Assembly (NCBI GenBank): GCA_009103225.1
Contig: RHPI01003020.1
Coordinates: 81,525 to 145,524 of the forward strand
Length of the DNA: 64,000 nt
Reading direction: 5' to 3'
DNA from: Chlorokybus atmophyticus
Lineage: Eukaryota > Plantae > Mesostigma and Chlorokybus algae
The first letter of the stretch is position 1; each line of letters begins with the position of its first letter. Positions 1-64,000 of this stretch are shown here, piece by piece. A program made the translations under genes and the position numbers. Below the pieces are notes generated by a model. It was not told the origin of the DNA and ran no database searches. It was given only the letters and a program-made list of their open reading frames with translations.

Positions 1-611
1 CCCCCCCCCCCCCCTCCCCCCTCCCCCCATCCTTTCAAACTTCCCTCCTAACACGTGTCTCGTCCACACTTACACCCAACCACAGGTCCCCATCGCTTCC
101 CCTCCGCCCAGCGGAGCGGTACGACGGCCGTATCGCCCCTCTCTCACACCTTGCCACATCTGACATCTCACCTGCTCTTCTTTCATCATGCGCGCCAGCC
201 GAAGCACTCACAGCGACGTGTTTCACGCGCCGTTCGCGAGCGCGTTCGTCACGCCCCTGCAAATGCGAAATGCGGGGACAAGTGGGCGAGCATTGTGATC
301 CGATATGGCAGAGCGCACTTGCAGATAACGATCAAGGGATTGGAGACATTGGAGTTGAACTTCGAGGTGAGAGAGAGAGAGAGTCATTGTCTTATTGATA
401 GGATGTACTGTCGGGCCTGGCAGGGTCGTGTGCTTCTCCGGGTCGCTCCCAATTGTATTGCCATAATGGGGGATGAGGCCAGCCTGGTAGACTGTTGGTT
501 GTGTGTATGTAGCTGCACAGTACAAAAGGCAGAGAATACCCCGCTGTCTGTACCTACCCATGAGAGAAACACATGTGAGGCTGACAACATGTGGTACAAT
601 GTGGTGCTGTG

Positions 612-1028
612 TGTTTACATACACACGTGCAAGTGACATGCCAACAACATCAACACAAGAGCATGACTGCTACTGCCATTAATGCCATACAAGTCCAGGG
701 GTTTTATACCCCGCCAGTTTCTACACACGTCTACATTTGCAAGCACCGCGTGCACAATACTCGGCCTTTTAACGCGCTCTAACTTGCGCTGTTTAGCTCA
801 CGACCAGAGCTTTTCAACAAGCTAAGCCACGCCTGCGAAGCTTACGTATCCACAAAGCTACACGGTTTCTCCCAACGCTCTACTCAGCATCTGGTCCGGA
901 GTCCGTCCTGGCTCGACCATCTTGCTAAGTCTGAAATTCACGTGCTCAGCCCATACCTTCGACTCTCGACTCTTGTGTAGAGGGCAAGCTGACTGGATAC
1001 AAGCATCACCCATGTGATACCTTCAACA
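612..1028 (-). repeat. 3' LTR of copia element A
   Basis: Plus strand reads tgtttacatacacacgtg...gataccttcaaca; aligns with 2713-3128 at about 20 substitutions by eye. Confidence 0.9.
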
Positions 1029-1161
1029 CTCCCACGCGGGCAGCTTGGTCATCAACACCGCCAACATATTCGCAATCCTTGCTTCTCTTCTTCTTTCGAA
1101 CGATGGCATAGGAGCTCTTTACCTCCTCTTGCTCCAGCTCCTCCACGCTTCCCTCCAAAGC

Positions 1162-2585
1162 TTAAAACTTGTTTGTAGAGAACACCTTGTCCTTCACAGC
1201 AACTCGGGCCCCTTGGTTGGCCTTCAACTTCTTGCCCTTGTCTCTGTGATGCTCTTGATGCACGTGCTCCTTGCTAACCTTCACTTGCTGCACCTTGCTC
1301 GCCAGCGCTTCCTTGTAGCTCTTTGCAGCTCCCACGGGCTCCGAGCTCCTTGTGACAGCAACCTTCTGTACCTCCTCCTTGTTGCCATGGCCTTGAGGTG
1401 TCTTAAACGCTGTCCTCTCGACCACCCTTGTCTTTGCAACAACCTTATGCGCACCGTCCTCCTCCACATAGTAGAGTCCACCCCTGTTAATGCCTACTAC
1501 ATGCGTGACACCGCCAAGCTCTATACGAGCCTTGTCCGCATTAAACACAGCCCTTGCACCAACTATCGTGGCTCTACGTATTGAGAACAAACTAGCATAT
1601 GCACGTGGCACATACAGTACAACCCTAAGCACAACCTCTTTCACCATACAACCAACCTTGCACCTCACATTGGCATCTCCCTTTGCAACAGCTTCCAGCA
1701 TCTGCCGGTTCCCAAAATCCACCGTAACTGGCTCAGGTAAATGAGTGAGGTTGGTGAGCTTGCTCCTGTCGCTCGTAAGGTGTCTGTTTGCTCTCGTATG
1801 TAGCACCCACCCAAGATACTCCGCTCCCTCATCCGATGCATGGAAAGCAACTGCTCGCTGCTCACCATCAGCCTTCTTCAACTTGGGACACTTCATCTTG
1901 ATGTGACCACGTTCCCCGCAATGCCAACACTCCACGTTGCTGCTTCGTGTGCCCTTCTTCACATGCCTCGATGAAGTCGCGAAGGCCACAGCACCTCCAG
2001 GTGCTCCCTCACCAACATCGTCCTCCTTCCTCAAGCGCTGCTCTTCTTAAAGAAGCATTGGTGTCACCCCATCCATTGACAAGTCCTCCTTCCCAGACTC
2101 CAAGATAGTGACAACAACCCTGTACTCTTTAGGCAAACCTGAGAGCACAGCCCACACCACCTTAACTTCCTTGAGCTCGTGGCCAACACCCAGCAAGTCC
2201 CTCCACAACGCTTTCGCTCACGCCATGAACTTGACAATGGGCTCCCCGCTCTCCTTGCGCAATGAGTTGAGCTCCTGCCTCAGCTGCAGTCTCCTCGCCA
2301 TGTTGCGCGACATGAAGTGGCTATCCAACTTCATCCAAAGCATTATGCTCCTGTGCACTCTTGCACTCCTTCACCAGCACTAGGTGATGATCAGCCATGT
2401 GCAAGCCTATAAAAGATAAAGCTTTTCTCCCTTGTGTTGCTAGACACTCGCTTCGCCTACAGGGCCTCCGCTGGATCCACATACTTCCACAGCTCCTTGT
2501 GGGCCAATAGTAGCTCCATCTTCACGCTCCAAATGTTGTAGTTATCAACGTCCAGTGGTTCAATTGTGAACTTCAAGCCGTCCAT
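1162..2585 (-). pseudogene. gag-protease pseudogene of element A with a K/V/E/Q-rich non-integrase tail
   Basis: ATG at 2585, then in-frame stop and frameshifts in gag. ORF 1162-2034 carries a CCHC knuckle and the copia protease region, then a tail containing EPVGAAKSYKEAL. Confidence 0.8.
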
Positions 2586-2699
2586 GCTTGTGGCCGTGGT
2601 TGCCCCTCTGCTACTTGCAGACCTTACAACCTACTCCACACCAAGCAACTACAGCTACTCACACAATCGTAACACACTCTATCAACCTACACAAGCATG

Positions 2700-2712
2700 T
2701 GGGCCCATAACC
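2700..2712 (-). promoter_or_regulatory. Primer-binding site GGTTATGGGCCCA (internal half-tRNA-iMet type)
   Basis: Directly abuts the 5' LTR end on the minus strand; same motif as the Drosophila copia PBS, which pairs with an internal part of tRNA-iMet. Confidence 0.85.
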
Positions 2713-3128
2713 TGTTGACATACACACGTGCAAGTGACACGCCAACAACATCGACACAAGAGCATGACTGCTACTGCCATTAATGCCATACAAGTCCAGG
2801 GGTTTTATACCCCGCCAGTTTCTACACACGTCTACATTTGCAAGCACCGCGTGCACAATACTCAGCCTTTTAACGCGCTCTAAGTTGCACTGTTTAGCTT
2901 ACGATCGGAACTTTTTAACAAGCTAAGCCACGCCTGCTAAGCTTACGTATTCACAAAGCTACGCGGTTTCTCCCAACGCTCTACTCAGCATCTGGTCCGG
3001 AGTCCGTCCTGGCTCGACCATCTTGCTAAGTCCGGAGTCCACGTGCTCAGCCCATACCTTCGACTCTCGACTCTTGTGTGGAGGGCAAGCTGACCGGATA
3101 CAAGCATCACCCATGTGATACCTTCAAC
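2713..3128 (-). repeat. 5' LTR of copia element A
   Basis: Plus strand reads tgttgacatacacacgtg...gataccttcaaca; TGTTG/CAACA termini. Confidence 0.9.
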
Positions 3129-4565
3129 AACTCCACCATTCAGCTTGAAGACATATCCAGTGGTTGACCTTTTGGTATCCAGGTCACCAGCATAATCTGC
3201 ATCACAATAGCCTTGCAACTCCTGATTGCCCCGCCCATACTGGATGCCAACTGTTGCTGTCCTTGACAAGTAGCGCAGTACTCCTTTTGCTGCCAACCAA
3301 TGCTGCATTGTTGGAGCAGACATGTACCTTGCCAATTGTCCCACAGCATGTGCAATATCAAGCCGAGACGCTTTGGACAGGTAGAGAAGGCTCCCCACAA
3401 GCTTGCAGTAGGGATACTTTGCGTTGTTCAGCTCTTCATCACTGTCCAGTGCTCTCACCAACTGAACTCCCACGCTCAGTGGCACCTCTCTGACAATCGT
3501 GTTGTCAAGATCAAACTTTGTCACCAGCTGCTTCACCGCTTGCTCTTGCAAAATGGTGATGGTTCCAGCAGCTCTGTCTCTAGTGACAACCATACTCAAG
3601 AAGTATGTTGTCTCTCCCCAAATCTCTGCACTCAAACACAGCCTGTAGCTGAGTCTTCACTCGCTGCACCCCTGACATTCTTGACGCTGCAATTAGAATG
3701 TCGTCCACGTAAACCAACAACCACACTTGCTTGCTCTCGTCGCAAAACAAGCTTTGATCTACCAAACGTGCAGTAAACCCCTGCTTCTGGAGCTCCTTGC
3801 ACAGTCTTGCATGCCACACCCGTGGTGCCTGCTCAAGCCATGCAATGCCTTTACCAATCCGCATGCTGTACCAGGTGGCCCCTCCTGATACCCTCTTGAT
3901 TCCTGAATGTAGATTCTCTCTTCCAGCTCCCCATACAGAAACGCTGACTTGACATCCAAGTGATGGAACTCCAGGTTGTCTGCTGACACAACTGCCATCA
4001 CAGCTCTGAAGGCTGCCAACTTCCCCGCCGGTGCAAACACCTTATTAAAGTCAACTCCTTCTTGCTGCAGAAAAAACCCTTTGGCAACCAATCTGGCCTT
4101 GTACCTTTCAATATTACCATTGCCGTCCCTCTTCACCTTGAACACCCACTTAACAGGAATAGGCTTGACCCCGGCAAGTGGAACTTCAATTTTCCATGTT
4201 GCGTTGGCATGCAGCGAGGCTATCTCTTCATCCATTGCCTGACGCCAATTGTCTGCATTAATACTCAGGAGTGCTTCTTCATATGTCGCTGGCTCCACAT
4301 TCTATGAGTCTGAGCCCGCCATAGCCAAACTCCTTATAAAAACGAACAGGACCCTTCATGTCGCGCCCAGGTTAATGCCCCCTTTGCTGTTGGTTTTGCT
4401 CCTGCTGATGACTCCTCTCATCTTTGCGCAGCGCTGCTCACTTTTGTAGGGCTGAGCTCCCTTTTTGAATCAGAATCACTGTCCACCAAATATGGAACAG
4501 TCGTTGCTGTGCTGAACTCAGGCTGTTGTTGATCATCATCAGTGCATTCGTCTTTTGATAAATCG
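3129..4565 (-). mobile_element. Ty1/copia pol fragment (element C): integrase-RT linker, RT and start of RNase H, frameshifted
   Basis: Motifs EPATYEEAL, KWVFKVK, YKARLVAKGF, DVKSAFLYGELEE, LLVYVDDILI, GYCDADYAGDLDTKRSTTGYVF. Cut at KLNGGV by the LTR at 3128. Confidence 0.9.
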
Positions 4566-4829
4566 CTGCGTAGGCTATACTCAGCCTTTTTACGCACTCT
4601 AAGCTGCGTTGTCTTCCTTACAACCAGAGCTTTACAACAAGCTCTTACACGCCTAATATGAGTAAGTATACGCGGAGATACAAAGCAGTTAGTAAGGCTC
4701 CTGTATGGAGTCCGGAGTCTGGTCCGACGACGCCATCTTGCTCAAGTCCGGACCTAGTGCTCGTCCTTACAACCTTCTACTCATGTGTGGAGGGTCGATG
4801 CTGATCGTATGTAGGAATGACTCTCAACA
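4566..4829 (-). repeat. Truncated 3' LTR of element B
   Basis: Matches ~9536-9798 (ctgcgta.gctatactcagc...gactctcaaca); the distal ~160 bp are missing. Confidence 0.85.
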
Positions 4830-7800
4830 CTCCCACGCAAGCAGCTTGACCTCCAACGCTTGCTCCTGTAGTCAATCACAGATGCCAAGTCCTGCGCAAC
4901 AAGTCTTGAACTTGAGCAGTGACAATGGCTTTGTCATCAAGTCCGCCAGCATGCCCTCGGTGTTGCAATACTGGAACTCCACGTCCTTCCTTGTGACTCA
5001 GTCACGCACAAAGTGATGCATAACATCAATGTGCTTCGTCCTTGCTGAGGCAATAGGGTGCTTCAACAACTTGATGGCTCCTTGGTTGTCACAATAGATG
5101 ACGAAGCACGCCATGGGTGCTCCAAGTTTGCCATGAGTTTGCAAAGCCAGAGTGCCTCCTTCACTGCTGCTGCCGCTGCCATGTACTCAGCCTCTGATGT
5201 AGATGCTGCTATTGTTGGCTGCAGCCTGCTGTTCCAGCTCACCACGCCTCCCTTCAGCTTGAAGACGTAGCCTGTAGTGGACCTTTTGCTGTTAAGGTCA
5301 CCAGCAAAGTCCGAGTCGCAGTAGCCCTCAAACTCAGTGCTCCCGCTCTCAAACTTGATGCCAACTGTTGCACTCCCAGCAACATAGCGTAGTACTCCTT
5401 TTGCTGTTCTCCAGTGCTCCATGCTCGGTGCAGACATGTAGCGAGCAAGTACTCCCACATCATGTGCAACATCGGGACGTGTGCACAGTGCCAGATAGAG
5501 CATGCTGCCTACCAGCTCACCATATGGATATTGAGCCTTGTCGAGTACCTCCTCATCTTGATGAGGGCAGTGCCAAGTGTGAACGGTGTGGTCTTGGTCT
5601 TCGCTTCAGTGAGCCCAAAGTTGGTGACGAGTCTTCTCACCATCTGCTCCAAACTGATCTTAATTATGCGTGCAGCCCTGTCGCGCTCAATCACCATGCC
5701 AAGGAACACTTCGCCTCTCCAACATCACGAACTGAGAATGCTTGCTGTAGAGCAAGTTTCGTCTCCTGCAGGTGGTGCACCTGCCTGGCGGTAATGATGA
5801 TGATATCATCAACATACACGAGCAGCCAGACCTTGTTGTCTGCATGGATGAAGAGCCCAGGGTCTGCAGAGGATGCGGTGAAGCCAAGTGCCTCCAGCTC
5901 CTTGGTGAGCTTGATGTGCCACATACGCGGTGCCTGTCGCAACCCGTACAGAGCCTTGATCAGCTTGCACGCTGTGCCTCTCTCCCCTTCTTCATATCCA
6001 GGTGGTTGCAAGATGAAAATCTCCTCCTCCAGCTCTCCGTAGAGGAAGGCAGTCTTCACATCCAGGTAATGCAGCTCTAGGTCTTCAGCAGCAACCATAG
6101 CTAGCAGTGCACGAAAGGTGGTATGCTTACTTGCAGGTGCAAACACTTCGTTGAAGTCCACACCTTCCTGCTGCAGGAAGCCCTTTGCCACCATTCCTGC
6201 CTTGTAGCGCTCAATGTTGCCCTGACCATCACGCTTCACCTTGAAGACCCATTTCACTGGAATGGTCTTCACTCCTTGCGGTAACTGCTCCAGTGACCAA
6301 GTGTTGTTGGCATGGAGTGACGCAATCTCCTCGTCGATAGCACGCTGCTGTTGAAGGTATTACATGGGTGATGCTTGTATCCGGTCAGCTTGCCCTTCAT
6401 ATAGGAGTCGAGGGTCGAAGGTACCATGAAGAAGCGCGTGGACTCCAGACTTAGCAAGACGGTCGAGTCATGACGGACTCCGGACCAGGCTGCTTGGTAG
6501 AGCCTTGGGAGAAATTGCGTAGCTTCGTGGATACGTAAGCTTAGCAGGCGTGGCTTAGCTTGTTAGAAAGCTCTTGTTATAAGCAAGGCAGCTTAGCTTA
6601 CAGAACAGCAATCGGCTGAGTATAGCGCACGCGGTGCTTGCCAATGTAGACGTGTGTAGAGATTGGCGGGGTATAAAGCCCAAACTTGTTGCAATGAAGA
6701 TAAGAGGTCACGATGTAGCATGTGTGCGGATGCTATGGCGGCAGTAGCAGTCATGCTCTTGTGTTGATGTTGTTGGCGTGTCACTTGCACGTGTGTATGT
6801 CAACAGCTGCCATTGCTCCGCATCTAGTGCTAACAATGCCTCCTCATAGGTGCTTGGCTCCTCATTGTGCACACTGGCGACGTGTGCCTTGTGTAAGAAG
6901 TCATGTGCCTTTCTCTCCCTCATTGGGTATCTCCAAGCTGCGTGCTCCTGCTGCAGGTGCGACTGCTTGTCTGCTACAGTAGAGTCCTGCTTACCCTTAT
7001 CGTCGATGATGGCCTTGCCTGCAACTCCCCCTTTCGTAGGAAGTTCCTCCGGCTGTGCTTCATCTTCATCTCGAGGAAAGAAGCCTGCTTCTGGTTGTGA
7101 TAATCCCTTGTGGAAAACCACCTCCCTGCTCACGATGATTTTAAGAGTCTCTTCGAGCAAGATTCTGTAAGCCTTGGGACCCGGTTCATAGCCAACAAAG
7201 ATGCCCTTCTTGATGACCGGCTCCAGCCTGTGCCTGAGCTGTTTAGGCACTAGTGCATATGGCGTGCATCCAAACACACGCATACCACTTACATCTGGTG
7301 TGGCTCCATAGAAGTGCTCCCACGGAGTCTTCTGCTCTGAGCTTACCGGAGACCAATTGCGGATGTAGTTGGCAGTGAGTACCGCCTCCTTCCACATTTT
7401 GTCTTCCATCTTGGTGTCATTGAGCATGGCTCGAACACGCTCCAAAAGTGTCCTGTTGAGGCGTTCAGCTGCTCCATTCTGCTGCGGGGTGTAGGGTGCC
7501 GTTGTTTCGTGGCGTATGCCCTTGCTGGCAAAGAACTCCTTCAACTCCTTGTTGATGTACTCCCCTCCTCGATCACTCCTCATTGCCTTCACCTTGTTAC
7601 CAGACTGGGTCTCCAATAAGGCCACAACTGTGCGCACAGCTCCAGCAACTTCAAACTTCAGTGTCAGCGGAAAGATGACGGATAGCTTGCTGCAGTCGTC
7701 AAGGAATGTAGCAAAGTACGTGACCCCTCCCTTCGCCACAATGCGCATAGGGCCACAGACATCCATGTGCACAAGCTCGTAAGGATGCTGACTGCTTGAA

Positions 7801-9245
7801 GAGGATGGTGGGAATGGCATAGCATGCTGCTTTGCAACCAGGCATGGTTCACAAAATGCACCTGATGCATTCTTGAGTTCTTCTGTGCTGAGATGGATGC
7901 CCTTGACCATCTTCTCAACGACAAGGCGAGTGAGGTTGACGTAGCTGAGATGCCCGAACCTTCGATGCCACAATGTTGGCGACTCCTTGTCCTTCACCAC
8001 CATAGCTTGAATGTCAATGTTCTTAGGGTGCTGCTCCACGTGGTAGAGCCCTCCCGGATCAGTGATACCAACCATGTGCACGACCCCATCAAGGATGCCT
8101 ATGCAGCCACCTTTTCGAAATAGGATCTCCGCGCCTAAGCGCTCCGCAACCCTCACAGAGAATAGACTCGCAATAGCCTTGGGAACATGCAGGACGTTGC
8201 GTAACAACACCTCGCGTAGTGTGTTACCAACCTTGCACTGGAGTCGTACATTGCCAACTCCCTCAGCCACCAGTACTTCGCCACCGAAGCCCGCCACCTT
8301 GATTGTGGACGTCAGCTTCCTGTAGCCCTCCATCACCTCCTGGTTTGGTGTGAGATGACGATTGCAGCCAGAGTCCACCACCCAGAAAGCTGTGCTCGCC
8401 CTCGAACTGGATGCAGTAAAGGCGACATGTTTCTCCTTGTGTTGGTGCTCGTCGCCGCTGTTGCTGGTGCTTGCTCTAGGTTGCCCCAGTTGTTTCTTCC
8501 TACAGTCCTTCACAATGTGCCCCTTCCAACCACACCAGTGGCATGTGAGGTCGTTGTGACGAGGATTGCCTGGCTTGTTGCCCTTGTAGTTCTCTTCATG
8601 GTTGCTCTTCTTTGCGTGCTTGCCGTTGTAGAAGGCGACGGCATCCGCTTGCTCATCCTTCTTCACAACCCTCTGCTCCACGGTGAGCAGGTTTGGTAGC
8701 ACATTGTCCAATGTCAACTCCAATGATGACGTCTCCAGCAGGGTTGCGACGACCTCGTACTCTGCTGGTAGCCCTGCAACAATGGCCAGCACTACCTCCG
8801 TCTCCCCCATATTATGGCCGACGTTGATGAGGTCCGCCCACACCTCTCTCGCGCGTGCAACATACTTCGTGATGGGTTTTGCTGCCTCCTTCCTGAGTGC
8901 GCTGAGCTGCTTGCGTAGATGCAACTTTCTGGCATTGTTCTTGGCTCTGGAAAGGCTGATAGCTTTTCCCAAGCTTGTTTACCATCTTCACATGCAGTAA
9001 GCATGGGAAAGTGATGCGGTTTGCAATTCAACACAAGCAAAGAGTGTGCTTCCGAATGCTTTAACCACACAGTATGAATGCTCTAACCACACAGTATTCG
9101 CTCCTGGTGTTGGTGGTGGTGCCTTTGGATCAACGTACTTTCACACCATTTTGTGGATGAGCAAGGCCTTCATCTCCACGCACCATGTGTTGTAGTTGTC
9201 GGTGTCCAGCTTTGCAATCTGCCCCCTGTCGTAGGTCGCCTCCAT
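4830..9245 (-). pseudogene. gag-pol pseudogene of element B
   Basis: MEATYDRGQIAKLDTDNYNTW (gag), CHWCGWKGHIVKDC, WVVDSGCNRHLT (PR), LWHRRFGHLS, HMDVCGP, RSDRGGEY and NGAAERLNRTL (INT), LLVYVDDIII (RT), GYCDSDFAGD and STSEAEYMA (RH); several frameshifts. Confidence 0.9.
6349..6805 (+). mobile_element. Solo LTR of the element-A family inserted in element B pol, with 5-bp TSD GCTGC
   Basis: TGTTG...CAACA, reverse complement of the element-A LTR with a ~40-bp extra block. GCTGC at 6344-6348 and 6806-6810. Removing it restores EQWQRAIDEEIASLHANNTW. Confidence 0.92.
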
Positions 9246-9360
9246 CTCTGTCGTGCCTGCCTTCCTTGCAGATGACACCCAAGGCTGTGCTACAAACAAG
9301 CTACCGTAGTGTAGAACTACTAATGCACACAAGCTGGTCTCACACTCCTCAAGCGTAGTG

Positions 9361-9373
9361 TGGGCCCATAGCC
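9361..9373 (-). promoter_or_regulatory. Primer-binding site GGCTATGGGCCCA (half-tRNA-iMet type) of element B
   Basis: Abuts the 5' LTR end; one mismatch to the element-A PBS. Confidence 0.8.
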
Positions 9374-9798
9374 TGTTGAAGGACTAGCATGCACATGTAG
9401 ATGAGGCAAGCATGGATGCACAGAGACAGAGCTACCGCCACCAGAGCATACACAAGTCACATCACATTCATCTATTACAAGTTGTCCGCTGGTTCTTATA
9501 CCAGCCGGTTACACACACGTCTACGTTTGCAAGCACTGCGTAAGCTATACTCAGCTTTTTAACGCGCTCTAAGCTGCGTTGTCTTTCTTACAATCAGAGC
9601 TTTCCAACAAGCTCTTATACGCCTAATACGAGTAAGTATACGCAAAGATACAAAGCAGTTAGTAAGGCTCCTGTCTGGAGTCCGGAGTCTGGTCCGACGA
9701 CGCCATCTTGCTAAGTCCGGACCTAGTGCTCGTCCTTACGACCTTCTACTCTTGTGTGGAGGGTCGATGCTGATCGTATGTAGGAATGACTCTCAACA
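9374..9798 (-). repeat. 5' LTR of element B (425 bp)
   Basis: TGTTG...CAACA termini; shares sequence blocks with the element-A LTR. Confidence 0.9.
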
Positions 9799-12700
9799 AC
9801 TGTTGCTCCCCATGTGTTTGTTGACCGGGGAGATGCGGGTGGGCTCCCTTGTTGAAGATACCCCTTCCCTGGTTGACGCTAGTTTGCTGGCCAGGTGTTG
9901 GTCATGTTGACGATGAGGGCAGCGATTTCCCCAGTGAAATATCTGCTCAACGCCCCCAATTGAGCGCGTCTGATGCGCAACCTGTTCTCGTCGGTGGGAT
10001 GCTGCGGCCTGTTCACCCAAATGTTGGCATTTGATTCGGCACGGGTGTCGTTGATGAGGACGCTAGCTGGTGCTTCATCGATGTCCCGCTGGACATCTTC
10101 AAAGTCGTCCCGTTCGTGACGACGGACCACCTGTTCTTACTGTTCACGAAACTGGCGAGCCCGATCCAGTGTATAGAAGTGGCGGCATTGCTCACGCCAT
10201 GAACATGTGTCCAAATCAGGGTCGTGCCCAGCGGACGCACAGCAAATGCCCGAAACAGCTGAACCACCTGCGGGTCTAAGTCGTCGAAGTGGTCCAGGTT
10301 GGACGGCTCTTGGTTGGGTGGTGCCAGCAATGCAAGATGCTCCGGTGCCGACCGATGGCGGTTGTACAGATCCCGGAACATAGTGAGGGTTTCATCGGTG
10401 ATGCGAAGGCTGCGGAAGTCGTGGCCCAGCTCCTGACGATGAAGAGGGACAGTGTCGACACCATATAGCAGGGCATCCTTGTCGATGCGCCACATAAACT
10501 GGTCACCTTCAATGTGCGCGGGGGTAATTGGCATGCCAGCGGCTGTACGTGTTGGTTCTTGTCTGATTGGGAACAGTGCTGCCGGTACGTAAGCTGCGAA
10601 GGTTGAAATTGCCTCCGCTGTCGTGGACGTGGAGGGTCCCGCCCCCGTGGCAGCCATAGTGGACGTTGATAGTCCGGCCATGGTTGTTTTCAGGGCAGCA
10701 ATACCAAGGTGGGTGATGGTTGCAGTACCGGTTGGCTGCGCAGTGGAGTCAATAGCGGCGATGGTTGCTGTTGATGAGATGACTGCCATCGAATCGGCAA
10801 CAAAGACAGCTGAGGTTGCAACAATAGTTGTCGCAAGACTTTCATCAATGTTAGCGGTAGCGACTGTCGTGCATGGTGCTGCATCAGCTGCAGTGGAATC
10901 TGCGAGGGCTCCTGCCGATGCAGACAATGCCTCCGAGGCAACAGGGGTGTTGGCCGGTGAAGGCGCTGTGGTTGTTGCTGCTGTTGTTGCCTCTTGGCCA
11001 GCGGAACCAGTTGTTCCACCTGTGGAAGATGTCCCGGCGTCCCTTCAAGTTTGTCGTGGTGGCTATATGCGGGTAGGGGGGGGTAGATTTCTTACGCTTC
11101 ACTCCCATTGCTGCCCATCGTGCCGTATAGCATGCGCGATTTTCATCCTCCATGCCTTTTAGCATCGCGTGCAGCTCATCCATCCGTGACGTGAGGGCAG
11201 CAACCACCTCCGTGTCCGTCTCACCGTCAGGGTGGATCACACGTTTTCACCCTTGCGGGACTTGTACTTTGCGCTTCTGCGCACATTCCCACCACAGACC
11301 GGTACAAAGGTGGAGGAGTTGCGTCACTTCAGGCGCAAGGCAGGGGAGGATCTTCCACGCACTTACACCCGTATGGTCAAGCTGCTGAAGGACACCAACT
11401 ACAAGATCCTCAGCGACGAAGCTGCTGCAGTGTTCGTCAGCCAACTTGAGCCTCCACTGAACACAACGGTGGACAACGCTCTCAACAATACCCGACCACA
11501 AAGGTATTCGCTGCTTCAAGCCTTTAAAACAGCCCAGGCAATCCATGACCGCCAGGTGTGGATGTGAGCCGTGCTGGATATGAACTCTGGTCTCTTACGT
11601 GCTTCTGCCTCTGCTCAAGACCCCAACCGACGTGATCGCAAGTCTTATCCCACCAACACACCCCGGTCTCCTACGAAGTCAGCTCACCCTGCACTACCTG
11701 CTTTTGTCGTCGGCCATCCGTGTGGTCGACACGGCCACTATCAGAAGGACTGCACGGAGGAGAACGGGAACCTGGTGTGCGACCACTGCCGCAAGAACGG
11801 ACACTTGGAGGCCGTTTGCTGCGCCAAGCGCCCTAAGTTAAGACCCTCAGGCAGCTACGATGGCAGCAGCGGTTACAATAACCACAACAACAACGGCAAC
11901 AAGGGCAAGGAGCTAGCCAACAACGGCTATCGGGGGAAGAACAACCCGCCGAAACAACAACAAAACCATCAGGTTGGACCCAAAGCAGGCAACGCTGCCT
12001 GCAAGTCGCCGGTGGTGCACCGGGTTCTCGCATGCTGACGGAGACTGAAAACAGTGCGCTGCCTGCAGCGATGTCTCAGGTTCCCTGAGTCCTTGTCCGG
12101 ATTGAAGTATCAGGTACGGTGGCGCGCTGTCGTGCTTGTGCTTCTTCAAGCGCAGTTTGCTGTTATGCCATTAGCCTGAACGCCAAGAGTTGTACCTGGG
12201 ACCGGCGTGCTTGTTGCGCTGCTGTCAACTCGCGGTCGACCAAGGCAGGATCAACCGCTGGTATATCTGCTTTAGCTGTCAACTGCTGGGGCCAAAGCTT
12301 CCGTAAGAGTAGGGCCTTACAGTGGGGCAGCTGGGACAAGGGGCGTGGTAGGGAAGCCAGGAGTTGATGCTTCCATGGGCAGGGCTCCGGTGCCGGCCAG
12401 AACTCCGTACCCTCCAATCTCATGCTGTGCAGCAACTGACCTATACACCTCATGTGCCTCGTGGTCTAAGCAAGTTGCAGCCATGCGAAAAAACAGTACA
12501 TCTGATCAGTTTGGAGTCTTAATCGCATAATAGCTCAGCCTGGAGTCGAACATGATGATCCATTCGTTCAGTGGTGTTGTGCCAGGACGTCCGGAGAAGG
12601 TGAGACCATGAGTGGAGCCGGATGCCTCCACGTCGTCGCTGTTGAGCTGATCGATGAAGCTTTCAACTTGAAGACGAGACTGGGTATGTCTGGAACGGGA

Positions 12701-13748
12701 TACTGGTGAATACTGGGGGCTGTCGCTATTGTCGTCGCCCTCTCCTTCGTCGTATCGTCCGTAGGATAGGTTCGCGCCCAACCAACTGCCGAAGTCGCTA
12801 GTGGTCTCCTCGGTCACAGGGTAAAGCCCGTACCGATGAGTGGACTCTCTGACTAGTGTAATCTCACTCATGCAAGTGGCACGATGAGCGCAGGAAAGAT
12901 CAAGGCAGAGTGTGTGTGCTCTACTGGTGCTCCCCCAATGCTACCACTCAACACACTAGTGCTTGTAGATGCACTATGTGCTGGCAATGATAACACAACA
13001 CTGATGCAACCAGCGCCGCTGAAAGAATGCAAGCCACGCTGATGCACGGCACTCAGTTGTTTAAGGGGATGACACTGCAAGTTAACAAGCCACTACTAGA
13101 GGTAGTGCTGCTTATACAGTTCCTCAAATGAGGTCAGGATACTTCCACTATTAAGTAAGGTGTGTGAATGCGGCAACTCGTGGATACCACACTCTGATGC
13201 GAACTACACAACGTGCACCCACACAACCACAATCACATCAAGTGACAAGCAATGCACGTGTGCATACACTGCACATTCACACGTGTAGATGCGTGTTGGC
13301 CGAGACGATGAGGTGATGCAGTCACATCAAGCCACAACCTTCAGAGAGCAGGTACCGAGCACTCAAAAGATCAACATCCGTACTTCTTAGGTACAAGTCT
13401 TTCAGCTCTCACTTATAGTGTCATCAATGTACACAAATTAATTCTTAAGCTCTTATAGTCAAGTTACATCTGTTTAGTCCTAAGATAACGGCTAATTTAC
13501 AAAATGACCTGGATTAAGCCTAAGTCAGAACTTGCAGCGGATCAGCTCGCACGGATAATACTGGGTACCTACGACGACTAATTGACAACTGCTTTGTGTC
13601 GCGTGGGACTCATGCCAATAGCCGGGGTCGATGTTAGGATGTAGGGATGACTGATAAAAAGGGTTATCGATGCTGGTAGCACGGGAACGACGCCTGGCCG
13701 TAGGCATCAACGAGGAAGTTGGCCCCTCCTGGACCGCTAGCAATACAG
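9799..13748 (-). mobile_element. Ty3/gypsy-type retroelement relic: gag (ATG 12871) with internal inversion, downstream low-complexity ORF, possible LTR toward 13748
   Basis: Gag-like FSGRPGTTPLNEWIIMFDSRL (minus); VEELRHFRRKAGEDLPRTYTRM plus knuckles HPCGRHGHYQKDC and CDHCRKNGHLEAVC (plus, inverted). Interrupted at 9799 by element B. The right boundary TGTATTG at 13748 is tentative. Confidence 0.65.
12989..13306 (+). repeat. 318-bp direct repeat, copy 1 (upstream of the gypsy gag)
   Basis: Identical by eye to 18984-19301. Confidence 0.9.
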
Positions 13749-13884
13749 TATGAGCATCATGCCTCTGTCACCACTATGCGCGTGCGCGTGCGCGTGTTTT
13801 CTTTGCATGTCACCCGCACACACATGGGGTGTGCGTGCATTGATCAGTCAGCCATTCGCTGTGCATGTGTATGCCACAAGCAGG

Positions 13885-15420
13885 AGTGGATGTGTTGCGA
13901 GGCAGCGCGCCCGTGTACACGCTGCTGTCTTCAGCACCCAACGTAGTGTGGGTGATCAAACGAGAGATAACTCAGGTTAACACCATCACACACATTGCAA
14001 AGTACGACACATCCTAAACATACTGACCAACTTGTGGGTATGTGTGCAGTACGCCTCTATCTTGTACGCAAAGCGTGAAATTCGTATCGCCTTCGCGAAG
14101 CTGACGTCATCGCACGTTAACGTGATAGTACCGTAATGATATATATATATAACAACCCGCACTCAAATTTAAGAGTCATGTTTTGTTATTTTGACAATAG
14201 GGTCAATGAATGCATAGATCTTTGTGTTGCTAAGGCCTTAAATACTTAATGGAATGTACAATCCAAGGCAATTCGGAAGTTATCTTTTGATTGTAATGTA
14301 TGTCGCAGTACTGTGTTGCAGGAGCGATACGCTGCCGCATTGCAAGCGTCTGTAGAAATACTAACATGCCGACACCGATGTTGTGGCAATGTCGTCACCG
14401 ATGCGATTCGTTTGCAATGGGACGGCACGCATGACCACTATCACGCGCATGATATCGCAAGAAAACAACTACAAAGCGGTGGTACAAGTGCAGCTAACGA
14501 TGCTGCAGTCAGTCAATGCAAGGGGAGTTAAAATGTATATGACTCATGCACACGCGCAGGCGCGTACGCACGCACACGCACACAAACACGCACACGCACA
14601 TTGTCTATCAACCGGTTGCGTGCTGCATTAGCGAATCGGCAAATCCGCGTCGGGATTGACGGGCAGCTTGCCGGTTACGCTTACGGGGCTCACACCGATG
14701 AACACGTTCTTGCGCGAGCCTACGAGCCTCGTACGATGTGAACATCACACCCTTTGTGTGAATGCTGAATGACAGGAAGCCTCACAGCTTCACTTGGCGA
14801 CTAACTCAGCCTACAGCGGAGTGTGCGTGGGTGCGTGCGTGCTTGCATGCGTACGTGCGCGTGTGCGTGCGCGTAATGCCTTGTAACTTGAACGCATACA
14901 CGCACACGCACACGCACACACAGGTGTACCTCATCGATGGTAACGTATTGTTGTGGCGAGCATCGAGGTGTAGTCATGTGCGAGGCGGGTTACTTAACAC
15001 AACAACAATGGGCTACGCGCCCGATCGCTCTGTGGGTGAGGATTGCGCTTGTTAAGCCCTTGGAATTGATTACGGTAAAGACAACTGCCATTACTACCCC
15101 AACAGTAACCGGTTTTTAAAGTGCTTTAATGCCAGCACAAATGCCACTTTCCGCGGATGGGCTGAGGTGTGCAACATGTGTCAGTATGTATCATTTGCCA
15201 TATTAAACACATGACTCAGATTTTCATTATAACACATATTTCATCTTTTTGCGGACGGTAATTGGCAACTACATGACAGCGGTGACACACACAGCAACTT
15301 GGACACTTTGTCTTTTGAGTAATACGAGGCCGGTGTTGACTACACCAAGCAAGCGGTTAGCGTCGCACAGAAAGTCATGCGAGTGAAAGAGGAAGCAACA
15401 TCAAGGACAACAACGACAAG
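13885..15420 (+). pseudogene. Decayed multi-exon gene of unknown function
   Basis: Exon-like blocks between host-type introns: GVDVLRGSAPVYTLLSSAPNVVWVIKREITQ, GNVVTDAIRLQWDG, RQIRVGIDGQLAGYAYGAH, VYLIDGNVLLWRA...GYAPDRSVGEDCAC*ALGIDYGKDNCHYY; in-frame stops. Confidence 0.35.
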
Positions 15421-16363
15421 CCTGTGGAGGAGCAGATACATGTTGGTTTGTATCGCGCACACCGACATCACTGAGTGACTTCTACCAAGAAAGCAGCAAC
15501 ATCACTTCTGTTTATGTTATACACACCACCCAATGCTTAAAACGTAATTCGAAAGTCCAATTTCATTCGCACGGAAGGGAGGATTACATCATCAAGTTTG
15601 AAAATACTTATGATGCAATTGATGATGACACGTTCACCGTGCTTTTTACTACCGACCCCCAACATAATGCTTTACGCGTTGTTATGTTGGAAGGTATTGC
15701 GAGCCGCGCCAAATCACTGTGAACACAACTTGTTAGGTGGTAGGATGAACATTGTGCATAGTGTTTTCACTCAACTGGCCATTGTCAATATATACATAAA
15801 ATGGTTGCAGCTTATGCCCAGGATAAAAAAACATGGGCTGCTGAGTCATTGCACGGCTTGATGCAAAGCTAGCCAGTATGCAAAGTTTCCCTGAGGTAGT
15901 TGATTATTGCACCTTTTTTTCACGCTCTGTCCACTTGAAACGTGGTGCATGTGCAACCAGCTTGAATTTGCCTGTGCGTGTTGCGATTCGCCTGCGGCCT
16001 TTCGTGTGTGGTTAGTGGGATTGAGTTACAGGCTGCACCAACCTGTGTGGTGATTCACATCTGTATGAGGAAAATTGTGTGCAAGTGGCTCACCATAGGG
16101 TATTATGCAATGCACAGTTTGCCCAACAAGTAGTAACATCACTTGGCATACAAGCACAATCAAGCTACCAGTGGTTGATCCGTGCTGCCACCTCATTGAA
16201 TGACTGCAGTTCAAATGATTATCACACAGAAGGTGCAGAAAGAAAAATCCATCAGTAGGTGTCGCACTACAATGCCTCTAAACTTCTGCGGCATAGCTCT
16301 ACTCTACAACAGCGCAAAAATGAAGCTCAAATGCTTGTGTGCTTTGACCACAGATTTGCCTGT

Positions 16364-18006
16364 TTATGCCTGCAGCAGTTGCGCGATCTTGGACTCGGAC
16401 AATTTTGGGCTATCTTTGTTGCGCTCCACCACATTGCCATCCTAAAGCACATGAGAACAACAACTCAACAAGATACGAAGAGCAACAAGTCATTGGCAAC
16501 ATCAGGACCGCAATTCGTACCTTGTCAATGATGAACTTGGCGGCAAAGTTCCAACGCACGTCTCCTGAACACGTCTCGCAAGCGCCCTTCAGGTACTTGT
16601 ACACCTCCGAGGTCTTCGGCCCGTTCACATCAACCTGGGTGCAACGACACATCACCAAGAGAAGCTTATTCAGGATGTCACAAGTTGTCATGCGCAACAC
16701 GCTGGATTGGTAATTGCCTTTCGCACCTTGTCCATAAGTAGAAACTGTGCGCCATACTTGGAGGCAAACTTCTTGATGTCCTCACCACTTCCGGGCTCCT
16801 ATTTGGACAGTATATTCACTTGTGCATGTATACGGGGCATACATCAACCTGCCAGATCCTTGCGTGTATGAAGTGTGATCAACTTGTAAGTGTGGGGGTG
16901 CATGTGGGTGTTTGTGCATACATTCGTAGATGCGTGCACACAGACACGCTCACGCACTCATGTGCACGCAATGTCATTGTGTGCGCGGGTATCAAGTGTA
17001 ACCCCATGCGCATGCTCGTGAGCAAGAGCGCATATCTGTGCATGCATATGTGGTTGTAGGTAATGAAGACAACTGATGTTGATTTTGCAACAGATGTACA
17101 TAATGGTAGGAGTGAATGTAACATCCTCTTTGTCGCCTAACGACACCAATGCAGGTAACAGGCACAATACCTGTCCGCCAAACTGATTGCAGGGAAAAGC
17201 CACAATCTCAAGGCCCTTGTCTGCATACTTCTTGTGCAACTCCACCAGCTCCTGCGTGTCCACATACATGCTAATGAGCCCATTTTGCCAGTGTGCAGCG
17301 GACAGCATATGCGTCACAAGAACAGTTGGGTACACAGACCAACTGGACCACGTCGAGAACAACTGGACCCTTACCGTGTAGTTTGAGTTCGTGAAGCCAC
17401 ACCTGAGAGAACAAGCAACCACGCAATGAAAATTAGAACAGTTAGTCATTGTGGTAACCACAGTGCATGCATACTTGCTGCGGTCAATGTGACTTACTGG
17501 CTTGCGACGTTGGTCACGAGCACAACCTGCGCAACCACATATAATCAATGCAAGAAAACGCCAACGTATTGACAATATTTGCTGATGAGGACAGCGTCTT
17601 TAGACATGCATGCTTAGCAACTTTTACGTTATCAACTACTAGGCACAATGGGATGAGGGTTGTACTAGAGGATTGTCATAGTTGAGTTTTAGCTGCACGG
17701 AAAACCCTGTAACGCTTGGCTCATCACCTTGACTGTGCATCCACATGTAAGTTACACATGCGCTTCAGGTTGAAGTCAAACCCTAACCCTAACCCTTACC
17801 TTCCCCTTGAACCTCTGCTCGAAGTCCACCTCCTTCCCATCAATGTCCTTGGCTTTGAGCGCATGGAACCCCGCAGCCATGGCGACGGTGAAACCTCTCC
17901 GGCCGGGCCTACCTCCCACCCTTACACCGGCGGCAAGTCGCCGCGGCAGAGGTGCCCGGGTACCCAAGAATAAGGAGGACGATGACAAGGACGTCGCCAA
18001 CGCCAT
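16364..18006 (-). CDS. GPX: Plastid-targeted Cys-type glutathione/thioredoxin peroxidase, 7 exons, 202 aa
   Basis: Exons 18006-17800, 17526-17498, 17402-17375, 17251-17171, 16798-16727, 16634-16521, 16441-16364, all GT-AG and in phase. Motifs [29 protein letters not shown]; Ser/Arg-rich transit peptide [15 protein letters not shown]. Confidence 0.95.
17778..17798. promoter_or_regulatory. Telo-box / short telomere-like repeat (AAACCCTAACCCTAACCCTTA) at the start of GPX intron 1
   Basis: Contains the AAACCCTAA telo-box and three CCCTAA-like units. Confidence 0.5.
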
Positions 18007-18983
18007 GCTGCAATGCGAGTGTGAACGATACTGGCGAAACGCGACGCCAACAGCAAGGGCATGGATATAACCTGGGAAGGAGCTAACAGGCGCCGATATC
18101 CGTCGCTTTGTGATAGTCGGAGTGACACGTAAGTCCAAGAGCACCTGACAGTACTAAATTAGTACATGTAGCCTGGTCCTAAACTGTGCCTTTGCAACCA
18201 CCCACAACATGCTAGCAACATGCTTATTCACGCATCTGTTATGACGTGTGATGGCACAAGCTACACACAGAGCGTATAGGGATGACCTCATTGAGGTTGG
18301 ATGTTCAGTAAAGACCTTTCATATCACAAGTTTGTAATGCAATGAATGTATTGTGTGATATGCCTCAATTATGCAATCTACATAACATGGCATGCTCCAT
18401 TCAATCGTACAAAGCTTGCATGCATGAATGCGCAATGAACGCATTATAATGGGCTAACCCAAATTTATGATATAGGCGTAATGGCACACATGCCGTTGTA
18501 CTACTAGTTTGTAACATAGTAAAATAATATTATAAACAGACCATTCAAATACACTTCAGAACCTTTATTAGCCTCGCCTATGGAAACTCTTTCACCGCCT
18601 CCCCTCCTCAAGACAACACCGCGCCTTGCTTTGGCTTATCGCACATAACGCCCTTACTTCCGGAGAGCGTCCTCATCACTTTTGTAAGTTGGACTCCATC
18701 TATTTATCTTAGTTCTACAGACCAAAAGTGTACCCTTCACATCTTTGTTCATTTGCCCGTTGCTGCTTTTCTTCGATCTTTTGTAACCTCTCTCATGTCT
18801 CGCGTTGATGGCTGCTGTTCTCTCGCCTTCGTCCTTGTTGTTTGAGGTTTGCAGACCGGTTCGTCCCGTCTTTAGCCAAGGCGGATTGGCATCTCAAGCG
18901 TAAAGACGTATGTGTGGCATGTAACTTGCGAACAAACGACTTTAATGTGGGTGGTGGTGGTGAGTGTGGGTGTGTCGGGGGGG

Positions 18984-19301
18984 GATAACACAACACTGAT
19001 GCAACCAGCGCCGCTGAAAGAATGCAAGCCACGCTGATGCACGGCACTCAGTTGTTTAAGGGGATGACACTGCAAGTTAACAAGCCACTACTAGAGGTAG
19101 TGCTGCTTATACAGTTCCTCAAATGAGGTCAGGATACTTCCACTATTAAGTAAGGTGTGTGAATGCGGCAACTCGTGGATACCACACTCTGATGCGAACT
19201 ACACAACGTGCACCCACACAACCACAATCACATCAAGTGACAAGCAATGCACGTGTGCATACACTGCACATTCACACGTGTAGATGCGTGTTGGCCGAGA
19301 C
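18984..19301 (+). repeat. 318-bp direct repeat, copy 2
   Basis: Identical to 12989-13306; bounded by a G run on the left and a single N 4 bp to the right. Confidence 0.85.
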
Positions 19302-19749
19302 AGANCTACAAATGGTAGCAATGATTACTAACTCATGGTACCGTTTGCTTGCATCAAACCAAAAACTGTAGCTCTTGCATGCATGTGCAACATGGCACGC
19401 TCCAGCGAGCAATGCATAAACTTTAACATCTGATTCCAGCAAAGCTCCACTGGCAATGCTGGAAAAAAACAAGAGCGCAATGTACCCCTTGATCCCCACG
19501 AGGGGGGGGGGGGGGGGGGGGGGNCAAGTTTCTACGTCGTGTTCAACACGAGCATTTGCATGAGCAACAAAACACGCCAGCACTCCTCTTACTCCGCTGC
19601 AGGCACGCATGAATATATGTTTCCAATTTTATACTTAAATGCGTAGGTTGACACACGCACGCAAACGTTCATTCCAATGCGGGCAGCAAAACCTGAACAT
19701 GCCCCTGCAAAATCTGTCTACTCACGTTTCCACCCATATTAGCTACTAC

Positions 19750-21320
19750 ACACGTGCGCAACACAACTCTCCGCACCTCCCCTGATGCATCAGGACGCCT
19801 ACAGCATCCATTCCGCTCTTAGCAGGTGGTCACGCGACATCGAGCAACAATCGTGAAGCAGGCACAGAGTCAGGCAGTAAGCAGCTGAAATTTTCTCTCT
19901 CTGTGAAGTCAAGCTCCCTATGGAAGCCCCCTCTGCAATCGCCCATCAGTCACTTTGCGGCGGGCAGAAACGACAGCAAAGTTCGTGGCTCCAGCCTGCT
20001 GACCGCTACGATCTTGGAACAAGACGGCACGACTGTTGTTTACACCTGACCCTTCAATGCAGCAATGAGGCCACTGAATGAGAATTCTCAGCACGCAATC
20101 TCGGCAAGGCTGACGCCCTCACTGTTGTACACGGCGAGGCAAGGGTAACTCATGTGCAGGTCTTTATGTCGCCGCGCAGCCTCTCGAGCTCATCGGAGCA
20201 CAGATGGAAGCACATACACCTGCGGCGTTGCTTCTGCTTGTTCAGGGCGACAAGCTTCGCCAGAGGGTAGGACAAAAACTTAAACCACTCCTTTGGGTTG
20301 TCGTGTTTGTGCTCAGACACGAGGCACGCTTGCTGCGGCATGCCTTATTTTAGTGTCATCTCGGCGTCCAGGTCCAACAACAACCATCCCCCTTCGCAAG
20401 TCTCCTCCTCCTCCTCCTGTGCCTCCTCCTCCTTCTTAGCATCATCTTTGCAATGCCCATCATCACTGACATCATTGTCATTACCACCCCCATCCTCATT
20501 GCTGATGACCGCGCTGAGGTAAAGCTCCTCCTGGTTGGGTGGCAACCCGAGCAGGTTGAGTCGTTGCAAGTCTTGTGATGCGCAAACGCCGCAATGTGGT
20601 GATCTCCTCGAGGCCAAACACGGTGCGAGACAAGGTCATGGCCATTGTTGTATCGAAATTTATGCTGAGTACCTCCAACTTGCATTCGGGCTAATGCAAC
20701 TCAAACTCCTCCTCCACTTCTCTCCACAGGCCCCCTAATGCGGGGAAGCGCAACTTCAATGGCTTGACTGTCGGTAGCCCATTGGCCTTCATAGCGCCTT
20801 GCAATATCGGCCATGTCTTCCCGCCCGGCATTAGTATCAAGTCAACACTAGTCAGGTTGCGCAGTGTCGGCAGCAACAAAATATAAGGCCTCACCACACT
20901 GTCATGCATGCCCCCCAGCTCGACATTGAGAGTGACCAGTTGAATGAAGCTACAAAATGATGCGTACAGAAAGCGATCAATGACAACGCCTTCCGCCTTG
21001 TACAAGTATAAAGAAAGCTCCTTTACGCACGGCGCCATCGTCGCTAGAACACGCAACGCATCGGGCTTCATGTCCCCGGCCACACCTACGTTGATGTCGC
21101 CATTGCTGCTGTGCACCTCATCATATTGCTGACCTTTCCCTCTGCGGAACACATGTAGCAGTTCTGATGGCTCTGCTTGTGCGGTATATGTTGTAAAATG
21201 TCTCCAAAGAAATGTAATGAACCGAAGGTTCGCCGTTAAGCACGCGCGCCACAACTCTTTCCAGCATTTTCGGGTGCTGTGCAAGCTGACTCAGATGGCT
21301 GACTGGATTGCAGTACACTT
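19750..21320 (-). pseudogene. Decayed F-box-like / leucine-rich protein gene
   Basis: LAQHPKMLERVVARVL...LETFYNIYRTSRAIRTA resembles an F-box; a frameshift leads into LRR-like VKELSLYLY, LVTLNVEL and LRNLTSVDLIL, followed by an acidic stretch and further stops. Confidence 0.4.
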
Positions 21321-23253
21321 CACTAGGCTAGCCTTCCTCACGCCAAGTTCACCGCTATATCGCGATGCAAAGTCACCATCAACATTGAACAAACAAACAA
21401 ATAAACAACAACGCCACAGAGTAATAGCAAATAACGCAATGTCCCACGTATTTCCAGAAAAAATCAGAGGGAGCGCCAATGCAACGAGTTTGCCAGACAA
21501 AACGCCAAGCTCTTGAACAGCTGCTCACCCAAGATAGCTCTCAAGTGTGTCTGGCAGAGTCACATCGATCTGCTCAGTAGTTTTAATGAATCGATTGAAA
21601 ATAATGACATGGGCAAGCGCACAGTGCGTGCCAGCAGCAAGCCATGAACCAAACGCTATGCAGCAACGGTGCCGAAGGCCAAGATGGCACGCAGGACCAA
21701 AAAGAAGACTACGCTCAGGGCCAAGCAGGTATACACCACGTGGTAATGGGACGCATGTTCAGAGGAAAGAACAGCTTGCATTGCCCAATGTAGTCAACAA
21801 GTTGACCCAACCGTGAGCTCATAATATCAAATTTCGTGTATGTGTGCACCTGCTCGCTGCCTTTTCCCGTGAAGGCCTTGCTCCAGATGCAAGCCATATC
21901 AACCGTATCAAAACTGATTTTGAAGGTCTGCACGCAACAAAGTCAGAAAGATTCTCCCACAACAGGATGTGCGTATCCACGCCACGCGTATGTACCTGGG
22001 AAAGGCTGTGTGCCACAAACATGCAATCAAGTACATATGTAACTGGTATATGAACAGGAGTGTATGCGCTTATGTATTCCTTATGACTGGCCATCATTGA
22101 TTCCAGTGGCACAATGCCAGCTGGTGTTCACGCTTATTGGTTATAAACTATGTACTGCATAGCAAATATCCCTGTGAAGTGCTGAGTTTGTGTGCACAAG
22201 AGACACGATACACATTCCGTGGTATGTGCCTGCTTGAATGGGATATGTTGCATGCGCTTGTGCTGCCTGCATGCAATCAGTAATACGCATTGCCTACATG
22301 ACTCGCTGCTTAACAACAACTTGACTCCAGCTCATGATGTGTACGAAGTCATCTGCACGGCGCAACCGCCTCAGACATACAGCATGCAGTATTGAATGAA
22401 CGAATTGCACATAAACATGCACATGCACAATTGCTAGCAACAACGATGGCACTAGCTTATGTGCAAGCAAGGTGGGAGACCAATGCTGCAATCCTGCAAG
22501 CTTAGCTGCTGCGCAAGTGTAGGCATTGAACAATGGAGGCTAGCCTTCCAGTGCGCTCCTCTCTGCACATAAGCAGAGATTTTCTACTTTGTGATAATTG
22601 AGCACAGTGCAAGAAAGAGCAAGCAAACGCAAGCTGCAATCAGCTGAAAATATTACTGCAGCAGCTCTATACTACGCCTGCAATCGACACAGCAACAGCC
22701 ACAACCCTCACAGCAGCAACAACGACAACGACAACACACGACTGCTATGTCCCATTGCACATTGCCAAAGACAGCTAGTGTAGTTGAAACCAACAAGGAC
22801 GACACGGAGCTCAAAGCAAACATACACTCCTGACGAAACTCAATAATAGAATGCAACATGCAATAACCAAAACACAGCACTAATCACAATGTAGCCTAAA
22901 TCAAGCATCCTGAGTACGCTACCTTGCATTACAAGTGGTCCGGAAAGTATGCAGCCAAGATTTGTGAAGCTCTACTGTGCAAGCATTGCGTATATGAAGG
23001 AAAGCAAAGCAGACGCTTGTGCGGACATGCATGCATGCATGTCTGCATACAAGCCGCCCACGCCACGTGAAAGGTTACAAATATGTGTGTAATTGATACC
23101 TATTTATAAATGCAAGTATTCTCCTAACCATGACCAACAGACAGCACCCATTGTGCGTTGGTTGCTTGGGTTGCTTGAAGCGAAGCTGTGAATAGCTAGC
23201 AACAAGTGGCGAAGCATGACACCAAGGGGCAGGGACGGCGGGGACAAGGGCGG

Positions 23254-23876
23254 NNNNNNNNNNNNNNNNNNNNNNNNNNNNNNNNNNNNNNNNNNNNNNN
23301 NNNNNNNNNNNNNNNNNNNNNNNNNNNNNNNNNNNNNNNNNNNNNNNNNNNNNNNNNNNNNNNNNNNNNNNNNNNNNNNNNNNNNNNNNNNNNNNNNNNN
23401 NNNNNNNNNNNNNNNNNNNNNNNNNNNNNNNNNNNNNNNNNNNNNNNNNNNNNNNNNNNNNNNNNNNNNNNNNNNNNNNNNNNNNNNNNNNNNNNNNNNN
23501 NNNNNNNNNNNNNNNNNNNNNNNNNNNNNNNNNNNNNNNNNNNNNNNNNNNNNNNNNNNNNNNNNNNNNNNNNNNNNNNNNNNNNNNNNNNNNNNNNNNN
23601 NNNNNNNNNNNNNNNNNNNNNNNNNNNNNNNNNNNNNNNNNNNNNNNNNNNNNNNNNNNNNNNNNNNNNNNNNNNNNNNNNNNNNNNNNNNNNNNNNNNN
23701 NNNNNNNNNNNNNNNNNNNNNNNNNNNNNNNNNNNNNNNNNNNNNNNNNNNNNNNNNNNNNNNNNNNNNNNNNNNNNNNNNNNNNNNNNNNNNNNNNNNN
23801 NNNNNNNNNNNNNNNNNNNNNNNNNNNNNNNNNNNNNNNNNNNNNNNNNNNNNNNNNNNNNNNNNNNNNNNNNNNN
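23254..23876. other. Assembly gap (N run)
   Basis: 623 N. Confidence 1.
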
Positions 23877-25802
23877 GGGGGCATTCTGCTTACCTACAAG
23901 GCAATTGTCAAGCAGGAGGGAAGCAGGAACGCCAGTCAGCTGAAACAGCTGCACACTCCCGCACTCCCGCACACTCTGAGACAGCGCTGCCGCCACTAGC
24001 CAGCTGGCAGGCAAGCAAGCAGCGCCCTGTCTCCCGCCAAACCAAGTCCTTACTGACCACCTGCGCGCCGACGACGACACCCTCTCGTCGATGGTTGACG
24101 TTGATGACCGCAAAGATGGGAGCTGGACTGCACCCGTGATGAACATGATGTGGACTTATAAAACCACGGTACAACCACTTCAACATGCCTATTGTTAGCT
24201 CAAGTCACATGACCATTCAAGACGCCGGTGCGCGTTGTATGAAACGGGAGAAATGACCGCCTCCTCCTCCCCCAATTCCCAGCTTAGGCCTACGGCATTC
24301 TGACCGACCAGCACCAAAACTGGCCGTAGTCAGCACCCATCCATGAATCCGGCCCCCGCCTTAACAGCATTGATTTTCTGTGTTTAGCACTATATTTGGG
24401 GCAAGCACTTGTCAAGCAATTTCAAGCTATGAAGTGCAAATGCTTATGTTGTGTCCAAGTATAGGGGCAAAGGGAGCTTTGGCTTCAAGTCCCAGGACAT
24501 GCTAGCATTGTCTGCGTCCACATTTGTCGTGGAGAAGCAAAGGCGCATATGTTGCCCGCGACATGTGCTTCCAACACGTTCTCCACTAGACAGGTAAAAA
24601 CTTTATCTGCATGTTGAAGCCTTGAGTATGCATGTGCATACATGACCGCGACATTATTGTACTACAACATGATGTTCAAAAACTCACGATGCTCAAATCA
24701 TAATATAATCTTGGCATTGTAAATTCTTTAAGGGAAGGCTCACATACACGACTAAGAATGTACTTGCGTCGTTCAAATATGTACGTCGATCTCACGTGCA
24801 TTATTCTCTGATCAAACTGTTTGTGAACATCACAACCAATGCCATTGTGCATTTATTGATTGATGGGTTTAATGTCGCCTTTCTCCCGTAACTCTACTGG
24901 GTTTGCAATAATTGTATGCATGAATAGTGTTTAATGGTATAGGGAATATTGTTAATGAATCAATCTATTGCGGGATATTATCAACCTTAATACGTCTGTA
25001 GGAACAGCTTGCTATCCACACCTATAAAAACACCACTATAACCATAATGACCATTATAACCACCACCATTGCAAAAGTTAGCAGCATGAAATCAATTTAC
25101 AAGCATACCACACGACATAAGGGAATATTCTGTGTTTCCGATAGGAACCACAATTGCCATGCATACCTCTTTATAAAGGTAGCATGCATTTACATGCATC
25201 ATTGTTTTAAAGTGATAGTGCACTTTAGTGTTGCACTTTAGGTCATTGCTATGCAAGGTGATTAAGCGAACGGGAGCGCGTATACACTGCATGCGGTCCG
25301 TGCAAGTTGCCGGCGAAGGCAACTTGCTTGATAATGTGTTTCCATGTGTGGAGACTACAAGTGATTATTATACTTATAACAGTTAAAAACATGTGATGAG
25401 AACGTTGCATGTGTCATTTCAATTCAACATTGTAAGAACAACATATGCGAATGCCATTCATTCGATGAGCATATACACAGAACTCCACTAATTGTTGGCA
25501 ATATGCTTGTTCACGACATAAGGGCCACTCTGCGCTAAACACCAAAGCCACTTCCTCACCCTAGACTACATAGCAGTATAGAGCCGCATATACAATTGCT
25601 GCAACCTGCTGCTCGTCAACTCATTACCACATATGGTACAATACTGCAACGCTACAACACCTGGGGCACACTTGTATTTTCTAGCATACCATCTCTGTAC
25701 GCTAGCACTACTAACTGAGCTGACCCAACACTTGCATGTGTTACAAAGTGAAGGCACATCCCCCGTTGCATCCGGAGTTGCCTCTCAAGTATCACTCTCT
25801 CT

Positions 25803-29506
<3,704 letters not shown>

Positions 29507-30073
29507 TCTGCAGACAGGTGTAGGGTCAGTCAGTCTGTAGGCTCTCCACTGCATGCATGCATGCGTGCATCCTGCATGGTGAGGTTTAGCGTGCCAACAG
29601 AGGTCAGCGGTAACCTCAGTTTGCATGCATGTATGCATGCATGCACGCATGCAACAGAGGCGGCCCCACCTGGCATTGAAACAGGGCGAGACCAGCACAC
29701 AGAAAGTGACCAGAAGCCAAAAAGACTGCAACTGTAGCTTCACAAGAAGACAGAACGACACAAGTTAACGGTACCAGCTGCTACCTTACCTGTATAGGCT
29801 GCTGTGACAACAACCGCAGCAAGCGCCATTGACTTGATCTGATTGCGCCGATTGAGATGCGGAAGAGTTCCTACATCCGTACTTAATGGCGATTCACCCC
29901 ATCAACATGTGGTACTACCCATATAGTATCAGATACTCTCATCATGTCGCTCTTCAGTCTGTTGGACTTGGCAACCGTGGCTTACAAGAGCTTCACACAG
30001 GTCGAGTCCTGTAAGGAGCATCACACAGGCTTAAGCCCCTGGAAGTGGTGTGAATCTACAATGAATGGAAGGT

Positions 30074-30400
30074 ACTGGGGATGCTTTTAACACAGATCTG
30101 GGTGTCAGATGTGATGCTCGTGCCAGAGGAAAGCAGTTGTGCAATGAGTGTGTTTATAAACTGAGTGGTACTGGTGATGCTCTCATACAGATCTGGGTGT
30201 CACAGTGTGATGCCCGTGCAGGAGTCTAACAGTTAAGCAATGAGTGGTAGCAGCAGTGATGCTGTTACAGATTTGGGGTGAGGTGATGCCCATGCAGAAG
30301 TTGAACAACTTGCATCGCACAACACTCCAAGCGATTGTGCAGCGAGGGGTCCAGGTGATGCTGCTGGGCAAGTCTGGGTGGTGTGATGTCCGTGCTAGAG
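30074..30400. repeat. Degenerate ~80-100-bp tandem repeat (3-4 units) upstream of lyase paralogue 1
   Basis: Recurring core gatgct...cagatctgggtg...gtgatgcccgtgc. Confidence 0.55.
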
Positions 30401-33400
30401 GACAGCAGGAGACGTGTGCACCTGTTCATGTCGTACAGAAGGGAATGCCAATTGTGCCTTTGCAAAAGGCAACAGCAGAAAGAGATTTTGTTGCAGGTCT
30501 CATGGCGGGATGCCTGCACAGAGATGCTCTGGGAAGCTGCAATGAACGGCAAGAAGTGGTTAAGCCCCGTCCTTCTCTAACGCACTCTGCATGTGCAATG
30601 AGTACCAGTGCAATCATGCTGAGTGCCCCTGTAACGGTTGGTGGCGCTCACAACAAGATCCCGGCTCTGGTAGACCATCATGCCAGTGTTTTGTTGCAAC
30701 ATGACCTGAGCAGCCTGCGCAAAACAGGCACGGAGGTTCTAGCGCAGAGCAACTTCATTCATTCTGTGAGCAAAACATGCGTGAGGTGGCCCATCCACTG
30801 CCGCAGTGGCACTGGTGCAGCAGACACTGGCAGTTATTCTGGCAGCTCTGACTGTTATGATCATCACCTGATACCTGCGGGATCTGGTGGCTGTGTGTCA
30901 GGCAAAATATCCGCCGAAACTGGAAAGGTTCTGCGGTAGCCAGCCTGTGGCGTTCTTCGCTGTAAGCTTGACTGCTGTGCATGTTCAGTTGCGAAGTTGC
31001 TGGCCTGGCGCCAAACATTAAGTCTTCTCCGTTTTCCAACCAGGCATATGTCATGGTCGCCAGCTGCCACTCCACCTGCAATTGCAGTACAGTAGCAATA
31101 TGCAGCAATATGTAGCAATATGTAGCAATATGCAGAGGCAGCAAGCTGCTTCGCTCCATACCAGGCTGCTGTGAAGTGAAGCCGTTGCGGTAGTGCTTGA
31201 AGACGCATGCACCTGTGGACTCACCACTATCACCACTATCAATCAATCAATCGCCGCGCCAGCGCCGCGCCAGCAGGGCTTGGATTCAACCGTACGCATT
31301 CGTCCTCGCACTGTGCATTGCAATCTGAGCGGTTGAGCTTCTGACATAAAGCCGTACAGGCTGTTTGTTTCCACACTTGAAAGCTCCGCGCACTCCTGTA
31401 AAGTACCGTACATGAGGAGCGGTAGCGACGCTGACATGGACGCGCCATAAGACGACAGAAACTGGGGTGCTTCAGAAGCTCGTGCCTAGAATAAGCAGGT
31501 AGGGCTGAAGTTTAGACCCTACCAGGTGCCAGCTCTATCGTATACCGTTTGGCTCACGGGTTATAACTCCAATGTAATGTGACGGTGATTTACTTGATCG
31601 AAAGTCATGTGCTGCATTGAACCAAGGGCTGGGTACCGTGCTTCTGACCTTACAGAAGCATGAACAATCATCAATTGATTGTCGTTAGCTCCGCACCAAA
31701 TGGGAGTTCTTTTTATTAGTAAAATGATTTGTTTGTAACGTTGGCTACTCGATGTATATGCGAATACATTAGCAAAACTTTTATGTATGTGAATGTGCAC
31801 ATATATGTAGCAACAAAATATAAGTGCATATATTATTCATGCGCAAATTAACTTGTTTTCATACAAAAGTTGTTAATGTAGGCAATCTTATAGATGAGCT
31901 ATGTTATCGATGTCACGCATTATTATAGGGCTGCACATGTTGTTACAACCAAAAGACTTATCATAACGAATGTAACATCTCGCATGCAACATCTTGCAGG
32001 TAACATGAACTTCGGATGTTAAAAACCCCTCATTAATTATGATGAGTTTTTTTCTAATTGGGGTTTGTATTCAATAAAATCTTGTACCGATACATGTACT
32101 TGTATCGGTAGGGGGTAGCACAATGTGCCCTTGTAAAGAGCATATAATTTATCCTTAACCATTTTATGCTTTTTAAGAGGATATGTACTTGGCGAAAAAG
32201 TTCATATTATGCTTTTAAATCGTTGAACGTTATAAGCATAAATATGATGTCGATAAAGATCTGAATTATGCCCATCACGTCACCACACTCATCACGCCTA
32301 TTAGCTTACCCATCACGCCTCATTCATCATGCATGCCTCAGTGTTACGCTTATCATGCGTAAATGCCCTTTGTAACAGTATGACGGTCATACTACGACCG
32401 ACAACTGACCGTCACTATAAATGACCGAAAGGTGACTTAATTGCTGCTATAGCCTATTGCAGCAAGTAAGTCGACCTATCGATAGGTCGCCACCACATGC
32501 AATAGACAAAGGCGGTCTGACGTCACTTAAACACGTGGTAGGCCTACAGTCACGTGCTTGCCACTGCAGGCAGGCTAGCGTCGTGTGCATGTAGTGGCCA
32601 GTGGCTAGCCGTGATTGAATGTTGTTGAGTAGCAACGGCCGTCCCATAAGTCCCATTATGAACCTATCCGCTAGGTTTGGTAGGGTCAGTTAAGGTTCCA
32701 GTACATGGCTCAAAGCGTGTTCATGCACATAAAGCTAAGGCCGCAGCGGCATTGCTCGGGTGACGACAACACGACTTGTAATTTTTTTTGGCTCATGCTT
32801 TGTCCACATGAGTGAGTAGTTTGCGTCAAAGCCCAATGGAGGTGACTGCTGCAAGACCGCCTCGCACACTTCATCGAGCTCCTGCCGGTGCTCGGCATTC
32901 ATCTTAAAGTCCTTGCCCTTCATAACTTCAGGTAGTGGCCACTTCCTCAACATCTCTCTCAGCTGCTCTAGGTTGACCAGCAGCGGTGTGTGCATGTGCT
33001 TATACTGCTCCTTTATCAAGTATCGTTGGCGTGTCACCTGGCCTAGCAAGCTGTTACCCTTGGCCTTGAAGCAATTAGCTGCAGCTGGCATTTGCCTGGC
33101 CTCCAGTAGCCATGGAGGCTTAGCTTAATCGCAAGCAACAAACAAAATCAGTGCAAAGACGGTTTGACTTCACACTTGGGCAACACAAGCTGTGGACGGT
33201 CAACATGGGCTGCCATGCAAGCAAGCGGCATTCAAACTTGTAAGCAACCTGCTTACCCCTTAATAGCTGAGAGCGACTGGTGAACAGCAAAAATGCAAGT
33301 TTCCTGGCAACACAGCAAGTGAGCAACCCGAGCTGTCAACTGTCAACAAGGACTGTCGGACCAGTGCCTTACATAAACAGCCGCACAAGCCGCATAAGCG

Positions 33401-34799
33401 TTGTGAGTTCGCACAAGTCGCACAAGCCGTGCAACAATGCAACTCACCAAGAGAGCGACGCAGGTGTCGGTATAATAGGGTTTTACTCACTTAAGAATTA
33501 ACGGTTGTCAGCACCATGATCGATGGCTATCTGTGGGTTGGCGGCGTACATAAGCGTTGCAACATGTTCGGCATGGTTGTTGTTAAGATGAGCGGAGTTT
33601 GGGGGTGAAGGGTTTGGTTCAGAGTGCTGTTGGGTAGGCGTCAATAGTCTTTTGGCACACAAGGACAGTCCCAGGCAGTACACTATGGCTCCATGAAGGT
33701 CGTTCACAGCGCCACAGTTTATATGAGGCTGCCTTTATTGTAAGAGCAACGTGCACGCTGGTCAACGTAATGCAAACGGTCGACCTGGCATGGGAGAGAC
33801 CAAGCCCACGAAAATCGCAGCACTGGAACGGTGATGTGTGCCGAATGATGTGCGTGCTCAGCCACAAGGGAGGGAGGGAGGACAAGGCTGCGCTCGAAAA
33901 GTTGGCAAAGGAAATCCAGCAACCCATCTAGGTAAAAACCTTTAGGCATTTTTTATCCAAATTTTTGCAACATCCCGCCTGGACTATCAATAATCTATGC
34001 CTTGCGCGCATGCGCATTGGCGCATGGTGAAAAACTTGGTAGCCGCTGCTTAAATCTTGCGCATTTCAGTTGTACTTTAAGTGCAACCGTCTTGTTCTTG
34101 AACTATTCAAAGTTTCATGACATGTTTAAACGTACAAGCAACTCACTAGCAGCGGCGTGTTGCAAGATGAGCAACTGCCCCCTTACGCCAATCCCACAAT
34201 CACAAACTTGAAAGATTGCAAGATGGCAGACGTTAGGGCTATGCCAGAATGTGTGAGTTGCTGAATTCGCACAGCAGCATTAAAACCGTACTGCAACCTG
34301 CATACTCACCCTGCCATGTTTTAAACCATAAAGCTGTACGAAGAAATGCAACAGCTGGCGGCTATCCATTCCTAGACACGCAGAGCAACACGATCTTAAA
34401 GCAGGAAGATCAAGAGGAGCGAGAGTTGCAAAAGAACCACAGAAGGAGGAGGACGAGGAGGAGGAGGAGGAGGGTGCGATACCTAGTCCACCGAAGCGGA
34501 AACCCTCAATGTGTCGCCAAGCAGCAGAGGTGGATCATGCAGCGGAATTCGCCAGTGTTGTTGAAGAGATCGACAAATTTCAGGTGAATCGCTACTCCTC
34601 AACAGGTTTTAAAGCGTCACCCAAAAATCTGCTGACTACTTGAGGGTGAGAACTGTCACGACAACCTATGCCAATGTAATAGTCTTTGTTTGTGTTTGCG
34701 CTAGAGTCTGATGGTTACGAATCACTGCATTAAACATACTGACCGGGAGATTTTTACCCTGAAGCTCATCCATCGTAACACTAGAGATAAGCACCAGCT

Positions 34800-35376
34800 G
34801 TGGCGACTGAATATTTTGGAGGATTCATGAGCATCCACACGCATCCTGGTCGAGCAGGTCAAGTATCTTTCGCACAACAGGTTGATCAAGGACTTCCAAA
34901 CGGTACATGCACGTGTGCGCGTGTGTATCTTTGTGTGCATGTCTCTCTGTGTACTCACGGATCACTCATGACTTGTGCGCATCCGTGCAGAGGCTTACCT
35001 GTTGCCATATGACGGCGAATGGTTCAAGCAACAGGAGACGGAGGAGGTCTTGCATCGTTACCAGCAAATTAGCAACATCCGACACTACCGACAATATTAT
35101 GTCAACATGTTTTCTTCAGATACACCAAGCCGTTATTGAATTGTCATCGACGGGCACCCCCGCACTGGATGTGTAGTGGCTTACAACAGTTCCGCGCATG
35201 GGCACACTCAACCCAACACTCACCCCAACTTCTTGTGCTACTCGGACTTCGATGACGTCGGCCACCCAGCTGTCACTGTGTATGCGACTAGGACATTAAA
35301 GGACATTAAGGCATGGGAGGAGCTACTCTTAGACTACATCCCTTTCCCTGCGCCACCAGACGGGCACACAGACTAA
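34800..35376 (+). pseudogene. SET-domain (lysine methyltransferase) pseudogene exons
   Basis: HPGRAGQ.../LLPYDGEW, then *IVIDG...AYNSSAHGHTQPN...VTVYATR[TLK]DIKAWEELLLDY. Removing a 9-bp duplication gives ATRDIKA(G/W)EELLLDY, the SET C-terminal motif. Stop at 35137-35139. Confidence 0.7.
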
Positions 35377-36359
35377 GTAAGTGTGATTGCATTGCTGCAT
35401 GCTCAATCTGCAAGCCTTGTTAGTGCGACTGTCAATGCAAGACTGTCAATGACTGAACGACTGTCATTGTAAAATTGGAAGCTAACTTGCCTTCTTTGCC
35501 GGCACCCCAATTGTGGCAAAAGGAGGATGCGGCGCAGAGGCTTGCGAAGGGTTGGAAGCTAATTATCGAGGACGCTATGTGGCAGATTACCAGCAAGCCA
35601 CCAAGGCAGCCGGGCGAGAGTGACATCGCATATTCCATGCGCTTGATCCATTGCGTCTTCAGCATGCCCAATGCGGACGCAAAAACAAGAACGGTGAGTT
35701 GCACTAACAGTCTTCCCACACTAACAGTTTTTCCGTTAGTCTCATTGAAATTCTATTGTAGGCACGTTTGTTGTTGTGCACTTGCATGCACTGCAATATG
35801 TATGCTAACAACCATGATCACGTGCATGTGTTAACAGATAAACTCTGAAGCCCATATTCAACGTCAAATCCCTGTTCATTTCTGTAAAGTAGTTATGATG
35901 CTGCCTACGAAATGAAAGATGCCGCAAACATACAAGTAGACAACTGAAAACAAGTCATTGGAGACTTAGACTTATGGATTGAATAAGGGAACGTGATCAC
36001 GGTACGTAAGCATGTGGTGCACCTTTCACTTCACACATATGCCTACACTGCTACCTGTTTTTGCACGAATAGGTCGCTGCTATCCACAGAAGACTGACGA
36101 GATGCACAAAACTACGACAGCAGCCATTGCTACTAGACAGGGGGCTCTCACCAGGCAAGCGACAGCATTGGCACTGAAGGGAGGACTGGGAAACGCTTAT
36201 GGAGAAAAAGATCCGGGTATGCTGTAGAAGGGCTTCAACAATCCCAAAAAGGAATGGCTTGACGAATACAAGCGGGGCACTGTGCATACTTGTAAAAGAG
36301 TACAGCGAAGCTGACACACGGGCGGAGGCACAAGTTGAAGCAGCTTGGGTGGCGGCAAT

Positions 36360-36760
36360 CGACGACCATAATTCTCCCCATTCACATGACAATCATCTCC
36401 ACCAATTGAGAGTGCCCTTGCACCCCGAACTTCCACCACTGAAGACTTGGCTGAGCGTGACAATCTTCCAGCTAAGACATTCCACCTCACGACAGTCCCC
36501 ACAACACGAAACCTCATGACAGTCCCAAGCACGGTGCTTTTGCCGACAATCCTCCTCTCCATAACAGTCCCATGAGAATCCTCCACTTGCCGACACTCCA
36601 CTTTCTGACGGTCCCAAAGACGGTGCTCCTGCCGACAATCCTCCACCCATCGCAGTCCGAATAACAATCCTCTTGCTGACAATCCCCCTCCCCACGACAC
36701 TCCTCATGACATTCCCTCTGATGACAGTCAACATGACAATTCCCGTCCACCTGCCAACAG
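36360..36760 (+). repeat. Coding-type low-complexity repeat (D/N-S/N-P-P-H units), frameshifted
   Basis: Repeated gacagtccc/gacaatcct units giving PPHDSPHNTKPHDSPKHGAFADNPPLHNSP. Confidence 0.5.
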
Positions 36761-37107
36761 AAAGTGAGGGAGAAAAAGTCACACCATCTTTACACCACCA
36801 TTGGAAATGAAGCGGCGTCCCCTTAAGCCAGACACTTCTGCACGAACAACTCCACCAGCGGTGCGGCCACAAGCTGGAGAGGTTTTAGCAGCAGCGCATA
36901 CACCGCTGGACACTTTTAGCAAGGCCCATCAGAAGCACCATAAAGCAACTAATGCCGCACGCAGTGAATATGAGTGAGGATGTGGAAAAGGCTGTGTACT
37001 TTGCTGCAGAACAGCTGTCACGCGCCCGCAAAAGGCAAAGAATGCATTGGTAAGGACAGCTTGCACAATGTATAGTGTTTACATGAGGGGGGGGGGGGGG
37101 GGGGGGT

Positions 37108-37205
37108 NNNNNNNNNNNNNNNNNNNNNNNNNNNNNNNNNNNNNNNNNNNNNNNNNNNNNNNNNNNNNNNNNNNNNNNNNNNNNNNNNNNNNNNNNNNNN
37201 NNNNN
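37108..37205. other. Assembly gap flanked by poly-G
   Basis: N run between G homopolymers. Confidence 1.
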
Positions 37206-37399
37206 GGGGGGGGGGGGGGGGGCTGTTCGTTTATGAGACTGTTGCCAAGAAGTAATAATATTTATTGGGCTCTGTACTTACCTAATATCAGTGTGCGACA
37301 GGAAGGACACGTGCGCGTTTATTGAAGTGCAATTAGTTTAACAAGCGTGCAAGTAGCAACTCCAGCTTGCTCTCGATCAAGCAAAGGAGTCGCGCCAAT

Positions 37400-39600
37400 C
37401 CTCCGCACAATTTAGAGCTGAAGGTGCAAACCTTCACCAGCAGTTGCAGAGGACGCAACGGAGGGATGCAAATGCCAACACTGAGGTTGGGCGGGTGCGC
37501 AATGAGTTGGAGCAGTCGATGAAGACGGCATCAAGAACAAATGATGATTTCAACCAACTCCTAGCCGAGCTGCGCAAGAGGTTCCAAGATTCGCAGTAGA
37601 GGGCTGGGGCTTTAGATGCAGTCATTGCCAAGCTGCGCAAGAAGTTGTCGGAGATGGAGCAGAGGGCTGCATTAACGGATGCGGAGGTCAACGATCTGCG
37701 CAAGGCTTTTGCGGGGATGGAGCAGAGGGATGCAGCTTGCAACTCTTAGGTTGCCACCCTGCGCAAGACAACAGAAGAGTTGTTGCAGATGCGTCATGTA
37801 TTATGTGAGGCCTCGATCTATGGCCTTGAATTGCGAAACATGGATTTTCTATTGCGCATGCAGGCAACGGCCTCTAGCTCCAATGCGACCGCCAAGGTTG
37901 GCGAGTGCACGGCAACACATCCACCAGCTGCAACAGGAAGCAGCAGAGCGAGAGGCTGTCGCAAAGGCTGTTGATACAGCGGCTACCAATGCAGCCACTA
38001 ATAGAGTTGATGAAGCAGCGAATCAGCCGGCAGAGGCACGCACCTGCATTCACGAGCTGGAGCAGAGGTTGGCTGCAGCACCCAATGTGCCTTCAGCATG
38101 AGAGACTGTTGCAGGGTTTGTTTACACTGTAACAAGGGGAGGTAATCAAGCAGAGCGACCACTAGTAGAGGCGAGAATTCGCTTTTACGAGCTGGAGCAG
38201 AGGTTGGCTGCAGTACCTAACGTGGATGCATACAACAAGCTAGACGAGAATGATTCAGAGCTTACATAGCGACTAAGTTCCTTCAGATGCTGTAACAGCT
38301 TGATCATCAGGCATCATGCGCGGAAGGAAAGCTCAATGACGCGCAAGCAGCAGCAGAAGCTTCGAACAAGCAGATCTATGACCTCACAGCATAGGTGGCA
38401 AAGGTCATAGCGCAACTTTAGCAGGCTTGCACAGGTTTGTGTGCAGTACCTCATTGGCGGAATCAAGAAACGGGCGCGCCAGGTGTTCAACCACTTTTTT
38501 TGGACTGCGCGGATTTAAACGTGCAATAGTGTTGGGCCGTATGCAAAACACTCGACTCTTTAACGATTGGCCATTGATGTTTCGAGAGGACCCAGTCGTA
38601 TGGTCGGGTACTTTCCTGGAGCGTGCAGCTAAGATCAGGCAGGCGTGGCAAATACCACAACAAAGTGCCAACACATTCACTGGCTTTCAACCAGGCGGCA
38701 GTGGGTTCCAGGATTCCTACAGGAACGACACTTCCCACTACACTGGCATTTTGCACAAGGCCTGCTACCGTGATATCAATGTTGAACATGATAGTTGTGA
38801 TGCTATTCACGTTTTAAACCACCTACGTAACCTCGACGAGAAAATGGCTTCTTTTCGAGGGCCAGCGGCAGCGCCACTATTTACCTACAACGTCTAAGTA
38901 AACTATGCCGCTCCAAGTGAACTATGCCGCTGCATGGGCGTGGTTGCAAACCCCCGCAGGTGTATCAGCCTCACCAGATATCGCGATTAGTGCTCCATAC
39001 AAAGACCTCCTCGTCCTTGTCCTCTTCCTGCTAGTGGTGCTGCTAGTCCTGCTCCTCGTCCATCGCCTCCTGCTACTGGTTGATGTTCCCTTCATTTATA
39101 GCTTTAGTGTAAGTTGCCTAATGCAGTTGGCCTTTGCGCGCTGCAAGTAGACAGATAGAAGCAACTGTCAATCTTGACGGTCGCCAACAGACTGTCCATG
39201 CTATGTCATATGCAGGCTGCTGGGGCGATCTTTGGCTGTGAAAATGAAGAAGCCGGTGCCATGGACTTGCAAATTGCAGTGGCGATTGTGTGCACCACCA
39301 AGCCCAACGCCCCCACCAGAGAGGAGGCAATGACCATGTACAAGTACTACCATCACATCGAGCACGCGCAATTCCCGAGTGGTCACCAAATGGCATTCAT
39401 CGACCCTAATAGAATGGAGCGTATGCCAAACGCGCTGATCTTGCAAGCCATTGCCAGCTTTGCTGCAAGGAAAAAATGGTTGCTGGCAAACAAAGATGTT
39501 CCGGAAGGGTGCGAGTGGGGATCCAATAGTAAACTACAAGGTATACTTCAACGCAGCAAGTCAAGGACAGTCCTTCGCTAGTTGTTGAGAGTATTGACCT
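37400..39600 (+). pseudogene. Decayed coiled-coil and unknown ORFs
   Basis: Heptad-like EVGRVRNELEQSMK, AKLRKKLSEMEQRAA and duplicated HELEQRLAA, followed by unrecognised ORFs 38427-38897 and 39174-39581; many stops. Confidence 0.4.
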
Positions 39601-40075
39601 AATACATTGCAGGGCTTTTGAGCGAGGCAAAGACGAAAAGGCAATTCCGACCTCAGAGGCAGTGGATGAAACAGCCCTCGTCATCCTTCTAGGTTCGTGG
39701 TTTACTATGATGTGGTCAAGTTATATGTGTCAATGCAAGTTGAGTTATGTAAGCACATGACATTGCAGTTGTTGCGCAGAGTTCGACGAGCGCTTAGTGT
39801 TTGCAAGAGACTGTCAAGCAAGGCTATTGAACAAGGCTGTCGCGGTGGCTTCACATTGGGGCTGGATCAACCAAATAGCGCACACGTCAAGCTGAGAGAC
39901 TATTGTTGTTAGCTGCTCATGTTATCTACAGCGTGCTTGTAAGAGACTGTAAGGTTGGTTTTGACATTGGCTTAATATGTACGGGATGTTGTTGTACAGT
40001 CCATTACAGCACTTTTGTGAATTGTATACGTGGCGGATTGCATGCACTAGGCATGGTGCATGCACCAATTCTCAG

Positions 40076-40731
40076 ACCATGCATGGTTTGAGTTTGTGAC
40101 ATCATGTCAAATCATGCATGGTGCGACTATCAATCAGACCATGTATGGTGCGTTGTCTGATAGGCCCATGTATGTTGCTGCTTGTAAACCATGTATGCAC
40201 AACAATATTGGCATCTATGGACCATGCATGGTGCGACGGTCAATCAGACCATGTATGGTGCGTTGTCTGTTGGAACCATACATGGTATTACTTGTGGACC
40301 ATGTATGCACAACAATGTCGGTAACCATAGACTATGCATAGTGCGATTGTCGCTCAGACTGGCATCATACATGGTCCATTGAGCCAGGAGGGCACCGCAC
40401 CATGCATGGTCTGTACGATGATAATATAACAAAGGACTTCCGGTTGGTATCCATAGACCATGCATGGTGCAACTGTCATTCATCAGACATGTGGAAGTAA
40501 TAAACCATGCCCGTCCACTGTACTAAGGGGCATTGCACCATCAATGGTCCATAGAACCTTATATACACGGGCCACCATACATGGTGCGACCCCCAAAAAG
40601 TATGGCTTCATTCACGTGACTTCAGACCATGCATGGTCCGACTGTCAATGGCAGTCCTACCATATATGGTCCACTGAATATGTTTAGCAGAGGAAAACGC
40701 TGGTCCAAAGAAGGTACGGACCATTGATGGT
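40076..40731. repeat. Array of ACCAT-NN-ATGGT palindromes with a ~110-bp higher-order repeat
   Basis: 12 perfect copies (40076, 40138, 40221, 40248, 40275, 40399, 40457, 40537, 40574, 40626, 40659, 40720) plus about 6 degenerate copies. Confidence 0.9.
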
Positions 40732-41029
40732 CCCTTGACCTCAATTGGTGTGTCTATTATTGTACATTAAACCCATACTTCAAATGCAATACAGCCACCT
40801 GTTTGCACCTACAACAATCAATATATCATGCATATCGTCCCAGTGCAAAATTCACGTTGCATCATCAAGCACAACTTATGCTTGATGATTGCGTTGACAG
40901 GCTATGTGCAGGCAAACACTATTGTGGCGGCGCCACCTCGCTCACGTCATTACTATAATGGCTTATCAGCTGCTGTACATGCTTGTTGCTAGAATGAAGC
41001 ACACGCATGCTAGCTTACATTGCGTACCG

Positions 41030-41400
41030 CGATTGCCGACGGATGATGAGTTGATAGACCAAAAACAATCATTTTTCGTTGAAAACAGGCCCAGCAGATC
41101 TGATGCGCCCACTTTACAACCATTGCATGTTGGCAGCTTCAAAGTTGTTTCTGCTAATTGCTTAACAGAACTAACTTTGAAGCTGCCATCAAAACATACG
41201 TAGTGTACGTAAGCATGCTCAGCAAGTGACTTTAATGCAGAGCGAAAAGTTGTAGTCCCCATTGAGGCTGTACTCGACCACATGCTGCAAGATGTGACTG
41301 GTAGTCCTGAGGCAGGGAGCACCTGTCGGGTCCTCATATAATGGGTTGGGAACTCCAACAACCTGCCGGCTAAAACATGCCATTTACCCTGTTCGAAGAA
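41030..41400 (+). mobile_element. Chromovirus-type Ty3/gypsy relic (integrase C-terminus plus chromodomain)
   Basis: TLQPLHVGSFKVV...LTLKLP resembles the GPY/F motif; VPIEAVLDH...RVLI*WVGNS resembles a chromodomain. Confidence 0.55.
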
Positions 41401-42396
41401 CACGGCATGTGTGTATGCGCACATATGTGGGCATGGGTACATGTGCAAGCATGTGAGTGTGAGGATGCATGCGTGTGCATGAATGTGCGTATGGCTGACG
41501 CTGAGTGTAGGTATATATATGGGTGGGTGGGTGCTTGCGCGCGTGCGCACGAGCATGCAAGAGCGTGTGTCTTTGTGTGCATGCACATGCTCCGCACAGG
41601 CTATAGCTAGGTAGCACGAGCACATGACAGAGCTTGATTACCAACGCGTGCACGCTTGTGCACCAGTGCGTGTGTCTGTATGCCCATGCGCGTGTAAACG
41701 CGCGAACGAGTGTGTGTCTTTTGTTTATTCAACTGTGTGCTGCGGCAGCGATGAGTCAATATAACAGCGGCTGGTACCTGGCTAGCGAATAGTCCAGTTG
41801 TTCAGGGCTGAATTGTCAAAGATGGGCACTACACGGGCGCCAGCTTCCAGCCACCGCACCCAAAATACAGCAAAAGCGTGGGTGCTATACTTCAGCTGTA
41901 GTACCAAACAAGACAGAGAGAAAAGCACAAGTTGGGACCAATTTCATTGCTGTTGCAAAAAGAAAAGGGTGCAGTAGCCTTGAGTTCGACACCAATTGCT
42001 TGCAGCAAACAACTAATAACAAACGAACGTTAGACACAAATAGTAGATAAGGCCAGAGGCGCTTCACTTATACACACAAGCTGAGGAAAAGTAGGTAAAT
42101 AAATCAATATTGAGCAAATAGTCATCGACAGTTGCACGAACAGGGCGAAGAAGCCTAAGATTTATTTTTGATACAACGGTTTCCCACCTACATATGTGGC
42201 ACATCAAGGTGTACTTCCTGCGCTGTGACAGTAAGCTTGCAGTCTATTCTCCACACAAGGTGCAAGACCAGGAAGCCCTGTGGATAGAAATGCAACAGCG
42301 CACTTTGAGCCCTTTGACATGATACAATTGCTGCGTACAATGCTACTTGACCTATCAATAATAATGGCAGGGTCTAAGATGTCTAGCAAAACTGTC

Positions 42397-45300
42397 TCAC
42401 AAGAGGACCTCTGGAGGCACTCGTTTTCGGAGCCGCAAAGCTCGCCTGCACGCCGACATCGGCCGCATGGTTCCAAATATATCATATGACATTTTGAGCA
42501 TCTCATCGCTAGCGGACACAAGCCGCTTTATCTCCCTCGCATTCTTGTGGAGCACCGCCGCAATTATGTACAGGTGCAGCCCCACTCCCTTGACAGGCTC
42601 GTCCACGCAGAGCTGCGGGTTGTCCAGGACTCGATGTATGTACTCCTTTCGCCGCTGCATATGACCCTGGCGAGAACACACACTGTTTTCAGTAACAGCC
42701 GCAATCTGCAACATGCAAAGAATGCGTGTTGCAATGTGTGTCCAATGCGTGCCGTGCCAGCAGATGCAACACATAAATAGCAGACATGCAGCGGCCTGTT
42801 ACTGAAGATTGTACTCTGAATTCACTGAATGTGCGCACACAGCAGTGAACACATGTGTGATTGTGTCATAACCAACAGTTGTAAACGACAACATTGGTAA
42901 GCAACAACGTGACATGTTTGCTCTGGACTGCACTTTTCCTACAAGAGACTTGAAATACGCAAAACCCAAACAGAGTGTGCATACACAGAGTAGCCTGTAA
43001 CGCAGCAAATCGGATGTAACATATTGCTAATGAAGTAGCATACCTCTTGCCATCCAGTAACGGCCCCTGCAGCATCATTGCGAGCCTGCTGTACAGCTCT
43101 GGCAGCGTAAGTCGGGTAGTCCTTTGCCCAAATTGTTTCCCACAGCAGCATCGCGCGATCAAAGGACAGCTCTCTGCGGAACAACACTAGCACCATACGG
43201 AAAGCAAAGAGCGCATCACCGGAGTCCACCTCATCTAGATGGCGCCTCAAGGATGGGTCGCGTATTGCCTGTGAACAAGACAGTTGAGTTGATGATAGAA
43301 CAACAGTTGCAAGTGTGTTCCTAGCTGATACAATGACCCATACAGAGATGGGGGTGACTGGGTGCAGCTGGCTATACCCTGAGTTGACTACTGACTCGTT
43401 GACATTGCCCAAAGACGGGTCATGAGTTGCAATGAGCTATCACTCATGTTTCCTACTTTAGAAGGATGGGGTGATTGGGTGTTTTGCTGGCTATGGCTTG
43501 GGTTGTGAAGATATCAAAGGCTCATGTATTCTTAACAACTAACCAAAATTTGCATGGCTAGCGCCAGCTCATTGTGGACGCCCATTGGTCCACCCCGGCT
43601 GTCTGCAGCCAGTAGAAAGTTGGCCCGTAACCGCTGCATCAGGTGATGGAACACCCAGAATGCGTCCGCGTCTGATGAGTACAATATCACGAAAGGCGAA
43701 AGAAGGTCGCTCATGCCCTGCAGTCCAACACAAACAAAACTGTCAGCATGAACACTAGCACACATACTATACAGCGGGCAATCTGAATGATGGAGAGTGT
43801 GTCAACTTCGTGCTCTGGTGAGAACTCGGTATGGTTCAACAACAACCAGAGGTCTTGTTGTTTTGTATATCAACTTGTATCCTAATGCAGAATTGATACA
43901 ATTTCATGTTACATACTGCCTGTTAACGCATGTTGAACAGAATGTGACACACAGAAGTGTCGGTAAGCCAAGGGCGATTGTCCTTGCCCGAAAACAACTC
44001 ACTTGGCAGTAACCTGTTGGATGGTCAATCCAGGCATAAGTGGATAGAATCCTTTGCATGCGATACAGGTTGTCGTTCCTGGCCCCTTCGTAGAAAGTCA
44101 TGTTCCGGTCCGTGCGCACAACATCCAGCTCAATCAAGCGCTGCAACAACACTTCCAACATCAACAAAATGAACCCTTGTGAGGAATCAAAGCAACACAG
44201 AATACACACACTGTTGTTGAGTCCCATACCCAGTGCTATGCAATGCTGATGCATACACACCTGTGTGTCGCGCCAGTTCTCGGGCATGCGAGGATCAACC
44301 GGTTGGGTGGTGGGTGATTCAGCTGCGCCGTTGACATGTGCTCCTTGTGCACCCGCTCGTGCTATGCTGATGTCAGTGGCAGAGGTGCTTGCAGAGAGCA
44401 TCTGTTGGGCTTGAGCACTTGGCTGTGGTGAAGATGGCACATACTCGTCTCGTATTGTCTCGTTGTCAATCTTGTTGGAATGGCGAGGCTCAGAGCTGGA
44501 GTGCGGGGTCCCATTGTGAATGCCGTTGTGCTCAACGACGGCTATGTTGTGCTCTTGGTCCAACTCGGCGTGAAGCCCGCTTGCCAGGGGCGACATGGCC
44601 ACCAGCTGGCTGCTCGCATGCTGCCATTGCTGCAGCAGCTGCGTGTAAAGCTCTGCTCTTAGCTCTCGCAACGCCTGACGCTCTGCTGCTGTGCTGTCGG
44701 GCGCAAAGCAACCCAGCAGAAACTCCCACACCTGCAAAACAGAGACAATGTGCCGTTCAAAAATGATATGTTAAGCTATCCCAACCCTTGCTTTGCCTTG
44801 GATACTGCAATGTGAGTGCTACGCTATCAAACAGCCTTGATGCAAAATCATGCACACATTGGATTTATTGTGAAGATGAACAATGACAAAATTTGTAAGC
44901 ACAATACCATGTTGCCACTACCACATTGGTACACATGTGCAACATACAATGTCACATTGCCTGGGAATGCCCGTTGTGCTCCCATCCAAGGAATGGACAG
45001 CGCAGCAGCGTGGTGAATGACATGTATCAGTTGCGGCGACGCACGACGGAAAGCAACGTTCCCCAAACCATACAAGCTCCTAGGGTGATGTGCAGCAACT
45101 GCGGACCAACAAAAGCTGCACATCCGCCCTTGTGACAATATTGCTATGCGATACAGGGCTATTGTCGACAAGCACAATGAGTGATTAGACACACCTATGC
45201 TGCATTTTGCAGATAAGACAGCATTGCTTTAAGCGCAATGATTTGCTATAGTTACGGCATATTTGCTGAACATTTAACACATAAGGAAAATAGGAACTTG

Positions 45301-45830
45301 TGAGCAAACCTGTGCAACTTACAAAGTGCTGACAAGTGATTACCCTTGTGACAGAGATTTACTGGCAAATGCTAGTAGTATTAGCAGTGTTGTAACCTCG
45401 CCCAGCGCAACTTGCATTAAGGACAAGTGGTGAGCAACTGTCACATTCTGAACAACTGATGACTGCTGGGAGTTTGTGGGTAGGCTGGTATTCTCGCCCA
45501 CGGCAGCTTGGAATTGCAACAAAAACAAGCAGTGAACATGATGAAAGCCTTTGTTCGATCTGACACTGAACACTGGCTGGCAATTTTCACTGTGCAGTAA
45601 CATCAACCACTGCCAGAGTTTCATACCTTTTCTATCTCATCATCAACACCCACCTCTGGTCGGATGGTTGGGTCAACGCCGCCTCGCCTGATTTTGCGCC
45701 TGATGTCTGTGAACCCAACAATGCGGCCCTCAGGGTCGTGCGCTTTGGCCCAGCGGCCTGGCGTCAGGGCCGGAGGCGGGTCGGCCACGGAGGGCCTGAT
45801 GCAGCCAGTGGCGGCCGGCCACAGCGGCAT
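42397..45830 (-). CDS. TBC-domain Rab GTPase-activating protein (TBC1D15/Gyp7-like, plant type), multi-exon
   Basis: GGVDPTIRPE|VWEFLLGCF, IELDVVRTDR (R-finger), YCQ|GMSDLLSPF (Q-finger), FAFRMVLVLFRRELSF...LWETIW. ATG 45830; GT-AG junctions such as 45654/44731. Confidence 0.9.
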
Positions 45831-46369
45831 GGACGGCCACAGTGCCAATGACTAGAAGGAGGAGAAGCACGCCCACAACAACAACAGCAGCAGCCACAAC
45901 CAGCACCACGCCGCTCCCTAGCAAAAAATCTCATTCCCTAAACTTCCCGCAAGCTGCAGCAATAACTCATTTCCCACGTGCAATGCAATACGAGATAAGA
46001 CACCCACGAGTACAACTGCACCGATCCCCAGTTTGTCGCCAGCAACGCCACCGCTACCGCCGCCGCTCGCAAGTAAACCAAGGCTTTAGGAAATGACTGC
46101 AGAAAGTCTTTGCGCAAAACCGTTCAGAAAGCCACTGCCTCGAGTACCGTACTGCCACGGACTAACCTCCGTTGTAATAATATTATATAAGAACGGAATG
46201 GTGTCGAAGTTAAATCCCCATGCTCGGAGATATATCAGCTGCATTGATTCTAGGCGTGGTGTCAATGCAATCATACTTGTGTTAGGCTTATGATGTAGTG
46301 TAATGTGGCAACTTCTAAACTGCATGATTGACCGGGGAAGTGTCAATAGTCTGTGGCAGTACGGTAGTC

Positions 46370-49000
46370 ATGACTCTGAAGGTTTGGGACCACTTGGACT
46401 ACTTGGACCACCAGCGTTGCTTGCAAGCTGCGGCGGCGAGCTGCGGAGGAAGGAAGCGGATTAGGCGGATGAGCATGAGAGGAGGAGCTGCAGGATGTGA
46501 ACGACGAGACACGTAACGAGACACACAGAAAGCAACGCTGAGCTGGTGGTCTAAGTAAACGTCATCTCCTTAGCTTATACCACGCTGGCTAGTCCTGTGT
46601 ATCCTGTAGTGCATGGAAGCTCTCGTTGTGTTTTGGCAGCAAACTTGTTGATGGCTTTGAGGTAGCTTGTCAGAGCAAAGGGAGTGTAATAAGACGGTTG
46701 CGTACACATTGCTTTCTTGATGCTCCTGGACAGTAGTCACTAGTTGTCCATGATAACAAACCGCATGCAAACCTTCTTTCTACCTTCTTTCTATTGTGTC
46801 ATCTTCAGCAGGAGAGAGAGCAGCTGGTTGCTTGTGGCGTCAGCCGTATGGCAGCATGCTTCATGCTTCTTTTGGCCCGTCCGCGCGGTCGCAAGCTTCC
46901 AAGTTGCGGCATTTGAGAGCTGGTGAGCACAGTTTGAGGCCACGGAGGCAGGAGGAGCACGAGGCAGGTGACGGCAGCACATACTTGCATTAAGAACTCG
47001 CAGTTGGTTGATTGCTATGCTTCAAGCTTCAAGCTCAATGCTCGCTGGCCCAGTTACAGCTCTCAAATGGGCCAGCGAAGCACTGTTGCAGCTGTCACTG
47101 AGCTAGCTGCTAGTAGCAGCTAGCTCAGTGACAGCTGTAAGCACAGTGAAGGTCATGTCTTGGCGCCTGAGCTACACATACGCACGCTCGCATGCGCACG
47201 CGCATGTGCCCGCGCACTCACCAACTCAGTTGGCCAGCACATCTGTAGCTGCACGCCACAGCTGCTTGGTTCAGTCAGTCAAGGCTGTCACAGGTTTAGA
47301 ACATGCGCTCATTGCAACTTTACCAATGACAGTTGACCAGTCACAGCGGAGTTTGTGTTACGCCCAGTATGAAGTGCTGTTGGGAGTGCGCTGCACGACG
47401 CCGTCTGTGTCGGAAGAGTTGAAGGCACTCTCTGATGGCTGACAGGAAGCATTCATGAGCAGCTGACCAGATTGGTGTTGAGAGAGAGATTCCAACCGCA
47501 GAAGCGCGTTTTCAATGTTTGGGGGTGTGTCTGACACACTTCATGATTGCTGCTATTGCCTGTACTCACAGTCGTGGTCACGTTTGCTTAGAGCAGCTGT
47601 ATTGCCGCTGCCCTACAGAGGTGCTGGAGTACTTGTCCACGACGACAACCAAACTGCATATGCCTCCTGCCTGGAAACCCTGTACCTCTGAACAGAGACA
47701 AACTCTCACCAAGGCAGAATCATACATCAAGAACGCTTGCAGTGCGCTTATCGATAGCAGGCTCTGCAAGCATTCTGCTCTACCGTTGAATGCCTAACCA
47801 ATGCATACAATGCGCATGCTTCATGATTTACATGCAGGGTGCGATCCTATACTACGCAAGGTTCTTATCAGAGTTGCACACTGGGAACGGGCAAGCTACT
47901 GTCGTTGGTAAGCAAGTCACCATTACCAGCAGTGTTTCTGCTTGACTATACTATACTGGCTGTTGACCCTACTTCCGGCCATTTTCACTGTTCTGAAGCG
48001 CCTTGGTTGGTTTCCTCGCAGGGCTTGGGCATGCCGGCCATTGTGGAAAGGTGAGCTGGCATACCCAACCTTGCTGTTGTACTGCACGTGCATGTCGTAC
48101 TAGCACGTATTCGTCACTTGCAAGTATCAAACTTGCGTTCACTGCGCCAAGCCACGTCCTGTTGCCCATGTGCTTGTTCATCAATTGATGATGGTTGTTA
48201 CTTACAGGCAGTCAACAAGCGGTTCTATTCATTATGGTGCAACAATGCTCCGCTTCACACATTCACATGATCAGCATGGGTTTTGCTCACGTACAAAGCA
48301 TCATGTGTTGACTTGACAGTATCCACCAGGACATGCGTGGCAGTCAGCTGTACGGGCTTCTTTATCAAAATACAAGCTGGCCTACTCGACAGCATAGATG
48401 GACTTCAACTTGAAGCCTGCCAGATGTGCTGGTGATACGTCAATGCGTTGTGTATGCGTGCGTGCAAGCGTGTTTGGTACCATAGAATTCTTTCTGTGTT
48501 GCACTGAGATAGTTTGCCAGTCCTGCATTGAACATGATGTGCAACGAGATGCAGCTTCCTGAGCAGCAGTGTGTGTGGCTTACAGGCCGGCCATTCAATT
48601 GGGAGTTACATGGTGCAAGAGATGTTGCAAAAGAGGCCGGAGCGGGTACAATGTGGTATCGTTTCAAGTTTGCGCAGCGCACTGTTGCACATTGTTGCAT
48701 AACTTCTTTCCCTCACAAGTATACACAATGCGCGAGGGGTATGCTCATGCATCATTATGATCACAATCATCCGAAAACAGCATGCCACCAACATGTAACA
48801 CTGTCACACACTTCACCACCGGGCTACTCCCTACCCAACTCACTGCCTACAGAATGGGCGTTCATGTGCTTCTGGTGCAGCAGGTGCTGGGCATGCACCC
48901 CTTCCACTATCAACTTTGGTGCCAGTAGGCAGCAGTTTCTTGCATAGCACGGTAACACAGTCCGTGAAATGTCTGCAGTGCAGGAGTTTTGCATTGAACC
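46370..49000 (+). pseudogene. Possible decayed multi-exon gene, unrecognised family
   Basis: Short blocks bounded by cag|...|gt: GAILYYARFLSELHTGNGQATVV, GLGMPAIVER, AVNKRFYSLWCNNAPLH, VWLTGRPFNWELHGARDV; stops present and no consistent model. Confidence 0.25.
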
Positions 49001-50824
49001 AGAAAACAGCGCCGTTTCAGCTGCGCGCCCTAATGTGCATGCATGTGCGTGTGCGTGCGCGTAAACAGGTTGGCATTGTGCCACTGGCCGTGTCTATTGG
49101 TGCTATCGAGCGTTTCCTTGCAATATCAAGAAACTGCACGTAAGGTCACGGTTCCGTGACACGGTGGTGCTTGTATATGTCACATAGGCCGTGCAATGGT
49201 GAGTCACATGCACAGCATTGCATATTTGCTACACAGTAGACCCTAACGTTAGAATGCACAGCAAAGGACCTGAAGGTCAATGCAGTACTGTGTAAGCACT
49301 ACACATTGGCAAACTGCTTGTCCAAGCTGTACATTTCAATTGCATGCTTTTAACTATGACCAACATGATCAACAAGCGATCAAGCCATGGTCATGATGGT
49401 GTGATGTTGTAACCCCATTATGCATGGATGCAGTACTACAGTGGTGCCCAGTTCAGCTATGTGGGCAACACTGAGTTCTAGCAAGTGACAGATGCACATG
49501 TCATGTGTAAATCGCTGTTGAGCTGCACTCTAAATTGCCGAGGTTGTTGTGCACATGTTAACGCGCCTTAATGGGCGTTAACATATGACGACAAGGAGCG
49601 CATTGCATCTTTGTTTAGTATGGTTGATCATTGGGGCCCTATCATACACCACGATAAGGTAAACCAAGCATGCATTCTGGGTTATTGCACATTGCATTGA
49701 CATGCAACCAGCGCATTGGTACTGATGTCACATGTAGCCAAGATTCAAGCTAGAGCTCTGCACAACAACAAAACGCTTACTAGTATATGAGAGATAGTAT
49801 GCTACATTGGTGTGTTAATTAGCGTATACGAGGACCATCGAGTCTTTTGTAGGCAGTGCCGTAGATGGAAAGAGCTTACACAGATACTGACGCTTGCAAC
49901 ACATACGGCGTCGCATCAAGTAAAGACCGGTCACCCAAATATGCTTACATTCAACTTGCATGCAAAAAACAATGAGTGTTGCAGCAAAACTATGGCATAA
50001 TGATTTGTAAGTCAGTTTAAGCAAAGCGTCCATCAATGCGGCACCTGCACAAGCGCCTCGTGCAGCATGTGTTCAGCATATGCGTAAAAGGGCCTTAAAC
50101 CGACCCGTAAAATATGTACAAACCATGCGTTATAAGTGTGACATGTTACGCGCGCCACGGTAACTACCTTTAAGTATCAATCGCGTAGACGCTTATGATG
50201 TGTTGTAAGTTGACGAGATGACGAGGTCGACAAAGATCTTAATTGGTAACCTAGCAGCATCCGATACATCATTTTTATTGTGAAGCATATGTTAAGCAAA
50301 CTCATTGAAAATGCCCTCGACCAACCCGTGATTTGAATATAATCATGTATTAAAAGCGTGACTTGTTGCCCATCACATGAATGGAATAGCTATGAATTGA
50401 AGACTTATATGAGACATGTATAGGAGGCGACTTTTACTGCCATAGCATCAGGGGGTAGTGGTTAAGGTGTCGATGTTAAGGTTACATATCTTGTAATGAA
50501 GTAGACAGTCGCAACGTCTTGTGAGTAATGACGCGGTTGGCGGAGAAAGCATTTGATGAGTGAGCAGCACTGAAGAAAGCGCTTTGATTGGGCAGCATGT
50601 GTTAAGCAAACGTTTCTATAGGACTCTGAACCGATTGGCGAGATTAATATGGATGTCTCGATAATCGTAACTTATCTCCCCCTTAATTAATATGTCAGTA
50701 CCATGTTAAATTCGCGCAATAATGCATTTAAGCTTACGTAACTCGAGGGCCGCGAGCGAAGGAAAAGCCATTTGAGAACTTGTCGTGAAGCTTGCAAGTC
50801 TTTGATCAAAAGGGGGGGGGGGGG

Positions 50825-51422
50825 NNNNNNNNNNNNNNNNNNNNNNNNNNNNNNNNNNNNNNNNNNNNNNNNNNNNNNNNNNNNNNNNNNNNNNNNNNNN
50901 NNNNNNNNNNNNNNNNNNNNNNNNNNNNNNNNNNNNNNNNNNNNNNNNNNNNNNNNNNNNNNNNNNNNNNNNNNNNNNNNNNNNNNNNNNNNNNNNNNNN
51001 NNNNNNNNNNNNNNNNNNNNNNNNNNNNNNNNNNNNNNNNNNNNNNNNNNNNNNNNNNNNNNNNNNNNNNNNNNNNNNNNNNNNNNNNNNNNNNNNNNNN
51101 NNNNNNNNNNNNNNNNNNNNNNNNNNNNNNNNNNNNNNNNNNNNNNNNNNNNNNNNNNNNNNNNNNNNNNNNNNNNNNNNNNNNNNNNNNNNNNNNNNNN
51201 NNNNNNNNNNNNNNNNNNNNNNNNNNNNNNNNNNNNNNNNNNNNNNNNNNNNNNNNNNNNNNNNNNNNNNNNNNNNNNNNNNNNNNNNNNNNNNNNNNNN
51301 NNNNNNNNNNNNNNNNNNNNNNNNNNNNNNNNNNNNNNNNNNNNNNNNNNNNNNNNNNNNNNNNNNNNNNNNNNNNNNNNNNNNNNNNNNNNNNNNNNNN
51401 NNNNNNNNNNNNNNNNNNNNNN
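50825..51422. other. Assembly gap flanked by poly-G
   Basis: 598 N. Confidence 1.
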
Positions 51423-51649
51423 GGGGGGGTTCATTCGCACAAATATGGTTCTCGTGCCTAGTGCAAGTAATCAAACGTGGATGCATGAATGTTCAAAGAG
51501 GCCCTTATTGCGTAAAAGAAGTAGTGAAGGTAGGTAGGTAGCAACAAAAGTAAACAGCCCGATGCGGACTGTAAGTGTGTGATGGTGTAGTGTGATGACC
51601 GCCAATGCATGTGCCACACTTTCATGCATGCCTCAATCCTTGCATACAA

Positions 51650-51770
51650 CATACACTATACACCCTGAATACTCAAGTTATATATATATACACCGTGAAT
51701 AACACCTCCTCAATACCCAGGGTGTAGTACACTATGCACCCTGAATACTCAGGGTGCATAGTATATTGTA
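51650..51770. repeat. Fold-back cluster of CACCCTGA motifs including a perfect 14-bp-stem hairpin (51731-51762)
   Basis: actatgcaccctga-atac-tcagggtgcatagt; related motifs at 51661, 51691 and 51718 in alternating orientation. Confidence 0.75.
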
Positions 51771-53413
51771 TAAGATGTTTTCTGTGTCGCGGCACTCTTC
51801 CCTGCCGGTTTCTTGCACGATGCATGTAGGCGTATGTCACCAGTACATGTAGCCGTACAGCCTGTACGGCATTGTGCATGGGTTCAAATTCAACTGAAAA
51901 AATTTCAAAAATGGAAACATTATTCTCTATTTCATACTCTTCGGGTACAACGCACCGTGCGAGGACGGATCTGTACGTACGGTCGATGTGCCCTGCTGGC
52001 TCGGCGTCAGTGGTGATAATGCTGGAGCACACCGCGCACAACATAAGCGTTGGATGGGTGGTGGTCGTGGTGCGTCACTGGTGGTGAAGCAGCCAGAGAA
52101 TAGTGTTTCATGGAACTTTCTGACTTGAATTGTCAGGTGCTGGGGAGCTGCATGTGGCATCATGCATGCGTGTTACAGCTCATGCATCAAGCTTACTGCA
52201 ACCTTCCTGTTATGAGCAGGCAAGGCCGCTTGTTTTCTCTCTTGCATTGCACCGGAACTTTTTTTACTAATGCAGCCTTGTGTTCTAAAGCTAGACTTGA
52301 TGGTGGATGTAGCTCCAATGTCTGTTACTCAGTACCCAGGCCGGGTGTCATGCTATTACCACTTACTGAGGCACATAACGGGCGGCGTGTGTGACACTGC
52401 CAGGCCAGGCGATTGTGCAACAGACGTCTATTGTAAGCCTGCATGCAGCAAACTGTATGCATAGCTGGCAAGGATCACGCTATTGCAAAACACTCCCACC
52501 ATCAGCGGATACTTTGCTGCCCAACATAATCAACAAAGCCCTTTGTAGACAAGCAGCTGTCTGCTGGCCAGTGGGTCATCAACGCCTGCTCAGTTAAAGT
52601 CTCTACCTATGATGTGTAGCCTGCTGCTGCTGCCTACCTTACTCGCTTTCCCCATGCAGAGTGTGTGCGAGCAGGGGCGGGCTCAAGACACCTATGCTCC
52701 TCAGCTTCTCCAGAGACATCTACCTCTACCTTTCCACCATCAGAGGCACATGCGACAACATCAGCATCCCCCCCGGCTTTGTGCTGTTTCCAAGATCTCT
52801 GCGGAAGAGCATCACCAGTGCCATGCACTGCACAATCATCACAGATGTTGTGAGTGACACAATCCACACAGGACTTACAGCCTCTGTGATGCTCTCTCTT
52901 CTCTCATGCTCTCGCCGCCAAGTCCAACAACATACCGGTACCGAGGTTATGATGATGAGAGTGCCCGATATATCGGGGCGACTCGGCGCTACATAAATCG
53001 AAACGGATGCAGCTCATGATAACCTTATTCCGTATCTGAGACGGCGCAGCAGGCGACAAGAATGGACATGGCGCTTGGCGCTATGGTGGTGGGCGTTAGA
53101 GCATCAGCCTATCCAGGTAGGGACGTTGGGTTGGGGTTGACGCCTCCTAGTTGGTGCCTTGTGTTCTTGTTTTGTCTTGAGTAGTAGCTACAGTGGCAGT
53201 CTTGTCACACTGGCCAAAATCTGTGTGCTGGTCTCGTCCCACTTCCAAGGCCAGGTGTCCGCCTCCGTTACATGCATGCATGCATGCAATCATGCAAGCT
53301 CAATTTGCTGTTGACTGTCAGCATACTCGGCCTCACCATGCAGGACGCACGCATGCCTGCGTGCATGCAGTGAAGCGCCTACTAAACTCAACCTCCCTAC
53401 ACTTGCCTGCAGC

Positions 53414-56403
<2,990 letters not shown>

Positions 56404-57851
56404 GAGCGTGACACTAGGGGCAAGTCTCTTGTGATTCAAGGGGGGGATCTTTATTGCGGTGCAATCGTCATCTACTGCTTCGGCACCTCCCTCCTACGAG
56501 ACATGTCCACCCCACATCTCAGGTCCAAGACGCTGCTGAGTAGTGTAGAGTGGCATAGTGGTGATGGACTTTCGCGTCGGTCGACTTGATGGTGGGACAA
56601 GAGTGCATGTATGACTGCGTGGGAGTGTGCATCCACAACCAGTCGGAGACAGCATGGCATTTTGTCCACGGCGAAGCAGTGTGTGGCAGTTGGCGCGGGG
56701 ATCGCGAGGGCACGAGGTGGTGCGGATGGTCCAGCTGAGTGAGGGGGAAGCATGTAGTCAGGAGACAACTACATGTGGCGAACCTCAGCCTCGTCAAGGG
56801 GGGGTAGAGTCTACACTCATTGGGTACATAGCTGAACAAGTTGGTGTTGTTTTCAAACGGAGGAGATATGCTGTGAGTAGCAGGGTGGTGTATGATTAGA
56901 AGCTGTGTGGTCTTGGAGGAGGAAGTAGGAGTACGTACGTTTCCATAGCAGCAGTAGACCTGAGCGAGCGAGGGGTAGAAGTAGTACATGACATTTATCG
57001 GAACATCTTCAATGCCAATGGTTGTCGTAGACTTGCTTACCTCCAAAAGTCTGTATGTAGGAGATTAACATAGAAAACATTGGGTGTGTCGCGTCATTTG
57101 TCCTACACTGATTTCCGCTCCTTACCCGGATGAGACATGGCCATCATGATCACATGCCCTTTTCTACTCTATTATCAATCCAACTGACTATAATTCTAGC
57201 ACATCCGCTATCGTGGCATCGTCATCATCGTGTCCTACAGTAGGCTTGTATTGCACCCTGCCCATAAATTCCAAGCCACGGCAATTTTGCTCCGTGAAGC
57301 AATAAAAGCTTGGATGTTTATCACGATATAAACGCCCCGATCATTTCTCACAAGGATACACACGCAAGCCATATGGTATACCTACGGTTGATCGCGTTGC
57401 AATGTGTGCAGTGCGATGTGATCAACTGGTGTTGGCACATGTGTGTCTTTCCGAATTGACGCCGTAATGGCAAGCAGAGCGACATGTACAAACAATGCGC
57501 AGTACTAGTGTGTGCGAGCCTCAACGGCATCCGTCGCGCTTGCGCTCGGAATAATCGTGGATACAATATCAAGATTGGCCACGGAATATGAAAAAACAGT
57601 TATGCTAAAACATTTCGCACATGGCCATGTGCACTTGTTGAAAATGACAACACATGAGGACATGCAGCGACCCTTCAATTTCATGCCTTTGTCTGCATCA
57701 CGTGACAGATATAACAACCATGTGGGTTACTGCAGAGCATTGCAAAGCTGCCCTGCAAGTATTTATTAATGCATAACTGCAGCAGGTTTTGCCCACATGA
57801 TGGCAACCAAGATTACCCGCATGGTCTATCAGATAAGGTGTATATATACAC

Positions 57852-59389
57852 TCACGGTCCGGCCATAATGGCGGCGGCAAGGTCCGCTCTACTCAGAGCG
57901 TAGCTGTACTTGCGCTCAATTGTGCGATCCCCCGGCCCGTCCGCAACATACCTGTCAATGGACGAAACATACATAACTAAATTACAACACAACATGGACA
58001 TTCTCGACAACATGAAACTGCAAGATGATGCGGGCGGGGAGGCCCACACATGCACGCATAAGTGCGCGCCGCTGCGCACATACACATCCGCACGTATGCA
58101 CACGCGCACGTGCGCATGCACCCGCACCCGCATGTATGCCCAAGCACCCGCGCACGCATGCGCACCGGCACACACGCACTTGCGCGAACGTTTATACTCA
58201 CCTTACAACAAACTCGGTGTCTTCCATTCTCAGCTCCGCGCTCCACTCCGCCTGCTGAACGCGCCACGTGGCCAGCGCCGTCGGCTCCTGCTTCCAACAT
58301 ATCAGCATCAACACCACAACAACGACACACACTCGCTCGACACAACAACCCAACTTGCCTGCTGGAAGCCCAGCGAGGTGAGCCACTGCTCGATGGCGGG
58401 AAGGCTGTGGTTGTAAAGCGGGCTGCTCGCGGCAGGCATCGGCCATTGATACCTGGTATTGATAAAAGCACTTGGTAATAGTTAACGCATGCATGTGGTG
58501 CGGTGGTCAAGCTGATCTCAGAAAAAAAAACGCAGAACAAAGAGAATGGCGGCAGTACCACTCCAACTACTCGCGCGGTGTTGCTGTACATCGGGTACAG
58601 GTATGTAGATTACATCTGTGTGTATGTGTGCGTGTGACAATCGAAAGGTGAGTTAGTCGACTGGATACTGAGAGGCAGAGTCAAGTTGTGTGGATGCGCT
58701 CTTTCAGGAATACGTGCAGTACACACAGCAGCATTACACACAAGCGGTACATTAGCTTCACTAATTACGACTGATTACTCTACCTTACACAGCATGCATA
58801 GCATTTCATGGTTGTTGCAAAAATAACAGCCTGGTCACATCAATACAGACCCCTGAACCTTCTCCTATACACAAAACACACCTAGAGACAGACGTGCACG
58901 CATACACACACAACCATACGCACTTGCAGACGTACGTTTGGTGAACACAGTCGCATCATGCCGCTCTCACTAGACTAACCCATCGCTTCTACTACCAACA
59001 CTACTGGCTCATTTGGCTTCTTGGCGACACACGAAACCGCTATTGTGCAGTGCATGCTTACCATGCAAACAGCAGCAAAGCACGCTGCCTTCTGCATACG
59101 ACCCTGCTAAGTGCATTGTCCATGCAACGAGGATACAGAAGCATGCTTACTTTTCCTGTGCATATGCGCTGCCTGGCCTGCAAATCCCTCGCCGGCGATG
59201 ATGACAGCACAGAGGCGGCAGCGGCGGCGGCAGGAGGCGGGGTGATAGCAGAGCAGAGGTGAGGGTGCTGGCTTTTGAGCTGAGAGATGGACAGGGAGAG
59301 GGTGATATCCTGCTAAGTGGACCTGTGTAGATACAGCGCCACCTGGCGGCGCTGCATGGCCCCGCCGCCGCCGCCGCCGCCGCTGCCAT
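57852..59389 (-). CDS. DUF3143-family plastid protein (cyanobacterial origin), 4 exons
   Basis: Transit peptide MAAAAAAAAGPCS...; spliced PLYNHSLPAIEQWLTSLGFQQ|EPTALATWRVQQAEWSAELRMEDTEFVVR|YVADGPGDRTIERKYSYALSRADLAAAIMAGP*, matching the recalled DUF3143 pattern PLYNH.LP.IEQWL...YSLSR.D...A...GP. Confidence 0.85.
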
Positions 59390-59923
59390 GACGCCGTCTG
59401 GGATGGCTGTAGGAATGAAGCAGTCGGCGCATAGGAATATCATAAGACAAGACCTTGATGTTGCTTAGTTGCTGCCTGCCTGCCTGCCTGTGTGACACAC
59501 GCACACTGTCGTGCAGATCTTGTAGTGTGAGACCTCATGCTTTGCATGACACCATTACCCAACCATTGCTGTTGCTTCAAACGATCGCGTGACACAACCA
59601 CAGCTACCGCAATGACACGCTACTTGCGCAGTTCGCAAGCAGTTGCGAACTTGCCATGTGCCTAGTTGCAAACAGCCATGCATGCCACCAACCTGCAAAT
59701 TAAAAGGACAGGATGTATGCACAACATAGTGCTCAACTGCAAACTAAACAAAGTTGATGCGGCTCAAGGGCACTACAACTACCAAGCTCACCCTACTAGG
59801 GAAGAATGGACAAAGGGACACTGCGTCTCGCAGAAACGTATCAAGTATTTCAGTTGAAGCTCTGCACACCTACGCTGCAAATTGGTATCTGTTCTCAAGT
59901 GTCTACATTCTCAGTTGTCTAGT

Positions 59924-62920
59924 CTACACTTGGTGGTCAGCACCACCCGGCCTTCGCCCGCGATGCAGGTACTTGTCTACACCTGTCTTGCCTGAAGTCA
60001 TCTGCACCTGCGAAGCACTCGATGCAGGCGTCCCACCAGGCCGAGTGACCCAATTGCCCTGCACAATGCCACGTTACTTGGTCACACAACCTTCACAATA
60101 CTTCATTTGCAACAGCCAGACACAGACACACTCTCACATTCTCATCTTGGAACTGGACGCTTTCCATCGAGTCCATCGGCACAAACTTGCTCGCGGACGC
60201 CAGGCGCCTATCGTGGTATTTGATGAAGCCCAACAGTGCCACGATCTCAATCAACTCGAGGAAGCTTATGGCCGAAGCGCCCAGGAAGAGGCCGCTGAGA
60301 CCGCCGATGTTGGCGATGAGAGCCCCGACCGTGACCGCAGCGGACTCGTTGAACTGAGTCAGGGTGAGGTCCGAGAAGTAGAAGTTGACGACGATCAGGT
60401 TCTCGTGCATGAACTCGAGCACCTCGTCGTACAGGGTCGCGTTGCTGAGGATATCATCCGTGTCGAATCCGAGCGTGAGGGAAGGCCAGCGCAGCAGCAT
60501 AGATGGAACGGACGCCTTTGATGGCATTTGCACTGTTGTGACTTCACCATGCACAAAGCGAGATTGGCAGAACCTGGAAGTACAGTTATTGTTAGAGACT
60601 TTGAAAAGCCAAACTGCTGCGACACACAAGAGCGAACGGCTATTGCATGACCAATTGTGCTTACGTGGTGAGAGTCAAGTTGAAGCAGTCCTGCAAGCAG
60701 CCGATGTCATCAGGTGCAACAGTATTGAGAAAGTCTGCTCGGTTGAACTTCTCCAGCTCAAAAGTGTCGTACGCTTCGAAACCAGCGCACTGAATCGCAC
60801 AGTCCAATGCTGCTGTCTTCGGAAGGTACGTGTCTCCTTTGCTCAAGTCAATGCACTTATCCCCTATGACAAACAGCACATGAAGCGTCAGACTTGCTCG
60901 GAAGCGCTAATGCAACCAATATGTTGCTGATGATCTTGGCAACTGACTCACCATAAGGTGGGCCAAGGTGGTTCTGCTCGGAAGCGCTAAGCTCTACATT
61001 CGACCACACTCCAGGCTGCAGAAGCTGTTGCACATAGCCAAGCGTGTATAATCAGCAACTGCCAGTGTTTGTTGGTTGAGGAAATAGAGTGAAACATATT
61101 AGACACATTGTTCGCGTGTATGCGTTTTGTGCGCATCCCACCATCCCCCCCCCCCCCCCCCCCCCNNNNNNNNNNNNNNNNNNNNNNNNNNNNNNNNNNN
61201 NNNNNNNNNNNNNNNNNNNNNNNNNNNNNNNNNNNNNNNNNNNNNNNNNNNNNNNNNNNNNNNNNNNNNNNNNNNNNNNNNNNNNNNNNNNNNNNNNNNN
61301 NNNNNNNNNNNNNNNNNNNNNNNNNNNNNNNNNNNNNNNNNNCACATCCCTATTAGCCCGCGTGCAGACACATGCACGCACGCGCGACATACCACTCTGT
61401 TATCCGGATTGATATGCTGCGTGGCCTCCTGGTTTGTTAGCAGACCATGATGATGCAGCTCGAAGGCGATGCCTGCGCCCCATGTTCGCGGGCAATAATC
61501 GTCCTGCACACAGCACAGCATCAGATACAAGCAACTGCAGGCGCCTGATTCTAGCAGATGCAAGGTATGCGTATCCAAACCGTGCAGGCATGTACAAGTG
61601 CATTGACAAAAGTAAGCAATGCTTGCACCTGCCCAACCAAGAGCCCGAGAGACAGTCCACCATCCGGGCCCTCCAGATAAGTATTCGCACTACCATAAAT
61701 GTCTGCCAGCGTGCGGCACATTAGCTGGGGCGTTAGCATAAGCACTGCAGCAACAACACCACGACAAAACTCACTGAAAGTGTAGGCAACGCCGTATCGC
61801 TGATTGGGAAATGGTGTTATTGAAGTGTAGAAATCGCTTGCAGAGCAATTCCGCCCTTGAAACGTGCATCCTATCAACATCGAGTCCAGCTGATGCGCAG
61901 AAGATAGAATCTGCACACACAACCGTGTGTTATGATTGATTTGCTTAATTGAGGCATCACCGATGCAGCTCAATTGTAAGTGTTACCTGTGACTCAGTCC
62001 AGTTAAGAGGATACCGCTGAAACCCACCACTCGCATCGCCAAACACGCCAGCTTCTGTGCTGCACATCTGACTAAAGTCAACAGTGTTCTCGACCGCAGA
62101 CCTCCTGACCTGCATGCCCAAACAAGTCTAAGTCCCACGCATGAACATCATGTGCTTCGTAGTGTCCACACGCACGCACGCACGCACGCACGCACCGGGT
62201 TCTGGTTCCAGATTGTGATTGAGGGAAACGCCAGGCCTGCGCCATAAGACTTGTCGATGAGTGCAACATTGGTGTTTGTATTTCGGTCGCTAAACTCGCT
62301 GATCTGCACGATAGCCAGCCAGAGGAAGATGGCCAGCCCGATGAGAAATATTGTGAACCAGATCAGCCTTCTCCGCAGACTGGTGTCGACACGCATGGCT
62401 CGCGGTATGGCTGCAAAGCAGAGGGTTCACATAATCATGTATGGCTTCATGGTGCACTGCCCGCAACAATTGGCATGATGCATGGCTGCGTGACAACAAG
62501 CACGCAGCTTTGCATCATGCTTAACACCAGGCAGGAAACGTAGCAAATGTAGCAAATTCTGTGACAAGCTTGCAAGAGCTTGTGCAGGGTGAAACGTGAA
62601 CATGCACAACGCACAGATGTAACATAGGTTATTGCAGAGACTGTGGGCCACATCCACACAGCAATGTTACCATGCAGGGTGAAGTCGCCACACAGCTCAT
62701 CGGCACGAGGGTCAAAGAGCCAGCTGGGTGTGCCTTTGTGAGCGCCTGCCTGCACGAGGGGCTTGACATCCGCCTCTTTGTCTGGCGGGGGGACCATGTC
62801 TGGAGCATCCAATATGGGTTGTGATGAAGAGGATTTCATGCTAGCGCCGCGGCGGAAAGAACGCTTTGAAGGCGAGTCCACGTCGCTTGACTGCACCACA
62901 ATGACGCCATGCTCCTCCAT
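59924..62920 (-). CDS. DEG/ENaC/ASIC-family (amiloride-sensitive-type) ion channel, 10 exons, 580 aa
   Basis: Exons 62920-62671, 62410-62196, 62109-61987, 61910-61775, 61702-61629, 61503-61393, 61015-60952, 60863-60665, 60573-60138, 60058-59924; all GT-AG, in phase, no internal stop. TM1 LIWFTIFLIGLAIFLWLAIV, FPSITIWNQNPVRRS, HQLDSMLIGCTFQGRNCSASDF, YGVAYTFN, LGPPYGDKC, TM2 ALIANIGGLSGLFLGASAISFLELIE. Confidence 0.92.
61166..61342. other. Assembly gap after poly-C, inside a channel-gene intron
   Basis: 177 N; the flanking exons join in frame. Confidence 1.
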
Positions 62921-63630
62921 CCTGCGCATGCATACAAGCTTAACACAATCGGATCAGCCCACGGTCTGGTTGGACGCACAGACACAGCGTTGTGAACACC
63001 ACATACCACACTTTCAAGTGCATGCGCAATGAGGTTGTGAGCGCAATCAGAGTGTCAAGCACAAGCTTTCAAGGGCTTGAGTGCTTGCTTTTGTCCCAAC
63101 TGGCAGCCGAACCACGTGAAACCGTCTGGCACACACTTTGCACGACACTGCGTACAGTGTTGGACACTTGGCCATTGTAAGCGAGAGAGAGAAGTAAGAA
63201 ACCAGAGTGTCCGCCATCAAAAATCAACGACGTGCAAACTAAATAGTGTGACTGTCTGCTCTGCGCTGCTGTGGGTGATCAGCACTGCGCGGTGATCTGT
63301 CAGCCACTGCTCCAGCGCAAGCGGCTGCTTGGGCAGGAGCAATATCAACAGACCGTCTCGCGACGCACAAGCAACAGTACATGCAAGCTGCACCAGACCA
63401 CACCAGGTCAGACCAGGCCACCGACAGCTACAGTACCTGGCAGCCGGTGTTGCAGCAGCGCCGGCCCGGCCTAGGCAGGCCAACAAGTGACGACCAACTC
63501 GCCTCCGCTGCCACTCCTTCTACTTCATCAACACAGCAGGCTCAGCAACCTGCTCGCTAACAGCGCGGGCGACGCTGCCGCGTCCACGGCGGCGGCGACA
63601 GCGGTGGCGACGCCGGCGGTATGCTTGGTC

Positions 63631-63831
63631 ATGTCAGATAGCGAAACCACCAGTCAGCACGTAAGTGTTGACCGGTAGAGCGGTGTCGTAGTGCTCTCTG
63701 CGTCTGGTGGCCTCAGGCGCGCCGCCGGTTTATGTCGGTCACTGGCAGTGGGTCAGTTTGTGTGCAGGCGATGCCCAGCCGCGAGATTCACCGACATCTG
63801 CAGTGCGCGTCTCCTGAGGTAGATGACACGG
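63631..63831 (+). CDS. Possible first exons of a divergently transcribed gene running out of the window
   Basis: ATG TCA GAT AGC...CAG CAC|gtaagt ... tgtgcag|GCG ATG CCC...CCT GAG|gtagat; strong splice signals, no recognisable domain. Confidence 0.3.
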
Positions 63832-64000
63832 GCACTCGGCGAATGCTTGTAAATGACCACGTGCGTCAACACCTTACGTTGCGCGGGAACTCGGAGGTCA
63901 TCAGAAACCCAACTCTATTTAGAGACTACAATAGACACAAAGAAACATAGATAAAAACATCAGATGCTCTTACCCCGTAGTTCTTCCCGCGGCACATGAA

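Follow-up and report, generated by a model that had tools for sequence, protein, structure and literature searches.

The minus strand of the 64-kb window (64,000 nucleotides of Chlorokybus atmophyticus DNA, the whole stretch analysed here) carries, between positions 62920 and 59924, what is very probably a genuine nuclear gene of this streptophyte alga encoding a 583-aa subunit of the DEG/ENaC superfamily. The gene is intact and is transcribed, and its introns, of GT-AG type, are spliced out. DEG/ENaC channels are treated as animal proteins in reviews and surveys, and Chlorokybus belongs to the earliest-diverging streptophyte clade; a known family is thus met in an unexpected lineage. The novelty lies in the recognition and not in the sequence, as JGI and EukProt already provide the gene model publicly, together with its Pfam label. 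In this respect, an HMMER search with exon 9 recovered the EukProt protein P0001 (Chlorokybus atmophyticus jgi/Chlat1 Chrsp290S04339), to which the 583-aa model is identical, letter for letter. A full-text literature search found no paper linking DEG/ENaC to Chlorokybus, any green alga or the plant lineage. The algal family is small, with at least three paralogues. Chrsp290S04328 (P0152; 600 aa, 60% identity over the full length) shares the scaffold of Chrsp290S04339 as judged by gene name, Chrsp110S08634 (P0002; 612 aa, 45% identity over the full length) is on another scaffold by the same criterion, and neither of the two lies within the 64-kb window. The three proteins have a common architecture, a paired loss of cysteines (see below) and a C-terminal DKY..RR motif.

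Splicing of the gene, predicted from the genomic letters, is confirmed by transcripts from two independent studies. Contigs of four public runs were mapped onto positions 59700-63100. RNA run X1 (2021) gave a 1935-nt contig and run X2 (2013) a 2019-nt contig, each with zero mismatches. Eight of the nine coding joints are seen directly in these contigs, with ends reading CT..AC on the plus strand and hence GT..AG in the direction of the gene. At 62110/62196, beside an (ACGC)n repeat, the ninth joint is supported by contig-letter accounting. Both contigs connect 61393 to 61024 and omit 368 nt, including the assembly gap (N run 61166-61342). Since the contig letters between the flanking pieces correspond exactly to exons 5-9, the gap hides no exon and the frame is continuous; the alignment of the three algal paralogues also has no indel at the exon 6/7 junction. 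The break in the assembly is attributed to the adjoining poly-C run with its very high word depth. The words of exon 9 are complete in X1 and X2. Another RNA run, labelled as the same organism, contains 28% of them, which is taken to reflect a copy in another strain that differs by a few per cent.

Three-frame translation and inspection of the splice sites gave ten coding exons, read from 62920 to 59924, and one 5' leader exon, all on the minus strand. All ten coding exons are bounded by GT..AG, and 62920 and 59924 are the exact ends of the start and stop codons. The coding sum is 1752 nt, equal to 583 aa plus TAG. The preliminary description was right about the two end points, the ten in-phase exons and an intact frame, and slightly short in giving the protein 580 aa. 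The 3' end of the non-coding leader exon (5' UTR) is placed at 63437-63468, as loose ends of the X1 and X2 contigs at 62924 match 63440-63468; the leader intron (62922-63436, 515 nt, GT..AG) was deduced from this match together with the splice-site letters. In the genomic leader an in-frame stop occurs 28 codons upstream of the ATG, without any further ATG in the interval, and the start is therefore set at 62920. Coding exon 1 (62671-62920) contains the ATG and the disordered, presumably cytosolic N-terminus and ends in FTLHA, the Ala being split across the intron. Coding exon 2 (62196-62410) contains TM1 (about 62286-62378) and the post-TM1 motif FPSITIWNQNP, as judged by Pfam ASC, hydropathy, and the RNA joint 62410/62671. 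Coding exon 3 (61987-62109), delimited by RNA contig pieces and splice sites, encodes the short finger region. Coding exon 4 (61775-61910) encodes the beta-ball with CTFQGRNCSASDF and YGVAYTF, based on Pfam ASC and the RNA joints 61910/61987 and 61702/61775. The latter joint skips 72 nt and fixes the acceptor of coding exon 5 (61629-61702) at 61702; an acceptor at 61744, in frame but leaving a 30-nt intron, is ruled out by it. Coding exon 6 (61393-61503) is supported by the RNA joints 61502/61628 and 61024/61393, and is followed by intron 6 (61025-61392), which holds the N run next to poly-C and is skipped whole by the RNA contigs. Coding exon 7 (60952-61024), with GPPYG at its C-terminal end, and coding exon 8 (60665-60863), which encodes a reduced thumb with Cys 331, 349, 353, 383 and 387, are both defined by RNA and splice sites. 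Coding exon 9 (60138-60573) encodes Cys 396, the palm strands, TM2 (about 60216-60329) with the G-A-S filter (60273-60281), and E500 and E503, as assigned by Pfam ASC, the ASIC1 alignment, and RNA joints. Coding exon 10 (59924-60058) encodes the predicted cytosolic C-terminus with the DKY..RR motif and the stop TAG (59926-59924); it is supported by the RNA joint 60057/60137 and the paralogue alignment. Reading exon 9 through to a stop at 60093 is ruled out by the same joint. The 3' UTR extends below 59700, as contig X2 reaches this position and beyond.

The sequence profile, the two-TM topology and the predicted fold solidly place the protein in the DEG/ENaC family, as had been proposed from its motifs. 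The whole protein matches Pfam ASC (PF00858) with 142 bits against a cut-off of 23.6 (E 3.9e-41), and exons 2, 4, and 9 each match the profile in colinear order (positions 14-77, E 7.1e-9; 144-182, E 0.0089; 370-454, E 1.4e-15). The best PDB sequence matches are chicken and human ASIC1, followed by FaNaC, ASIC2, ENaC alpha/beta/gamma, ASIC5, and pickpocket; those to ASIC1, FaNaC, and ENaC span TM1, the ectodomain, and TM2. Hydropathy revealed exactly two hydrophobic segments (residues about 95-125 and 472-513), in agreement with the two TMs initially described, and AlphaFold2 places helices at residues 95-125 and 476-523. Two TM helices around a large extracellular domain would leave both termini cytosolic. 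The AlphaFold2 model, computed from a 39-sequence alignment, is of moderate confidence (pLDDT 71.5, pTM 0.61), with pLDDT below 50 at residues 1-62. Foldseek against PDB matched this model to ASIC1a, FaNaC, and ASIC5 (E 1e-21 to 1e-24, probability 1.00, 440-500 aligned columns); every one of the best 50 matches is an ASIC or FaNaC chain (E about 1e-24, TM by target about 0.6). Among the matches listed from AlphaFold DB clusters, names are of DEG/ENaC type or lacking, except for five fused or otherwise-named entries.

It is very improbable that the scaffold represents contaminating animal or protist DNA in the algal assembly, a view already taken in the preliminary description. Such an origin would fit a family that is elsewhere almost entirely animal, and Pfam scans of 30 neighbouring ORFs identified no green-lineage-specific neighbour genes beyond generic eukaryotic ones; the plastid-protein neighbours earlier cited against contamination did not appear in these scans. 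All that the scans found elsewhere in the window were a RabGAP-TBC gene, one exon of a glutathione peroxidase, and fragments of Ty1/copia. On the other side, the genome paper reports axenic, monitored cultures without any sign of contamination, and channels are unmentioned in it (PMC7027972). The same mismatch-free spliced transcript is present in the 2013 and 2021 runs under one organism label, with a diverged copy as the reading for the third run. Nine coding introns interrupt the gene, and the three paralogues are distributed over two scaffolds, judged by gene names. Identity to animal or metagenome sequences stays at or below about 27% (at most 25% for outside relatives in the full-length comparison). 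The coding sequence has a GC of 0.55 and a GC3 of 0.64, similar to neighbouring coding sequence.

The motifs FPSITIWNQNP, CTFQGRNCSASDF, GLFLGASAISFLE, and PPYGDKC are present. The post-TM1, beta-ball and GAS motifs listed at the outset are thereby upheld, whereas the PPYGxC of that list is PPYGDKC, with two residues before the Cys. In the ASIC1 alignment the algal stretch NIGGLSGLFLGASAISFLELIE pairs with a 22-residue stretch of ASIC1, G492-A493-S494 is aligned to the GAS belt, and E500 and E503 are aligned to 'LELFDY'. The pore-lining TM2 is the best-conserved part of the protein, with G484, G485, G492, S494, and E500 invariant across 39 family members. The Glu and the Asp/Glu lower in TM2 are also kept; in ASIC these residues help to set Na+ selectivity. 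The residue preceding 'NIGG' is Ala481, at the degenerin site, where a small residue is required. The pre-TM1 HG motif, known from ENaC and ASIC to contribute to the lower pore wall and to be important in gating, is absent: FTLHA is found here and in P0152, whereas P0002 has FSMHG and keeps HG, but with GMS in place of GAS. A Trp (W151) occupies the family Cys position in FPSITIWN, and an Ala (A237) that in YGVAYTF; in ASIC1 the Cys of 'YGKCYTFN' is the disulfide partner of the FPxxTxCN Cys. This paired loss is found in all three algal paralogues and is absent from the nearest outside proteins, P0153 and P0129, which appears to indicate adaptation and not decay. The beta-ball pair C211/C218 is retained, as are six thumb-region cysteines after PPYG; the finger region is short and the thumb reduced.

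Among solved structures ASIC1 (PDB 2QTS, 6VTK, 9E4E) is matched best, in sequence (E 7.5e-20) as well as in fold (E about 1e-24), at about 21% identity. Both proteins carry the CxFxGxxC pair in the beta-ball and a palm motif of PPxG type; both have two TM helices, the GAS belt, and acidic residues at the 'LELFDY' positions. The algal protein differs in carrying HA for HG, in the replacement of the post-TM1/beta-ball disulfide partners (W151, A237), in an Asn for the pore-mouth Asp of 'GDIGG', and in a shorter finger. Its thumb has six Cys, whereas that of ASIC1 has ten. ENaC alpha/beta/gamma (PDB 6WTH, 6BQN) belong to the same superfamily, with TM2 and palm matching at E 1e-11 to 1e-13. Residues 514-583 contain no PPxY, unlike the C-terminus of ENaC, and the ENaC-type finger insertion, known as the GRIP domain, seems to be missing, the finger region looking too short for it. 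As in ENaC, three diverged paralogues could, speculatively, form heteromers.

The subunits would assemble as trimers in the plasma membrane, possibly mixed with the paralogues, and such a trimer would form a voltage-independent cation pore preferring Na+. The Na+ preference is suggested by the retained G-A-S belt, the small Ala481, and the two acidic residues lower in TM2. In ASIC and FaNaC the finger and thumb build the ligand and proton pockets. Because the finger is short and the thumb is down to six Cys, a leak is favored over gating by protons or peptides: the channel may well be a constitutive leak, or one modulated mechanically or osmotically, while proton or peptide gating is a possible but less probable mode. 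Against a conducting pore as the main reading stand the HG-to-HA change, seen in this protein and one paralogue, the loss of one conserved disulfide, and the reduced thumb. The same three features would suit a protein that kept the fold and does not conduct alone, whether receptor-like or serving as a subunit that is silent or modulatory, and the split of features between P0002 (HG/GMS) and the present protein (HA/GAS) recalls obligate heteromers. This is nevertheless unlikely, as TM2 is the best-conserved part with its five residues invariant in 39 members, the gene is transcribed, and the disulfide cysteines were lost as a pair, which looks like adaptation. A conducting Na+-preferring channel is the preferred reading.

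Relatives of the gene are scarce. The HMMER search with exon 9 covered 1.84 billion representatives, and only five proteins reached E 1e-10; two are algal and the others are fused models from beetle, snail, and jellyfish. A full-length word-index search returned the three algal proteins, one metagenome protein at 25% identity, and nothing else, and word-index searches with a 10-sequence alignment or with the TM2 region alone likewise gave only algal proteins and one metagenome protein; an exact look-up of the protein among assemblies yielded no entry. No other Viridiplantae protein was present among 25 source-checked matches or in the word-index searches, and no prokaryotic homologue in 185,579 bacterial and archaeal species genomes. 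JGI metagenome relatives have 22-27% identity over longer matches and are mostly single exons of animal-like genes. The mostly animal distribution with scattered protists that was assumed at the start agrees with Elkhatib et al. 2023, who ran BLAST on NCBI Chloroplastida among other groups, listed no candidates beyond holozoans, a single alveolate, and a single stramenopile, and weighed loss against transfer (PMC10507113). The absence from land plants, likewise assumed, is stated by a PF00858-based plant-channel survey in which Chlorokybus was not included (PMC12806904). The homologues of Tunicaraptor, heterokonts (Cafeteria), and dinoflagellates are likewise non-metazoan and equally patchy, but belong to other supergroups, none of them Archaeplastida (PMC10507113 and its reference 28).

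Trees were computed from 39 and 41 sequences; they lack an outgroup and contain long branches, and a taxon is missing for most of the metagenomic rows. The three algal proteins form a clade of their own (100/100) with a long stem; it lies outside the sampled ASIC/BASIC-like group and hence not in the ASIC clade. A 99/95 split separates the algal trio and all labelled animal sequences from a 27-row metagenomic clade of unlabelled taxon. In an AU test of whether the alga nests inside the animals, animals as a clade excluding it were not rejected (lnL difference 0.54, p 0.31). Phylogeny, proposed earlier as a check, thus confirms the algal clade and does not separate retention from transfer. An intron position in common with animals was also considered and rejected: at many animal-like loci CNQSPYR is followed by an intron, but its site is 5 nt downstream from that of algal intron 2.

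A recent arrival is ruled out by the 45% paralogue identity, the nine introns, and the shared derived features. The divergence of the paralogues (60% and 45%) with their common paired Cys loss argues for long residence and selection, and the family is a long-standing resident of the Chlorokybus lineage, whether inherited or acquired long ago. Acquisition by an old horizontal transfer, with an animal, a holozoan or some other protist as donor and with later gain of host introns and duplication, is a substantial possibility. It is favored by the very patchy distribution of the family, with non-animal reports only from Tunicaraptor, heterokonts, and dinoflagellates (PMC10507113), by the lack of another Viridiplantae protein in the matches and searches described above, and by the 99/95 split that groups the algal trio with all labelled animals. 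However, the best outside identity is about 25%, the paralogues have diverged to 45%, and the AU test does not reject an animal clade excluding the alga. The nearest animal-type intron is 5 nt off and not at the same position, and the tree that carries the split has long branches, no outgroup and mostly unlabelled metagenomic rows. A more far-reaching proposal, which we regard as rather doubtful, holds that DEG/ENaC predates the split of the plant and animal supergroups, that Chlorokybus is a rare archaeplastid retainer, and that the three paralogues might form an ENaC-like heterotrimeric Na+ channel sensing mechanical or osmotic load in a wall-less stage or in desiccation-prone cells.

An intact, expressed, multi-copy set extends the DEG/ENaC family to the plant lineage, and it bears on the question of an origin before animals versus a spread by gene transfer. 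The protein, in which the finger is short, the thumb has three disulfides, another conserved disulfide is lost, and HA replaces HG, is a minimal natural variant for structure-function work. For plant biology it is a candidate for a Na+ or mechanosensory channel of a kind that has no known counterpart in plants.

The neighbourhood of the DEG/ENaC (Pfam ASC) channel gene of C. atmophyticus contains minus-strand retrotransposon pieces of Ty1/copia type, recognised by their Pfam domains (gag, Pol beta-barrel, integrase, RVT_2 and SH3-like) at window positions 1165-4298 and 6711-8972 and including one uninterrupted ORF of 754 aa. In a Pfam scan of 30 neighbouring ORFs, the only non-transposon matches were to exons of a glutathione peroxidase gene (16961-17575) and of a RabGAP-TBC gene (42942-44737), both on the minus strand. 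Within the channel gene, a poly-C run (61137-61165) adjoins the assembly gap, and intron 2 carries a microsatellite of (ACGC)n units (62162-62201). Because both are of low complexity, read mapping was skipped or inflated at these two places, and word depth over the poly-C run was very high in all sequencing runs. Run X4 is a DNA run filed under a different organism code; its low-depth contigs agree with the gene, with zero mismatches, over three segments (59803-60047, 61665-61820 and 62202-62365). The source of this run may be the same alga, listed by a different species name.

In many animal-like DEG/ENaC exons (loci L010-L082, on JGI metagenome contigs) the coding sequence ends in the motif CNQ[SN]P[YF]R, and gt comes directly after it. 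These exon ends point to an intron widely shared among animal-like DEG/ENaC loci and located 5 nt downstream of algal intron 2.

Family protein P0153 and the product of an intronless ASC gene of 537 aa (locus L002, 10001-11614) on a 4.2-Mb ENA metagenome contig form a supported pair (100/96), which ranks with the closest relatives that the algal proteins have outside their own group. A hAT transposase adjoins the ASC gene at this locus. Weak structural neighbours (TM 0.3-0.45) of the AlphaFold2 model of the algal protein in the ESM Atlas include the PAC/TMEM206 chloride channel as well as unnamed clusters, mostly of Streptophyta or Mucoromycota. Such similarity may be due to chance or may reflect a remote relationship of two-TM folds.

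Twenty-seven ASC-family proteins, about 440-510 aa long and known from metagenome or run assemblies alone, form a well-supported clade (99/95); among them are P0010, P0017, P0028, P0031, P0036, P0045, P0063, P0108 and the protein of locus L001. Their composition is rich in Asn, Lys and Ile, and their genes are apparently without introns. The clade may represent a large lineage of the ASC family outside animals that has gone unrecognised.
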